Numbered from the stretch's first letter, positions 1 through 64,000 are shown. The stretch is DNA of 64,000 nt from Candidatus Methanoperedens sp. (GCA_027460465.1 JAPZAV010000153.1:5741-69740), one strand, 5' to 3'. Numbers and translations: made by a program. Notes: generated by a model from the sequence alone, not told the origin.

Positions 1-17
1 TTATTAATTAAGATGGC

Positions 18-833
18 ATGAAGTTGTTCGGCGTACTTGGCGACCCTGTATCTCACAGCCTCTCGCCGGTCATGCACAACGCTGCGTTCAAAGCGCTTGG
101 CATGGACTGCGCATACCATGCATTCAGGGTGAGGCCTGAGAATCTCAAAGATGCGATACATGGAGCGTACGCGCTGGGTTTTGGAGGACTGAACCTTACG
201 ATACCTCTGAAAGAGAAAGCACTTGAGATCGTAAAGCCTTCAGTAGCTGCGAAAGAGATAGGGGCTGTGAACACGGTTGATTTCAAAGACGGGATCGTTG
301 GATATAACACGGATGGCATCGGGGCTAAAAAGGCACTTGCTGAGAGCGGGATCGAGATAGATGGGAAGAACGTGCTGCTTCTGGGGGCAGGCGGGGCAGC
401 GCGAGCGCTTGCTTTCCAGCTTGCAAGGGACGGTGCGAGCGTGAATATAGCGAACAGGACAGTTGAGCGTGCGCAGGCTCTGGCCTCAGAGGTGAATAAA
501 GTGGGAAGAGCAAAGGCTTTGGGTCTTGAGAATCTGAGATCCCTGATCAAGGAATGCGATATTCTTATTAATTCCACTGCTGTAGGGATGTTTCCTGAAG
601 TTTCAGGTACGATCGTCAGCTCAGATATGATGCACAGCGACCTTGTGGTATTCGATATTGTATACAATCCTGTGGAGACAGGGCTTCTCAGGGAAGCCAG
701 GAAAGCGGGTGCAAGAACAATAGATGGAGTCAAAATGCTCGTCCACCAGGGTGCAGAGGCATTCAGGATCTGGACAGGGAAGATCCCTCCTGTTGATGTG
801 ATGGAAAAGGCTGTCAGGGAGAAGCTGAAATGA
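18..833 (+). CDS. aroE: Shikimate dehydrogenase
   Basis: GDPVSHSLSP, NLTIPLKE, GAVNT, GYNTDG, GAGGAARA and MLVHQG motifs. Confidence 0.95.
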   Translation: MKLFGVLGDPVSHSLSPVMHNAAFKALGMDCAYHAFRVRPENLKDAIHGAYALGFGGLNLTIPLKEKALEIVKPSVAAKEIGAVNTVDFKDGIVGYNTDGIGAKKALAESGIEIDGKNVLLLGAGGAARALAFQLARDGASVNIANRTVERAQALASEVNKVGRAKALGLENLRSLIKECDILINSTAVGMFPEVSGTIVSSDMMHSDLVVFDIVYNPVETGLLREARKAGARTIDGVKMLVHQGAEAFRIWTGKIPPVDVMEKAVREKLK

Positions 834-2131
834 AAATACTCATAATAGGAGGGACAGGAGAGACAGGGAGGTGGTTTACTAAATTCTACAAGAAGCACGG
901 ATTCAATGTTGTAATCTGGGGATTCAATCAAAGGAAGGACATTGCGCAGGAACTTGATGTGAGTTTTGCAGACGATCTTGATCGCGAGATAAAAACAAGC
1001 GACATAGTAATGATCTCTGTCCCTATCAATATCACTGAAAAAACAATAAAGGAGATTGCCCCGAAAATGCCAACCGGGAGTTTGCTCATGGACATCACGT
1101 CCGTAAAAACAGTTCCACTGGAAGCGATGGTAGGATATGCGCCGGAGGATGTCGAGATCCTGGGATCGCATCCAATGTTCGGGCCTGCAATACCTGATAT
1201 AAGGGGTCAGACCGTGATATTCACCCCTGCTAAAGGAAGGTGCTCAAGATGGTTCCCGATCATTAGAAAACTGTATGAGGATAACGGTGCGCACATCGAG
1301 ATAATGGATGCAGCACAGCACGACAGGATGATGGCGGTGGTGCAGGGGCTGACGCATTTTGCCTGCATTTCTATCGGCTCTGCTTTCAGAGAACTTGAGT
1401 TCGATGTCGCAAGTTCGCGCAGGTTCATGAGCCCGATGTACGAAATCATGCTTGATCTGGTTGGAAGGATTCTTGCCCAGAACCCGTATCTGTATGCCAT
1501 GATCCAGATGAACCCTGAAGTATCGAACGTGCACAGGGCTTACATAGATCAGTGCAACCTCATGGCAGAGATCGTCAGGAACGGGGATATCGAGAGCTTC
1601 GTGACACTTATGAAAAAGGCTTCAGCCCATTTCGGGGATACAGAATCTGCGCTCAGGAGGTCTGAGAAGCTCATCAACTCAAAGATAGCCGAACATGAGG
1701 AACTCGTACGCTCTACAGGTCATGAGCGCGCGCTAAAGCATATCTACTCAGGAGTGATACATCTGGGGATAATAAAAAAAGTGACACCGAGGACCGTTAT
1801 TCTGGAGCGGAACGGAAAAACGACAGAGCTTTTGATAGAGAACGTGAGGCTTCTGGATGGAAAAGAACTGAGATCATGGAAAGCTGCAAACCTGAAAAAT
1901 ATGATGCGAGATATTTCAGTTTTTGTCCCGCATGGCTCTGATCCTGAAGTAATAAAGAATGTGATAAACAGGTCAGATGGAATCATTTCAGCCGAGATCA
2001 TTGATGTTTATAATAAGCAGGATAGAGTTAGCGTCACGTACAGGCTCATGATATTTGGAGACCATGATGCAGTGTCTGTCCAGAAAAAAACAGAAACTCT
2101 TTTTAAAGGAATTGGATGTACTATACGGTGA
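830..2131 (+). CDS. tyrA: Prephenate dehydrogenase with C-terminal extension
   Basis: IIGGTGETG Rossmann motif, DITSVK, HPMFGP, HDRMMAVVQGLTH; ATGA overlap with aroE. Confidence 0.9.
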   Translation: MKILIIGGTGETGRWFTKFYKKHGFNVVIWGFNQRKDIAQELDVSFADDLDREIKTSDIVMISVPINITEKTIKEIAPKMPTGSLLMDITSVKTVPLEAMVGYAPEDVEILGSHPMFGPAIPDIRGQTVIFTPAKGRCSRWFPIIRKLYEDNGAHIEIMDAAQHDRMMAVVQGLTHFACISIGSAFRELEFDVASSRRFMSPMYEIMLDLVGRILAQNPYLYAMIQMNPEVSNVHRAYIDQCNLMAEIVRNGDIESFVTLMKKASAHFGDTESALRRSEKLINSKIAEHEELVRSTGHERALKHIYSGVIHLGIIKKVTPRTVILERNGKTTELLIENVRLLDGKELRSWKAANLKNMMRDISVFVPHGSDPEVIKNVINRSDGIISAEIIDVYNKQDRVSVTYRLMIFGDHDAVSVQKKTETLFKGIGCTIR

Positions 2132-2154
2132 TTCAAGGACGGAAAAGTGATAAT

Positions 2155-2391
2155 ATGATAGAGAAAACTGCAAAAAGACCGAACCTCAAAGACCTGAAGA
2201 TCGGAGATGTGCTGCATGTTGGAACAGAGGATAAGGGTGAAATTTTCAATGTAACAAAACTTGGGGAGAACACTTTTATCCTTGACCAGGGAGGAGAGCT
2301 CAGAGAATACGGCAGGGCTGTGATGGCAAAGAACATCTATGGCTTTGCTGAGAAATATACGGCTGTCTACTGGGTAACGCATGAAGAATGA
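2155..2391 (+). CDS. Hypothetical protein (78 aa)
   Basis: ORF with protein-like composition; start moved to ATG 2155 after AAGTGA to avoid overlap with tyrA. Confidence 0.6.
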   Translation: MIEKTAKRPNLKDLKIGDVLHVGTEDKGEIFNVTKLGENTFILDQGGELREYGRAVMAKNIYGFAEKYTAVYWVTHEE

Positions 2392-2476
2392 CATGATGAA
2401 TGCTCGTATTTGATTCAGTTAACCCTTTCTGGAAAAAGTAGAAATACCACGAAAGATAATTATAAATTGTGGGAGC

Positions 2477-2905
2477 ATGTCAAAGCTCATTATCATCTAC
2501 GGCACTGGTTCGCATAATACAGAGCGGATGGCAGTGGCGATCGAGGAAGGTGCGAGAGCCGAGGGCGTGGAGACCGTAATGAAAAACGTGAACGATGCAA
2601 ATAAAGATGAACTTGCGCATGCTGACGCCATAGCGATCGGTTCGCCAAATTATAACAATGCAATGATGCCCACGGTCAGGAAGTTCCTGGACGACCTCAG
2701 GGATATTGATCTGTCTGGAAAAGTGGGTCTGGCATTTGGTTCCTATGGATGGGGCTTTGAAGCCACCCAGGGTATTAACAATATATTGAAATCATATGGT
2801 ATAGAGATGATCCAGGATCTATGCATCAAAAGGATGCCTGGAGAAGAAGAGCTTGAGCTAAGCAGGAGGGTTGGCTCACTATTAGCATGTAAGATAAAAA
2901 ATTGA
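2477..2905 (+). CDS. Flavodoxin
   Basis: YGTGSHNTERMA FMN-binding loop, IGSPNY, AFGSYGW. Confidence 0.9.
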   Translation: MSKLIIIYGTGSHNTERMAVAIEEGARAEGVETVMKNVNDANKDELAHADAIAIGSPNYNNAMMPTVRKFLDDLRDIDLSGKVGLAFGSYGWGFEATQGINNILKSYGIEMIQDLCIKRMPGEEELELSRRVGSLLACKIKN

Positions 2906-2914
2906 GGAGGTGTT

Positions 2915-3070
2915 ATGTGCAGCGTAGGAGATTCTTTCGGAGTAGAGCTTGAAGGCGGCATGGAAGTGCATAAATATGTATGCAATAACTGCGGCAAGGA
3001 TTTCAAAGGCATTGGCAGCAATGTTGACTGTCCGAAATGCCGCTCTAAAGATGTGAAATGTATAGAATAA
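2915..3070 (+). CDS. Small zinc-ribbon/rubredoxin-like protein (51 aa), not in ORF track
   Basis: Hand translation MCSVGDSFGVELEGGMEVHKYVCNNCGKDFKGIGSNVDCPKCRSKDVKCIE; two CxxC pairs; GAGGAGGTG RBS. Confidence 0.85.
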   Translation: MCSVGDSFGVELEGGMEVHKYVCNNCGKDFKGIGSNVDCPKCRSKDVKCIE

Positions 3071-3142
3071 AAGACTGAAAAAGTCTGGATAGAATTTAAT
3101 AGGATCAAGGATAAGTATAGTGCTGGAATCGGAAGTGATAGA

Positions 3143-4336
3143 ATGGTTGTTAAACTAAAAGACGGTGTTTACTGGGTAGGAGCTATTGACTGGAACATAA
3201 AGAAATTTCACGGACATGAATATTCAACTCACAGGGGTACTACATATAATGCTTATCTGATCATTGATGAGAAAGTAGCACTTGTTGATACTGTATGGGG
3301 CCCTTTTTCCCATCAAATGATAGAGAACATTGAAGAGATAATAGATGTCAAGAAAATAGATTACATGATAGCGAACCATGCCGAGGTAGACCATTCAGGC
3401 GGGCTTCCTGAATTGATGAGATATATACCGAATGCAGAGGTCATTGTCTCTGAAAAAGGAAAGGAGAGCATCTTCAAACACTATCACAGGCAATGGAATT
3501 TCAGGACAGTGAAAACCGGAGATTCCATAAGCCTTGGTGAGAACAAACTTGTTTTTGTGACAGCGCCGATGCTTCACTGGCCTGACAGCATGTTCACATA
3601 TCTCACAGGCAAGAACATACTTTTGCCAAATGACGCTTTTGGCATGCATTATGCTTCCTCAGGAAGGTTCAATGATGAAGTAGATGAGATAGAGGTGTAT
3701 CAGGAAGCAATAAAATTCTATGCCAACATCCTCACTCCTTTCAGCGACCTTGTCATAAAAAAGATAGATGAGTTCAAGAAATTGAACATACCTGTGGACA
3801 TCATAGCCCCGAGCCACGGGATCATCTGGAGAAAAGATCCAATGCAGATAGTTGAGAAATACTATGAGTGGGCACAGCAAAAGAACGACGGTTCCGTTGT
3901 GATAATCTATGATACGATGTGGAATGCCACAGAAAAAATGGCACAGGCGATAGCGCATGGACTGGAGAAGGAAGGTATGAGGCACAAACTCTTCAATATG
4001 GCTGTATGCGACAGGAACGATGTGCTGACAGAGATCTTCAAGGCAAAAGGAATACTCATTGGTTCACCCACCCTGAATAACGGTCTTCTTCCGACCATTA
4101 AACCCATACTTGAGGATCTGAAAGGTTTGAAGTTCAGGAACAAAGCAGGCGCTGCCTTCGGCTCCTACGGATGGAGCGGAGAGAACGTGAAGCTCATCGA
4201 GGAGAACTTCGAGAAAGCAAAGATCAAAAAACTGCAGGAAGGAATCAAGGTCAAATGGCAGCCCACAAAAGAAGAACTTGAGAAATGTGTGGAGTTCGGC
4301 AGGAATTTTGCAAAAGGTTTAAGAAGCTGTGAGTGA
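3143..4336 (+). CDS. fprA: Flavodiiron protein (FprA / F420H2 oxidase type)
   Basis: GTTYNAYLI, NHAEVDHSG, HWPD, NDAFG and C-terminal flavodoxin domain. Confidence 0.93.
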   Translation: MVVKLKDGVYWVGAIDWNIKKFHGHEYSTHRGTTYNAYLIIDEKVALVDTVWGPFSHQMIENIEEIIDVKKIDYMIANHAEVDHSGGLPELMRYIPNAEVIVSEKGKESIFKHYHRQWNFRTVKTGDSISLGENKLVFVTAPMLHWPDSMFTYLTGKNILLPNDAFGMHYASSGRFNDEVDEIEVYQEAIKFYANILTPFSDLVIKKIDEFKKLNIPVDIIAPSHGIIWRKDPMQIVEKYYEWAQQKNDGSVVIIYDTMWNATEKMAQAIAHGLEKEGMRHKLFNMAVCDRNDVLTEIFKAKGILIGSPTLNNGLLPTIKPILEDLKGLKFRNKAGAAFGSYGWSGENVKLIEENFEKAKIKKLQEGIKVKWQPTKEELEKCVEFGRNFAKGLRSCE

Positions 4337-4358
4337 AAGCATAAGCCGGAGGAATTAA

Positions 4359-4550
4359 ATGGCTATTGACCCGGTCTGCGGGATGACGGTTGATGAGAAG
4401 ACTTCGCAGCTTAAGATGGAGTATAAAGGAACCACATATTATTTCTGCGCTCCAGGATGCAGGCAGGCATTTGAGAAGGAACCAGAGAAATACCTGAAAG
4501 GTGGCCCGAAAGGAATGCCTTCAAAGCCGCCCTGGTGGAAGTTCTGGTAG
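4359..4550 (+). CDS. YHS-domain protein
   Basis: DPVCGMTV...YYFCAPGCRQAFEKEPEKY; GGAGG RBS. Confidence 0.9.
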   Translation: MAIDPVCGMTVDEKTSQLKMEYKGTTYYFCAPGCRQAFEKEPEKYLKGGPKGMPSKPPWWKFW

Positions 4551-4594
4551 GTTTTCCCAACCTTAATTACTCTGCATGCCAATAAAATGACATA

Positions 4595-6190
4595 ATGGAC
4601 ATCGAATCTGCATGCAGAGAACTGATAGAACAGCTCCTGCGAAAGGAGATAAAGACCGAGCAGGAGCTAAGCGCTGCAAAAAAGGCGGTCAGCATACGCT
4701 TCAGGCTTCCGTATCTGCTCAGCAACTCCCAGATACTTGCCGGTGCAAAGGAGGATGAAAGACAGGAATTAATCCAACTTCTTCAGCTTAAACCTGTAAG
4801 GACATTATCTGGCGTGGCAGTGATATCAGCGATGACATCACCTGCCCCATGCCCACACGGGCTGTGTGTGCCCTGTCCTGGAGGTCCAGGCTCTAAATTC
4901 CAGTCTCCGCAGAGCTATATGGGGGCTGAACCGGCAGCAAAGCGGGCTTTTGAGAATAATTTTGACCCTTATGATCAGGTCTTTTCACGCCTGAAGCAGC
5001 TTTCACAGATAGGGCATCCTGTTGAGAAAGCTGAACTCATTATAATGGGCGGGACTTATACATCGCGCACACTGTGCTACCAGGAGTGGTTTGTGAAGCG
5101 CTGTATCGAGGCGATGAACGATTTTCATGGCACGGAATGGAGGAAAGGGAGAACATGCTGCACAGTTGAAGAAGTTCAGTCTGCGAATGAACGTGCAGGG
5201 ATCAGGAACGTGGGGATCACGATCGAGACAAGACCTGACTGGACGCAAAAGGAACATATCGATACCATTCTGGATCTTGGAGCTACGAAGGTCGAGATAG
5301 GGGTGCAGAGCATCTATGATTTCATTCTTGCAGGAATAGAGCGCGGACATACGGTGAAAGAAAGTGTGGATGCAAACTCCAGGCTCCGCGACAGCGGTCT
5401 CAAGGTTGGATTCCATATGATGCCCGGGCTTCCAGGCTCGAATCCTGATTCAGATTTTCGCATGTTCAGGACGTTATTTGAGGATGAGCGTTTTAAGCCC
5501 GATTATCTCAAGATATATCCCACGCTTGTGACTGAAGGCACAAGGCTGCACGGGATGTGGGAGCTGGGGAATTACGCGCCTCTTGAATTGGAGGAAGCGG
5601 TGGACCTGCTCGCAAATATCAAATCCATCCTGCCTAAATGGGTGCGCCTGCAGAGGATACAGCGCGACATACCTGCGTATCAGGTGCTTGCTGGAATAAA
5701 GAAAAGCAATATAAGGCAGCTTGCAAAGGAAAGGCTTGAGAAGATGGGAGGAAAATGCCGATGCATCAGGTGCCGCGAGGTGGGACATGCGGGGATCGAG
5801 CCTGAAAACATCGAGCTTTGCATGGAAAGATACAGGGCATGCGGAGGTCTTGAGCATTTCATTTCATTTGAGGATACCGGAAAGGATATCCTGATAGGAT
5901 TCATAAGGCTGCGCTTCCCGGATTCTCCTCATCGGCAGGAGCTCGGGGATGCTGCGCTGGTGCGCGAACTGCATGTCTACGGCTCAATGGTGCCCCCGGG
6001 CAGGAGCGCAGGTAAGATGCAGTGGCAGCACAGAGGATACGGGGAAGAGCTTCTGTCCAGAGCAGAAGAAGCTGCAGCCAGCGCAGGATATGAGAAGATT
6101 GCGGTGATCAGCGGAACAGGGGTGAGGGATTATTACAGGAAGTTCGGGTACGAGCGCGATGGACCGTACATGATCAAAAACCTGGTGTGA
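4595..6190 (+). CDS. elp3: Elp3 tRNA uridine(34) acetyltransferase (radical SAM + GNAT)
   Basis: CPHGLCVPCPGG, ETRPD, LKIYPTLV, RELHVYG, QHRGYG motifs. Confidence 0.95.
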   Translation: MDIESACRELIEQLLRKEIKTEQELSAAKKAVSIRFRLPYLLSNSQILAGAKEDERQELIQLLQLKPVRTLSGVAVISAMTSPAPCPHGLCVPCPGGPGSKFQSPQSYMGAEPAAKRAFENNFDPYDQVFSRLKQLSQIGHPVEKAELIIMGGTYTSRTLCYQEWFVKRCIEAMNDFHGTEWRKGRTCCTVEEVQSANERAGIRNVGITIETRPDWTQKEHIDTILDLGATKVEIGVQSIYDFILAGIERGHTVKESVDANSRLRDSGLKVGFHMMPGLPGSNPDSDFRMFRTLFEDERFKPDYLKIYPTLVTEGTRLHGMWELGNYAPLELEEAVDLLANIKSILPKWVRLQRIQRDIPAYQVLAGIKKSNIRQLAKERLEKMGGKCRCIRCREVGHAGIEPENIELCMERYRACGGLEHFISFEDTGKDILIGFIRLRFPDSPHRQELGDAALVRELHVYGSMVPPGRSAGKMQWQHRGYGEELLSRAEEAAASAGYEKIAVISGTGVRDYYRKFGYERDGPYMIKNLV

Positions 6191-6334
6191 ATAAAGCTGA
6201 TAGCAGGCATCGACACTCGGGATTTTGAATCGTTTATGATATAGGATCGACCACAAAAACATTTGCAGGACAGCGTCCAGAATTATCGAAAACTTTATGC
6301 TCAGATAAACCTATGATCAATAGGAGTGAAAGTT

Positions 6335-6565
6335 ATGGGAGCATATGAAGATACGCTTGAAGAAATTATGAGAACATTTGGAGTGCTCCCAAGTTTCATG
6401 AAGGTTTTTACCACAGAAAAACTTGTTCGCGAATGGCCTTCATGGAAGAAAGATAACCTCGGTGAGATAGACTTGGAGAGGGCAGGATATTTTCTAAGTA
6501 CTGATGAGATTCTGGAGGAAATTCTGAGCGAAACTAAAGATAGTGCTGTACAACGAATCATTTGA
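6335..6565 (+). CDS. Hypothetical protein resembling the N-terminal half of archaeal carboxymuconolactone-decarboxylase-like proteins
   Basis: YEDTLEEIMRTFGVLPSFMK...EWP pattern; no CxxC half; GGAGTG RBS. Confidence 0.45.
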   Translation: MGAYEDTLEEIMRTFGVLPSFMKVFTTEKLVREWPSWKKDNLGEIDLERAGYFLSTDEILEEILSETKDSAVQRII

Positions 6566-6824
6566 CGAAAAGCCCGCACTTGCATGAACCTTTTTTTCGT
6601 ATGTCAAGGGTTCTATGTATACAGGGGCATATCAAATCCTTATCTTTTTCAATGTCACCCGTTACCTGGCGGCAGCCACAGTACTGTGTTCCATACTCTC
6701 TTTTATTCTGGGCAAGACCCTTTATTGCAGAAACAACTATGTCGTAATCTGAATTTAATCTCAAACTGTTCTTTTCTGCATAATCTTTCGCCCATTCATA
6801 TATCTGGCTCTCAATATCATCCAT
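6558..6824 (-). CDS. Ferredoxin:thioredoxin reductase catalytic-subunit family protein
   Basis: YCGCR (cf. CPCR), CPC and CKCGLFV (cf. CHCxLF) motifs. Confidence 0.85.
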   Translation of the reverse strand: MDDIESQIYEWAKDYAEKNSLRLNSDYDIVVSAIKGLAQNKREYGTQYCGCRQVTGDIEKDKDLICPCIHRTLDIRKKGSCKCGLFVK

Positions 6825-7023
6825 AACTACCAACCTTTATTTTCTATGTTTCTCCCGTTTACCTTCAACTATACACATACCATATATATGTGGATTTTGA
6901 TTAACTCGTTATGAAGTATGGTAGATTCCAGAGTCCACATTCAGCAAGCGGTAGATATGCTGAAGAAGAAGCTTTCTGGGACTCTTAAGATGAAGAAAGG
7001 CAGACATCCGAAGATGGATTATT

Positions 7024-7188
7024 TTAAGTAATATGTGGACTTATTCTATCCGAAGTCCCGCAATTTAAATAATGGTAAATTGCTTTTGAAACAGCTTCTT
7101 TAATGGAGGATTCTCCTGATTTTGCCTTTAGTGCAATTATATCTTCATACGGTAATACTGATTGGACATGAACTATCTTTGTCATCAT
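7024..7188 (-). CDS. Small DUF5371-like protein (54 aa), not in ORF track
   Basis: Hand translation MMTKIVHVQSVLPYEDIIALKAKSGESSIKEAVSKAIYHYLNCGTSDRISPHIT; GAAGGAG RBS; matches remembered KIVH..VL..KxGES..KxA..KA..HYL family pattern. Confidence 0.75.
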   Translation of the reverse strand: MMTKIVHVQSVLPYEDIIALKAKSGESSIKEAVSKAIYHYLNCGTSDRISPHIT

Positions 7189-8042
7189 ATAGTTTTTTCT
7201 CCTTCGCTTGTTTCTTGAAAGTATTAATTATATGATTCATTATAAAATAAATCTTTACATATATATGATGTTAATCATCTAAATGTATATTATTAATGTT
7301 TATAAATTGCAGTAGAAATAAAGGGGTTATTATTTCCCCAATTCCTTCAGCCGCTTTATCCTTTCATGCAATTCATCAACTGCTTTTTCATGCTGTTCCT
7401 CAAGCTGATTGATAATATCATTAAGGCTTATTTTGAGCGAGTATATCTGCGCAATCTTATTATTGCCAAAAAAAGTTTATATCATTGACATTACAAAAAC
7501 TAAATTAAGAGATAGAGGAATATGGGCAGGTTGGGTTGGGGTGGTATTGGAAAAAAGAGATTTCCTGCCCATTACTTTTCATTCAACCATTCAAGCTATT
7601 TAAGAATTACGATTGCTGTGAACTTTTTCATTATTTATTATAATTTTTTTATGTTTTTACTATTCCATATTGAAATGTCGAACCACCCCGCCCCAACCCG
7701 CTTATTCCAAAACCACCAAATATTGTTCATGGTTATTAGGCTTAAATGATTTTTCCCAAACATTACCCTAAGACCAGAAATTAGAATTTGGGCATAATCT
7801 TGGAAAATTACTTTATACGCTCGATGACATTTTATTGTTTGAGGAATCGCATCAAACCTATCCTATCCAAGATCATTACCTCATTTTTGATTCCTCAATA
7901 TCTGTTTCGAGGCATACCCCATGGATAATTCTTAGAGATATAAATTCTTTCCACTTCTGCATCTCGAATGAAATATATAGTGAAAAAAGAGTTATTTATC
8001 TGATAGTTGCTATCACTACATTGAGACCATGGAGGATTAAGT

Positions 8043-8207
8043 ATGGAAGATAAAAAGATAAAATGCATTGATTGTCACAAAGATTTCATTTTCACAGCAA
8101 TGGAGCAACAATTCTATGAAGAGAAGGGATACGAATTACCTAAAAGATGCAAGGACTGTAGGAGTAAAAGAAAAGCTGAAAAAAGAAGTGGTGGCTTTCG
8201 ACGATAA
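8043..8207 (+). CDS. Zinc-ribbon protein (CxxC...FT..EQ.FY.EKG..PKRCxxCR type, 54 aa), not in ORF track
   Basis: Hand translation MEDKKIKCIDCHKDFIFTAMEQQFYEEKGYELPKRCKDCRSKRKAEKRSGGFRR; GGAGG RBS; TAATG overlap with next gene. Confidence 0.88.
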   Translation: MEDKKIKCIDCHKDFIFTAMEQQFYEEKGYELPKRCKDCRSKRKAEKRSGGFRR

Positions 8208-8596
8208 TGCCCTCCTTCGACATAACAAAAAAGCGTCCCATCATAAACATCTTCAAGCTCAGGGATGGCTATTATTTCAAGCACTTTTTCGACGACCCTG
8301 ACCTCTTCAGACAGCTTGAGCCGTTCTACGAGAAACAACGATACAGATTCAAGATGGCAACTGTAGGCGAGCGCAATAAAGTCATGAAGCTCCTTGATAA
8401 GAAGGGCTACGACCCCACGATAATAGAAGATCCTGGTTCTTATACAGTCGAGATAAGCAAGTACACGAAGTACGGCGAGCTTCTGAAGAACTCTGTGGAA
8501 AGCTATCCACTGAGGGATAAGATGGTGCTGATTATGAAAGATTTAGCATGGGTTGAGCAGGCTGTGGAGCTGGGGGCTGTTAGACGATCTGTCTAA
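8207..8596 (+). CDS. Conserved hypothetical protein (129 aa)
   Basis: Translationally coupled ORF with host-like codon usage. Confidence 0.7.
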   Translation: MPSFDITKKRPIINIFKLRDGYYFKHFFDDPDLFRQLEPFYEKQRYRFKMATVGERNKVMKLLDKKGYDPTIIEDPGSYTVEISKYTKYGELLKNSVESYPLRDKMVLIMKDLAWVEQAVELGAVRRSV

Positions 8597-8808
8597 TTCT
8601 TTCAGCTATCTTGATTCTGATATTATCATCTTATCAGATTCTAATAGCGCTGTCGTATTCATTTCGGATGGAATCAAACAATAACCTGACATATCAACCA
8701 CAGACAGCATCAACATCTCACGCTGCAGTTCCTCCTGAGGACTGCATATAAAGGCATATACATCTAAAAACTAATGCTACTATCAGGAAGCGACAGAATG
8801 GAGAATAA

Positions 8809-9030
8809 ATGATATCAATAGAAGAACTTGAAGAGGAAATCATAGAAATTGAAAAAGTTAAGGAACGCTGCGAACCAGGAAGTTTAGAATGGAACAACAT
8901 CGACAGCATAATCACTGATAAGAAAAGAGAACTCATCAGGCTGAAAACGCAGGAAGATAGTGAAGAAGAAGAAATAATTATGCCTGGTAGCTGCGGAGGA
9001 GATTGTGGAGGTTGTGGTGGGGTAAGGTGA
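8809..9030 (+). CDS. Small acidic protein with C-terminal Cys/Gly motif
   Basis: Glu-rich body ending in SCGGDCGGCGGVR; GGAG RBS. Confidence 0.55.
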   Translation: MISIEELEEEIIEIEKVKERCEPGSLEWNNIDSIITDKKRELIRLKTQEDSEEEEIIMPGSCGGDCGGCGGVR

Positions 9031-9287
9031 CATCCATATCCATATGCAGGATGTGGGGAGTGAATATCACAAAAGCTGTTTCCACAGACAACAAAGACTA
9101 AGCGTTGACCACTGATGTACTGCTGAACAGGGGGATGAATCTTGATGAATTTAGAGCAATCTGTACATCCCCGAAATACCTCCCGAAAAACAAAAATCAA
9201 GCGCACATAGTTACGAATGTGAGATAATCACAAAAAATATAAGATATATAAGTGAGATGATTAAAGATAGAGTTTGGGAGGGATCAA

Positions 9288-9938
9288 ATGAGTAATAATG
9301 ATGAGGAAAAATCTTTCTGGAGTACATTACCCGGTATTCTTACAGGAATCGCTGCTATAATAACGGCAATCACCGGACTTATTATAGCATTTAATTCGGC
9401 TGGCATAATTACAATTCCACCTGTAAATCCAGCACCAACCCCTACTCCGGAATTGCCCAAACCTATTTCAGTGGGAATTCCTCTCTCCGCCGGATGGGAA
9501 GCATATGGACCGGGGGCTGTTGGAAAAGAATATAAAGATGGAATTTTGGCACTTAATATAGGTGGAGAATATGATTGGGCCCAGTTATGCTTAGATTTGA
9601 CAAGAGCACGCCGCCTTCCCGAATTAGAACGAAATCCAGATGGGACTTATAATTTAGCGAAAACATCCGTTATTGGAAAGGTTAGAACTGATCAAGATTT
9701 TAAAGGGTATGCATATATAACATTGAAAGACAAGACGGGAGACGACATCCCCTTTAAGTTTGAGTCTGTGGCGATAGAAATAACCGATGTGATAAGGTCA
9801 TCGGATGGAATGGATATATTCTTTGAGGTTCCTGACCAGAGTATCTATAAGGATATCGGAGATATATGCTTAACATTTTCATTTGTTTCTAACGAAACTG
9901 GAAGTATCAATGTCCTGAATGTAACAATAGGAAAGTGA
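9288..9938 (+). CDS. Hypothetical membrane-anchored extracellular protein
   Basis: N-terminal hydrophobic helix, PT/PE-rich linker, beta-rich domain; GGGAGG RBS. Confidence 0.7.
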   Translation: MSNNDEEKSFWSTLPGILTGIAAIITAITGLIIAFNSAGIITIPPVNPAPTPTPELPKPISVGIPLSAGWEAYGPGAVGKEYKDGILALNIGGEYDWAQLCLDLTRARRLPELERNPDGTYNLAKTSVIGKVRTDQDFKGYAYITLKDKTGDDIPFKFESVAIEITDVIRSSDGMDIFFEVPDQSIYKDIGDICLTFSFVSNETGSINVLNVTIGK

Positions 9939-10257
9939 AAGAAATAGATAATGTTTGATACCTTGAGCAGGTTCTTAATAGCAACCACACCCATGCTTAC
10001 AACAACACCTGTCCCCACTGCATCTATACAAACTCCGCCACATTTATTCTCATGCTCCCATAATTCGATTGGAAAAACAAAAACCTCGAATTAGGCGCTA
10101 GAAATAGGTGTGATCAAATCTTTTATTTTACAAACATTTTTGGTGAATTCATGCACACAATATGAGTTTGGAGTGAAATCCTTTACAGGACATTGTTTAT
10201 TTTTCTCGAAAGAAGTTATGTGTTTATGGTTTCATGAGCGCTAAAAATCACTCCTTA

Positions 10258-10500
10258 TTATTCCAATCCCTTGGTAATTTGTATGTACATATTACGAATT
10301 TTGTCTTCGACAAAACGTTTGTCATTTTGGATTGTTCCACTATCATCTGCCACAGCTTTTGACCTTGCGATTGCAGCTTTCTTCCTGTGCAGCGCTTCGA
10401 AATAAAGACATCGTAATCCAAGAGCATCTTTTATTTCCATGAGCTCATCTCTTGATACCACAAGAGTATAGGTTTCTTGTTCGTCTTTATGTATCTCCAT
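10258..10500 (-). CDS. Hypothetical protein (80 aa)
   Basis: AAGGAGTGA RBS 5 nt before ATG at 10500. Confidence 0.6.
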   Translation of the reverse strand: MEIHKDEQETYTLVVSRDELMEIKDALGLRCLYFEALHRKKAAIARSKAVADDSGTIQNDKRFVEDKIRNMYIQITKGLE

Positions 10501-10765
10501 TAAAATCACTCCTTATGGTACGTCTTTCTATGTTTTTTTAAAAATATCGGACGATGTATAAATAGCAAACGTTGTCATCCTGAATAAATCCCCGTACATT
10601 CGGATTTCAATCCGAGGTTATTGATTGCAACGATAGGCGCTTTATGCTCCCAGTAGTAATAGTATCAATAGTATCCAAAACAACTTTTTTCTAGTGCTAT
10701 GATGAGCGCGAATGGTAACGACCTATATACTATAGTTTTAATAAGTACAAATCCAATTATCGAAC

Positions 10766-10972
10766 ATGCAATTTACAGTTAAACTCGAAGAATCTGCAGA
10801 GGGTGGATATACCGCCCAATGTCTTGAACTTCCTGCTGCGATAAGTGAAGGAGATACAAAAGAAGAAGCTCTCGAAAATATTAAAGAAGCAATTCAACTG
10901 GTTCTTGAGGTCTCACTGGAACAAGCGCAGTCGTATACTGAAGTCTTTAAGGTGGAAGTGGCAAGTGCCTAA
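10766..10972 (+). CDS. hicB: HicB-family antitoxin (short form)
   Basis: EEGGY-type GGYTAQCLELPAAISEGDTKEEALENIKEAI signature. Confidence 0.9.
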   Translation: MQFTVKLEESAEGGYTAQCLELPAAISEGDTKEEALENIKEAIQLVLEVSLEQAQSYTEVFKVEVASA

Positions 10973-11178
10973 ACTTCCTTCTTTATCTGGTAAAAAAATT
11001 ATCAGATCTTTGAATAAGATGGGTTTCATCATAGTACGGCAGAAAGGGAGCCATGTGTTTATGCAAAAGGGGGAATCAACAGTTACTGTGCCATTACATG
11101 ACCCTGTCAAGAAAACCACTCTTAAAAGTATATTGAATCACAGGGGTTTCCTTAGAGGAATTATTAGAACATCTTTGA
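10965..11178 (+). pseudogene. hicA: HicA-family mRNA interferase with a C-terminal frameshift
   Basis: GTG start overlapping hicB; RQKGSHVFM and VTVPLH motifs; native-looking ending GVSLEELLEHL* lies in another frame after 11140. Confidence 0.75.
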
Positions 11179-11205
11179 ATTTTATAAGTGATAATGCGCC
11201 TGAAT

Positions 11206-11412
11206 TTAAACACAGAAAGGAAGCAAACCAACAAGAATATAAAATCCATGAGCATCCTCCCCGATGTCTCCCGTTTCTGAAGGGAGGTCGTTGACTATTT
11301 TGATAACGATTCTCTGCTCCATTATATCGAACTTCAGCAAATCCCCTGCTTTCAAATCAAAGTAATTCCTTATCTTCGGCGGAATGAACACATGCTGCAA
11401 TGAAGGCGCCAA
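11206..11412 (-). pseudogene. AbrB/MazE/SpoVT-like DNA-binding fragment
   Basis: VFIPPKIRNYFDLKAGDLLKF resembles the IPKEIRxxLGLKxGDxVxF core; N-terminal strand missing. Confidence 0.5.
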
Positions 11413-11439
11413 TCAAGTCGTGATTTTCCAAGGAAATTT

Positions 11440-11565
11440 CTAAATCCCCAGCTTCGGAATAGCTCTCAGATATTCCAGTCTCACCTGCTCTGGCGTAAGC
11501 TGCGTGTATCTATCAAGCATACTTGCATCAGCATCTCTCCTGAGCATCCATTCATTTCGTATCAT
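11440..11565 (-). pseudogene. Tyrosine recombinase/integrase C-terminal remnant
   Basis: Hand translation MIRNEWMLRRDADASMLDRYTQLTPEQVRLEYLRAIPKLGI*, resembling archaeal integrase endings (LRGD...Y...EYL..IPKLGI). Confidence 0.7.
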
Positions 11566-11634
11566 GAGCCTCAACCAACAGGATTATCTGATATGTTTTC
11601 AGGATCGTTTTACTTCATTGAAATGATTAAAGTA

Positions 11635-11707
11635 CGTCCGGACCGGGATTTGAACCCGGGTCGGGGGCTCGACAGGCCCTCATGATAGGCCGCTACACTA
11701 TCCGGAC
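11635..11707 (-). tRNA. trnD: tRNA-Asp (GUC)
   Basis: GTCCGGA/TCCGGAC acceptor stem, anticodon loop CTGTCGA, T-arm CCGGG-TTCAAAT-CCCGG; 73 nt; no encoded CCA. Confidence 0.96.
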
Positions 11708-11762
11708 AGGATTCGCATAAATGGTTTTTTTGCATTTAAGCCTTTTGATAGCGAGTTATTTG

Positions 11763-12209
11763 CTATGAATCAGGCTTTATGTCGAACTTCATCAATATCT
11801 GTCTGCAGACATCGAACTTATCGCATCCTGCGCATTCTTCAAGAATTATTCTTTTCTCTTCGCTTTCAAGCCTTTTGAACCCATTTTTCTCAAAAAAAGC
11901 AGGCGAAGAGGTCAGAAGAAAGACAGCATCGGTCAGCCCGGCAGCACGGTTCATGACAGCTCTGATAAGCTCTGTACCGATGCCTCTGTTGCGCATGCCA
12001 GGCAATACAGCGATCGAACGCAGTTCCACGATATCCCCGAAATACAGACAGGCACATCCCACAACCCTTTTATCAAGAACTGCGACTCTGCATTCAGCAA
12101 GATTATCTTCTATATCTTCAGTATCAAGATAATAAAAAGAAAGGAGCCTCTTAATATCCCTGATATCTTCCTGTGTTGCAGTTCGGACCTGAATCGTCGT
12201 GCAGCTCAT
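11763..12209 (-). CDS. GNAT N-acetyltransferase (short ArgA-like)
   Basis: ELRSIAV...RNRGIG acetyl-CoA motif; C-terminal CxxCxxxxxC. Confidence 0.8.
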   Translation of the reverse strand: MSCTTIQVRTATQEDIRDIKRLLSFYYLDTEDIEDNLAECRVAVLDKRVVGCACLYFGDIVELRSIAVLPGMRNRGIGTELIRAVMNRAAGLTDAVFLLTSSPAFFEKNGFKRLESEEKRIILEECAGCDKFDVCRQILMKFDIKPDS

Positions 12210-12277
12210 CCTTCAGGATAATTCTTTATAGTATATATAGTATATATTTCTTTATAGATTTATGAAAAGAGATCTTT

Positions 12278-13465
12278 ATGAAAGTCATACGCGACCCGAT
12301 ACACGATTATATCGAGCTTGATGATCTTGCACTCTCGCTGATAGATACACCTGCGCTCCAGAGGCTGCGCCGGATACGGCAGCTCGGTTTTTCTAACCTC
12401 GTGTATCCTGGAGCGAACCATACCAGGTTTGAGCATTCCCTGGGCGTGTATCATCTCACAGCACACATGATAGAACAGGTGGATGAGGAGGAGCGGAATG
12501 AACTTCTTGCCGCTGGATTGCTGCATGATATAGGGCACGGTCCATTCTCCCATGCTACCGAGGGTATCATTGAGAGATACACACGAAAAAGCCATGACGA
12601 TGTGGCAGGCTTGTTAAAAAAAGGGGAAGTCTCTGAGGTATTAAGGGAATATTCTTTATCACCTTCATCTGTTGCCAGACATATCAAAGGCGAGACCGAC
12701 ACAGGTCAGATCATCAACAGCGAAATAGATGTTGACAGAATGGACTATCTTGTGCGCGATGCGTATTATACGGGAGTGGCTTTTGGTCTTGTTGACCATG
12801 CAAGGTTGATCCACGAGTTGAGGTTCAAAGAAAATAGACTTGTGCTGAACACGGGTGGACTGCAGGCAGCAGAATCGCTTCTGGTCTCAAGGTTCCTGAT
12901 GCATCCAACGGTTTATTTTCACCATGTATGCAGGATCGCAGAATCAATGTGCGTGCGTGGTGTGGAACACCTGATAGAGAACGAAGGTCTTTCCCCGCGA
13001 CGACTACAGCAAATGGATGATGCTTCGCTCATGCTGGAAATGAGAAATGCAGGCGGTTATGCGGCCGAGATCGCGAGGCGACTTGATGAAAGGCGGCTAT
13101 TCAAAAGGGCGCTTTATACTGGTTTTGAGTCGCTGAACAAGGATGTGCTAAAGCACAGGAAAAATGTAAAAAGAGCTGAAAAAGAGATCGCTGAGGGCGC
13201 AGGCGCAGAACCTGAGCATGTGATCGTGGACATACCGGAAAGACCTCATATCATCGAAATGAAAGCAAGGGTTCTGGTAAACGGCAGGATGGTGCCGATC
13301 AACAGAGCCTCAAGCCTTATCGCAAATCTCGAAAATGCATCGCTTGATAACTGGAGGCTCGGGGTTTTCGCACCGCCAGAATACAGGGAAAAAGTGGGGA
13401 ATGCTGCAAGGGATTTCTTTGAAGTGAAGAAGGATACAAAACAGTTCAAACTCACTGAGATCTGA
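12278..13465 (+). CDS. HD-domain phosphohydrolase (dNTPase-like)
   Basis: IRDPIH, QRLRRIRQLG, HTRFEHSLG, LLHDIGHGPFSH, DVDRMDYL. Confidence 0.92.
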   Translation: MKVIRDPIHDYIELDDLALSLIDTPALQRLRRIRQLGFSNLVYPGANHTRFEHSLGVYHLTAHMIEQVDEEERNELLAAGLLHDIGHGPFSHATEGIIERYTRKSHDDVAGLLKKGEVSEVLREYSLSPSSVARHIKGETDTGQIINSEIDVDRMDYLVRDAYYTGVAFGLVDHARLIHELRFKENRLVLNTGGLQAAESLLVSRFLMHPTVYFHHVCRIAESMCVRGVEHLIENEGLSPRRLQQMDDASLMLEMRNAGGYAAEIARRLDERRLFKRALYTGFESLNKDVLKHRKNVKRAEKEIAEGAGAEPEHVIVDIPERPHIIEMKARVLVNGRMVPINRASSLIANLENASLDNWRLGVFAPPEYREKVGNAARDFFEVKKDTKQFKLTEI

Positions 13466-14204
13466 GCGCCCGCAGTATCACGTCCTCTCTTTCAGGTCTG
13501 ATTAACTCCTTTATCCCGCTGGATTCATGATAGAGATTCAGACCCCGGATTATCACAACAGGAGTGCCGCCGTTCCCCTCACCCATCAGGAAATTTCCAA
13601 ATCCTGCAATTTCATCCACGACAGCCTCATTTTTAACTTCGAGAACCCTTCCGAAGAGGTCCTTTGTACCGCGCCAGTCCCGCGTGGGTTTTATCCCTGT
13701 TATTCCGATAGCCGCACCTGTCTGCCCGATCCTGAAAGCCCTGCCGTTGGTATCCGTGATGATCACGCTCACCTTTTTACCGGTCAATTTGAATAATGAA
13801 TCCCTGATCCTTCCTGCGCTCTCATCAGGAGCTTCTGGCAGCAGAAGCACGTTTTCCTGGCCTTCGACATTGGAGCGGTCTATGCCTGCATTGACACAGA
13901 TACTTCCGTTTTTCATGCGAACGAGAAGAAAGGGAGAATCTAAAAGAACCTCTTCGCTTTCATCAAGCACGATCTGCACGAATCTTGGATCGTTGCTGTT
14001 TTTTTTAGCAATGGTTTCTGCCCTCCCGGTCACTTTTATGCCATCGAGCGAAAAAATCCTGTTCTCAGATTTTGAGACGATCGTCGAGGAAATAATGATA
14101 ATGTCCTTCTCTTCAAGCTTTGCCCTTTCTGCTATGACACGGGCTATATCATCACCAGGTTTGATCAGCGGGATATTCTCAACCGTAATTGCTTCTGCAT
14201 TCAA
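13452..14204 (-). CDS. cofE: Coenzyme F420-0:L-glutamate ligase
   Basis: IPLIKPGDDI, NAGIDRSN, IITDTNGRAFRIG, VVDEIAG, GTPVVIIRG. Confidence 0.93.
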   Translation of the reverse strand: MNAEAITVENIPLIKPGDDIARVIAERAKLEEKDIIIISSTIVSKSENRIFSLDGIKVTGRAETIAKKNSNDPRFVQIVLDESEEVLLDSPFLLVRMKNGSICVNAGIDRSNVEGQENVLLLPEAPDESAGRIRDSLFKLTGKKVSVIITDTNGRAFRIGQTGAAIGITGIKPTRDWRGTKDLFGRVLEVKNEAVVDEIAGFGNFLMGEGNGGTPVVIIRGLNLYHESSGIKELIRPEREDVILRALRSQ

Positions 14205-14271
14205 AGAAGATTCCTCAGCACCCTAAAATGCTGAAGTAATAATTATGCTTTCTGAATGGAAATGTCCAGGT

Positions 14272-17200
14272 TCATAATCTCTTATTGCGTATCTTTTTTC
14301 CTGCCAGTATTATTACAGCAATGATCTGGACTATTGCAGGACCTGTCAGCAGGGGAACATTTTGTTTAGTAGGCGGCTTTTCAACCTGAGTTTCGTTCGA
14401 AGTGAATGCCTCGGTAAATACGGATCTCTTTTCAGATACCTGACCCTCTGAAGTCGTTTCTGCTGATATTGCGAAATGAGAGAATCTATCTGTGGACGCC
14501 AGGTAGTAATGGAATTCTAGATCTTCGTTCAATCTTTTGGTGGGAAGTTTAGTCCAACCTGAATCATAGAGGTACAGCGAGATAGAATCAGGATCCGTTG
14601 CCCATTCTTTTCTGACCCTGAATATCACCTCAGCATTCTTTATGTTCCTGGGCCGGGCAAAGCCTGAAGTGCCGACCCAGATATTGAGATCCCTGTACAC
14701 TTTTCCAGGGGCAGGGGTGCTTACAAGCGAGGAGGTGTTTCTCAGCACCTCAACCATGGTGCTGATCTCACCTGCGCTGACATTGCCTGTTATATTCACG
14801 TACATTACCGGATTGCTATAATTTGTGAATCTGTATGATGTGGATCTGTCTTTAAAGATGTGCAGATCATGCTTTTCTTTCACCTCTATATTTGAGTAGT
14901 TCTCTCCAGAAGTACCCCCTCCACCTCCGCCTCCACCTCCGCCCCCACTTACCTGGGGTTGCTGAGAAGGTGGAGAATAGAGGTCACCTGATATTGCAAA
15001 CTCACTGAGAGTTGTCAGGTTTGCCCACACGAAATTATTGACAGTATCCACGCCTGCGTCATTAACATATGTGAAAGAACCAGCTCCCAGAAGTCTGTCC
15101 CATGTGCGTGAGGTGATGTTCCATCTGTGCAGCCGAAGTGAACTTTCGACAAGAGAGCTGACCTCTCCATCTGAATAATTAACCGCGATGATCACATAGG
15201 ACAGATTGTTCTTTATGCTCTCGCTCACATTTATCAGTACATAGATTCCAGGACCCAATTCATTTGATGTAATATTTACCTTTGATTGAGTGATATTCAC
15301 TGAACCATTGCTTATGCTGCCTGTGAACAAGTGCAGGGTCGTATTGGATAAAGGCGCTGATACTATCGTTTCCTTATTTTCACCTGTCTCCACACTCGTA
15401 TTAACTGTCATGAATGTGGTGGCGAAGTGCACCTTCTGGGATGTGTTGGTATTTCCAGCAGTATCGTTCGCAAGAACTGCTGCACTGAAGCGCCCGTACT
15501 GCCAGGTATCTGTAAAATTATAATAGAACACACCTTCACCTGCAGAACTCATAGGGTATGTTATTAAAGTGCTGTCAGGATATGTCACCAGTACAAAGAT
15601 CTCGCCTGTATTGACTTCCCCTCCAGGATCCTTGACTCTGGCAGTGATGTTCGCAGACCCATTCAGATTTATAAACTGCTGCGACACATTTACCTCTGTC
15701 ACAGATGGGGGAGTGCTATCCAGGGAAATATCGAGCTTTTCACTGTCATTTTCATTTCCGGCATTATCACTGAGAGTTATGTTCAATGTATAATTCCCAT
15801 CCTCCTTGAATTTGTCGAATGTGGCATTCCCTTTCCAGAAGCCCGACTGGTTGGAAAGCATTATCCAGCCAGAGTTATTCATCTGCGATGCATCCACCAG
15901 AATATTTTTCAGACCTGCTGAAGTGCCATTGACCACGGGATCAAGAGCTGAAATGTTGAATTCTATGATGCTTCCGAGATTTGCTGCATTCCCATGCTGA
16001 TAGTCCAGCCTTTTTTCATAAATAAGAGGTGGAGTGTTATCAACGATAACAGATAATTGAACACTGTCGTTCACATAACCCATGTTGTCATATGCAGTGA
16101 CATTAAGGTGATATGTTCCATCTGATGTATTTACTAATACGCTGTTTGTCCAGAATCCAGAGGTTCTGGAAAGAAAAACATCAGAAAGAGATGTGTTCAG
16201 ACCTGAAGCACTCACACTTGCGTTTTTCACCCCGGTAACTGCATCGTTTATGGTGGCATTGAAGATTATGATGCTGCCATTTCTTGCCGCGGTATTTCCA
16301 GATGTATAATCGATTTTTGCGATCACAGCAGGCGGGGTATTATCAACATTTACAGCAAGCTGCACCGTATTATTGACATTGCTGACATTATCATAAGCAG
16401 TGATGTTCAAAAGATATATTCCATCTGATGCATTAACTATTGTATTATTTTTCCAGAACCCTGAAACATTGTTGAGAGAGATATCTCTCATGGATGAATT
16501 GACAGGTGAAATATCTATGCTTGCGTTTTTTATCCCGAAGCCTGCATCTGTTATTGTGACATTGAAAACGATGTTATCACCGTTCTTTGCTGCTGGATTC
16601 CCCCCTGCATATATGATCTGGTTCGCAGCGACAAGAGGCGGATCAGGATCAAGCGATCTAACTGCTGCAAATACATCTATTCTTCCTGTTCCATATGTAC
16701 TGTCTTTCCCTGCTGCCCCCAGGTCGAGCGAAGAAGTCTCAAGGATATTCTTTATCTGCCCTGGAGAAAGGGTCTTTCCAAGCCGCTTCGCTGCCTCCAG
16801 GATGAGCGCAGCAGCACCTGAGACATGCGGCGTAGCCATTGAAGTGCCTGACATATTTATATAGCCGCCTGTCAAATAATTCAGTGATGTGATACTTACA
16901 CCGGGCGCGCTGATATCAGGCTTGATCAGCGTTTCTCCATCAACATTCAGAGGTCCGCGGCTGCTGAATGCTGCAATGTTATCCAGGTTGTCCACAGCCC
17001 CCACAGCGATAACATTTTTTTCACCCGCCGGGAAGCTTATTGTTCCGGCCGAAGGCCCGCTGTTTCCAGCAGCTGCTATTACCACAACTCCTGAGGATAC
17101 AGCATTGTTCACAGCAGCTGTGATGATGGGATCACGGGGACCTCCCAGGGACAGGCTGATTATACTGGCGTTATTCTCAACCGACCACTGTATCCCGCTC

Positions 17201-17943
17201 ACGATATCACTGACAAAACATAGACCATGGCTGTCACATACCTTGGCTGCGAAAAGATTCACACCTGGCGCTACCCCTGTGGTTGTCCCGCTCCTCCCAT
17301 CACCTCCAGCCGTTCCCGCCACATGGGTACCATGACCATAATCGTCCATAGGATCAGTATCATTATTAACAAAATCGTACCCTCTGATGTATCGCTCTGC
17401 TATGTCGGGATGATTATAATCCAGCCCTGTATCGAGAACAGAAACATTGATCCCGGTTCCATTGATGCCGAGTTCCCATACCCTAGTCGTGTTTATATGT
17501 TTTATTTCCCCGGTAGCAGTATCTATCTGTACTCCTGCCTGAGAATACTCCAGGATGTGGAGTTGCTGATCTGGTACGATCGCAGCAACATCCTCCTGTC
17601 TGCTGAGCTTTTCAATAAGCTCTGGAGATGCTTTCACTGCTACTGCATTTACGACCCAGAGCTGTTTTATTCTATCTGCTCTGCCTTTCTTTTTTCCTTC
17701 TTTCAGTAGAGCAGCGATATCCTGCTGCCTGCCTGACGCATGTTTCTTCAGCTCCTCAACAGCATTTTCTTTTGATCTGAGAGCTGGCTGATCTTTAAAG
17801 AGGATTATCACAGGTACGCTTTCATTGTTCAAGATCCTGGATTTCAGATCTGGCGATATTTTTTCTTCTGCTGCTTCAGAAACTATTGAAAAAAGGCTAA
17901 TTAGAACCAGAACAAGAAAGATTTTTGAGATGAATTTTTCCAT
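14272..17943 (-). CDS. Secreted S8 subtilase with Ig-like repeats, PGF-pre-PGF domain and C-terminal anchor
   Basis: Signal peptide; VLDTG, HGTHVAG, SGTSMATPH triad; DxTPP repeats; YRFAISA/FSHFAISA-type pre-PGF motif; hydrophobic then basic tail. Confidence 0.9.
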   Translation of the reverse strand: MEKFISKIFLVLVLISLFSIVSEAAEEKISPDLKSRILNNESVPVIILFKDQPALRSKENAVEELKKHASGRQQDIAALLKEGKKKGRADRIKQLWVVNAVAVKASPELIEKLSRQEDVAAIVPDQQLHILEYSQAGVQIDTATGEIKHINTTRVWELGINGTGINVSVLDTGLDYNHPDIAERYIRGYDFVNNDTDPMDDYGHGTHVAGTAGGDGRSGTTTGVAPGVNLFAAKVCDSHGLCFVSDIVSGIQWSVENNASIISLSLGGPRDPIITAAVNNAVSSGVVVIAAAGNSGPSAGTISFPAGEKNVIAVGAVDNLDNIAAFSSRGPLNVDGETLIKPDISAPGVSITSLNYLTGGYINMSGTSMATPHVSGAAALILEAAKRLGKTLSPGQIKNILETSSLDLGAAGKDSTYGTGRIDVFAAVRSLDPDPPLVAANQIIYAGGNPAAKNGDNIVFNVTITDAGFGIKNASIDISPVNSSMRDISLNNVSGFWKNNTIVNASDGIYLLNITAYDNVSNVNNTVQLAVNVDNTPPAVIAKIDYTSGNTAARNGSIIIFNATINDAVTGVKNASVSASGLNTSLSDVFLSRTSGFWTNSVLVNTSDGTYHLNVTAYDNMGYVNDSVQLSVIVDNTPPLIYEKRLDYQHGNAANLGSIIEFNISALDPVVNGTSAGLKNILVDASQMNNSGWIMLSNQSGFWKGNATFDKFKEDGNYTLNITLSDNAGNENDSEKLDISLDSTPPSVTEVNVSQQFINLNGSANITARVKDPGGEVNTGEIFVLVTYPDSTLITYPMSSAGEGVFYYNFTDTWQYGRFSAAVLANDTAGNTNTSQKVHFATTFMTVNTSVETGENKETIVSAPLSNTTLHLFTGSISNGSVNITQSKVNITSNELGPGIYVLINVSESIKNNLSYVIIAVNYSDGEVSSLVESSLRLHRWNITSRTWDRLLGAGSFTYVNDAGVDTVNNFVWANLTTLSEFAISGDLYSPPSQQPQVSGGGGGGGGGGGTSGENYSNIEVKEKHDLHIFKDRSTSYRFTNYSNPVMYVNITGNVSAGEISTMVEVLRNTSSLVSTPAPGKVYRDLNIWVGTSGFARPRNIKNAEVIFRVRKEWATDPDSISLYLYDSGWTKLPTKRLNEDLEFHYYLASTDRFSHFAISAETTSEGQVSEKRSVFTEAFTSNETQVEKPPTKQNVPLLTGPAIVQIIAVIILAGKKIRNKRL

Positions 17944-18075
17944 AACGATCCTATTCTCTCTCTATGTTATGATAATGATTATGGTGATAAATAATTTAAG
18001 CAAAATTACATGGTAAATTCTAAAATAAATAGAAGATCAGCAATCATCTTATTATAAACGATCAGGAGATGCCTG

Positions 18076-19839
18076 TTACTTACCCCAGAAAGGATTGCCT
18101 CTGCGCTTGATATGCATAAAAGCCATGAGAGCCTCTTTATCTTCGATCCTCATGGTCTCGAAAAGCTCCTGCTCCACGATTTTTGCATGCTTTTCAGGCA
18201 CATCGATATAGAGGATCTCCTCTTCCCTGATCTGGCGCCCAACGATCGGACCATCTATCGCAACTGCCACTTCTTTTCCTGTGGCAGCCTCGCTAATATT
18301 TTCATTGTGTTCCTGAATGCCTTTTATCTTTCCAATGATCGTGCCGTCCTCTTTCATCACATCAAGGTTGGTCTTGATAGCGCCTCCAAGCACGCGCACT
18401 CCCACGACTGCAGGCTTGCTCTGCCTGAAGGTGCAATCAGGAAGTATCATGAACCTTCCTGGTTTGATGACGGTCTCATATCGTTTCTTCTCGATGAGCT
18501 GCTTTTGCTCCTTCACCCATTTCTTGTAATCCTCGATAAGCTTGTATATGACATCGTTCAGGAATAACCTGATATCAGAACCTTCGAGCTCTTCTTTTGC
18601 ATCAGGAAGGACATCCACATCAAATCCAACGATCACTGATAAGATCGGGTCTTTTATGGTCTTTGCTTCAGCTATGTCGCGTTTTGAGATATCTCCTATA
18701 TCTGCCCTGCGTATCGGTATGTTCTCTTTCTTCAACTCGTTCACCAGGGCTTCAAGCGAACCCAGGGTATCTGCCTTGATCAATATCCCGTTTGATTCTG
18801 TTTCGATCCTTACAGCATCTATCTCAGACTTTATCTGCGCTACCACTTCATCGATATTGTCTGAAGCTGCTCTGATCTGTGAGCCTGCAATAGCATTTTC
18901 AAAATTTGGTGCCGCGATCTTTATTCCAGAGGCTGCAACCACTTTCTTCACCTGCTTGAACTTCTCCTCAGCACGCATCTCTGAAAGCGGGCGGGGCTTC
19001 AATAAAGCCCTTATCTTTGTCACGATAGGCGTGCCAAGACTCCCCACAACCACCATATCCCCGACATTCAACTCACCATCGTACAATATTACGTCCAGCG
19101 TTGTGCCAAGGCCAGTTTCTTCCTTCACCTCGAGAACGGTCCCCACCCCTGGACCCACCGCCCTGTACTCAAGGTCCTTTTCAAGGAACCTCTGGGCAAG
19201 TCCCATCAGCACCATGAGAAGATCTGGTATCCCCTCGCTTGTCTTTGCGCTGAGAGGAATCACCCCTATGTTCCTCTGGAAGTCGCGCAACCTGTCGTAT
19301 CTATCAGAGCTGAACCCAAGTTCATAGAGTTTGCCTATAAGTATGTATAGCTTATTATCCAGAGCAGCTCTCACATGCTCTGCCTGCTTCGGGTACGAGA
19401 TTATGAACGGCTGACCCGGTTGAGAATTCCATCCTGAGAGCTTATCAATCTTGTTTGCAGCCACAACAAAAGGCGTCCTGAACCTTTTAAGTATCTCGAT
19501 TGCCTCCAGCGTCTGGGGCTGGAACCCTTCATTTATGTCCACAACAAGCACAGCAAGATCCGCAAGCGCCCCACCTCTTGCTCTCAGTGTGGTAAAAGCC
19601 CTGTGCCCTGGAGTATCTATGAAAAGCAGCCCGGGGATCTTTGTATCTGCTTTAAATACCGCCCCGCAGACACGCTTTATCACATCGAGCGGCACTTCAG
19701 TCGCACCAATATGCTGCGTGATCAGACCTGCTTCACGCTCTGCTATCGCTGTACCTCTTATTCTATCAAGTAAGGAGGTCTTGCCATGATCAACATGTCC
19801 CATGACACATACTATGGGCGTGCGCAGGTTCTGCGGCAT
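18076..19839 (-). CDS. infB: Translation initiation factor aIF5B (IF-2)
   Basis: GHVDHGKT, DTPGH, NKID GTPase motifs; GNPFWGK end. Confidence 0.97.
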   Translation of the reverse strand: MPQNLRTPIVCVMGHVDHGKTSLLDRIRGTAIAEREAGLITQHIGATEVPLDVIKRVCGAVFKADTKIPGLLFIDTPGHRAFTTLRARGGALADLAVLVVDINEGFQPQTLEAIEILKRFRTPFVVAANKIDKLSGWNSQPGQPFIISYPKQAEHVRAALDNKLYILIGKLYELGFSSDRYDRLRDFQRNIGVIPLSAKTSEGIPDLLMVLMGLAQRFLEKDLEYRAVGPGVGTVLEVKEETGLGTTLDVILYDGELNVGDMVVVGSLGTPIVTKIRALLKPRPLSEMRAEEKFKQVKKVVAASGIKIAAPNFENAIAGSQIRAASDNIDEVVAQIKSEIDAVRIETESNGILIKADTLGSLEALVNELKKENIPIRRADIGDISKRDIAEAKTIKDPILSVIVGFDVDVLPDAKEELEGSDIRLFLNDVIYKLIEDYKKWVKEQKQLIEKKRYETVIKPGRFMILPDCTFRQSKPAVVGVRVLGGAIKTNLDVMKEDGTIIGKIKGIQEHNENISEAATGKEVAVAIDGPIVGRQIREEEILYIDVPEKHAKIVEQELFETMRIEDKEALMAFMHIKRRGNPFWGK

Positions 19840-19913
19840 AACTATCAGATTATGTTAAAAGTATATAAGTTCTCAAGATATACCGCAGTGATTCGAGCAG
19901 ATCAGGAGAGAAT

Positions 19914-20417
19914 TTATTCGTATATCCAGGTTTCGTCTATTCTGGAATAATTTAATATTTCTGAATCCCTGAAGTGGATATTGATTTCCTTTATTGCAGA
20001 TTCTGATGAATCGCTCGCATGGACGACATTACGTCCTGTATCGAGAGCAAAATCCCCGCGGATGGTACCTGTGGCTGCATTGACAGGGTTGGTTGCCCCG
20101 TTAATCCCGCGCATCACAGATACAGCGTTCTTCCCTTCAACAACTATGGACACGGATGGTCCGGAGGTAATGAATTCGATCAATGAACCAAAAAATGGTT
20201 TCTGTGCATGCTCAGCATAGTGCTTGCTTGCCTGCTCCTTTGAGATTGTGTTCATCCTCAGCGCTATGATCTTGAGTCCTCGCCTCTCGATCCTGCTTAT
20301 CACCTCTCCCACAAGCCCGCGCTGAACGCCATCAGGTTTGACCATTACATACGTGCGTTCCAGATCTTGAAAATTCTGAGAAGCTTTTGAGCTTCCGGGA
20401 TCTGACAGAATTTTCAA
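19914..20417 (-). CDS. ndk: Nucleoside diphosphate kinase
   Basis: [31 protein letters not shown]; TTG start behind AAGGTGA gives an 18-aa N-terminal extension. Confidence 0.96.
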
Positions 20418-20426
20418 AATATCACC

Positions 20427-20618
20427 TTATTTCGCTTTTCCTCTGACTTTGCGAGAAGCTTCTGCCCATTTGACTTTCCGTGGAATTCTTCCAAGGTCTG
20501 AGTTGTTCTGGCATTTAGATGAACAGAAATAAAAAACAGTTCCATCTTTTCTGGCATAAAGTTTGCCTGTGCCAGGCTCAATGCCGCCTCCGCAGAAAGA
20601 GCATTTCCTTTTTTCCAT
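20427..20618 (-). CDS. rpl24e: 50S ribosomal protein L24e
   Basis: CSFCG.IEPGTG...[10 protein letters not shown]. Confidence 0.96.
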
Positions 20619-20622
20619 GACT

Positions 20623-20838
20623 TCACCTTGACATTAATTTCTTTGCTTCCCGCGAGGTCTCAAGCAGAATCAGGATATCACCGGCTTTTACAGGTCCAAC
20701 CACATTGCGTGTGATGATCCTTCCCTTATCTCTGCCATCGAGTATCCTGCACGATACCTGCATTGCCTCTCCATGCATCCCTGTCTTTCCTATCACTTCA
20801 ATGACCTCAGCAGGATATCCTGCCTCTTCGTCTGCCAT
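20623..20838 (-). CDS. rps28e: 30S ribosomal protein S28e
   Basis: [19 protein letters not shown]...RNVVGPV..GDIL.LLET. Confidence 0.96.
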
Positions 20839-20842
20839 ATTC

Positions 20843-21202
20843 TCACTTCTTCAGCGCCAGGACCTTCTGCACCACTTCGTCCACAAGTTCCTTACCCTTT
20901 CCAGGTTCTACTATTGCTGCTGCGCCGCTTCCCACGGTCAATCCGCAGGCTGCTCCGAGCTCGACCTGTTTTTTCACAAAGATGTAAGGGGTGTTCTTTT
21001 CATCGCAAAGCGATGGCATGTGGGCCACGATCTCAGGAGGATTCACGTCCTCGCCTATTAATACAAGTTTTGCGATCCCTCGTTCGATTGCTTTTGTGGT
21101 CTCGTTTGTTCCTTTTCTGATCTTTCCAGTATCCCGTGCCATTTCAAGTGCTTCCAGTGCCTTGTTGGCCAGATCCGCGGGAACTTCAAATTTGATATAC
21201 AT
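20843..21202 (-). CDS. rpl7ae: 50S ribosomal protein L7Ae (start uncertain: ATG 21202, ACG 21211 or GTG 21220)
   Basis: [30 protein letters not shown]. Confidence 0.96.
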
Positions 21203-21225
21203 TTGTGCCGTATTAATCACTTCCT

Positions 21226-21247
21226 TCAGGATTTTTTATCCATCATC
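21226..21247 (-). promoter_or_regulatory. Candidate kink-turn (box C/D-like) in the rpl7ae 5' leader
   Basis: mRNA GAU-GAUGGAU-AAAAA-AUCCUGA: G.A, A.G, U.U then G-C, G-C, A-U, U-A pairs, directly before the GGAAGUGA RBS. Confidence 0.6.
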
Positions 21248-21305
21248 ATTCACTTATCAAAAGTATCGGCGTTCTCTACTGCGTTATGGGGTATATATTT
21301 TGCGC

Positions 21306-22175
21306 TTATGAGTTTTCCTCGCTCAATACCCTGTCCAGGTCAGGTGCTGCTATTTTGACGATGGTGTAGTCTCCGCTCTTTGTGATATTGTATTGCGTGA
21401 AACCATTTTGAGTCATATTGGCTTTACGGTTGTCAAGCTTCATCAGGGTACTTGAGTTTGCACTGAGATACACTGTCGTCCTCTCGTATGTTCCATTGAT
21501 GGTTCTTATTCCCATGTAATACTGTTTTGCAAATCCCACACTGGAATTTACTATCTGGATTGGCGCATGAGGTGCCTTATCGAGGAGTCCTTCATACTTA
21601 TCGTACGAGGTGTTTGTTCTATTCAGGCTGTAGATGATATTCAGGGTATCTATCGCTGTCTGCGGCGGGGCAAGAATAACTGGAGTTCCCATCACATTGA
21701 AAAACCCATTGAGATCCGTCCTCTGGAGAATCGGAATATCAAAATCCGGCCGTGTAAAATATTCAAAATCATTCTTCTCAGGATACATCGTGCTCAGGAG
21801 AAGGAACGACTCATTTTTATCTTTCCTGAGGTCTGCATAATACATCTTTGTGGTGTTCGATTTGTAGATCGTGTCCACCTCTTTGATGAGACTAAATTCC
21901 TGCCTTGCCACCTTGGCCATCTGCGGCGTCATGCTTTCAAGGTCTACATAACTGGCATATTCCGCACCCACAGGCGTCAGGTTCAGAGCATCAGATATTG
22001 AATCGAAAGGCTGCCTTACAATCCAGAATTCAGGATTATACTTATTTTGTTGAGTATCAGATGTCTGTTCCCTATCACTCACCGGGCCTGAGAAAAAATA
22101 AGCAAATATGGAGAATACCATGGTTAAGGCCAGAAAAGCCGCAATGATTATTTTGGACGTATCCTGTCGTTTCAT
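21306..22175 (-). CDS. Hypothetical membrane-anchored protein
   Basis: Basic N-terminus, one hydrophobic helix, Asn/Thr-rich extracellular domain. Confidence 0.75.
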   Translation of the reverse strand: MKRQDTSKIIIAAFLALTMVFSIFAYFFSGPVSDREQTSDTQQNKYNPEFWIVRQPFDSISDALNLTPVGAEYASYVDLESMTPQMAKVARQEFSLIKEVDTIYKSNTTKMYYADLRKDKNESFLLLSTMYPEKNDFEYFTRPDFDIPILQRTDLNGFFNVMGTPVILAPPQTAIDTLNIIYSLNRTNTSYDKYEGLLDKAPHAPIQIVNSSVGFAKQYYMGIRTINGTYERTTVYLSANSSTLMKLDNRKANMTQNGFTQYNITKSGDYTIVKIAAPDLDRVLSEENS

Positions 22176-22265
22176 GCACCCTTCTATTATTTTTCTCGTA
22201 TTAAAACATCACGCAACTTTTATATATAATGTACGCATTTAGACATTAATGCACAAAGTTGTACA

Positions 22266-23130
22266 GTGATGATAATGAAAGAATATATACAGAAACTTAT
22301 ACAGAACCAGGATCTCACATCTGAAGAGGCAGAGGATGCGATATCCAGGATTTTCACAGACGCTTCTGATGCGCAGATAGCAGCTTTTTTAACAGCACTG
22401 AAGATCAAAGGTGAAGCGCCTGAGGAGATCGCAGGACTTGCACGCGGCATGAAAAAAGCCGCAAATACCATAAAACCGAAAGTCAGAGGAACACTTGTGG
22501 ACACCTGCGGGACTAAAGACCATCGAGAGAGCTGGAATAGGATTCATGCTCGCCCCGGTTTTTCATCCTTCGATGAAACGTGTGGCTCAGATCAGACGCG
22601 ACCTGGGTTTTCGAACAGTGTTCAATATCCTGGGTCCTCTCACCAATCCTGCAGGCGCAGAGGCGCAGGTGATAGGTGTTTTTGACAGCTCACTGTGTGA
22701 GCCGATGGCAAACGTTCTGAACATCCTGGGAACAAAAAGAGCGCTTGTGGTGCATGGCAGCGGCATGGACGAGATATCGAACATTGGAGAGACGCAGGTC
22801 GCTGAACTCAATGGCGGAAGAATAACAAAATATTCTCTCACTCCAGAGAAGCTCGGTGTGAATCGTGCCACCATCGGGGATGTGGCAGGCGGTACACCTG
22901 AAGAGAACGCAAAGCATCTGGTGGATGTGCTGAAAGGGAAAAAAGGAGCAAAGCGGGATATCATTGCAATCAATGCAGGTGCTGCACTGCTTGTAGGCGG
23001 GAAAGCGGAATCGCTATCTTCCGGTATAACGATGGCGAACCAGTGCATTGACAGCGGTCTTGCCATCAACAAGCTGAAAGAGTTTGTGGAAGTTGCCGGC
23101 GAACCAGAGAAGCTTGCGCGATTTCTGTGA
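22266..23130 (+). pseudogene. trpD: Anthranilate phosphoribosyltransferase with internal deletion and frameshift at about 22514
   Basis: N-part ends LVDTCGT and joins KTIERAGIGFMLAP in another frame; GGD, NIST, KHGN and SGSAD segments absent. Confidence 0.85.
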
Positions 23131-23140
23131 ATGAGAATAA

Positions 23141-23791
23141 ATGAAAGTAAAGATATGCGGGATCAGGAACGGTACTGAACTTGCCATGGCATTGAATGCT
23201 GGAGCAGATGCAGTCGGGTTCATTACCGAAGTACCGGTTGATTCCCCCAGGAAAATAAGCCTTGTTGAAGCCGCGATGTTGATCTCAAGAGTTCCAGTAT
23301 TCGTGACCTCTGTGCTCGTCATCATGCCTGAGAACGCTGAGCAGGCGATCAGCATGATACAGACCTCAGCACCTGCTGCTGTCCAGATACACAGCGATCT
23401 GAAGACCAGGGAACTTGCGAAGATCAAAGAAACAGGTGTAAAGCTCATAAAGACGATCCCGGTGTCCCCGCATTCAGAGCTTGAAACGCTCCTGAAGAAG
23501 GCAGGGGAACTTTCCGGGATAGCTGACGCCATTCTTCTGGATACAGCGATGGATGGAAAGTCAGGAGGAACCGGTGTACCGCATAACTGGGAGATCAGTT
23601 CTCAGTTCGTTCTCAAAGCAGGCATGCCTGTGATACTTGCAGGAGGATTGAATCCTGAAAATGTGAGCTATGCTGTGAAGAGCGTGAAACCTTATGCTGT
23701 GGATACAGCCTCTGGAGTTGAGACCGATGGGAGAAAAGACCAGAAAAAAATCGTCACTTTTATCAGGAACGCGAGACTGCATGAAATTTGA
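23141..23791 (+). CDS. trpF: Phosphoribosylanthranilate isomerase
   Basis: VKICGI, GADAVGF, LLDT, GGTG..HNW, LAGGLNPENV, VDTASGVE. Confidence 0.95.
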   Translation: MKVKICGIRNGTELAMALNAGADAVGFITEVPVDSPRKISLVEAAMLISRVPVFVTSVLVIMPENAEQAISMIQTSAPAAVQIHSDLKTRELAKIKETGVKLIKTIPVSPHSELETLLKKAGELSGIADAILLDTAMDGKSGGTGVPHNWEISSQFVLKAGMPVILAGGLNPENVSYAVKSVKPYAVDTASGVETDGRKDQKKIVTFIRNARLHEI

Positions 23792-25313
23792 TATCAGCGA
23801 GAAAAAGTTCCAGAGCCTTGCAGAAGAAAAGCCTGTGATGATACAGTTGATGGCGAAAGTAAATACAGCGTGCTCACCGCTTGAGCTTTATTCTTCGCTG
23901 GATAAAAAATGCGCATACCTCCTTGAATCAGTGGAGAAAGAGAAAAGGCACGCCAGATTTTCGTTCGTGGGAGCAGATCCTGACGCAGTGGTGACGATCA
24001 AGAACCGCATGGTTTCTCTTGATTATCAGAAAAGGACAGGTCTGATCAAGTTCATCGAGTCCTCCCTTTCTGAAGTCTGCAATTTTGATCCAGGCGGCAG
24101 GAAAGGCAGGCTCAGAGATGGTTATGATACCATGGATGCGCTGAGATCAGCTTTTGCTGCTTCAGGCGTGAAATTCGTAGGAAAGGGTTTTGACAGGCAG
24201 ACTTTCATGGGAGGAGCGATTGGTTTTTGCGCCTATGATATGGTGTACGACTGCTGGCTGGAGATCCCTGCAAAAGAAAGCCAGGTTCCCGATGCCCAGT
24301 TCGCGCTCACCACAAAGACAGCGGTCTTTGATCATATGACCGGGGAAACGTACATTGTCATGACCCCGCTGGTTGCAGGCGGTGATGACGCAAGAGAGGT
24401 GTACCGGGCTGCTGAAGAGGAAGCAGAGAGACTTGCATATATAATGGAGTCTGCCAGACCGTGCATAGCAGAGAAAAAAAGACCTGTGCAGATAATATGC
24501 AACATGGAAAAAAATGAATATGAGGATGCGGTCAGGATAGCAAAGAAGCACATAGTCGATGGCGATATTTTCCAGGTCGTGCTCTCACGCAGATATGAGA
24601 TAACCACGGATCAGACCCCTGTTGAACTTTACACAGTGCTCAGGAGCGTCAATCCAAGCCCCTATATGTACCTGTTCGAGTTCAACGGCACAGGCATCAT
24701 TGGCGCAAGCCCGGAAACCCTGCTTTCGGTTCATGACAGGAAGGTGATAATCAATCCGATCGCAGGCACATGTCCCAGGGGAAAAACACAGGAAGAGGAC
24801 GAAACATTCGCAAAAGAGATGCTCGGGAGCGAGAAAGAGAGAGCCGAGCATGTGATGCTCGTGGACCTGGGGCGCAACGACGTGAGGATGGTCTCGGAAG
24901 GGGGATCAGTTAAAGTGGAGGATTTCATGTCAGTGCTCAAATATTCACACGTGCAGCATATCGAAAGTACCGTATCTGGCATGCTTCGTGAAGAATGCGA
25001 CCAGTTCGATGCCACGCGTGCCATCTTTCCAGCAGGCACGCTCACAGGTGCGCCCAAGATAAGAGCCATGGAGATCATTCACGACCTTGAGAAAGATGCA
25101 CGGGGTATCTATGGCGGAGGGGTTGGCTACTACTCCTGGAACGGAGATGCGGATTTTGCGATCGTGATCAGGACGATAATCAAGAACGGCAGGAAGGCTG
25201 TCGTGCAGGCTGGCGCAGGGATAGTGGCTGATTCTGACCCTGAATACGAGTACAATGAGACAGAGCGCAAGATGGCTGCGATGATAAAGGCGATCGGAGG
25301 TCATCAAACATGA
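23781..25313 (+). CDS. trpE: Anthranilate synthase component I
   Basis: LLESVE, GDIFQVVLS, NPSPYMY, PIAGT, KERAEHVMLVDLGRND, GAPKIRAMEII. Confidence 0.96.
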   Translation: MKFDISEKKFQSLAEEKPVMIQLMAKVNTACSPLELYSSLDKKCAYLLESVEKEKRHARFSFVGADPDAVVTIKNRMVSLDYQKRTGLIKFIESSLSEVCNFDPGGRKGRLRDGYDTMDALRSAFAASGVKFVGKGFDRQTFMGGAIGFCAYDMVYDCWLEIPAKESQVPDAQFALTTKTAVFDHMTGETYIVMTPLVAGGDDAREVYRAAEEEAERLAYIMESARPCIAEKKRPVQIICNMEKNEYEDAVRIAKKHIVDGDIFQVVLSRRYEITTDQTPVELYTVLRSVNPSPYMYLFEFNGTGIIGASPETLLSVHDRKVIINPIAGTCPRGKTQEEDETFAKEMLGSEKERAEHVMLVDLGRNDVRMVSEGGSVKVEDFMSVLKYSHVQHIESTVSGMLREECDQFDATRAIFPAGTLTGAPKIRAMEIIHDLEKDARGIYGGGVGYYSWNGDADFAIVIRTIIKNGRKAVVQAGAGIVADSDPEYEYNETERKMAAMIKAIGGHQT

Positions 25314-25882
25314 AAATCATGTTCGTTAACAACAGGGACTCCTTTGTCTGGAACCTTGTGGATTATGTCTCTATATTCGAGCCTGATACTGTTGTGGTCC
25401 AGAACACGATCTCGCTGAAAGAGGTAAATGACCTTGATCCTGATGCCATAGTGATCTCACCCGGACCAGGGCATCCTGCGAATCCCATGGATATCGGAAC
25501 CTGTCTTGAGATCATCAGGGAATCAAGTGCTCCTCTTCTCGGAATATGCCTCGGTCATCAGGCAATAGCGGTTGCTTTCGGAGGTGAGGTTGATCATTCT
25601 CCTTCTGGACCCCTGCACGGGAAGACCTCTATTATAAACCACAGCGGAAACAGCATATACAGAGGACTGCCCAATCCTCTTGTGGGAGGGAGGTACCATT
25701 CCCTTGCGATAACAAAGCTTCCGCCAGAACTTGAGGTCACAGCCAGGACAGACGACGGCATCATAATGGGAATAAAGCACAGGCAAAGACCTGTATTCGG
25801 TCTGCAGTTCCATCCTGAGTCCGTGCTTACTCCGCACGGGCTGAAGATAATCGAGAACTTCCTGAGGCTAGCGAAACTTTAA
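25310..25882 (+). CDS. trpG: Anthranilate synthase component II (glutamine amidotransferase)
   Basis: SPGPGHP, LGICLGHQ, GRYHSL, GLQFHPES. Confidence 0.95.
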   Translation: MKIMFVNNRDSFVWNLVDYVSIFEPDTVVVQNTISLKEVNDLDPDAIVISPGPGHPANPMDIGTCLEIIRESSAPLLGICLGHQAIAVAFGGEVDHSPSGPLHGKTSIINHSGNSIYRGLPNPLVGGRYHSLAITKLPPELEVTARTDDGIIMGIKHRQRPVFGLQFHPESVLTPHGLKIIENFLRLAKL

Positions 25883-25934
25883 ATAACATTCAAAGCATAC
25901 AAAAGAATGTTTTTTATGATGAGATAGATAGATT

Positions 25935-26837
25935 ATGAAAAATGGTAGAGTTCCAACGGGGATATATGGTCTGGATGACCTGATGGATGGAGGCTTTAGG
26001 GAGAATACCATCAATATAGTTTATGGAGGAACAGGAGTTGGGAAAACCACCTTTGGATTGCAGTTTTCTCTTTTCGGTCTTGATCGTGGAGAAAAAGTTC
26101 TATATGTTTCATTTGAGATGTCTGAACAACAAATCATCCGCGATTGCATTGATATGGGATGGAAAGTGATAAAAGATTATATTGATGAAGGAAATTTAAA
26201 AATTATCCATATTTTTGGAGAAGATCTCACTTTCCCCTCTCTAGATATTGCTGAAATGATAAAAAAACCCTTCTCCGGCAATAATCACAGGATTGTGATA
26301 GATCCATTTACGTATCCTACATTTTATTCAGATAAGGAAAAACGGAAATCCTTGAGTATAATATTCCAGGAGTTGCGAAAACTTGGAACATCCGTAATCA
26401 TGTTGGAAGAACTTGCAAATGGTACATCGGGATGTGGGATGGGCTCAATAGAAGCGCCATACCTGAACGTTCCATCTATGCCGTTGTATTTATCGGATAC
26501 TGTGATTTTCTTGCAGAACCTGGGTTTTGGTGAAATGTATGACAGAACATTGAGGATAATGAAGCACAGGGGATCAAAACATGGTGAGGGGCTTTATTCA
26601 TATTCTATTGAAACAGGGTTGGGAATAGTGGTCAGAGCATCGGAAAAACAGGTAGAGCGTGTGAAACCAAAGATCAAATATGATAACCAATTCAAAGAGG
26701 CGCTTTCAAAAGCAAAAGCAATGGGAGTATTAGGAGAAAAGTTATCACAAAGGATTGATAAATTGAGGAAAAACTGGATACATGATGAAGATCCTTCAGA
26801 AATTCTCAAGCTAATTTTAAAAGAAGGATACCAGTGA
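25935..26837 (+). CDS. KaiC-like/RAD55 RecA-superfamily ATPase
   Basis: RVPTGIYGLDDLMDGG, GGTGVGKTT Walker A, RTLRIMKHRGSKH. Confidence 0.88.
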   Translation: MKNGRVPTGIYGLDDLMDGGFRENTINIVYGGTGVGKTTFGLQFSLFGLDRGEKVLYVSFEMSEQQIIRDCIDMGWKVIKDYIDEGNLKIIHIFGEDLTFPSLDIAEMIKKPFSGNNHRIVIDPFTYPTFYSDKEKRKSLSIIFQELRKLGTSVIMLEELANGTSGCGMGSIEAPYLNVPSMPLYLSDTVIFLQNLGFGEMYDRTLRIMKHRGSKHGEGLYSYSIETGLGIVVRASEKQVERVKPKIKYDNQFKEALSKAKAMGVLGEKLSQRIDKLRKNWIHDEDPSEILKLILKEGYQ

Positions 26838-27196
26838 CCATGGTAAAAGGAATTGAAGATATACTTGATGAGCTTTATGAGATTGAAGGAATGGAAGCAT
26901 GTATACTCTATCGGATTGATGGAATGCCTATAGCCATCAGAGTTCTTGGATATAAAGAGCATCTTTTAGAAACCATATTCTGGCTTGGAAAGCATGTAAA
27001 GCATGTACTGGGTGAAATGAACAGGGACGGCTTAAGAGAAACTATTTTCTATTTCAGGAATAACCGAATTCTGATAACCCCCTCATCAAAATCTACTGTG
27101 CTGGTTGCGATTGCAACAGTAGAAGCAAATCAACAACTTGTTTCCCTGGAGACATTGCGTGCAGCAAAGACTATTTATAACTATTCAATTAAATAG
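26834..27196 (+). CDS. Roadblock/LC7-family protein
   Basis: IEGMEACILYRIDGMPI alpha-beta-beta pattern, 120 aa; GTGA overlap with ATPase. Confidence 0.7.
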   Translation: MTMVKGIEDILDELYEIEGMEACILYRIDGMPIAIRVLGYKEHLLETIFWLGKHVKHVLGEMNRDGLRETIFYFRNNRILITPSSKSTVLVAIATVEANQQLVSLETLRAAKTIYNYSIK

Positions 27197-27294
27197 ACTA
27201 AATGTATAATATATAAAAATGAGATAAATTTAGATCTTTGCAGTATCTCAAATCTTAGATCAAGTATAGCGAAATATTGAAAGGATGAGGTGAT

Positions 27295-28668
27295 GTGATG
27301 GAATCGATTGCTTTATTCAGTAATAAAAAGGATCATCATCATGCTGCATTTGATTTAATTGAACAAGCAAGAAAGTGCCTGGATTTTAAGCCTGACCTTG
27401 TTTTATTCTATGCCACACTTAAATATAATGGAAATTATCAATCCATGCTGGATATAATTGGAGACGAGTACGCTGACATACCACAAATAGGTGCCTCAGT
27501 AGATGGTATGATTTTTCCAGAGGACATAAGATTGGATGGCGCTGCGCTTGTCCTGTGTAAAGACCCGGAGGCAAAAATCAGTGTTAAGGGTATAAAAGAA
27601 AAAGGTTCTATTAATTCTGCAGAAAAACTTGCTCAAAAAATCAAATGCGAAAAAGGTGTGGTGTTTTTACATTTTCCATTAGTTCATGTCCCGAATCCAA
27701 TAAAATCTGTTCAATTTTGTGTAAAAGGATTCTATTATAGTAATCGCTGCAAAACCACGAACCCAAAAAAACAGAAAGAATATGCCGGGAGATTTTCAGA
27801 TTACTGCGATAGAGAACATATATTCTACTTGCCCCCTGATATAATTGAGATTTTTGCTAAAAATACGGATTATAAGATTCCGATTATTGGAATGAATGTG
27901 CTACATACCCAGGCAAGGTTTAAATCCCCTAATATTTTCTGCAATTTTAAAGATATCGAAGATGGTATTGCTGCGCTAATAATTGAGAAAGAGAATTTGG
28001 ATGCTGCGTATGATGATATTTTTCCTGATAAAGGGAGAACTCTCGAAGAGACAGTGAATATTGTACGCAACGAATTTACTGTTGTTAAGGAATTTAAAGC
28101 AACATTTGAAAAAAATATACTGATCATGCTTGACGGTCTGCCTCCTATGGAAGCAGTAAGAAATCTTATAAATGTGAAAAAAGAAGACAAAGATGACTTA
28201 ATGAACCGTATGAATAAAGGAAATTTTCAGGTTCAAATGCCTTATATGCTCGTATTTTTTAATAAGAAATACAATGGAATGGTGCATACAGGCTTTGGAT
28301 CTTATTACCCGTTTGATCTGTATCCATTTTTCACAGACGTTTCAAACTGCGATGAACAAGTTTTTCTTGCCTATGAATTCATAAATGGTAAATTTGGAAA
28401 GTTTATTTCAAGCTTAAGACAGACTAAAAACCAAGAAAAATTTAAATTATTTTCTCTTGATGTTGCAACATTGCAAGCTTTTGGCAATAAGGTCTTTGAT
28501 TATTCCGATGAAATTAAGAAAATCGCAGAGCGAAATTATTTTGGGATCATAACGGTAGCTCCTTCAATATACTTACCAAAATATTTACAGAGTCGAGATT
28601 ATATCACCAAAGCGGGACCTGATATATTTTACACTTCCGCAGGTACAAACGTTTGTCTGGAAATCTAA
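27295..28668 (+). CDS. Hypothetical protein with FIST-like N-terminal sensory domain
   Basis: KPDLVLFYAT...IPQIGASVDGMI...GAALVL resembles FIST_N. Confidence 0.55.
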   Translation: MMESIALFSNKKDHHHAAFDLIEQARKCLDFKPDLVLFYATLKYNGNYQSMLDIIGDEYADIPQIGASVDGMIFPEDIRLDGAALVLCKDPEAKISVKGIKEKGSINSAEKLAQKIKCEKGVVFLHFPLVHVPNPIKSVQFCVKGFYYSNRCKTTNPKKQKEYAGRFSDYCDREHIFYLPPDIIEIFAKNTDYKIPIIGMNVLHTQARFKSPNIFCNFKDIEDGIAALIIEKENLDAAYDDIFPDKGRTLEETVNIVRNEFTVVKEFKATFEKNILIMLDGLPPMEAVRNLINVKKEDKDDLMNRMNKGNFQVQMPYMLVFFNKKYNGMVHTGFGSYYPFDLYPFFTDVSNCDEQVFLAYEFINGKFGKFISSLRQTKNQEKFKLFSLDVATLQAFGNKVFDYSDEIKKIAERNYFGIITVAPSIYLPKYLQSRDYITKAGPDIFYTSAGTNVCLEI

Positions 28669-29492
28669 ATGAAAGCTCCTATTCCCAGAAGTATCACAGA
28701 GATATAGGTTGATTTCATCATTATTTGGATCGATTTAATATCTTTGACTTCCAGTTCCCAGCATTTTTTATGAAAATAAAAAAAAGTATCTTTAATAAAC
28801 CAGATAAATGGTATTATAACTAATAGCATACCAAGCTTTAGAATTTTCAAAGAGATTAAATCTAATATTGTGAAATAATATAATATTAGAAAAATAGATG
28901 ATGCCTGCAGGAGTTTTGATGGAGTAAATATTACCCCAAGGGTTCGCAAACCCGCTTTTCGATCCCCGGAGATATCCTTAATGTCTTTTAATAGTACACC
29001 TGATATTCCAAGAAAAGAAAAGGCTAAAGCAACTGCAATGCCCTGATAATTGAGGTCTGAATATATGAGCCATATACTTAAAGTGTAAGATGGGCATGCA
29101 ATTCCGTATGTAATTATTTCACCAAAATAATGAGTTTTTAACCTGAAGCCAAAGATTTTACGTAGAAAAATGCTATCTGAGTACCACCACGTAATTATCG
29201 ACCATGGCAAAAAGAAGTAGTATATTGGTTTTTTGAGTAGTATAGATAAATATAGAACAGATATAATAGAGATTATATACAGAGCCATTGATAAAACCAC
29301 TGTGGTTTTATAAGAGACATAATTTTGTGTCAATACGGTTTTTTTTCCCTGGGCAATATCTTCATTAACATCATTTGAGTGGTTCCATAAATTTGATGCA
29401 AAACTGGAAATAATTGAAACTACAATACCCATTATTAGTATGTGATGAGAAGAGAATAATTTTGAAGAATCATATGAGATAGTATAAAGCAT
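28665..29492 (-). CDS. UbiA-family prenyltransferase (5' end possibly frameshifted)
   Basis: NHSNDVNED and DIKDISGDRKAG Asp-rich motifs, multiple TM helices. Confidence 0.8.
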   Translation of the reverse strand: MLYTISYDSSKLFSSHHILIMGIVVSIISSFASNLWNHSNDVNEDIAQGKKTVLTQNYVSYKTTVVLSMALYIISIISVLYLSILLKKPIYYFFLPWSIITWWYSDSIFLRKIFGFRLKTHYFGEIITYGIACPSYTLSIWLIYSDLNYQGIAVALAFSFLGISGVLLKDIKDISGDRKAGLRTLGVIFTPSKLLQASSIFLILYYFTILDLISLKILKLGMLLVIIPFIWFIKDTFFYFHKKCWELEVKDIKSIQIMMKSTYISVILLGIGAFI

Positions 29493-29837
29493 GACTGCAA
29501 AGAATGGAAATGGAGAAAGAATTGAAACGGGGGTATAGCAGAGTTTTATTATTCCTGTAGCTTGCCTGAAAAGATGAAATGGAGGGACTAAGGTGAAAAT
29601 AGTTTTACATCCCTGAATATTTTCTCAGCTACCTTCTCTTCTTCTTTTCTTCTCGATTCCTTTTTTTGTTTCTTCATATCTTTGCCTCCTTTATTTCGAC
29701 CTTTAGGATAATCCATCTGATGCAAGTAAATAATATATAGCATTAGTAAATATTGTTAAGAAATAATATTAAGAAAAGCAGTTAAGAAATTATGATTCTT
29801 ATTATTATTTATACTCGGTCTGTTATTATGAATTCAT

Positions 29838-30050
29838 ATGTCAAAATTTGGGGAAACTATAGACAAAATCCTAGAACTTCTCTATGAAGAACAGATAAAC
29901 ACCGTATATGAACTTGAAAAAAAGGTTAAAATAACCGATACTGCTATTCTTGATTTTATGAGAGACGCAGGACTGATTGAATTGAATATGCAATCCTTAA
30001 GGATTACAGAATCAGCAGCGGAGCTTCTAGTTGCAGAGTTATTTCCCTAG
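29838..30050 (+). CDS. Small winged-helix-like hypothetical protein
   Basis: ILELL...ELEKKV...LDFMRDAGLIE pattern. Confidence 0.5.
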   Translation: MSKFGETIDKILELLYEEQINTVYELEKKVKITDTAILDFMRDAGLIELNMQSLRITESAAELLVAELFP

Positions 30051-30255
30051 CCTTCTCCAAGAAAATTCTTCCTTTATTTGTTGTGATATATTTATCAGAC
30101 TTGTTCTCCACAAATCCCCGAATTTCCAGAAGTTTAAGATATCTTTCTGCGATTTTAAAATTAAGATTCGTTTTATAAACTATGCTCGTTTTATTAACTC
30201 CAGTCTTGGCTACATCCAGGACTTCGACGATTATATCTATTCTACTTCTCCTCAT
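30004..30255 (-). CDS. Winged helix-turn-helix transcriptional regulator (archaeal RRSRIDII...KTxIVYKxNLNF type)
   Basis: MRRSRIDIIVEVL...NKTSIVYKTNLNFKIAERYL...YITTNKG. Confidence 0.85.
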   Translation of the reverse strand: MRRSRIDIIVEVLDVAKTGVNKTSIVYKTNLNFKIAERYLKLLEIRGFVENKSDKYITTNKGRIFLEKAREITLQLEAPLLIL

Positions 30256-30417
30256 TTCTAGCCCTTCGACTCAATCCAAGTAATTAATACTATATAAGTT
30301 TATTGATTTGATGATGATAATGATAATTATAGATAATAGTGTGGTATTGTTTCCAAATTAGGAAAAATGATACTTAGAAAACATTTTAAGCAATACGATA
30401 CTGTTTGACGCACCCAC

Positions 30418-31326
30418 ATGGACGAGTACGAAAGGATCACACAATTGAAAATAGAGAGAAATGCAATAATCCTTGCGCATAATTACCAGCGCGGCGAGGT
30501 ACAGGATGCAGCCGATTTCGTGGGAGATTCGTTCGGTCTGAGCCAGAAAGCGGTTTCAAGCGGTGCAGACATGATCGTTTTTTGCGGCGTGGATTTCATG
30601 GCAGAGAGTGCTGCAGTGCTTAACCCTGATAAGATCGTTCTCATGCCTGAACTCAATGCCCAGTGCCCCATGGCAGCCATGATAACACCTGAGGCTCTGA
30701 GACTTGAAAAACAAAAATATCCTGATGCTGCGGTCGTCTGCTATGTCAACACACCGGCGGCTGTGAAAGCTGAAAGCGATATATGCTGCACCTCAGCGAA
30801 CGCGATAAAGGTTGTGAACTCGCTGGAGGAAGAGGAGATCATCTTTGTTCCTGACAGGAATCTTGCATTGTTCGTGGCAGCAGGCACAGAGAAAAAGATC
30901 ATTCCCTGGAACGGTTACTGCCCCACTCATCATCTGATACTGCCTGGCGATATACTGCTTGAAAAGGAAGAGCACCCAGATGCCAAGGTTCTCGTCCACC
31001 CTGAGTGCAGGCAGGAAGTCATTGCACTTGCTGATAAGGTACTGAGTACTTCAGGGATGTTGAAGTATGCCTCCCAGTCAGGCTCAAAGGAATTTATCAT
31101 AGGCACTGAAGTAGGGCTTTTGCACAGGCTAAGAAAAGAGAATCCTGATAAAATATTTATTCCTGCCACAAAATACGCCGTGTGTCCTAACATGAAGATG
31201 AACACACTCGGCAGCATCATCCGTGCGCTTGAGAAAAAGGAGCACATTATGAAAATCCCTGCGGATATCAGGGTAAAGGCAAAACTTGCACTTGACAGGA
31301 TGCTTGAAGCCGGCAGGGGTGATTGA
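30418..31326 (+). CDS. nadA: Quinolinate synthase
   Basis: ILAHNYQ, FCGVDFMAES, CPMA, YVNT, HPEC, GTEVG, CPNMK. Confidence 0.96.
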   Translation: MDEYERITQLKIERNAIILAHNYQRGEVQDAADFVGDSFGLSQKAVSSGADMIVFCGVDFMAESAAVLNPDKIVLMPELNAQCPMAAMITPEALRLEKQKYPDAAVVCYVNTPAAVKAESDICCTSANAIKVVNSLEEEEIIFVPDRNLALFVAAGTEKKIIPWNGYCPTHHLILPGDILLEKEEHPDAKVLVHPECRQEVIALADKVLSTSGMLKYASQSGSKEFIIGTEVGLLHRLRKENPDKIFIPATKYAVCPNMKMNTLGSIIRALEKKEHIMKIPADIRVKAKLALDRMLEAGRGD

Positions 31327-32168
31327 TGCTCATCCTTGAGCTGATTCGCTATAAGAACTGCGCCATGGCAGGTCTTGCAGCCGTCATTGGCAGCGCCATA
31401 GCCTACAGTATTGCGCCGGGGCAGATCATCTGGATGCTGCTGGTTTTTCTTACTGTTTTCCTTGTGACCGGGGCCGGGAACGCGGTCAATGATTATTTTG
31501 ACGCTGCGATCGATGCTGTCAATAGACCCGGACGCCCCATACCTTCTGGAAGAATAAGAAAAGAATCGGTGCTCAGAGTTTCGATTGTATTATTCGCATC
31601 AGGTATTATGATCGCATATTTCATAGGTCAGTCTCTTATTCCTTTTTCTATCGCGGTCTTTAACTCATTCCTTCTTTTTTTCTATGCATACTCTCTGAAA
31701 AAAAAGGTCTTTGTAGGGAATTTAAGCGTTGCCTATCTCACAGGTTCAACATTCCTCTTCGGGGGCTCGGCTTATGGTCTGACAGGTGTGCAGGTCATAT
31801 TTGTGCTGTTTTTCTTATCCATGCTTGCAACCCTTGCACGCGAGATCGTAAAAGCTATCGAGGATATAGAAGGGGATAGAAAAGACGGCGCACTGACACT
31901 GCCTATCCTGGCTGGAGAGAGGCGATCTGCTTATATCGCTTCAGCGTTCGGGTTAATTGGCGTGGCTTTAAGTCCGCTGCCTTATCTTATGCGATTGTTC
32001 AATGAATATTATCTGTTCGCGGTCCTGATAGCAGATATCGTCTTTTTGTATGCCGTTGCCCTGATATTGAGAAGAAGGCCATCCGGGTCTTCTAAATACT
32101 TCAAGGTCGCCATGTTCCTGGCATTACTTGCGTTCGTCGCAGGCAGCATTTTGAACAAAATCCTATAG
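31323..32168 (+). CDS. Digeranylgeranylglyceryl phosphate synthase (UbiA family)
   Basis: GNAVNDYFDAAIDAVNRPGRPIPSG, REIVKAIEDIEGD. Confidence 0.88.
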   Translation: MMLILELIRYKNCAMAGLAAVIGSAIAYSIAPGQIIWMLLVFLTVFLVTGAGNAVNDYFDAAIDAVNRPGRPIPSGRIRKESVLRVSIVLFASGIMIAYFIGQSLIPFSIAVFNSFLLFFYAYSLKKKVFVGNLSVAYLTGSTFLFGGSAYGLTGVQVIFVLFFLSMLATLAREIVKAIEDIEGDRKDGALTLPILAGERRSAYIASAFGLIGVALSPLPYLMRLFNEYYLFAVLIADIVFLYAVALILRRRPSGSSKYFKVAMFLALLAFVAGSILNKIL

Positions 32169-32738
32169 TACGCCCTTGGTACTCGGTATACCCGAGCCGC
32201 TCTGCCTGACAGCCCGTTTCAGTGCGATCCCGAACGCCTTGAAAAGCGCCTCGATCTTGTGGTGGTCATTTTCCCCTGTTACGTTCAGGTGTGCATTGAT
32301 GCCTGCATTGCTTACCAGAGATTCAAAGAAATGGCGCGTGTTCTGAGGATTGAAATCCCCTATCTTCTGGTTCGCAAAATCGGCATTAAATGCAAGAAAA
32401 CTCCTCCCGCTAAGATCCACGGCTGCGGATGCAAGCGCCTCGTCCATCGGGACTCTTGCATCCCCGAATCGTTCTATCCCTTTCTTGTCAGCGAGAGCTT
32501 TGTGGATCGCGCTTCCAAGGGTTATACCCACATCCTCTATTGTATGATGATCGTCCACAGTAAGGTCGCCCTTTGCCTTTACCATGAGATCAAAGTAGCC
32601 ATGCCTTGCAAAAGAATTCAGCATATGGTCAAAAAATGCAATTCCAGTATTGATATCAGTGTTTCCAGAGCCATCGAGCAATAGTCTGACTTCGATGTCG
32701 GTCTCGTTCGTTTTTCTTGCTAATTTTGATTCTCGCAT
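32163..32738 (-). CDS. hisB: Imidazoleglycerol-phosphate dehydratase
   Basis: RKTNETDI, FFDHML, DDHHTIED, PMDEAL, ENDHHKIEALFKA. Confidence 0.97.
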   Translation of the reverse strand: MRESKLARKTNETDIEVRLLLDGSGNTDINTGIAFFDHMLNSFARHGYFDLMVKAKGDLTVDDHHTIEDVGITLGSAIHKALADKKGIERFGDARVPMDEALASAAVDLSGRSFLAFNADFANQKIGDFNPQNTRHFFESLVSNAGINAHLNVTGENDHHKIEALFKAFGIALKRAVRQSGSGIPSTKGVL

Positions 32739-32791
32739 GATGGCTTTTTATATTAATCAAATGGAATATAAAGGTATTGTTTATCAGCCCT

Positions 32792-33157
32792 TTATCCGAG
32801 CACCTGTTTTATCTTCTCTGATGCCTTTGCAAGCTCGATAAGGATCAATCCAAGACCCGCATCAGGCTCTGTCATGACCACAAGCAGCGCCTTTGATCCA
32901 GCCCCCATTGTGATTATCTTACCATCCTTTGATTCCACTATGATCCTTTCAGGAATGCCTTTCCCGAGCTCGGCAGTTGCAGTCTCCGCCGCCCCCAGCA
33001 TTGTCGCCGACATCGCAGCGAATGTTTCAGCATGGAGTTTTCCGGACACTGTTGAATATATAAGCAAACCATCCCTGCTTGCCACAGCTGAGGCTTCAAT
33101 ACCCCCTATGTTCTTAAGATCATTCAATATCTTTTCAAGCATCTCTACGGTTGTCAT
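32792..33157 (-). CDS. Roadblock/LC7-family protein
   Basis: GIEASAVASRDGLLI, FAAMSATMLGAAETA. Confidence 0.88.
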   Translation of the reverse strand: MTTVEMLEKILNDLKNIGGIEASAVASRDGLLIYSTVSGKLHAETFAAMSATMLGAAETATAELGKGIPERIIVESKDGKIITMGAGSKALLVVMTEPDAGLGLILIELAKASEKIKQVLG

Positions 33158-33411
33158 GTTTATCGTGTCAATTCTGCAATTTATAAATTATATTGACATT
33201 CATACATATTAAATAATTCTATAAATTACTTATAAACTCAAAAGTTTATCAAACATCCACGCATAGAACTTAGCAATATATGAAGTTATTCATGATGAAA
33301 GCAATATTGCCCAAATCAAGCAATTTTTAACTCTTTAACTATATATGTAAGATATGTGTAAACTGAGACAATATCAGGCAGTGATGGAAAGGTAGGAAGA
33401 AATGATATAAA

Positions 33412-34224
33412 ATGAAGCGGAGAGGAGCGAAAAATGATGATGATGAGATTCTGTACCTTTCAGTCTGTTCTGATCTGCGAAAGAATATCATTATCAGTCT
33501 GAAAGAAGGGAAAAAGTCTCTCAGTGAACTGAGGAGCGAGCTTGAAATAAGCTCCACGACAGCCATACATGCATTGAGAGAGCTTGAAAAGTACAATCTC
33601 ACATCCCAGGGCAAAGATAAAAAATATGTGCTCACAAGGATCGGCAAGATCATAGCTTTGAAATTGATGGATTTCAGTGCCGCTGCAGAGGTACTGAAAA
33701 AGCATGAACGATTCTGGCTTGATCATGATCTCTGCGGGATCCCGGAGCATCTGCTTGTGAAGATCGGGTGGTTGAAAGAATCCAGTCTGATTCAAATAAA
33801 TGCTCTGGATATTATTAAAACGCATAACACATATGTTGATTTTATCAAAAACGCTAAGTGGATCAAAGGGGTTTCTCCTATTTTTTCTTCGGATTATCCT
33901 GTTGTATTCAAAAGCATTATTGAGAGAGGCGTCAGCACACAACTTGTATTGACAGAAGCTGTATTTAAAAAAGCAATTGATTCGGTGGGTATAGAGGCTC
34001 AAAGGCATGCAATGCGTAATTATCCTTATGAGATATTTATAACCGATGAAGATTTAAAAGTTGCATTTACAGTTACAGATGTTTTCTTTTCACTCGGATT
34101 ATTTACAAATTATGGAATATACGATACAACGCTGGATTTGATCAGTATTGATGAAAGAGCGGTAAAATGGGGTCTTGAGCTGTTTGAATACTATAAAGGA
34201 AGAGCTAAGAAATGTGAATTGTGA
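33412..34224 (+). CDS. Winged-helix transcriptional regulator with DUF1724-like C-terminal domain
   Basis: SDLRKNIIISL..GKKSL.EL..L, FWLDHDL.GIP, AFTVTD.FFSLGLF, WG.ELFEYY. Confidence 0.85.
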   Translation: MKRRGAKNDDDEILYLSVCSDLRKNIIISLKEGKKSLSELRSELEISSTTAIHALRELEKYNLTSQGKDKKYVLTRIGKIIALKLMDFSAAAEVLKKHERFWLDHDLCGIPEHLLVKIGWLKESSLIQINALDIIKTHNTYVDFIKNAKWIKGVSPIFSSDYPVVFKSIIERGVSTQLVLTEAVFKKAIDSVGIEAQRHAMRNYPYEIFITDEDLKVAFTVTDVFFSLGLFTNYGIYDTTLDLISIDERAVKWGLELFEYYKGRAKKCEL

Positions 34225-34318
34225 TTTTTATAGTGGGAAAGACAAACTAAATTCGCTATGCAGAGAGCGATTTTAATTAGTTCAAACCGTGTATAAATGC
34301 GAATATTAGACGGGCTTT

Positions 34319-35236
34319 ATGCAAGAGGATATTCTCAGAATAGAAGCAGTGTCACCTCTGGGGAGATTGAGATCTTATCGAATAGCAAATATACTCCTGG
34401 AATTCCTGATTTCAACTTCATTGTTTTTAGCAATAAATGGTTCACTGAAGATTTTTTTCTCAGAAACTTTATACAACATGTTCGCTCTGAGTGCTATTAT
34501 CATTACTTTTTTAATCACATTTAGCACATACGGATTGAACAAACTGACAGACTTAAATGAGGATACAATCAATCTTCCCGAAAGAGCGAACACAATAAAA
34601 GTATTAGGACAATTATTTAAATATTCTGTGATTTTTTCTTATATGCTTTCGATATTTTTAGGTTTTCTCGTGGATATCTCTACGCTACCTGTTCTCTTTT
34701 TCCCTTTAATTCTTGGTACTTTATACAGTCTGAGGCTATCCAGAAATGTCCCAAGACTTAAAGATATCGCAGGCGTAAAAAATATAACCATAGCTTTAAC
34801 ATGGTCTGTGGGATCGACTTTTCTACCTTTAGTTTATCTTTCAGAAACAAAAATAATGCAAATAACATTGATATTTTATTTATTTTTTCTTAAAAGTTAT
34901 ATAAACAGCATTCTATTCGATGTTCGAGATATCAAGGGTGATAGCGATAATGGAATACGAACAATACCCGTATACCTGGGAATAAAAAAAACAAGAACAT
35001 TTTTACTCTTTCTGAATACGACCTTCATACCATGGCTTCTAACATCATATTTCCAGGGTTTTTTCAGCAAATATTACTCCCTCCTTTTCTTTAGCGTCAT
35101 CTATGGTTACGGGTATATTCTGCATTTTTGCAGAGAAGGTAAGAAAATAGGTAAATCCCTGGATTTGCTTGTAGATGGGGAGTGGATACCGATTGCATTC
35201 TTCGCATTAGTGATTTCCAGAACGATGCATTTTTAA
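34319..35236 (+). CDS. UbiA-family prenyltransferase
   Basis: YGLNKLTDLNED..NLPER, FDVRDIKGD..NGIRTIP. Confidence 0.82.
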   Translation: MQEDILRIEAVSPLGRLRSYRIANILLEFLISTSLFLAINGSLKIFFSETLYNMFALSAIIITFLITFSTYGLNKLTDLNEDTINLPERANTIKVLGQLFKYSVIFSYMLSIFLGFLVDISTLPVLFFPLILGTLYSLRLSRNVPRLKDIAGVKNITIALTWSVGSTFLPLVYLSETKIMQITLIFYLFFLKSYINSILFDVRDIKGDSDNGIRTIPVYLGIKKTRTFLLFLNTTFIPWLLTSYFQGFFSKYYSLLFFSVIYGYGYILHFCREGKKIGKSLDLLVDGEWIPIAFFALVISRTMHF

Positions 35237-35251
35237 GCTGTACTTCCACAT

Positions 35252-38113
35252 CTATTCGATATAAATAGCAGGTCTCATAGGGGACGCAAGGCGGCTTTTC
35301 CCCCGAGGATCGTACTCTGGAGCATCTGCGCTGTAGATCTCTATACTGCATTCCACTGCACGGCTTATGAAATCCTTTGCTTCGCTCAAAGCGGTCAGAT
35401 CATCAAAATCCACTTCAAGCATAGAGTCCATCAGTTCAGTCTCCATGCCCTGGATATCAGCGATCACCTTTTGCGCGAACTTTGGAACTTCTCTGGCATG
35501 TGCCTTCATGGCTGGGTCGCTCATGAGCGCGTTCATGAGAGCTTTCATATCAAGAACATTGTTTTTTTTCATCATTATGGCTTTTTTCAGCACGCTTTTT
35601 TTCCATGAAGCTGCTGTATACAGAATAATCCTTTTTGGTTTTATCTTGATAAGCCTCAAGATCTCCTCTATATCGCGGAGCGTGCTGCCTGTAACTTCCT
35701 CCGCAAGCTCAGCACCTTTATCAATGAGCGATGCATCGACTTCAGGGAACCCGGAGAGAGATACGAATTCCCCTCCAATCTTCTCCTCAATTTCTTCACA
35801 TATATGGGGTGTAAAAGGCGACATTAACCTGACCCAGATTTTGAGTACTTTTTTCCTTGCCGCATTTCCGCCTCTTTTCTCATACCATTTCATATCGTTC
35901 ATGAGCTGGTAGAACGCATTCTGGACAGCCCTTCGCGTCTGTACTTTATTCAATGCATCCATGGTTTCCCCGATCCTGTACTGCAGCCTGCTCAGGATCC
36001 ATTTATCAATGAACTTTAATTCGTGGGATTCCTCCCCGTTTATCATATCATGAGCCATTTTATAGAACCGCTCGACCTGCTTCCTTGTAGCTTCGACATC
36101 AGCTTTTCTCCAGTCCGCGTCCTGTATATGCTCGGCTGTGCTCAGGATATAAAGGCGGGTGATATCAGCGCCGTAATCTTTAACCGCAGATTTAAGAGTT
36201 AGAATAGGTCCTTTTGATTTGCTCATCTTCTCCCCTTCAAGCGACACGAACCCGTTGATCGCGATAGCTCGTGGCCAGTACATCTCCTGAAATATCACCA
36301 CATGATGGAACAGAAAAAACAGCAGATGGTTTGGGATCAGGTCCTTTCCAGAAGAGCGAAGATCAACAGGATACCAGTATTCTAAATCAGATCTGATATT
36401 CTTAATTATCTCAGGCTGGATTGATGTCCTGGCTGCAACGTCTTCGGGTTTTCCATCTCCAAGCAGGCAGTAATCGAAGAACTCCTTTTTCAATTGCTCT
36501 GGTCTGAACTTATCAAGGTATTTCGCAATAATATAATAAGACATATATATTGTTGAATCTCCAAGCGACTCGATCATCCACTCTGGATCCCATGGCAGTC
36601 TTGTCCCCAGCCCTTTTCTGCGGGCGCAGGCTTTATCCTTCAGCCAGTCGACTTTGTTCTCAAAGTCTACCCTTATCTCTGGCGGGATTATCTGCATATT
36701 CCCCAGGCATTTATACACCAGTTCTTTCCATGAAGGATCTGAATAATTCAGGAACCACTGATTCTCCACCATTTTTATAACGCATGTGGCACCGCATCTG
36801 CATATTACGGGCTGTTCGCTGAATTCATAGAACACGTCCGCGATCCCTTCTTCTATCAGGTCGTGTGCCAGAACATCTTTTATCTTTGATACAGCCATGC
36901 CTGCATATTTCCCCGTGGTCCCGGTCAGCACCCCTCCATGAAACTCCCTCCTGTATACGAGTTTCGTTGCCTCTTCTGCTCCTGGATCGTTCTGGTCTTT
37001 CACTTTCAGTTCATTCACAGCATCAACAGCAGGGTATTTTCCATACTCAGGCACTTTTATCAGAGAAATCAGTGGTATCGAGGAAACATCCTCTTTGATA
37101 CCATATTTTTTTAAATCCGCCCCTTTCAGATCACGAAGCGCAAGATAGTCGTAAGGTGCATGTGCAGGCACGCTCATCACAATACCGCTTCCGTTTTTTG
37201 GGCTCACAAAAGACGCAGGCAATATCAGAACAACAGATCCTGTGATCGGGTTGCTGACTTTTCTGCCTATCAGCTCTTCACCTTTGACTTCTCCCATCAG
37301 TTCTACTTTTTTATCTGTGAACCTGAGTTTTTCATATGCCTCTTTGCTCACGATCCAGATCTCATCATCAACTTTTATTCTTGCATGCACCACTTCCGGG
37401 TTCACCCACAGGTTCGTTACTCCAAAAACCGTCTCAGGGCGAAGCGTGGCACATGGAAGGATCTCACCATCGAGCTTGAATTTGATGAGGGTGTAATCCA
37501 GAATCGTGGCATCCTCTCCTTTGAGGATGTCATGGTCTTCGACAGGGTTTTCATCGTTCGGGCACCATCGAACCGGATGTGCGCCCTTTACGACCTTTTC
37601 TTTCTCGTAAAGGAGATTGAACTGCCATGTGATGAACCTCTGATAATGAGGGTCTGTGGTCGTGAACTTCCGTCTCCAGTCTATGGAAAAACCAATGCTC
37701 TTCATCGCTGCTTCAGCTTCTTTGCTGAAATATTCCACGATCTGCTCAGGTGTCTGGATGTTCTCGAGGACTTCGAGCGGTATCTCATGAAGCTGGTTGT
37801 ATACCCTCAGGGTCTCTGGATCCTTTTTCTGGATCTGTTCTGCAAGACCCACGATCGGCGTGCCTGTGGCATGAAAACCCATCGGGAACAGGACATTATA
37901 ACCAAGCATTCTCCTATACCGTGCGATCACATCGCCAATCGTGAAGGTCCTGGTATGACCTGCATGAAGATTTCCATTCAGATAAGGGTAAGGGATCGTG
38001 ATAAAAAACTTTTTTCTGCTATCTGGCTCTGATTCGAATATCCTGGCATCAGCCCATTTCCTCTGCCATTTTTCCTCTATTTCATGCGGGTTGTACCTGT
38101 CTTTCATCGGCAT
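35252..38113 (-). CDS. leuS: Leucine--tRNA ligase
   Basis: PYPYLNGNLHAGH (HIGH), KMSKSKG, RPAIYIE end. Confidence 0.97.
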   Translation of the reverse strand: MPMKDRYNPHEIEEKWQRKWADARIFESEPDSRKKFFITIPYPYLNGNLHAGHTRTFTIGDVIARYRRMLGYNVLFPMGFHATGTPIVGLAEQIQKKDPETLRVYNQLHEIPLEVLENIQTPEQIVEYFSKEAEAAMKSIGFSIDWRRKFTTTDPHYQRFITWQFNLLYEKEKVVKGAHPVRWCPNDENPVEDHDILKGEDATILDYTLIKFKLDGEILPCATLRPETVFGVTNLWVNPEVVHARIKVDDEIWIVSKEAYEKLRFTDKKVELMGEVKGEELIGRKVSNPITGSVVLILPASFVSPKNGSGIVMSVPAHAPYDYLALRDLKGADLKKYGIKEDVSSIPLISLIKVPEYGKYPAVDAVNELKVKDQNDPGAEEATKLVYRREFHGGVLTGTTGKYAGMAVSKIKDVLAHDLIEEGIADVFYEFSEQPVICRCGATCVIKMVENQWFLNYSDPSWKELVYKCLGNMQIIPPEIRVDFENKVDWLKDKACARRKGLGTRLPWDPEWMIESLGDSTIYMSYYIIAKYLDKFRPEQLKKEFFDYCLLGDGKPEDVAARTSIQPEIIKNIRSDLEYWYPVDLRSSGKDLIPNHLLFFLFHHVVIFQEMYWPRAIAINGFVSLEGEKMSKSKGPILTLKSAVKDYGADITRLYILSTAEHIQDADWRKADVEATRKQVERFYKMAHDMINGEESHELKFIDKWILSRLQYRIGETMDALNKVQTRRAVQNAFYQLMNDMKWYEKRGGNAARKKVLKIWVRLMSPFTPHICEEIEEKIGGEFVSLSGFPEVDASLIDKGAELAEEVTGSTLRDIEEILRLIKIKPKRIILYTAASWKKSVLKKAIMMKKNNVLDMKALMNALMSDPAMKAHAREVPKFAQKVIADIQGMETELMDSMLEVDFDDLTALSEAKDFISRAVECSIEIYSADAPEYDPRGKSRLASPMRPAIYIE

Positions 38114-38175
38114 GCTTGCATTACCTATTAGTAAAAAACTTTAACGGTTTAGCAGCAATTTTATTTAGTAAATGA

Positions 38176-39216
38176 ATGTATCAAGAGAATCTTATGGAAA
38201 GGTTCAAGACAAGAGATATAGGGATTGTAATCATCATTGGTGCAATAATTTTTGGAGCTTTCATAAGAGAGATAGGATTTGAAACGTTCTTTTCTTTGAT
38301 AGGTGATGCCAACAAACCGCTTCTTTTTCTTGTGATCCTGTTCAATTTTCTGAATGTCCTTGTCTTCACGATAACATGGAAGCTCCTTATCCCTTCGAAT
38401 ATCAGCCTTAACAAATTATTCAAATTCTACATGGCAGGGACGTTCATCAATAACATCACACCCACGTTCGGCACTGGCGGCGAACCTGTAAAGGCAATGC
38501 TCCTTGGAAAAGAGACAGGCAGAAACAAAGCAGAATGCTTCGCAGGCGTGATCTCGCAGAGGATGCTGAACATGTTCCCATTCCTGACGATCGGGGGTCT
38601 TGGCATCGGACTTTTTATTTCTAAACCAGAGCTCAGGCTCAATGCCCTGGAGTTATTTGCATTGTTATTCTCCCTTGGGCTTGCCTTCGGCATTTTCTGC
38701 CTGATCATCTATTTCTATATCAGGAAAGACAAGCTCTCCTCATTCGTGAACTCATCAATCAGGTTTTTTGCTCCTTTCATCGGACTTGTGAAAAAAGGCT
38801 TTGATCAGCGAGCTTATGCCGAAGCAGTACAGGGTTCCATTGATTCGTTTCATGGTGGTTTGAAGAATATTCATCACAACAAAAAAGATCTTCTAAAGGC
38901 CACACTGCTCTCTTATTTCGGATGGGTTTTCGATATTCTTGCGATATATGCGGTATTTCTCTCACTTGGAGAAACGCAAATACATGTCAGTGTGCTTATT
39001 ATCACGTATACGCTCGCGATGATGAGCAGCTGGCTCCCACTTTTTCTTCCTGGCGGTCTTGGCATAGTGGATGTCACCATGGCAGGACTCTTCATATTCA
39101 GCGGCGTGCCTATGGAGATCGCAGTGGTTGCAACTGCGCTCTACAGGCTCGTGGCATACTGGCTCAACACAGTGGTTGGGGCTTTTTGCTTATGGTCGTC
39201 GCTAAAGCCGGAATAG
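38176..39216 (+). CDS. UPF0104 / lysylphosphatidylglycerol synthase TM-domain membrane protein (flippase-like)
   Basis: NNITP...GGEPVKA, PGGLGIVD, LYRLVAYW. Confidence 0.85.
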   Translation: MYQENLMERFKTRDIGIVIIIGAIIFGAFIREIGFETFFSLIGDANKPLLFLVILFNFLNVLVFTITWKLLIPSNISLNKLFKFYMAGTFINNITPTFGTGGEPVKAMLLGKETGRNKAECFAGVISQRMLNMFPFLTIGGLGIGLFISKPELRLNALELFALLFSLGLAFGIFCLIIYFYIRKDKLSSFVNSSIRFFAPFIGLVKKGFDQRAYAEAVQGSIDSFHGGLKNIHHNKKDLLKATLLSYFGWVFDILAIYAVFLSLGETQIHVSVLIITYTLAMMSSWLPLFLPGGLGIVDVTMAGLFIFSGVPMEIAVVATALYRLVAYWLNTVVGAFCLWSSLKPE

Positions 39217-40098
39217 GTCTTCCTTCTTAAATGTGAAACTTCCTCTGACTCTCACATGCTCTGGAAGCTCGCCAAACCTTGATTTGAGGATCAGGTCAGC
39301 GATCTCGGCCTCAAGCACCTTCGCAATCCCGATGATGGACGTGGTCGGTCTGGGGTTGACATCCACAACATACGGCTGATCTCCAAGCACCATGTCCACA
39401 CCTGCATATCCCCTGCATCCCAGTGACCTCAGGGTCTTTTTTGCAGTTTCGATGATCTCTTCGTTCCTGTCGCAGTAATATGGTACTGTTCCGCCTTTGT
39501 ATGATACGTTGCCATTGATCTCTATCAGCTGCCTGTTGACTGTAAGCGGAAGCTGTGTTCTCCCTGTTATTATGCTTGCGCTCAGGTGTTCCCCTTCTAT
39601 GAAACTGGTGGCGATGACGTCTTTTTTCAATGTTCCTGACCTGCTTTTATGTATCCCATCGGACGCGCAGCCGAACCTGGGTTTCACGACGTAATCCCCT
39701 TCATAGTCCCCGAATCCTATGGTCTCTGGCACAGGGATCTTTTCCTTCTCAAGCGCACGGGTGCATTCAAGTTTATCTGTACAGAGGCGGACTGCATCTG
39801 GAGGACAGCCCAGGTTTGCGGTGTTCTCTTCCACCACCTCGGTGAGATCTCCCAGCATCTCATCAGGCGCAATCACAATGCCTGCATCGCATTCTCTGGA
39901 TATTCTTTCGATAGACTTTTCAAAGTCCTCAGTTCTGAAAGAAACCCCGCTTTCGATCCTGATACCTGATGTCGGGTATATCACTTCATGACCGCATGAG
40001 ACAAAGCTCCTGACAAGGACGCCCAGCATCGCCTTCCCCTCGAGTATGAACTCGCGTACACCTGCACCCACTGCGTACTCTGCGACCATTATTTTCAT
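39202..40098 (-). CDS. mfnD: ATP-grasp ligase, probable tyramine--L-glutamate ligase (methanofuran)
   Basis: MKIMVAEYAVG, EGKAML, IAPD, VVKPRFG, FIEGEHLS, DVNPRPTTS. Confidence 0.7.
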   Translation of the reverse strand: MKIMVAEYAVGAGVREFILEGKAMLGVLVRSFVSCGHEVIYPTSGIRIESGVSFRTEDFEKSIERISRECDAGIVIAPDEMLGDLTEVVEENTANLGCPPDAVRLCTDKLECTRALEKEKIPVPETIGFGDYEGDYVVKPRFGCASDGIHKSRSGTLKKDVIATSFIEGEHLSASIITGRTQLPLTVNRQLIEINGNVSYKGGTVPYYCDRNEEIIETAKKTLRSLGCRGYAGVDMVLGDQPYVVDVNPRPTTSIIGIAKVLEAEIADLILKSRFGELPEHVRVRGSFTFKKEDLFRL

Positions 40099-40147
40099 GG
40101 GATACAGAAAGGTCTTATCTGTATTAAAGTTGTACGAAAAGGAGAAA

Positions 40148-40603
40148 ATGCATCTAAAACGCGTAAGAACCATAGCAGACTATCAGTTCGGCAAAGACAC
40201 AGGTGAAGTTTTGTTTCCCGACAGCGTGGAATTCCAGTTCTCGAATACGATGAAGGTGCGCACGATCCTGCTGGATGGAAAACGCATTGCCACGGTCAGG
40301 GCCAGAGACGGCATGCTCACCCTCAGCATGGCAGGCGCAGGAAGGCTTCACGGGTTCGTCAAATTCCCCGGACGCAGGGTGGTGGTCAATAGCGATGCCT
40401 CTCCTTTTGTTGCAAAGGGCAAGAATGCGTTCGCAAAGCACGTGGTGGCAGCAGACCCTGAGATCAGGGCAGGGCAGGAGGTGCTGGTCGTGGATGAAAA
40501 GGATAATCTCCTTGCCACAGGAAAAGCCGTGCTCAGTGCAGTTGAAATGCTGGCATTTAAAAAAGGCATGGGCGTAGAGATAAGAAGCGGGTCAGAGTCT
40601 TAG
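40148..40603 (+). CDS. PUA-domain protein (archaeosine tRNA-modification C-terminal-like)
   Basis: RTIADYQFG, GKNAFAKHV..ADPEIRAGQEVLVV. Confidence 0.85.
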   Translation: MHLKRVRTIADYQFGKDTGEVLFPDSVEFQFSNTMKVRTILLDGKRIATVRARDGMLTLSMAGAGRLHGFVKFPGRRVVVNSDASPFVAKGKNAFAKHVVAADPEIRAGQEVLVVDEKDNLLATGKAVLSAVEMLAFKKGMGVEIRSGSES

Positions 40604-42744
40604 AACTCGCACAGGTTCCACTGTATTTTCCCTTTCATCATCTCATCCAGCCTGTGCGCTGTGTACCCGAAAGGCAGCAGTATGCTCTCTGCCGCACGCA
40701 TCAGGTATTCATAGTATTTCGTGCTGTCATAACGTGTATTTTCATCAGAGAGTTCAGAGATCACAACCCGTTTCTTGTAGCTCTTTGACCTGTGATCTGT
40801 TATGATGTAGCGTACGATCTGACCTGGCTGCATCTCTATGCCTTCCTGCCTGTACTGCTGCAGCGCAGCAGCTCGATCATTGAACTGCCTGTAGTCATCC
40901 CAGCTCCGGGACACGCGGGTCTCGAATACCATGTCAGCAGGCGCAAATTCGTTATTCAGAAGGCTTCTGGTGTACTGCCGCAGTACCTGGATCGCATCAG
41001 GGATTCTGGTATAGAACTCGGATGCTGTCTTTGCCTCAGCAAGCCGCTTCAGCATTGCCTCCTGAAGGTTTATTATGAGACGGGGCATATCGCTTCGACG
41101 CATCTCGATGCCCCGCACCTTCAGCTTCCCGTTTTTCATTACGCCGTAATAGCGGTTCAGTGCGCCTGTGCCGTTTGACTTGTTGGGCAGGAACACTATC
41201 CACCTGAATTCGCCCTTCAGCTCAAGAGGTATGCCGATCTTCCGTGTCACAAGCTCGCAGAGCTTCTCAGGGTCGCGCCCTTTCACCCAGAGGCTGTCCA
41301 CGATGCCGTGCAGTATCTCAAAGCCCGCGCTCTCAGCCAGTTCCATCGTCGTGAGCAGTATCTCACGGCCATAGGCGGTTATTGATTCATGGCACTCGAT
41401 CCTGCCAAAGCGCGCCTTGTTAAAGCCCATGTACCCGAAGCTTGTCACAAGCAGCCATTTGAGCACGTTCTGCTTCATCTCGTACTCCTCTGCCCTTGCA
41501 GGGTCAGCGGCGATCCGCTTCTTATACGCCATCCGCCTCTCCACCAGGGGCTTGATCACCCGCGGGATTAGTCCGATGCGGCGCTCGCAGATGTTGTAAT
41601 CTGTAAATGGCACACGGTGTCTTGAATCTTTGCAGCAGGCGCAGAGCACGGTTTCAGGCGAGATATTGTGGTTCACCATTATATTGGGGAAAAGGGATGC
41701 GAAATCTATCTCGAATACGTTCTCATGCAGTCCGACCTCTGGTTCTATCACAAGTGCACCTCTATCAGCTATGAGCAGTTCCTCTGCTGTCTTCCAGTGC
41801 TCTGCAAGATTGCGCTTCCAGGGCACAAGTACGCCGTCATGGAGAGCCTGGTTGACCTGGAGTGCGGTCACTGCGCTGCCGGGGCTCAGGCGCGACAGCT
41901 CCTGAAGCGGTATCCCGGTTATGCGCGCAAGGTCTACAAGCCCAGGAAGTCCTCCTTCCCTGAAAAGGAACGAGGATGCATCAAGGTGCAGCCTTCCTGA
42001 AAGTAAATATCCACCAGGCTTGTAGAGTATCCTTCCATAGCTGAAATATGATCTTGCGCCTCTGTGAAGCATGACGTCTTTTTCCCTTCCGAGCTGCAGA
42101 TCAATACTGTGCAGTGCTGCACGGTGGTAGAGATAGGGCAGATCAAAGCTATCCCCGTTCTCTGTGAGTATTATGTCAGGATCAGATGCTGCAATTTCGC
42201 TTTCCATCGACCCGATCATTTCAGCCTCGTCTTTATCCTCTATCACAGTATCGCCAGAGATTATGCTGCGGATGGGATCATCAAATGTGACAATCCCCCT
42301 TTCCTTTGCAGGCAATACAGAAAGATTCATGCTTGTGAACTCAGGTATCTCGTAGTCAATTGCGTGGGGATCGTCTCCTTTGAGTTTTGCCACTGGAAAG
42401 AGGCAATGCTCAAGGAGATACTGCCTCACAGGATCGAGGTCAATATTGTAGAGACCGCATCCTTTCGCCTCAAGCATCGAGGCTGTAACATAGATCGAAC
42501 CAGGGTCTACAGTGGCGCATATTACCTCTTCAGGCTCCCTGCCCAGGAATGTGCTTTTCTTTTCAGAACATACCTCCCTCACGCCAGGCAGGCTTGTTAT
42601 CAGATGGCGCAGATCGGGTTTGCCTTCCAGAGAAATATATGCCCTGGGGTAATACACCTCGCGCACAGGCGTGCACCTGCTGTCTTTAATCCATTTTGTT
42701 ATCGTGCAGGTCTCCGGATCGTACCTGACATCCAGCAGGAACAT
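40600..42744 (-). CDS. polB2: Family B DNA polymerase, PolB2 subgroup
   Basis: DFASLFPNIM, KWLLVTSFGYMG, altered motif C HGIVDSL, KVRGIEMRR; start moved to ATG 42744. Confidence 0.85.
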   Translation of the reverse strand: MFLLDVRYDPETCTITKWIKDSRCTPVREVYYPRAYISLEGKPDLRHLITSLPGVREVCSEKKSTFLGREPEEVICATVDPGSIYVTASMLEAKGCGLYNIDLDPVRQYLLEHCLFPVAKLKGDDPHAIDYEIPEFTSMNLSVLPAKERGIVTFDDPIRSIISGDTVIEDKDEAEMIGSMESEIAASDPDIILTENGDSFDLPYLYHRAALHSIDLQLGREKDVMLHRGARSYFSYGRILYKPGGYLLSGRLHLDASSFLFREGGLPGLVDLARITGIPLQELSRLSPGSAVTALQVNQALHDGVLVPWKRNLAEHWKTAEELLIADRGALVIEPEVGLHENVFEIDFASLFPNIMVNHNISPETVLCACCKDSRHRVPFTDYNICERRIGLIPRVIKPLVERRMAYKKRIAADPARAEEYEMKQNVLKWLLVTSFGYMGFNKARFGRIECHESITAYGREILLTTMELAESAGFEILHGIVDSLWVKGRDPEKLCELVTRKIGIPLELKGEFRWIVFLPNKSNGTGALNRYYGVMKNGKLKVRGIEMRRSDMPRLIINLQEAMLKRLAEAKTASEFYTRIPDAIQVLRQYTRSLLNNEFAPADMVFETRVSRSWDDYRQFNDRAAALQQYRQEGIEMQPGQIVRYIITDHRSKSYKKRVVISELSDENTRYDSTKYYEYLMRAAESILLPFGYTAHRLDEMMKGKIQWNLCEF

Positions 42745-42991
42745 GCGCAACAGCCTCCCGCAGCGAGTTAAGTTCTTTTTGATGCTCCACGAGTATGGAT
42801 AAGAAAATAGAGTCCATGGGTTCAAGTGCAGGCGCTACTGTTGCGGATGAAGCATGTTCTCTTGCTTTTTTCATGAGGCTGTCAAAAGCTGCTTTATCCT
42901 CTCCACGAAGAGCCCTGCGGAATGCATACATGTCCTTTATAATCTCCTCAAGCAGGTTGCGAAAGGAAGGTACCGTCCTGCCCGTATGCAT
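42686..42991 (-). CDS. Small helical PolB2-associated protein
   Basis: GRTVPSFR...RRALRGEDKAAFDSL...AREH family pattern, directly upstream of polB2. Confidence 0.75.
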   Translation of the reverse strand: MHTGRTVPSFRNLLEEIIKDMYAFRRALRGEDKAAFDSLMKKAREHASSATVAPALEPMDSIFLSILVEHQKELNSLREAVAHVPAGCQVRSGDLHDNKMD

Positions 42992-43607
42992 CACCCCCGG
43001 CAAAATCGGTGAACCTCATCTGCCCTGGAGGAACCGGCACGTACTCGAACATATGCCCGTCATCGAATATCCTGACGAGCTTCTTTTTTTCCTCGATGCG
43101 TACAACGCGGGAGGCTCTGGATGCAAGCAGTCTATCCCCGTGCCATGACCCTCCAAAGCTTGTTATTGCGGTTATGGTGCCAAAGGTAGAGGTAAGCGAC
43201 TTCAGGCGCATGAGCAGGGGCTCGAATAACCTCATCCCGTCCACTCCTGAGAACAGGGTGGGAAAATAGGACACTGCAAGCACTTCAGGAGCCCAGCGCT
43301 CAAGTGCTTTGTCCAGATTATTTATCAGGGCGTCCATCTGGTATTCGGTGAAGGCACGGGCGACATGGATGCGGGAGAGCGCCTGTTTACCTGCTCCGAA
43401 GGACTTTGCCATCCCCGAAACAGCATACGGATCAAAACTGTTCCAGCCGTCCAGAAATACCGCATCCCTGCCTGCTGCAGCTGATGCCGCGCACAGGCTG
43501 AACAGAACAGCAGGAATCATGTTCGATGATCCCTCTACCACTGTTATGCACGAGGGCCTGAAGCTGTGAATGTTAACTGGAAGATTACATGGGCTGATGC
43601 AGGACAT
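42948..43607 (-). CDS. Degenerate RecA/RadA-fold protein of the PolB2 cassette
   Basis: VFLDGWNSFDPY, ALSRIHVARAFTEYQ; degenerate P-loop. Confidence 0.75.
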   Translation of the reverse strand: MSCISPCNLPVNIHSFRPSCITVVEGSSNMIPAVLFSLCAASAAAGRDAVFLDGWNSFDPYAVSGMAKSFGAGKQALSRIHVARAFTEYQMDALINNLDKALERWAPEVLAVSYFPTLFSGVDGMRLFEPLLMRLKSLTSTFGTITAITSFGGSWHGDRLLASRASRVVRIEEKKKLVRIFDDGHMFEYVPVPPGQMRFTDFAGGDAYGQDGTFLSQPA

Positions 43608-43679
43608 ATGGTTTCACATCCATATGTGCAGGTTTGGTATGGAAACTTAAAAGTTCTTGGAAAGAGCGGTGCGAAAGTA

Positions 43680-43937
43680 TTAGCCTATCATCAGTATCGC
43701 GATTCTTATGACTATCAAAATCCAGCCTACTGCTACGACAATCCATACCGCTTTTTTTGCTACCTCTGCTATTGCCAGGAAGATGGTCAGTATCACGAGC
43801 AGTCCGATGGCATCAACTATAGGAGCCGGGATAGTAACGCCTGAGATAGCATGGATCAGACCGACCATCATTTCACCTATCCAGTGCCCGATGGTATAAA
43901 TGAAAGCAAGCACAGTGGTTAATATATCTTCAGCCAT
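43680..43937 (-). CDS. Small membrane protein
   Basis: Multiple hydrophobic helices; GGAG RBS. Confidence 0.75.
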   Translation of the reverse strand: MAEDILTTVLAFIYTIGHWIGEMMVGLIHAISGVTIPAPIVDAIGLLVILTIFLAIAEVAKKAVWIVVAVGWILIVIRIAILMIG

Positions 43938-43956
43938 AGTTTCTCCTTTTCTCAGA

Positions 43957-44232
43957 TCAGACTTTTGCCCTTGGATTCCTGAATATTTGAATTTTGAGTA
44001 TGCGATCGATCAGGTTAATGAGCTTTTCTAATCGCAATCTGAATCTGATGAAAGGGATCAGTCTTCCTCTACCAAAAGCAATCAATCTGTTCTCCATAAA
44101 TCTAATATACAGATAGGGGATCAAAAAGACCAGAGAGAAAATGAAGATTCCTGTGATTATGTCAAGAGGATTTGTGGGCGAGAACCACTCAGGATATGCT
44201 TTTTTGATATACTCAGGATCAATTAAACTCAT
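43957..44232 (-). CDS. Hypothetical membrane protein
   Basis: Single TM segment, basic tail; start set at ATG 44232. Confidence 0.55.
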   Translation of the reverse strand: MSLIDPEYIKKAYPEWFSPTNPLDIITGIFIFSLVFLIPYLYIRFMENRLIAFGRGRLIPFIRFRLRLEKLINLIDRILKIQIFRNPRAKV

Positions 44233-44292
44233 AACCATCCCTGGCTGATAGAATGTTTGTTGTTTAACATATAAATACATATTGCAGGAATA

Positions 44293-45495
44293 TTGATGAG
44301 AATTATGAAAGCAATCCTGTTTGATCCATTTTCCGGCGCTTCGGGCGATATGACCATAGGATGCCTCATAGATCTTGGGGCGGACGCCGGAAAAGTCAAA
44401 AAAGCAATGGAACTGGCTGCTGATGTGGATGTCGGGATTTTTAAAACCAGCAAAAAAGGGATCTCGGCACAATCGGTCAATGTGACGGTAAGAAAAGAAG
44501 GAAGCCTTGCATTTCCAGAGATCATAGAAAGAATCAGCTCGCTGAGCCTGAATTCAGAGATCGTATCTGATGCTCTTTCAGTCTTCAACATCCTTGGCAA
44601 AGCAGAGGCAAAAGTTCACGGAACTGCACTTGAAAAATTGCATTTCCATGAACTTGGACAGGAAGATGCGATCGCGGATATTATCGGGGCATGCACTGCT
44701 TTCCACGACCTCGGACTGAAAGATCATAGAATCTACTGCACTCCGGTATCTGTTGGCAGGGGGTTTGTTGAGTTTTCCCATGGAAAATTCCCGGTTCCAG
44801 CGCCCGCAGCGCTTGAGATACTGAAAGAATACTCCCTGCCATGGAAATCAGGACCTGTGGAAGGAGAGCTGCTCACACCCACAGGAGCCGCGCTGCTTGC
44901 ATATTTCGTGAACGAAAAAGGTGAATGCGCCCAGATGAAGGCAGAGCGTGTGGGCTATGGAGCAGGAAGCAGAGACAGTGCTGTACCCAATGTCCTGAGG
45001 ATCATCTCTGGAGAGATCGATGATGCGCTTATCTCTGATAGAATCGAGGTGCTTGAGACCAATGTGGACGACGTCACAGGTCAGGTGCTGGGCAACCTCA
45101 TCGAGGTGATGCTGAAAGAAGGCGCGCTCGATGCTGCAGTGATACCTGCGACCATGAAAAAAGGGCGAAGCGGTCATCTGATCCAGGTGATCACGAAAAT
45201 CCAGGACTCAGGAAGGCTTGTCAGAAAAATAATCGAAGAAACAGGCTCTCTCGGCGTCAGGATAATACCGATAAAGCACCGGCTGATCGCTCAAAGAGAG
45301 ATCCTCGATGTGAAGCTCACGATAAACAGCAGGGAATTCCCTGTCTGCATCAAGATCGCCAGGGATCTGAATGGAGTTCTTCTGAATATCTCTCCTGAAT
45401 TTGAAGATTGCAAGAAAACTGCGCTTTCAGCCGGTATTCCTGTGAGGGATGTCATTCGACTGGCTGAGGAAGAGGCGAGGAAGAGCTTTTCCTGA
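44293..45495 (+). CDS. larC: Nickel-pincer cofactor nickel-insertion protein LarC family
   Basis: FDPFSGASGDM, HFHELG..DAIADI, PVPAPA, ELLTPTGAA, LETNVDD, MKKGR, PEFEDC. Confidence 0.92.
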   Translation: MMRIMKAILFDPFSGASGDMTIGCLIDLGADAGKVKKAMELAADVDVGIFKTSKKGISAQSVNVTVRKEGSLAFPEIIERISSLSLNSEIVSDALSVFNILGKAEAKVHGTALEKLHFHELGQEDAIADIIGACTAFHDLGLKDHRIYCTPVSVGRGFVEFSHGKFPVPAPAALEILKEYSLPWKSGPVEGELLTPTGAALLAYFVNEKGECAQMKAERVGYGAGSRDSAVPNVLRIISGEIDDALISDRIEVLETNVDDVTGQVLGNLIEVMLKEGALDAAVIPATMKKGRSGHLIQVITKIQDSGRLVRKIIEETGSLGVRIIPIKHRLIAQREILDVKLTINSREFPVCIKIARDLNGVLLNISPEFEDCKKTALSAGIPVRDVIRLAEEEARKSFS

Positions 45496-46255
45496 GCGCA
45501 CGCTTGATATCCATCCTGTAGGTCCAGTCATGCCTGAGGTACCCTGGCAAAAGCTGATTTGCCATGCTTGCTTCAGGCTCTGTCAGCAAACCTTCCAGTG
45601 ACTGTATTCCGAGCGCTTCTTCAAAACCCTGCCTCAGCATTGTTTTCACTGCTTTTATATCTGTAATCCCGATCTCTTTAAGAGTTATCATCCCTTCTCT
45701 TGCTGAGGCAACTGGCCTCAAGTTTTTCGTGGGGTTTTTAAGTATTTTATCCATCAGTTCAAAATCGAAATCCATCAGCAGGCTGCCATTGATCAGCACT
45801 GCACCGTTGAGACGACCCTGCGCATTTCCGGAAATTTTCCTCCCTTTTGAATAAACCGCATTTCGAGCAGGTTCAAGTTCTCCTTCTGCACCAAGCTCAA
45901 AGAGCGCATCCACCACCCCGCCAAGCACCTTTCTGTATGCATCCTGAATATCGCGGGGTATTGCTCCTTCTTCTCTTCCTATGACCGAGTAAAGTATCTG
46001 GTTCCTATCACAGAAGCCGCATCCACCTCCCAGTATTCTTCGCACTATGCCGATGTTGTTATGTCTGCAGTAGTCTGTATGGATCTCATCCTCGACGCAT
46101 TGATGATAACCCAGATATACCACTGGCGAGCGGACTCGCCAGAAAAGGATGGTCTCAGGAGCCATACCCGAACCCACATGCTTTGCAATGGATTCAAAAA
46201 CTGCTGCACTGTAATAGCCGTCTATCTTATCAAGGTCAAGGAAACGCCATGTCAT
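45452..46255 (-). CDS. Lipoate--protein ligase A family protein
   Basis: VYLGYHQ, VRRILGGG, RKISGNAQ, LINGSLL; start set at ATG 46255. Confidence 0.85.
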   Translation of the reverse strand: MTWRFLDLDKIDGYYSAAVFESIAKHVGSGMAPETILFWRVRSPVVYLGYHQCVEDEIHTDYCRHNNIGIVRRILGGGCGFCDRNQILYSVIGREEGAIPRDIQDAYRKVLGGVVDALFELGAEGELEPARNAVYSKGRKISGNAQGRLNGAVLINGSLLMDFDFELMDKILKNPTKNLRPVASAREGMITLKEIGITDIKAVKTMLRQGFEEALGIQSLEGLLTEPEASMANQLLPGYLRHDWTYRMDIKRALRKSSSSPLPQPVE

Positions 46256-46295
46256 TGGAGGTCTTTTCTGCCAGCAGATGAAGATATAGCTTTCC

Positions 46296-47459
46296 TCAAT
46301 ACCCAAGATCTTTTTCTTTGATATTTGAAAATACAGCAAATACAATCGCGGAAACTCCCAGCGCAATTAATGTACCCCTGATCGACCAGTCCATCATCGC
46401 GCCGACTGCGATATTCAACAAAGCGGTCAAAATGCGCCCCATCATTAAGATGGTGGAGAGTATCATGGCACGATTGGCTGCAGGAATATGAATGTTAAAA
46501 TACGAAGAATACAGTGGCGCTCTGATCTCCCAGAAGCCAATTATTAAAAAGATCAAAAATATTGTGATAGCTAAATTTATGGTAAATGCGCTTGCGATGA
46601 AAGCAATTCCTGGAATTAATAATGTCATTCGGATCAAGTTTTTCTTTCCGAAAATCTTTTCAAGATGTAAAAGCTGCGCCAGAAGAATTATTGAGAAAAT
46701 ATTCATTCCTGCCGAAACCCATCCATAGATTCCTATGTCTGCATTAGAATTCTTAAGCATAATCTGATACAGCCATGTTATATAAAAAAGCAGCGAACTT
46801 CCAAGGATTGAATCAATTATCAGTGGGCGCAGCTTTTTATGTTCTCTGATGAACATCAAGCTTTCTTTAATTATAAAAATATAATGCTCTCTTTTTTCAA
46901 TTTTGTTCGAAGGTTCCTTTAAGGTGATTGCGATAAATCCTGCAAGAATTGAAGGAATCACAGAAAAAAGCATGGGATAATTTATTCCGAAGTTTACCGC
47001 CATAATGCTTCCGATGGGCGATGCAATCACGAACGCAAGCATGGGCATGGCGGAATATTTTGCAAAAACACTTTTTGAGCGGGAAGTAATGTTAGCCGTC
47101 TTGAGGGTGTCATAGATCATGGCTTCATCAGCCCCTGAAATAAAAGCTGTGCCAAGCGCCCATAAAAAATCAGCTAAAAGAAAAGCATAGATATTTGGAA
47201 TGCTGCCGAAAATCAGAGCTGCAAAAGCGGTTATGAAACAACTTAAGATGATCGATGTTTTCCGCCCGAATCTGTCAGCAAATAAGCCAGTAGGCACTTC
47301 AAATGCAAAAATCCAGAATAGAAACCAGGATTGCAGAAGAAGAGTCTCACTGAAACTGAGCCCGCCCCATCCAGTGAAAAAAGGAATAATAACGGCTTCA
47401 AAAAATTGCAGATTAAAAAGAAAGCTAATAATATTCATTTTTTGTATATTTGCAAACAT
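46296..47459 (-). CDS. MFS transporter (probable exporter)
   Basis: EVPTGLFADRFGRK motif A, SGADEAMIYD, about 12 TM helices. Confidence 0.92.
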   Translation of the reverse strand: MFANIQKMNIISFLFNLQFFEAVIIPFFTGWGGLSFSETLLLQSWFLFWIFAFEVPTGLFADRFGRKTSIILSCFITAFAALIFGSIPNIYAFLLADFLWALGTAFISGADEAMIYDTLKTANITSRSKSVFAKYSAMPMLAFVIASPIGSIMAVNFGINYPMLFSVIPSILAGFIAITLKEPSNKIEKREHYIFIIKESLMFIREHKKLRPLIIDSILGSSLLFYITWLYQIMLKNSNADIGIYGWVSAGMNIFSIILLAQLLHLEKIFGKKNLIRMTLLIPGIAFIASAFTINLAITIFLIFLIIGFWEIRAPLYSSYFNIHIPAANRAMILSTILMMGRILTALLNIAVGAMMDWSIRGTLIALGVSAIVFAVFSNIKEKDLGY

Positions 47460-47495
47460 CTGTAATACCTTTAAGATCTAAAAATTCGAGATCGT

Positions 47496-49013
47496 TTATG
47501 TTTCTTTAATTTTTTTCTGAACATCTCTGGTGATATCAAAGAGCAAATCGTCCAGGCATTCTTTACCAATGTTTTGATATGCTCTTCTCACTCCTATTCT
47601 TCTGAACCCGGCTCTTTCCAGTGACTTTATTGCAAAGATGTTTTCAATAGTTGCAGATGCAAAAAGAGAGTTCAATCCAAGCGTAGTAAAGCTGTAATCT
47701 ACCAATCCTCTGAATATACTATTCCCCATGCCCTTGCCTCTAAACTCGATTTCGCCTATGAGGCATGAAACTTCACCCGTGCACTTCTTGATATGATATA
47801 TTGAAGCAAAACCTATTGCCACGTTCTGGAAATAGACCAGAAAATCCTCGTCTTCAGAAGTCAATATAGCTATCCTGAGTTCTTCCTCTCCGCTCGAAGT
47901 AGAGGGCTCCATATACTTCGTAGCTTTATCATCACTGAACCACCTGGCAAGTAGAGGAGCATCCTCGGCTTTGATCCGTCTAAATAAGAGATTTTCAAAA
48001 TTGAAGCTGATATTTTTATTCTGGTCTTCCGGATGCACCGCATTTTCGAAGGCTGAATTCAAAATCATCTGAACGATCTGCGAGTAACTCAAGCCTGCCG
48101 CGCCTGCTGATCGCACGAAACCACTCCCATCTGGATTTATACATGGATTGGGATTAACTTCAAGCACAAAGACTTCATTTTCCCGTATTCGCAGATCCAC
48201 TCTTGCATATTCCCTTACTCCAAGGGCTTTGCAAGCATCAAGAGCCAGCATTTCTATCCTTTTAATGAGCGAAGGTTCCAGTTCTGCAGGGCATTTAGGT
48301 ATGGTGTTCTGGTAATAGAAACTATCTTTCTTCCATTTTGCCTCAAATGTTACTATTTTAGGCATATCATCAGGAAGAGTAAAGACGATCTCGGAAAGAG
48401 GAAGAACCTGAGTGCCTGGTCCAATCCGAAGGATAGAAGCATTTATTTCCCTGCCATCGATGTACTCTTCTATCAGGACTGGTTGATGGTAGGTTTCAAT
48501 AATATTCAGCACATTTTTCCTGAATTCATCTTGATTCATTGCTACCGAATTAGCAGTTATACCAGCGCTTGCATCCTCTAAACATGGTTTTACTATCACA
48601 GGAAAATCAAGGTCTAAAGATTGATCAACGCTTTTGATTATCTGAAAACGAGGGGTTGATATTCCTTCTTTCTCAAGAAGGATTTTGGTAAGATACTTAT
48701 TCCTGCTTATCTCAAGAACATCAGGAGGCGAACCTGTGTAAGGTAATCCAGTCAGCTCAAGTAAACCTGCGACATAGGGTTCAGCTTTAAGATTATTCCC
48801 GAAACCTTCAGCGAGATTGAACACAGCATCGCATTTGAGGAGAGCAGATAATACGTCAGTGGAGCATCGCAATGGAATAGCCTCATATCCAGGACCTTCC
48901 AGTGCTTTCTTCACCGCTTTAACTGTTTCAAGAACCTCCAATTCTGCCAGATTTTCTATTTCAGTTAAACCTGATTGCTCCGTTGGCAGGTTATAAAGCA
49001 CTGCCACTTTCAT
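47496..49013 (-). CDS. Ddl-like ATP-grasp ligase fused to a C-terminal RimJ/RimL/SpeG-type GNAT
   Basis: FNLAEG, PYTGS, FPVIVKP..EDASAGI, EEYIDGRE, ARVDLR, LEVNPNP; C-terminal GEIEFRGKGMG and N..AIKSLERAGF. Confidence 0.88.
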   Translation of the reverse strand: MKVAVLYNLPTEQSGLTEIENLAELEVLETVKAVKKALEGPGYEAIPLRCSTDVLSALLKCDAVFNLAEGFGNNLKAEPYVAGLLELTGLPYTGSPPDVLEISRNKYLTKILLEKEGISTPRFQIIKSVDQSLDLDFPVIVKPCLEDASAGITANSVAMNQDEFRKNVLNIIETYHQPVLIEEYIDGREINASILRIGPGTQVLPLSEIVFTLPDDMPKIVTFEAKWKKDSFYYQNTIPKCPAELEPSLIKRIEMLALDACKALGVREYARVDLRIRENEVFVLEVNPNPCINPDGSGFVRSAGAAGLSYSQIVQMILNSAFENAVHPEDQNKNISFNFENLLFRRIKAEDAPLLARWFSDDKATKYMEPSTSSGEEELRIAILTSEDEDFLVYFQNVAIGFASIYHIKKCTGEVSCLIGEIEFRGKGMGNSIFRGLVDYSFTTLGLNSLFASATIENIFAIKSLERAGFRRIGVRRAYQNIGKECLDDLLFDITRDVQKKIKET

Positions 49014-50044
49014 AATCTCATTCCTGCCCGTTTTAGTGCTGCCATGAAAATTTCTCCTATCATCTCTTCGTATGTATAGCCGGCTGTGTAAGCAGCTTTC
49101 GGAAATCTTGAGTTTTCCTTCGGGTCTGGAATCAATCCAGGTAAAGCATTGACATCAAGGACACTGGGATTCCCTTCATCATCCAGTCTCATATCTATCC
49201 TGCAGAAATCCCTGATCTCAAGGACTTCAAAAGTTCTCTGCGCTGTCCTTTCAATTTGCTGCTGTAACTCATTACTTATTTGCGCAGGGCAGAATGTTGT
49301 ATCATAATCATTTCTTGCTGAATCATATACCCACTTGACGTCATAGCAGTCAAACTTTGGCACACCAGCTGGCAGTGAATCAAAGCAAATTTCCACAATG
49401 GGAAGAACCCTGGGAGGATTTCCAAGCATTGCAACGGTGAATTCTCTGCCAGAGAGAAATTGCTCTATCAGCACTGGCTGGCGATAATGTTCTATTATCT
49501 CTGCTGCAGCACTCCGAAGTTCATCTTCGTTCTTTACAACAGACTTCGCTGTAATTCCTTTGCTTGAGCCCTCGCAATTAGGTTTCAAGAATAGGGTGGA
49601 TTCAAAGCCGATGTTCAGCTTTTCATCTGCTTTCTTAAGAAGTTGAAATCGCGGGGTACGGATCCCATTTGAGCAAAGTACCTCCTTCGTCCTTCGTTTA
49701 TCAAGGGTTATTGACATGGTTGTAACCCCTGATCCTGAATAAGGTATGCCAAGCATCTCGAGCATCGCGGGTATATGAGCTTCTCTGGATTCTCCTTTTA
49801 TCCCTTCCGCTATGTTAAAAACAAAATCGGGCTTTTCGTTCTTTATTTTTCCATAAGCAGCCTCGTCCCCTTCGATCACAATAACTTCCCTGCAATAGTT
49901 GAGAAGTGCCATTTTTATCGCTTCAACCGTAGCAGAAGAGTCAAACTCAGCGAATACATCCGTATTCTCATGTGAATAGTTCTCAGGCTGAAGGTTACAG
50001 GTTATCGCCACCTTCAGATCATATTTTCGGGTTTGAATACTCAT
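49010..50044 (-). CDS. Ddl-like ATP-grasp ligase
   Basis: FNIAEG, PYSGSG, LKPNCEGSSKGI, EQFLSGREFTV, CRIDMR, DVNALPG. Confidence 0.9.
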   Translation of the reverse strand: MSIQTRKYDLKVAITCNLQPENYSHENTDVFAEFDSSATVEAIKMALLNYCREVIVIEGDEAAYGKIKNEKPDFVFNIAEGIKGESREAHIPAMLEMLGIPYSGSGVTTMSITLDKRRTKEVLCSNGIRTPRFQLLKKADEKLNIGFESTLFLKPNCEGSSKGITAKSVVKNEDELRSAAAEIIEHYRQPVLIEQFLSGREFTVAMLGNPPRVLPIVEICFDSLPAGVPKFDCYDVKWVYDSARNDYDTTFCPAQISNELQQQIERTAQRTFEVLEIRDFCRIDMRLDDEGNPSVLDVNALPGLIPDPKENSRFPKAAYTAGYTYEEMIGEIFMAALKRAGMRL

Positions 50045-51041
50045 ATATTTCTCCTTTATAATTGGAGATTACCGCTTTTTCTTCATCCAGGCAAATGATG
50101 TACTCGGGCGGAATTATTGGTACCTTGCCACCTCCAGGTGAATCTATGATCAAGTGTGGGACACACAGGCCTGAAGTAAACCCTTGAAGGCTCCTGAATA
50201 TCTCGAAACCTTTCTGTATACTGGTCCTGAAATGTTCCACCCCCTTCACTGGATCGCAAAAGTAGAGATAATAAGGGCGAACTCTGTTTTTTACCAGCTT
50301 TTGCATAAGTTCTTTCATTACTTCACAGTTATCGTTTACCCCATGCAGAAGAACGGTCTGGCTTCCAAGAGGAATTCCACCGTTTGCAAGAAGCATAAGT
50401 GCACGTTCACTTGATGGATTTATCTCGCTGGGATGCTCGAAATGTAAGTTGATGTACAGCGGGTGATATTTTTTGAGTATGTTCACCAGTTCGGGAGTAA
50501 TTCTCTCAGGAACGACAGAAGGTATGCGAGTGCCTATGCGGATAATCTCGACATGAGTTATAGACCGAAGCTCTCTCAGTATAATATCTATTTCGCTGTT
50601 TGTCCTCATAAGAGGGTCACCACCGCTGATGAGTACATCACGGATTTCCTGATGCTCCCTTATATAATCAGTTCCTATGAAAATCTGTTTCATAGGTATC
50701 TGTCTTTCCCTGCCCACCTTTCGCTTCCTCGTGCAGAAACGGCAGTAAATCGGGCATGTCGAGCTTATCATAATAACAGCCCTGTCCGGATAGCGATGGA
50801 CAAGACCTGCAACCTTTGTATCTCTTTCTTCTTTTAGCGGGTCTGGTGCGTTATGGACATCGCATAGCTCCTCAATGCTGGGGATGCACTGCTTCCAGAT
50901 AGGGTCATCCTTCTCCTTTATAAGTCTTAAAAAATGTTCACTAATCTTCATGGGATAAATCCGCTGGACTTGCTGTATTTCCTCCATGTCAGCGCCCATA
51001 CGTTCTAAGAAATCCAACAAATTCTCTTCGTTTTGAAACAT
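50019..51041 (-). CDS. kamA: KamA-family radical SAM enzyme (lysine 2,3-aminomutase-like, compact)
   Basis: HRYPDR, CPIYCRFCTRKR, SGGDPL, IRIGTR, QTVLLHGVND, RPYYLYFCD, DSPGGGK. Confidence 0.88.
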   Translation of the reverse strand: MFQNEENLLDFLERMGADMEEIQQVQRIYPMKISEHFLRLIKEKDDPIWKQCIPSIEELCDVHNAPDPLKEERDTKVAGLVHRYPDRAVIMISSTCPIYCRFCTRKRKVGRERQIPMKQIFIGTDYIREHQEIRDVLISGGDPLMRTNSEIDIILRELRSITHVEIIRIGTRIPSVVPERITPELVNILKKYHPLYINLHFEHPSEINPSSERALMLLANGGIPLGSQTVLLHGVNDNCEVMKELMQKLVKNRVRPYYLYFCDPVKGVEHFRTSIQKGFEIFRSLQGFTSGLCVPHLIIDSPGGGKVPIIPPEYIICLDEEKAVISNYKGEIYEYSNPKI

Positions 51042-51104
51042 ACGCCTTTACCACCGAAACTGTATAGTTTCTATCGAAAACTCTGATGAGTAAGTTGTTA
51101 AATT

Positions 51105-51150
51105 CTTTATATATTTACCATCAAGTCCACCTGTTTTCAATAGTTTTCAA
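51105..51150 (-). promoter_or_regulatory. Putative promoter of the kamA cluster: TATA box plus tandem TTGAAAAC repeats
   Basis: AAATATATAAAG about 65 nt upstream of kamA ATG; TTGAAAAC at 51133-51140 and 51143-51150. Confidence 0.45.
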
Positions 51151-51205
51151 CATGGTCAAGTTACATTACTATAAAAGTCTTACGATTTCATAATATTAAT
51201 AATAA

Positions 51206-51985
51206 TCATTTCGATCTCATCCCCTCCTTCAGCTCCCCTGCCAGTGCCTCAAGCCTCTGCTCCACCTCTTTCCCGCTCGCGATGATATCCACGAAAGCAG
51301 ACCCGACAATAACCCCTTCTGCTCCGGCGCTGATCATCTCAGCAGCCTGCCTGCGGTTTGAGATCCCGAAACCCACTGCTTTAGGCGTTTTTGTCCTGAC
51401 CCTTCTGATCAGATCGCGTGTCGAGCCAGAGATATCAGACCTGGCTCCGGTGACTCCCAGGCGCGCCATAAGATAGATGAAACCCGATCCCTGAGCCAGT
51501 ATCCTCTTCATCCTGGATTCGGTCGTGGTGGGAGCGATGAGGAAGATGAGATCCACGTCGTTTTCTTTGCATAGAACCGAAAGCTCCCCTGATTCCTCAG
51601 CAGGAAGGTCTGGAACAATGATACCTGATATTCCTGATGCAACGCAGTCTTTTACGAATTTCTCAACTCCTCTTCTGAATATAAGATTGTAGTATGTCAT
51701 GACCACAAGCGGAACATCTGTGTTCAATGCACCCACTATCCTGAAATAAACATCCGGCGTCATCCCTCCATTCAATGCCCGCTCGATTCCTGCCTGTATT
51801 GTGGGGCCGTCTGCAACAGGGTCTGAGAAAGGCAAACCCAGCTCGATGATATCCGCGCCTCCTCTTACAAGTGCTTCCACATATCTTTCTGTGGCTTGCG
51901 GTGATGGATCGCCGGCGCATATGTAAGCGATCAAAGCCCCTTCGTTTTTGTTTTTCAGTTCATTGAATTTTTCACGTATCTTCAT
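51206..51985 (-). CDS. trpA: Tryptophan synthase alpha chain
   Basis: [42 protein letters not shown]. Confidence 0.97.
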
Positions 51986-53169
51986 TGTTTCACGCCCAGC
52001 ACTGTCTCAAGATCTTTATCTCCTCTTCCTGAGATGTTTATTACAGTGACATCACCCAGCTCTCCTGAAGCTGCAGCTTTCTTCACATAGGCTATTGCAT
52101 GCGATGATTCAAGCGCAGGGATTATGCCTTCGAACCTGCACAGGTCATGGAACGCTTCCAGGGCTTCGCTGTCAAGTGAATAGCATGGCATGATCCTCCC
52201 GATATCAGCCAGATATGCAAGCTCTGGACCCACACCTGCATAATCAAGACCTGCGGCTATTGAACTTGATTCAAGTATCTGCCCGTATTTGTTCTGCAGC
52301 ACTTTTGTGCGTGCACCATGAAGCACGCCTTCTTGGCCTGCGCAGAGCGATGCTGAATGCAGCGCCTCTTTTTCCGTGGTTTTCAAGCCGTTTCCGCCTG
52401 CTTCTACTGAAAAAAGATCAACATCCTCCTCCAGGAAAGGATAAAAAATGCCCATTGCATTGCTTCCTCCTCCTGTGCATGCCACTATGGAATCAGGGAG
52501 TCTTCCTTCCCTCTCCATCATCTGCGTTCTCGTTTCCTTTCCTATGACACTCTGGAAATCGCGCACCATTGCTGGATATGGATGCGGACCAACAACAGAG
52601 CCCAGCATATAATGCGTGGTCTCGACATTTGTAACCCAGTCGCGCATGGCTTCGTTGATGGCATCTTTCAATGTCTGGGATCCACTTTTTACAGGGATTA
52701 CTTTTGCCCCCATCAGTTCCATCCGGTAAACGTTCATGCGCTGTCGGACTGTATCCTTTGCGCCCATATAGACCTCTGTCCTGATCCCGAAAGCAGCTCC
52801 TGCCATCGCGCACGCCGTGCCGTGCTGTCCTGCTCCTGTTTCTGCGATGATCCTTTCTTTCCCCATGTACTTTGTCAGGAGCGCCTGTCCGAGTGTATTA
52901 TTCAATTTATGCGCTCCGCCGTGGATCAGATCCTCGCGTTTAAGATATATCTTAATACCGTATTCTTTGCTAAGCCTTTTTGCATGATATAGAGCGGAAG
53001 GGCGTCCTGCAAAGTCCCTGAGATAATAATTCAGCTCCTCATTGAAAGCTGGATCGTCTTTATGCTTTTCATACTGTTCTGTAAGCTCTTCAAGGGCAGG
53101 CATCAGCACCTCAGGTACGAACTGCCCACCATATTTGCCAAATTTTGTTGATCTAGATTCCTGCTTCAT
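51982..53169 (-). CDS. trpB: Tryptophan synthase beta chain
   Basis: [44 protein letters not shown]. Confidence 0.97.
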
Positions 53170-53937
53170 ATTTCTGCATCCTTTTGCAACGCATGTACTA
53201 ACTCGTAGGTCTTTTCGTAAACATTTCCCTGCATGATGGATGTTCCCACAAGGATCGCATCTGCACCAGCTTCTATCATGCGGAGCGCATCCCCGGTGCC
53301 TGATATCCCACTTTCGCTCACAATTATCCTGCCGCTGATAAGCGGTGCAAGCTTTTCAGTGGTGGATATATCAACCTTCATGGTTGTCAGATCTCTGTTA
53401 TTGATCCCTATTATGCTGGTGCGTGTGGAAAGTGCATCCTCAAGTTCTTTTCTGTCATGGACTTCAACCAGGGGTTCTCGACCGCTGAAAACTGCCTCAT
53501 CAACGAATTCATCGAGCCTATCGCCGAGAATCCCTGCGATCAGCAGGATGATATCACTCTGTTCCTCATAAATCTGAGCTTTATCTATGATGAAATCTTT
53601 TCGCAGCACAGGAAGCTTCACTGCCTGCCTGACGGATTTCAGATTCTCGATGCTTCCCTTGAAATATTGCGGCTCTGTAAGCACGGATATAGCAGCAGCT
53701 CCACCTGCTTCCATCTGTCCTGAGATCACTGCTGCATCTTCCGGAGTTACAGTCCTTATATATCTGGATGGAGATGAGGGCTTGACTTCCGCTATCACGG
53801 GGACAAGTTTTTCCTGTTTTCTTTGCTTTATGATCTCTTTGAAATTTCGGAAAGTCAATAATCCTATTTCCAAATTTTCAGAGGAAGGAATTCTCTTTTT
53901 TGTTGATTCCAGTATCTCGTTTATTATCTGGTGCATG
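53166..53937 (-). CDS. trpC: Indole-3-glycerol phosphate synthase (start approximate)
   Basis: [45 protein letters not shown]. Confidence 0.94.
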
Positions 53938-54061
53938 ATCCTGTATATTGTACATTTAAGTACATTGATGTACAATTATGTTCATTGTATATAAGGATTA
54001 TGGAATCCTCTGCAGATCTCTTTATGCTCGCAGTATCTGCACTTCCCTTTTAGATCATATA

Positions 54062-55402
54062 TCATGTCAGCCTGCATTTTTTACTCAGACGTTCCAGGAA
54101 TTCCTTGATCGTTTCTATCACCAGCTCCATCTGCAGCCTTGGCTCAAAGAAGTTCCAGAAAATATTTTCATAGGATTCATGACCTGTGAACATGTTCCAT
54201 TGAATTTCATCAAGATGCCTGTGCCCCCTTCGCTCGTCTTTTCTTGCAATGTCCATATGAGCCATTGATAACACTTCATGAGAAGAGATTATGTTATTTA
54301 GCCTGAAGAGCATCCTGCCGTAAAGGTTTTCTGTAATGAACATTTTCTTGCACAGAGGATAGTAATATTTCTTGAAAGATTCCTTTGAAATCCCGTGATC
54401 GAAGACAGATTTGACGGCAATCTGCACAGAGTTAAAGGCAGACTCCAGCCCGTTCTTGTAATACCTTGAGTATCCAGCATCTCCGATTATGAGAATGCGA
54501 TCTGCAAAAGGATTTTTTGCATTCGTAACAGGGATCTGCGTGCAGCAGCGGCAGCAGATTTTTGGGTTCTCAGGCAGCATCTTTGCAATCAGCGGCCCGG
54601 ATAAAAAATCGCGAAGATTTTCTGGCTTGACATCATTGCCAACCATGCCGATCGTTAAAAACCTTTTCTTGGGGATCATTATCCCATAATCAATACCCGG
54701 CAGTCCGAAAGAGTATATGTAGATCGTGTTTTGAATGAATTTCTCTATATGCTGTTCTCCACAATCGATTTCTATGAGGCATGCCTTTGTGGTCTCAGGA
54801 GGCAGGTAACCCACCTCCATGAATTTCTTCATTATCGGGTTTCTTACTCCAAACGCCCCCACCAGCAGATCCACGTTATGAAAACCCTGACCGTATCCTA
54901 TTGTGATTTTATCTTCCCTGTCCTTCGGAAAGATCACTTCCCTGACAGACTCCTGTACTAACCTTGCCCCTGATTTTATGGCTTGATCCAGTAAAAAGCC
55001 GTCAAAACCTCCATCCAGAGGTGAGCAATAGGGCCCGTTTCCGCGAAACATTGTCACGATATTGTCTAACCTGGTTTTCTTTTTCACGTGTAGATCGCCG
55101 CCTTTTGCAACGAAACAATAGCTATCTATGGTCTGCATGGTCAATTCTTCAGGCAGCATTATACCATTCTGTTTCAGCTTTTTGCTGAGCCGCTCGTTGA
55201 TCACACCAACACAGCCTTTACACCCCTTCGGGCCGGCTTCGGAGAACTGCCTGTTGTTGTAAATGGTCACATTAACATCAATTCCTTTCCTGCTTGCATA
55301 CTCACACGCAAATTTGGCAAACAGGCTTCCGGAAGGTCCTCCGCCTATGATTGCGATTTCCGAGCCGCTGGTGATATAAAGCCCTTTTTTGTATTTTGAC
55401 AT
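54062..55402 (-). CDS. FAD-dependent oxidoreductase (geranylgeranyl-reductase-like fold)
   Basis: IAIIGGGPSG Rossmann motif, FDGFLLDQAIKSGA, IIGDAG. Confidence 0.75.
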   Translation of the reverse strand: MSKYKKGLYITSGSEIAIIGGGPSGSLFAKFACEYASRKGIDVNVTIYNNRQFSEAGPKGCKGCVGVINERLSKKLKQNGIMLPEELTMQTIDSYCFVAKGGDLHVKKKTRLDNIVTMFRGNGPYCSPLDGGFDGFLLDQAIKSGARLVQESVREVIFPKDREDKITIGYGQGFHNVDLLVGAFGVRNPIMKKFMEVGYLPPETTKACLIEIDCGEQHIEKFIQNTIYIYSFGLPGIDYGIMIPKKRFLTIGMVGNDVKPENLRDFLSGPLIAKMLPENPKICCRCCTQIPVTNAKNPFADRILIIGDAGYSRYYKNGLESAFNSVQIAVKSVFDHGISKESFKKYYYPLCKKMFITENLYGRMLFRLNNIISSHEVLSMAHMDIARKDERRGHRHLDEIQWNMFTGHESYENIFWNFFEPRLQMELVIETIKEFLERLSKKCRLT

Positions 55403-55561
55403 GTTATGATAGCTAATTATCCTGAAACAAAATATAGTATAGACCTGATGTCCAGCGATGTGAGTGTTCAGGTAAATTTTATAAGGTATCAGATATCAGT
55501 TCTAACATAAGGACATACCATTGCTCAAATCTTGAACTGATATTGGAGGAGGTGATGAAAT

Positions 55562-55795
55562 ATGAATCAAGTTGAGGATCAAGAAACTCCGCCCGGAGTG
55601 GCATCAAGGGTCATTGTTTCCATAATCGTTTTCTTTGGCCTGCTGATCTTTTCGATAATCTACGTGGCATTTTTCGCATCATCGTTCAGTCTTTTTCAGC
55701 AGATTGCAGTTATTCTGGTCGCCTTACTTGTCGGGATAGTGATACTCGGGGTGATGTGGACTTCCTGGAGCATTAATTTAATAAAAAAATCGTAG
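55562..55795 (+). CDS. Small two-TM membrane protein
   Basis: GGAGGAGGTGA RBS; two hydrophobic helices. Confidence 0.75.
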   Translation: MNQVEDQETPPGVASRVIVSIIVFFGLLIFSIIYVAFFASSFSLFQQIAVILVALLVGIVILGVMWTSWSINLIKKS

Positions 55796-55809
55796 TTTAG
55801 AGGATAAAT

Positions 55810-56466
55810 ATGTTCATAGGTCATTTCGGAGTTGGATTTGGAGCTAAAGCTGCAGCGCCAGGAGCGTCGCTCGGTACGATGTTCCTGGCTTCTCAGTTCA
55901 TCGACATTTTGTGGCCCACGTTACTTCTTCTCAATGCGGAACGGGTAAATATCGTGCCAGGGATCACGAAGGTCACACCACTCGATTTCATCTATTACCC
56001 TATATCACACAGTCTCCTTGCTGTTCTGGGCTGGGCGCTGCTATTTGCCGCAGTCTATCACTTTCTCAGGCGCTATCCACGAGGGACAGTTGTTCTGGGA
56101 TCAGCCGTTGTCAGCCACTGGGTTCTCGACGCCATTGTTCACCGTCCCGACCTTCCTTTATATCCAGGCAGCCAGTATCTTATCGGCTTCGGGCTGTGGT
56201 CATCTCTCCTGGGGACAGTAGTGGTCGAGCTCCTGATTTTCGGCATCGGTGTGGGATTGTATCTCAGAACGACCGGACCTGCTGATAGTACTGGCGTCTG
56301 GGCGCTCCGGGTGCTTGTGGTCTTTTTACTCGTGATATACCTGGGAAACCTGTTCGGGCCACCGCCTCCTGACGTCACAGCAATTGCATGGACGGGACAG
56401 GCACAGTGGCTTCTGATCCTCTGGGGCTACTGGATAGACAGGCATCGCGTTGCAGTACAAAGATAA
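55810..56466 (+). CDS. Membrane-bound metal-dependent hydrolase family protein
   Basis: MFIGHF, IDILWP, YPISHSL, SHWVLDAIVHRPDLP. Confidence 0.8.
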   Translation: MFIGHFGVGFGAKAAAPGASLGTMFLASQFIDILWPTLLLLNAERVNIVPGITKVTPLDFIYYPISHSLLAVLGWALLFAAVYHFLRRYPRGTVVLGSAVVSHWVLDAIVHRPDLPLYPGSQYLIGFGLWSSLLGTVVVELLIFGIGVGLYLRTTGPADSTGVWALRVLVVFLLVIYLGNLFGPPPPDVTAIAWTGQAQWLLILWGYWIDRHRVAVQR

Positions 56467-56526
56467 TCGACATCAGTACATACTCATGGAGAAAGTATAA
56501 TAATCAATGGAATAATCCTTAAGTCA

Positions 56527-58260
56527 ATGGCCAAGGATTCGATAGGCGTAATATTCGGGAAAACCGGATCCCTGAATTTCAGGTTCGCAGTTTCAGACAG
56601 CGCATCCACCAAACGGTCGGATTATGTCAAGGTGTGGCATGAATCTGACGGCTGGACGCTTGCTCAGATCAACTCGATCACCCGTTCAAGCGAAGATTTC
56701 TCTGTCGAAGAAGCTGTGGATGTGGCTGAGGGATCTGTCAAAGTGGGAGATCTGAACGAACAGATCATTGCAGAAGCCAATGTCATAGGCGTGAGAGAAA
56801 AAAATGGAGCGCTGCGCGTCCCGAAATCACCATTCAGCCCGGGAGATAAAGTCTTCAAGGCAGATGAGGTTCTCATAAAACAGACGCTTGGACTGATGCG
56901 CGGGGATGTTTACATAGGGCTTCTGGAAGGACAGAACATCCATGTTAATCTTGATGCAAACAACCTTGTGCAGAAGCACTGCAGCATCCTTGCCAAGACC
57001 GGAGCAGGAAAATCATACTCATCGGGTGTCATCCTTGAGGAACTCCTCGAAAAAGGCGTTCCGCTCCTTATCATAGACCCGCACGGTGAGTACGCCACGC
57101 TAAAGTTCCCGAACGATGACAGAACTGCGAACTTTGAACGGTACGACATCACTCCTAAAGGTTATGCTTCCCAGATCACGGTCTATACGCCTGCGAACAA
57201 GGTGCTCAACCCTACTGCGGACAGTCTTTTCAGGATGAACGGGATCAACCTCGGGATAAAGGATTTTGCACAGTTTTTTTCAGAAGAGCGGTCTCAGAAC
57301 GAGACAGGGATACTGTTCGAAGCGGTCTCAAAGCTCAAATCTGAAAAATCAACATATACAATTAACGATATCATTTTTGAAGTAGGGCAGAACAAGAGCA
57401 AAGTGAAATGGAACGTCATCAACAAGCTTGAGGCGCTGAAGGAAACCGGGATATTATCTGATAAAGCCACTGGCATAAACGAACTGATCAGGGAAGGAAG
57501 GGCATCTATTATTGATATGAAAGGCGTGAATCCAGACCTTCAGGCAATGATAGTGGCCAAACTGTGCAGCGATCTTTTTGAAGCGCGAAAGCTCAACACA
57601 GTCCCGCCTCTCATGCTCGTGATTGAAGAGGCTCATAATTTCTGTCCAGAAAAAGGGTTCGGTGGTACGGTGAGCTCTGACATTCTCAGAACAATAGCCT
57701 CTGAGGGCAGGAAATTCGGGCTCGGTCTGATGGTGATTTCACAGCGTCCGGCACGGGTTGATAAGAATATCCTCTCGCAGTGCAATACCCAGATCATCAT
57801 GAAAGTGACAAATCCGAATGATCTTCTTGCGATCAGTAAAGGTCTTGAAGGTATCAGCTCCGAAGTGGTGGACGATATCAAGAGGATCACTCCCGGGGTT
57901 GCCATGATCGTCAGCACCTATATCGAGCGCCCAATACTTGTGGATATCAGGACAAGAAAAAGCAAGCACGGTGGAGCGAGCGTACCCGTTGTAAAAGCAC
58001 CCATTTCCGAGGCGTCAAAATCAAACGATACCTCCGGGGCATTGAGTGATTTATCCAGGGCGATCACTGAAACGCCGAAGACCATCATGGAGGCGCCCAG
58101 AACAATCCTGGACAGAGCTAAAACGATCATTGAAATGGAAAAAAAGGAACCTCTGCAGCAGCAGGAGGTCGAGGAGCCGATCAAAGAAGAAAAGAAAAGA
58201 TCGAAAGAAAAAAACGGTGTGAGTCTTTATAAGAAAATGTTCGGCTCGAGGAAGAAATGA
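56527..58260 (+). CDS. HerA/FtsK-superfamily (DUF87) ATPase with N-terminal beta-barrel
   Basis: [41 protein letters not shown]. Confidence 0.9.
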
Positions 58261-59522
58261 CAACGCTGAAGGAAAAGGCAAATTCGGGCATTGTTACAGC
58301 TGAGATAAAAAAGGTTGCTTCAAAAGAAGGGGTCAACGCAGAGACCGTACGGAAGTTACTTTCTGAGGGAGCGATTGTCATCCCGAAAAACATCAACAGC
58401 AGGTCCGAATCTATCGGGATCGGAAGGATGATGCGAACCAAGATCAATGCCAACGTGGGAACATCAAAGGACTATGTTGATATCGAGACCGAAATACAAA
58501 AAGCGGTCACAGCGGAACGATACGGCGCAGATACGATCATGGATCTATCCACAGGGGGCGACCTTGATCAGGTACGCAGACGAATTATGGAAGCGGTGAA
58601 GGTTCCTGTTGGCTCTGTCCCGATCTATCAGGCAGCAGGAAACGGCGTGGCGAATATGACGTCTGATGACATGTTCAATGCCGTAAGAAAGCATGCGGAA
58701 GATGGAATAGATTTTGTTACCATACATGCAGGCGTGAACCATGAGTCCTTCAGGCGCCTGAAGAACAGCGACAGGATACTCGATGTGGTGAGCAGAGGGG
58801 GCGCTTTCACACTTGCGTGGATGAAGCATAACTATGAGGAGAACCCGTTCTATTCAGAGTTTGACTATCTGCTCGAGATCGCAAGAGAGTACGATCTGAC
58901 CCTGAGCCTTGGCGACGGGATGCGCCCCGGCTGTATAAACGATGCCTCGGACAGAGCCAAGTTCGAGGAATTCATCCAGCTCGGGGAGCTCGTGAAAAGA
59001 GCGCGTGCAAAAGGTGTTCAGACCATTGTCGAAGGGCCGGGGCACGTGCCTCTGGACGAAGTGGGATTATCTGTGACAGCAATGAAGCATCTCACAGAGA
59101 ATGCACCGATTTACCTTCTCGGACCGCTTGTTACAGATATTGCGCCTGGATATGACCACATCACAGCAGCCATCGGCGGCGCTGTTGCAGGGATGTATGG
59201 CGCTGATTTCCTGTGCATGACAACCCCTTCCGAGCATCTCGCGCTCCCTGATGTGGAGGATATTAAAGAAGGAACCATCGTTACCCGCATTGCAGCTCAT
59301 GCAGCAGACCTTTCCAAAGAGGGAGTAAAAGAGAGGGCGCGAGCCTATGACCGCGAGATGGCGCTGGCGCGTAAGGAACTTGATTGGAACAGGCAGTTCA
59401 ACCTCGCCATAGACAGCGAGAAAGCCCGCAGGATACATGCCAGGAGCAGAAATGTTGAGACCTGCAGCATGTGCGGAGAGCTCTGCTCTATTAAAATGAT
59501 GCGGGATGTGATGAAGAAATGA
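58257..59522 (+). CDS. thiC: Phosphomethylpyrimidine synthase family (ThiC/Bza-type radical SAM)
   Basis: [49 protein letters not shown]. Confidence 0.9.
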
Positions 59523-59932
59523 ATGCCGAAGAGATAATCCGGTTATTGAACGATGATTTTGTGCATGAAATAGAAGCCACGATGGTCTATGTGAGGAACG
59601 CTTTTGTCATGACTGAGTGCGACCCGAGCAGGGTCACGGAAGCGATCGGTGTTGACGAGATGAGGCACATGAACTGGCTTGCCGACCTGATCGTGAAAAG
59701 AGGAGGAAAGCCGAGCATGGAGCACCATACGCTTGATTTCGGGGGTGATGATCTTCGAGGACAGCTGCAGATGCAGGTCGCGCTTGAAACAGAAGCCGTC
59801 GAGAGGTATAAAAAGCATATCGAGATGGTGGGAGATGCTGATAAGGAAGTCGTTGGCGTTCTGAGGCATATCCTTGATGAAGAGAAGCGGCACAGGAAAG
59901 AATTCAGGATGAGACTTGAAAAGGTTATATAA
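59519..59932 (+). CDS. Ferritin-like (rubrerythrin/bacterioferritin fold) protein
   Basis: HEIEA, DEMRH, LETEA, EEKRH diiron ExxH motifs. Confidence 0.85.
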
Positions 59933-60102
59933 TTTTTGAGCAATTTTAATCAGAGCTGCAAAATCGCCAGCCCTGGCTATAAAAGACTTTCAAAGTCTCT
60001 GAAAATATCTCATGATCATTATGATTCAATAATCATTTTTTCAGTAAACAATATATATATCTTGTTAGAAATATACTGCGTAATACTAAAGGTGATGGTA
60101 TA

Positions 60103-60465
60103 ATGAATGGACTTGATTTCATTGAAACATTTATAGAAATATATAATGCCGGAGCAGCGTTTATTTTGATTTTCCTGATCGGCCAAATAATCCTCATGAT
60201 GCGCAAGGTGGATAAGGATCTGCTGAAGGCAAGATTATTTCTCAATGAAGTCGTGATGCAGAGAACATGGATTTATATCTCCATCGCTGGAGCAGCATTT
60301 GCCCTTAATACCCTTATAAAGATTATGATCAGGTTCACAACAACCGGAGAAATGCTCAGCGGCTTTTTCCTGATCGAACTTTCCCAGTTCATTTTTCTGG
60401 TTGCTTTCATCCTGGCAGTTTATAACTGGTACGTATTCATAGGTAGTTTTGTCAACAGGAGGTAA
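60103..60465 (+). CDS. Hypothetical membrane protein
   Basis: Three hydrophobic helices; GGTGA RBS. Confidence 0.75.
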   Translation: MNGLDFIETFIEIYNAGAAFILIFLIGQIILMMRKVDKDLLKARLFLNEVVMQRTWIYISIAGAAFALNTLIKIMIRFTTTGEMLSGFFLIELSQFIFLVAFILAVYNWYVFIGSFVNRR

Positions 60466-60472
60466 TTTTCAT

Positions 60473-60826
60473 TCATTTCTCAAGGCAATAGGTGCAGGAA
60501 CCATTTTTCTGCAGATGCTCCCTGCATAGCCATCCAGAAGCCTGGATATCCCTGCACACAGCGCAGAGATTGCTCACTGCTTCATTCGGTGCAAGTTCTT
60601 CCACAAGGCTCTCTGCAAGCTCCTGTATCCTTTCCTCTATATCCTGTGAAAAAGTGATCTCTTTTCCTCGCTTGGCGCTCACATACTGGGAAACTGCAGC
60701 TTTGGATAATCCAAGTTTACTGGCTACCTGCTGCTGCGGGAGTCCTTCATCGATCAGAATCCTTGCCAACTCGGCCCGGATTGCTGGAAGGATCTTTTGA
60801 ACCACGATCTCGCAGGGTGGTCTCAT
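60473..60826 (-). CDS. HTH transcriptional regulator with C-terminal Cys cluster
   Basis: MRPPCE...LPAIRAELAR...QQQVASKLGLSKAAVSQY; C..C and C..C at end. Confidence 0.88.
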   Translation of the reverse strand: MRPPCEIVVQKILPAIRAELARILIDEGLPQQQVASKLGLSKAAVSQYVSAKRGKEITFSQDIEERIQELAESLVEELAPNEAVSNLCAVCRDIQASGWLCREHLQKNGSCTYCLEK

Positions 60827-61212
60827 TTTTTCCCTGATTTCTCACGATAATCCTTTATCGCAGCATGGAGTCCATCCGCAGCAAGGTTTGAGCAGTGCAT
60901 TTTGATGGGCGGCAGTCCATCAAGCGCATCTGCCACATCATTCCTCGTTATCTTGAGTGCTTCTTCGATGGTCTTGCCTTTTGCCATCTCAGTGACCATG
61001 CTGCTGGTCGCGATCGCTGCGCCGCACCCGAAGGTTTTGAATTTTACATCCTCGAGCCTGTTGTCTTTCACCTTTATATATATCCACATGAGGTCACCGC
61101 ATACCGGGTTTCCCACCTTGCCTATGCCGTCGGCATCTTTGATCTCACCGACGTTTCTCGGGTTTGCAAAATGCTCCATTACTTTTTCGCTGTATCCATC
61201 TGCCATTATCAC
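60823..61212 (-). CDS. iscU: Fe-S cluster scaffold IscU/NifU
   Basis: YSEKVMEHF.NPRN, CGD, FGCGAAIA, KMHCS. Confidence 0.96.
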   Translation of the reverse strand: MIMADGYSEKVMEHFANPRNVGEIKDADGIGKVGNPVCGDLMWIYIKVKDNRLEDVKFKTFGCGAAIATSSMVTEMAKGKTIEEALKITRNDVADALDGLPPIKMHCSNLAADGLHAAIKDYREKSGKK

Positions 61213-61233
61213 TTTGATAAATTCAATAGTATA

Positions 61234-62418
61234 TCAATCTTTTTTAGACAGATTTGTTGAACTCGCAAGCGGGGATATCATACGAAGCTTATTCACAATG
61301 TCTGGCAGTACTGAAACCACATAGTCCACATCTTCCTTCGTGTTGCCGCGTCCAAGGGTCAATCTGAGAGAACCATGTGCATCTTCGGGCTTCAGACCAA
61401 TCGCCAGAAGAACGTGAGAGGGTTCAAGTGATGTGGAGGAGCATGCAGAACCTGTTGAAGCTGCCACTCCTTTCATATCAAGATTCAATACCATGGACTC
61501 TCCTTCGATATAGCTGAACCTGACATTCACATTATTGGGAAGGCGCTCTTCCGGATGACCGTTCAGATAGGAATCCTTGATTTCAAGAATCCCTTTGATA
61601 AGCGAGTCCCTGAGGGTGGATAATCCCGTCTCTTCTGTTAGGCGTTCCTTTGCCAGCTCTGCAGCCCTGCCGAAACCGACTATTCCAGGCACATTTTCAG
61701 TGCCTGAGCGAATATTCCTTTCATGCCCCCCGCCGTGCAGCAGGGGTTCAACCACGGTTCCTTTCTTCAAATACAACGCTCCAACGCCCTTTGGTCCATA
61801 TATCTTATGCGCGCTCAATGAGAGGAGATTGACCCCAAGCGTCTCCACGTTGATCTGAATTTTCCCCGCTGTCTGAACCGCATCAGTATGAAAAGGGATT
61901 TTCTTTTCCCCTGCGATTTTACCGATCCCTTCGATCGGCTGTATCGTGCCAATCTCGTTATTGGCATGCATGATCGTTATGAGAATGGTTTTTGGGGTGA
62001 TGGCTTTTTCAACGTCAGCCGGGTTTACGAGCCCCTGATTGCTCACCGGCAGATAGGTGACCCTGAACCCCTGTGCCTCAAGATATTTACATGTGTGCAG
62101 GACAGCATGATGCTCGATCGAACTTGTTATGATGTGGTCTCCTTTTTTTCTGTTCTTATATGCGAGCCCTTTTATTGCCAGGTTATCAGATTCGGTGCCG
62201 CTGCCTGTAAATATTATCTCTTCTTTTTTTGCTCCTATCAGATCTGCCACTTTCTGCCTTGCCTCTTCAATGGCTCTTCTTGCTTCCCTTCCAATGGTGT
62301 AAAGGCTTGAAGGATTGCCGAATTTTTCTGAAAAATATGGAGCCATCGCTTCTGCAACCGCAGGATCAACCGGAGTGGTTGCGCTGTGATCCATGTATAC
62401 TAGACGGGTCATGAACAT
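61234..62418 (-). CDS. iscS: Cysteine desulfurase IscS/NifS
   Basis: YMDHSATTP, FTGSGTES, EHHAV, NNEIG, SAHKIYGPKG, GSACSS. Confidence 0.96.
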   Translation of the reverse strand: MFMTRLVYMDHSATTPVDPAVAEAMAPYFSEKFGNPSSLYTIGREARRAIEEARQKVADLIGAKKEEIIFTGSGTESDNLAIKGLAYKNRKKGDHIITSSIEHHAVLHTCKYLEAQGFRVTYLPVSNQGLVNPADVEKAITPKTILITIMHANNEIGTIQPIEGIGKIAGEKKIPFHTDAVQTAGKIQINVETLGVNLLSLSAHKIYGPKGVGALYLKKGTVVEPLLHGGGHERNIRSGTENVPGIVGFGRAAELAKERLTEETGLSTLRDSLIKGILEIKDSYLNGHPEERLPNNVNVRFSYIEGESMVLNLDMKGVAASTGSACSSTSLEPSHVLLAIGLKPEDAHGSLRLTLGRGNTKEDVDYVVSVLPDIVNKLRMISPLASSTNLSKKD

Positions 62419-62508
62419 AAAATATAAATGCTATGCACAAGTATAAGGGTTGCCCCAATGAGGGCTGCGCCGGATTAGTTCCGGGGCTAAAGCCACAGGA
62501 GGAATCGG

Positions 62509-63219
62509 ATGGCTAAAAAAGAAGAACCAAAAGAAGTAAAAGTAACAAAAGAAGCGGCACAGGAAAAGAAAGAGGTTACAAAGAAGGAAGTGCCCCAGGA
62601 AACAAGGAAAGAAGAGAAAAAACATGAAGGGAAAGGGGAAAAAGAGCATATAAAGAAAGAGCGTAAAGGTGCTCCAAAAGAGGGGAAAAAGGAAGGTCCA
62701 GCACCAAAAGAGGGAGAACCAGAGATCAAGCATATCGTACGCATTGCAGATACAGATCTTGAAGGAAAAAGAAGCGTACAGTACGCGCTCACTGGAATAA
62801 AGGGCATAAGCAGACGAATAGCAAAGATACTGGCAGTCAATGCGGGTCTTAATCCTTATGCAACCATGGGATACCTCGATGATACAGATATCGAAAAATT
62901 ACAATCATCTGTAGACAGCATACAATCGATCATTCCTTACTGGATGATGAACAAGCAGAACGACTATTTGACTGGCGATGACAGGAATGTCATCGGAACT
63001 GATGTTTTACTGAGTGTTAATGAAGATATAAATCTGATGAAGAAGATCAGGTCATACAAAGGTGTCAGACATGAGCGCGGTCTCAAAGTCCGGGGACAGC
63101 GTACCAGGTCGACTGGCAGGAAAGGAAGAACCGTGGGTGTAACACGCGCCGCGATTGCAGCCAAAGCTGCGGCAGCCAAAGAGGGTGAAAAGAAAGAAGA
63201 GAAAGGAGCTGGTAAATAA
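62509..63219 (+). CDS. rps13: 30S ribosomal protein S13 with Lys/Glu-rich N-terminal extension
   Basis: [37 protein letters not shown]. Confidence 0.96.
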
Positions 63220-63824
63220 TGGGATACCCTGGAAAAAATCGAAAATCGTATGAAACCCCGAAACATCCCTGGCAGGCAGCCAGGATGGCCAGCGAAGTAG
63301 AACTCATCAAGAGATATGGTCTTCGAAATAAGAAAGAGGTCTGGAAAGCATACAGCGGTCTTAAGAGATACAGAGAACTGGCAAGAAAACTGCTCGCTGA
63401 GAGTACAAAAGGAAAACTTTCAGGCAGTGTGGAACATGATTCAGATAACATCATTAACAGGTTGAAGAGATACGGTCTTCTGAAAACAGAAGCAGTGCTT
63501 GATGACATCCTTTCGCTTGATGTGACCACGTTCCTTGACAGAAGACTCCAGACCCAGGTGCACAAGCAGGGGCTTGCTAATTCAATAAAACAGGCGCGGC
63601 AGTTCATTGTGCACGGGCACATCTCTGTAGGTGATAGAAAAGTCACGGTTCCAGGTTATATCGTGTCCATAGATGAGGAATTGAAGTTAGGCTATTATGG
63701 CGGTTCACCGCTATCAGGCGAATCGCATCCTTCAAGACCGGCACAGGTGGTCAAAGAAATAACGAAGGAAGCGCCGGCTCAACCAGGTGTTGAAATCAAG
63801 ATGGAGGCTAGCAATGGTAACTGA
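63219..63824 (+). CDS. rps4: 30S ribosomal protein S4
   Basis: [33 protein letters not shown]. Confidence 0.97.
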
Positions 63825-64000
63825 AAAATGGGGTGTTGCCCATATATATTCGTCATTTAACAATACTTTGATAACGATCACAGATCTGACAGGAGCTGAA
63901 ACCATAGCAAAAATCAGCGGGGGTATGGTGACAAAGGCTGCCAGAGAAGAGAGTTCCCCGTACACTGCTATGCAGATGGCGACCCAGATCGCAGAAAAGA
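63814..64000 (+). CDS. rps11: 30S ribosomal protein S11 (5' part, runs off window)
   Basis: Hand translation [56 protein letters not shown]. Confidence 0.95.

What the first reader, a model, noticed from the sequence alone, without database searches (positions are those of the whole stretch)
46296..51041. Candidate biosynthetic cluster: lysine aminomutase + two ATP-grasp ligases (one GNAT-fused) + MFS exporter
Seen: four same-strand genes with tight coupling (kamA overlaps ligase 1 by 26 nt, ligase 1/ligase 2 share an ATGA overlap, 36 nt gap to the MFS gene), in visibly more AT-rich DNA than the flanking trpA and lipoate-ligase genes, with their own TATA box. Established: KamA enzymes make beta-amino acids; ATP-grasp enzymes form amide bonds without ribosomes or NRPS; Methanosarcinales have no peptidoglycan, so D-Ala-D-Ala synthesis is not a sensible role; ligase + MFS + acetyltransferase is the layout of small-peptide antimetabolite clusters (tabtoxin, dapdiamide, rhizocticin types); pyrrolysine synthesis (PylB + PylC) is a precedent for a radical-SAM lysine mutase paired with an ATP-grasp ligase in this order. 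The known methanogen osmolyte operon ablAB has a stand-alone acetyltransferase and no ligases or exporter. Inference: an uncharacterised pathway producing and exporting a beta-lysine-containing di/tripeptide, possibly N-acetylated (antimicrobial, signal, chelator or new compatible solute). I know of no characterised product for this layout, but could not search.
Basis: partly seen in the sequence, partly recalled or inferred. Interest (0 to 1): 0.85.

Follow-up and report, generated by a model that had tools for sequence, protein, structure and literature searches.

The report
Beta-lysine twin-ligase cassette with exporter
Four adjacent genes in a probable Methanoperedens genome are one copy of a widespread gene cassette with no known product; it most likely turns lysine into beta-lysine, joins it to other building blocks through two ATP-driven bonds and acetylates the result, and only this lineage adds its own membrane transporter.

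Summary
Four minus-strand genes sit exactly as described: a KamA-type aminomutase, a Ddl-like ATP-grasp ligase, a second Ddl-like ligase fused to a GNAT, and an MFS transporter.

KamA + ligase 1 + ligase 2 + GNAT is a conserved module. It recurs in about 60 fetched loci from archaea and bacteria, in four gene orders, with KamA-ligase 1 and ligase 2-GNAT fusions. The ligase family has 1,105 representatives at E<=1e-30.

Cassette KamAs keep the lysine-binding and PLP residues of lysine 2,3-aminomutase. They form a clade apart from the AblA of the window's own genus. Both ligases keep the catalytic residues of D-Ala-D-Ala ligase but replace its specificity residues. The GNAT is not AblB.

The MFS gene is shared only with the closest relative, so export is a lineage-specific addition. 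The cassette is AT-richer than its flanks but ordinary for the genome.

No described pathway or product turned up. The best reading is an N-acetylated beta-lysine di- or tripeptide-like amide, probably a solute, released through the MFS.

It is a new archaeal instance of an orphan cassette this scan has flagged many times.

The parts
50019..51041 (-). Compact KamA-family radical-SAM/PLP 2,3-aminomutase (340 aa), predicted lysine 2,3-aminomutase that makes beta-lysine
   Evidence: Radical_SAM + LAM_C. It passes only the KamA subfamily model TIGR00238 and falls below the AblA, Glu and Arg aminomutase equivalog cut-offs. It scores 352 bits against PDB 2A5H, with R134, D293, D330 and K337 equivalents conserved (R105, D263, D300, K306). 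In the tree it sits inside the cassette-linked clade, apart from the AblA of congeners.
49010..50044 (-). Ligase 1: Ddl-like ATP-grasp amide ligase (344 aa)
   Evidence: Dala_Dala_lig_C. Best NCBIfam match is Ddl at 191 bits, below the 243-bit cut-off. The closest solved structures are true Ddl enzymes, best E 5e-28. K97, K144, E180, E187, K215, R255, D257 and N272 equivalents are conserved; H63 is E, Y216 is W and L282 is R. The family has 1,105 representatives at E<=1e-30.
48039..49013 (-). Ligase 2: second, anciently diverged Ddl-like ATP-grasp domain (residues about 1-325 of the 505-aa fusion)
   Evidence: Dala_Dala_lig_C. It is 36% identical to ligase 1. Family signatures differ from both Ddl and ligase 1: W216 51/51, G282 51/51, N274 51/51, A/G150.
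47532..47996 (-). GNAT N-acetyltransferase domain fused to ligase 2 (residues about 340-494)
   Evidence: Acetyltransf_3/8/1. The RGxGxG acetyl-CoA motif is conserved in 20 orthologues. It is not AblB: no TIGR03827 hit, and the nearest matches are weak ones to PseH, RimI, AAC(6') and SpeG. The GNAT is a separate gene in some archaea (L039) and in 40 bacterial-type loci.
46296..47459 (-). MFS transporter (387 aa), a lineage-specific addition to the cassette
   Evidence: MFS_1, with weak similarity to drug-efflux MFS. An 83%-identical gene sits in the same position after ligase 2-GNAT in L141, which has a different upstream neighbour. It is absent from all other cassette loci examined.
51042..51205 (-). 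Upstream intergenic region with a TATA-like box (51106-51116) and an SD-like GGTGGT (51050-51055)
   Evidence: Read directly. It holds no small ORF of note, no Rfam match and no unusually stable fold.
47460..47495 (-). 36-nt spacer between ligase 2-GNAT and MFS, with a T5 tract (47480-47484) and an AGGT motif before the ATG
   Evidence: Read directly. Whether it terminates or attenuates transcription is untested.

Best explanation
This is a self-contained biosynthetic cassette for a small, N-acetylated amide or peptide containing beta-lysine. Step 1: the compact KamA enzyme converts L-lysine to beta-lysine. The substrate is inferred from conserved binding residues; the activity is not shown. 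Steps 2 and 3: two old, non-redundant paralogues of D-Ala-D-Ala ligase each form one amide bond through an ATP-derived acyl phosphate. That would make a di- or tripeptide-like product, with beta-lysine serving as acyl donor, as amine acceptor, or as both. The catalytic machinery is conserved; the partner substrates are unknown. Step 4: the GNAT domain fused to ligase 2 acetylates a remaining free amine. In this Methanoperedens lineage an MFS transporter was added to release or export the product. The most likely physiological role is a cytoplasmic compatible or nitrogen-rich solute. That would parallel N-epsilon-acetyl-beta-lysine (AblA/AblB) and the dipeptide solute NAGGN, which is made by a GNAT/ATP-grasp fusion. 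A secreted role is a minority option. The genus does not share the cassette, so it was gained by transfer or lost by differential loss.
For: Anatomy and tight coupling.

Co-conservation: the same KamA-ligase 1-ligase 2(-GNAT) unit occurs in Methanothrix, Methanocellales-type and other assemblies with unrelated flanks. KamA and a ligase lie together in 60 of 99 ligase-bearing loci, in four gene orders.

Fusions: KamA-ligase 1 fusions occur in L030, L039, L061 and L062, and ligase 2-GNAT fusions also occur. A stand-alone GNAT is present in 40 loci.

KamA: 61 of 62 aligned KamAs (9 of them canonical AblAs of relatives) keep D293 and D330; R134 is kept in all 60 that cover it and K337 in all 62.

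Ligases: all ATP, Mg and catalytic residues are kept, but H63, Y216, L282 and (in ligase 2) S150 are replaced by family-specific residues. Ligases 1 and 2 each carry their own invariant signature.

GNAT: the acetyl-CoA motif is conserved.

Acetyl turnover: GNAT-deacetylase (HDAC-type) fusions follow the ligases in several bacterial loci, which fits an N-acetyl amine product.

MFS: it travels with the unit in a second genome that has a different upstream neighbour.

Same genus: the canonical kamA-ablB operon makes N-epsilon-acetyl-beta-lysine under salt and includes a release channel (PMC11337218). The window's genome and all eight other cassette-bearing archaeal genomes tested lack AblB.
Against: There is no biochemical, metabolite or expression evidence for any step. 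The partner substrates, the number and order of the bonds and the acetylation site are all inferred. The MFS gene is not conserved beyond one close relative. A T5 tract lies before it. Its best family matches are weak ones to drug-efflux transporters, so it could be an unrelated neighbour. Methanoperedens lives in fresh water, so the need for a solute is not obvious. The absence of AblB from cassette genomes rests on 9 genomes and I ran no significance test. Some loci have the ligase pair with GNATs but no adjacent KamA (L001), so beta-lysine may not be the only amine used by the wider family.
Confidence: 0.55

Rival explanations
1. [quoted passage not shown] KamA and the GNAT domain would replace AblA and AblB. 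The ligases would have a side role, for example converting part of the pool into a storage dipeptide.
For: A Methanothrix_A study called a core KamA (E about 1e-120 to AblA) 'ablA' and found only very weak, non-adjacent 'ablB' hits. Granules dominated by that organism released acetyl-beta-lysine (PMC9128505). The cassette-bearing Methanothrix-type genomes G338 and G279 have no AblB, and nor does the window's genome.
Against: The two ligases are as strictly conserved as KamA and are fused to KamA and to the GNAT. That is hard to explain if they were dispensable. The GNAT is not of the AblB family, and bacterial cassettes use yet another GNAT subfamily. The granules were mixed communities. That the published 'ablA' is the cassette KamA is my inference.
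Confidence: 0.12
2. The two ligases work repeatedly and build an oligo- or poly-beta-lysine-type polycation or nitrogen store, capped by acetylation. This would resemble cyanophycin or the beta-lysine chains of streptothricins.
For: ATP-grasp enzymes can work repeatedly (RimK and the cyanophycin synthetase ATP-grasp domain, own knowledge). Beta-lysine has both a carboxylate and two amines. The acetylase/deacetylase pairs in bacterial versions would suit control of a polycation. The invariant Glu that replaces DdlB H63 in both ligases could bind a second ammonium group (inference).
Against: The ligases belong to the Ddl branch, which as far as I know makes single bonds between small substrates. 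No primer, hydrolase or granule-associated gene is conserved nearby.
Confidence: 0.12
3. The ligases act on a protein or carrier rather than on free metabolites. Beta-lysine or a peptide would be built on the acidic C-terminal tail of a small LysW-like zinc-ribbon protein, as in amino-group-carrier-protein pathways.
For: A LysW-like 56-58-aa zinc-ribbon gene with an acidic tail ending ...DWEDY or ...EWGDY lies directly upstream of KamA in two diverged loci of the window's nearest clade, L023 and L142. One passes the Pfam Zn_ribbon_LysW cut-off.
Against: There is no such gene in the window's upstream gap or anywhere in its genome, nor in any other of more than 140 loci. Known carrier ligases (LysX, ArgX) are RimK-type, not Ddl-type (own knowledge). 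The small protein had no relatives in the large protein search.
Confidence: 0.06
4. The ligases are ordinary D-alanine-D-alanine ligases, or the four genes are unrelated neighbours.
For: The best family and structure matches are Ddl enzymes.
Against: Both score below every Ddl cut-off (191 and 139 bits against 243). The D-Ala specificity residues are replaced. Methanosarcinales-type archaea have no murein (own knowledge). Co-conservation and fusions with KamA and GNAT rule out chance adjacency.
Confidence: 0.02

Closest known systems
[quoted passage not shown] Methanoperedens
   Same: It starts with a KamA-family lysine 2,3-aminomutase and includes a GNAT. It occurs in the same genus, where the operon also carries a membrane release protein, the MscS-like YnaI (PMC11337218).
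   Different: The KamA here is compact (340 aa against about 440) and falls below the AblA cut-off, in a separate clade. The GNAT is not AblB. Two conserved ATP-grasp ligases are added, which the AblAB pathway does not need.
Ngg, the GNAT/ATP-grasp bifunctional enzyme that makes the dipeptide osmolyte N-acetylglutaminylglutamine amide (Sinorhizobium, Pseudomonas; recalled from Sagot et al. 2010, not re-read here)
   Same: An acetyltransferase domain is fused to an ATP-grasp peptide ligase, producing an N-acetylated small peptide without ribosomes or NRPS.
   Different: As I recall, the Ngg domain order is reversed and its ATP-grasp is not Ddl-type. It uses glutamine, not beta-lysine. It has no aminomutase and no second ligase. 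Homology was not tested here.
D-alanine-D-alanine ligase (E. coli DdlB, PDB 2DLN/1IOV) and the Van ligases
   Same: Same fold and same ATP, Mg and catalytic residues. The Glu15 equivalent, which binds the amino group of substrate 1, is kept.
   Different: Scores fall below the family cut-offs. H63 is E, Y216 is W, L282 is R or G, and S150 is A in ligase 2. The host has no murein. The genes are always linked to KamA and a GNAT.
PylB/PylC of pyrrolysine synthesis
   Same: The logic matches: a radical-SAM enzyme rearranges lysine into a non-protein diamino acid, and an ATP-grasp ligase then joins it through an amide bond. It is found in Methanosarcinales (own knowledge).
   Different: PylB is not a KamA-family, PLP-dependent aminomutase (own knowledge). 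PylC is not among the 25 best NCBIfam matches of either ligase, which are almost all Ddl or Van models. There is no PylD here.
LysW/LysX amino-group carrier protein systems
   Same: A LysW-like zinc-ribbon protein with an acidic tail sits next to an ATP-grasp ligase in two sister loci.
   Different: It is absent from this window and this genome. The tail ends in DY rather than the canonical EDWGE (own knowledge). The ligases are Ddl-type, not RimK-type.

Membership tests
Lysine 2,3-aminomutase (KamA/AblA, EC 5.4.3.2) | CxxxCxxC radical-SAM cluster motif and a PLP-binding lysine (K337 of 2A5H) | tested here: met
   CPIYCRFC aligns with the cluster motif of 2A5H, and K306 aligns with K337.
Lysine 2,3-aminomutase (KamA/AblA, EC 5.4.3.2) | Lysine-binding residues R134, D293 and D330 | tested here: met
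   R105, D263 and D300 are conserved. D293 and D330 are kept in 61 of 62 aligned KamAs, and R134 in all 60 that cover it.
Lysine 2,3-aminomutase (KamA/AblA, EC 5.4.3.2) | Score above the AblA equivalog cut-off (TIGR03820, 525 bits) | tested here: not met
   422 bits. Only the KamA subfamily model TIGR00238 is passed (276 against 199). The protein lacks about 26 N-terminal and about 48 C-terminal residues of 2A5H.
Lysine 2,3-aminomutase (KamA/AblA, EC 5.4.3.2) | Conversion of L-lysine to beta-lysine | not testable with these tools
   Needs an anaerobic enzyme assay.
AblB beta-lysine N6-acetyltransferase (TIGR03827) | Match to the AblB model | tested here: not met
   The GNAT domain does not hit TIGR03827. 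The family is absent from the whole genome, while congeners have it next to AblA.
D-alanine-D-alanine ligase (EC 6.3.2.4) | Score above the Ddl family cut-offs | tested here: not met
   Ligase 1 scores 191 bits and ligase 2 scores 139 bits against the 243-bit cut-off of NF002378. Both are below TIGR01205 too.
D-alanine-D-alanine ligase (EC 6.3.2.4) | ATP-grasp catalytic residues (K97, K144, E180, E187, K215, R255, D257, E270, N272 of DdlB) | tested here: met
   All are conserved in both ligases, with E270 as D in ligase 1.
D-alanine-D-alanine ligase (EC 6.3.2.4) | Substrate-pocket residues H63, S150, Y216 and L282 | tested here: not met
   H63 is E in both. Y216 is W in both. L282 is R in ligase 1 and G in ligase 2. 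S150 is A in ligase 2.
Conserved orphan cassette KamA + two Ddl-like ligases + GNAT (unnamed; product unknown) | All four domains adjacent on one strand, with ligase 1 upstream of ligase 2 | tested here: met
   The same layout occurs in L023-L039, L061, L141 and L142.
Conserved orphan cassette KamA + two Ddl-like ligases + GNAT (unnamed; product unknown) | KamA falls in the cassette-linked clade, not with canonical AblA | tested here: met
   The tree places the window with L141 (100/100), then L023, L142 and L024, inside a 27-row clade (100/99). The AblAs of the same genus group with 2A5H on the other side.
GNAT acetyltransferase | Acetyl-CoA-binding motif R/Q-x-x-G-x-G/A | tested here: met
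   RGKGMG. G426 and G428 are invariant in 20 orthologues. Acetyltransf_3 scores 57.5 bits against a 25.4-bit cut-off.
Small-peptide antimetabolite clusters (tabtoxin, dapdiamide, rhizocticin type) | Homology of the ligases to the L-amino-acid ligases of those clusters, plus a conserved exporter | tested here: not met
   The only L-amino-acid ligase structure hit (BL00235, 3VOT) is marginal, E 1e-5 and 6e-5. The MFS gene is conserved only in one close relative.

The most novel reading that the evidence does not exclude
The KamA + twin Ddl-like ligase + GNAT cassette would make a so far unrecognised class of beta-lysine-based pseudopeptides, built without ribosomes or NRPS. The ligase family has more than 1,100 representatives at 50% identity, in both Archaea and Bacteria. 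In most carriers the product would be an abundant intracellular solute or polycation. In this Methanoperedens lineage it would have been turned into an exported compound by capture of a dedicated MFS transporter. In a sister lineage it would be assembled with the help of a LysW-like carrier protein.
Probability: 0.3. Interest if true: 0.8.

Novelty: new variant of a known kind. Interest (0 to 1): 0.6.

Why it matters
Beta-lysine chemistry in archaea is currently explained by one two-gene pathway, AblA/AblB to acetyl-beta-lysine. This cassette shows that a second, more elaborate beta-lysine pathway is widespread in anaerobic archaea and bacteria and has no known product. Published genome surveys already appear to count its KamA as 'ablA' (Methanothrix_A, PMC9128505). 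If so, osmolyte potential is being inferred from the wrong gene set. Finding the product would add a new metabolite to methane-cycling archaea. It would also assign a function to a large branch of 'D-Ala-D-Ala ligase' annotations in organisms that have no murein. The three- or four-gene unit is small enough to express directly.

Tried and rejected
2. Empty-site test: in six congeners nothing downstream of trpA matched lplA, larC or the cassette within about 10 kb. Synteny is not conserved there, so an insertion could not be shown.
3. Composition as a sign of transfer: rejected. The cassette is at the 12th percentile of genome windows.
4. Literature: six searches that combined aminomutase or KamA with ATP-grasp, GNAT, LysW or Ddl found no paper describing the cassette (one search failed on syntax).
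5. LysW-like carrier: not in the window, its genome or other loci. The large protein search returned only the query.
6. Riboswitch or leader RNA: no credible Rfam hit (one chance-level match, E 0.81) and no unusually stable fold upstream.
7. The first genome-contig scan with a single sequence gave only two distant bacterial loci. The alignment-based metagenome scan was far more useful.
8. Structure prediction and fold search were not run. Sequence matches to solved structures were all true Ddl enzymes, and model coordinates cannot be inspected with these tools.
9. AblB absence: 0 of 9 cassette genomes have AblB, against 9 of the 40 other relatives searched. The sample is small and no significance test was run.
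Full report
**Observation**

- KamA-like, 50019-51041, 340 aa
- ligase 1, 49010-50044, 344 aa
- ligase 2-GNAT, 47496-49013, 505 aa
- MFS, 46296-47459, 387 aa

KamA and ligase 1 overlap by 26 nt. Ligase 1 and ligase 2 overlap by 4 nt (ATGA). A 36-nt gap precedes the MFS gene.

Pfam gives Radical_SAM+LAM_C, Dala_Dala_lig_C, Dala_Dala_lig_C+Acetyltransf_3 and MFS_1. The flanks are trpC/B/A upstream and a lipoate-protein ligase plus a LarC-type protein downstream.

A TATA-like AAATATATAAA (51106-51116) and an SD-like GGTGGT precede KamA. The spacer before the MFS gene contains a T5 tract.

The cassette has 41.4% GC against 48-51% in the flanks. The genome averages 44.7%, and the cassette lies at the 12th percentile of equal-sized windows. 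It is AT-richer than its neighbours but not anomalous.

**Host**

A protein in the same 90% cluster as the window's TrpB is named Candidatus Methanoperedens sp.. The genome is 2.87 Mb in 176 contigs.

**KamA**

It passes only the general KamA subfamily model. It is below the equivalog cut-offs for lysine (AblA), glutamate and arginine 2,3-aminomutases.

Against the solved Clostridium enzyme (2A5H) it scores 352 bits. It keeps the cluster cysteines, R134, the two aspartates that hold the lysine epsilon-ammonium (D293, D330) and the PLP lysine K337. It lacks about 26 N-terminal and about 48 C-terminal residues.

In 62 aligned KamAs (53 next to a ligase, 9 canonical AblAs of relatives), D293 and D330 are kept in 61, R134 in all 60 that cover it and K337 in all 62. 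The exception is an Aminicenantes gene with K and T at the two Asp positions. Lysine as the substrate is therefore well supported by sequence, though not shown.

**Ligases**

Both are closest to D-Ala-D-Ala ligases but fall below every Ddl cut-off (191 and 139 bits against 243). The nearest solved structures are all true Ddl enzymes.

I aligned 44 ligase 1 and 51 ligase 2 sequences from cassette loci with E. coli DdlB. The result:
- All ATP, Mg and catalytic residues are kept, so both are probably active.
- DdlB H63 is an almost invariant Glu in both families.
- Y216 is Trp (51 of 51 in ligase 2).
- L282 is Gly in all ligase 2 sequences and variable (D, C or R) in ligase 1.
- S150 is Ala or Gly in ligase 2.
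- Each paralogue has its own invariant signature, and the two are only 36% identical.

They are old, non-redundant partners, which suggests two different bond-forming steps.

**GNAT**

It has the acetyl-CoA motif. It is not AblB: it gives only weak hits to PseH, RimI, AAC(6') and SpeG-type enzymes.

**Co-conservation**

- None of the 24 same-genus genomes searched has the ligase 2-GNAT gene, and the window's genome has no other KamA.
- Some congeners instead carry the canonical 437-444-aa AblA, in some of them with AblB next to it. That operon has been shown to make N-epsilon-acetyl-beta-lysine under salt in Methanoperedens (PMC11337218).
- The same KamA-ligase 1-ligase 2-GNAT unit occurs with unrelated flanks in Methanothrix-type, Methanocellales-type and other assemblies. 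Eight of about 400 genomes sampled across the phylum have it.
- An alignment-seeded metagenome scan returned 80 more loci. Across all loci, KamA and a ligase lie together in 60 of 99.
- Four gene orders occur: K-L1-L2(-GNAT); L1-L2-GNAT-K; K-L1-L2; and L1...K-L2 with a sigma-54 two-component system in between.
- KamA-ligase 1 fusions occur in four loci. A stand-alone 162-aa GNAT occurs in 40 loci.
- GNAT-deacetylase fusions follow the ligases in several bacterial loci.
- The ligase family has 1,105 representatives (clusters at 50% identity) at E<=1e-30. Many are tandem or KamA-fused.
- In a KamA tree the window groups with L141 (100/100), then with L023, L142 and the Methanothrix locus, inside a well-supported cassette clade. 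The AblAs of its own genus group with 2A5H on the other side.

**MFS**

Only L141, the closest relative (KamA 87% identical), has the transporter. It sits in the same position, is 83% identical, and has a different upstream gene, a class III aminotransferase instead of trpA. The four-gene unit therefore moved or persisted as a block in this sublineage. Export is not a property of the cassette at large.

**Literature**

No paper in the library describes the cassette. A Methanothrix_A study lists a core 'ablA' (E about 1e-120) but only very weak, non-adjacent 'ablB' hits, and none in strain 6Ac. The cassette-bearing Methanothrix-type genomes here lack AblB. I therefore infer that the published 'ablA' is the cassette KamA.

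Earlier notes of this scan describe the same cassette in many other genomes, always with the product unknown. They agree with this reading but are not independent evidence.

**Interpretation**

The best-supported mechanism has five steps:
1. Lysine is converted to beta-lysine.
2. Ligase 1 forms one amide bond through an ATP-derived acyl phosphate.
3. Ligase 2 forms a second amide bond in the same way.
4. The GNAT acetylates a remaining amine.
5. In this lineage the MFS releases the product.

A solute role is favoured for three reasons. It parallels AblAB and the NAGGN enzyme Ngg (recalled from memory). The cassette occurs where AblB is absent (0 of 9 genomes). The Methanothrix loci sit beside a K+ channel and an amino-acid permease. 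All of this is circumstantial.

The rivals are plain acetyl-beta-lysine synthesis, an oligo-beta-lysine polymer, and carrier-protein-linked assembly. The last is suggested by a LysW-like gene in two sister loci only. Ordinary Ddl function is rejected.

**Not done**

An empty-site comparison failed for lack of synteny. No riboswitch or leader RNA was found.

Noticed in passing
L023:5722-5892 and L142:294-470: A LysW-like zinc-ribbon gene (56-58 aa, CPWC...CSGC, acidic tail ending DWEDY or EWGDY) lies 31-76 nt upstream of KamA in two diverged loci of the window's nearest cassette clade. One passes the Pfam Zn_ribbon_LysW cut-off. It is absent from the window, its genome and all other loci.
   Followed up: partly
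L041:388-2346 (G239) and about 25 similar loci L042-L060: Methanosarcinaceae-type and other genomes of the phylum carry a protein of about 650 aa that joins an N-terminal SAM methyltransferase domain (Methyltransf_25/11) to a C-terminal Ddl-like ATP-grasp. The ATP-grasp part is 33-39% identical to the cassette ligases. There is no KamA nearby.
   Followed up: no
G014:C35:12426-13046, G338:C1:1875271-1876305 and others: A second KamA-family protein of about 600-630 aa, 29-36% identical to the window's KamA, is widespread in the order and in Methanothrix-type genomes. In some Methanoperedens genomes it lies about 3 kb from AblA. Its extra domain was not examined.
   Followed up: no
L092:10499-11785, L001:10172-11770: A GNAT fused to a histone-deacetylase-type (acetylpolyamine amidohydrolase-like) domain follows the ligase pair in several bacterial loci. 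In L001 (Planctomycetaceae) a further GNAT follows it and no KamA is adjacent.
   Followed up: partly
L002:9090-10370 (Candidatus Aminicenans): A KamA next to a single Ddl-like ligase has K and T in place of the two lysine-binding aspartates. This recalls the Lys/Asn pair of glutamate 2,3-aminomutase and suggests a different amino-acid substrate.
   Followed up: no
L069, L072, L076, L077, L086, L098: In one bacterial layout ligase 1 is separated from KamA-ligase 2 by about 3.6 kb that encodes a histidine kinase and a sigma-54-dependent response regulator. The cassette may have a dedicated two-component control there.
   Followed up: no
L024-L027:3061-5354: In the Methanothrix-type loci an amino-acid permease and a K+-channel-type gene lie immediately upstream of the cassette, which is a weak hint at osmoregulation.
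   Followed up: no
window 44293-45495 (+) and 45452-46255 (-): The LarC-type nickel-insertion gene and the lipoate-protein ligase gene converge and overlap by about 44 nt at their 3' ends. The ligase start lies about 40 nt after the MFS stop with no obvious terminator between them.
   Followed up: no
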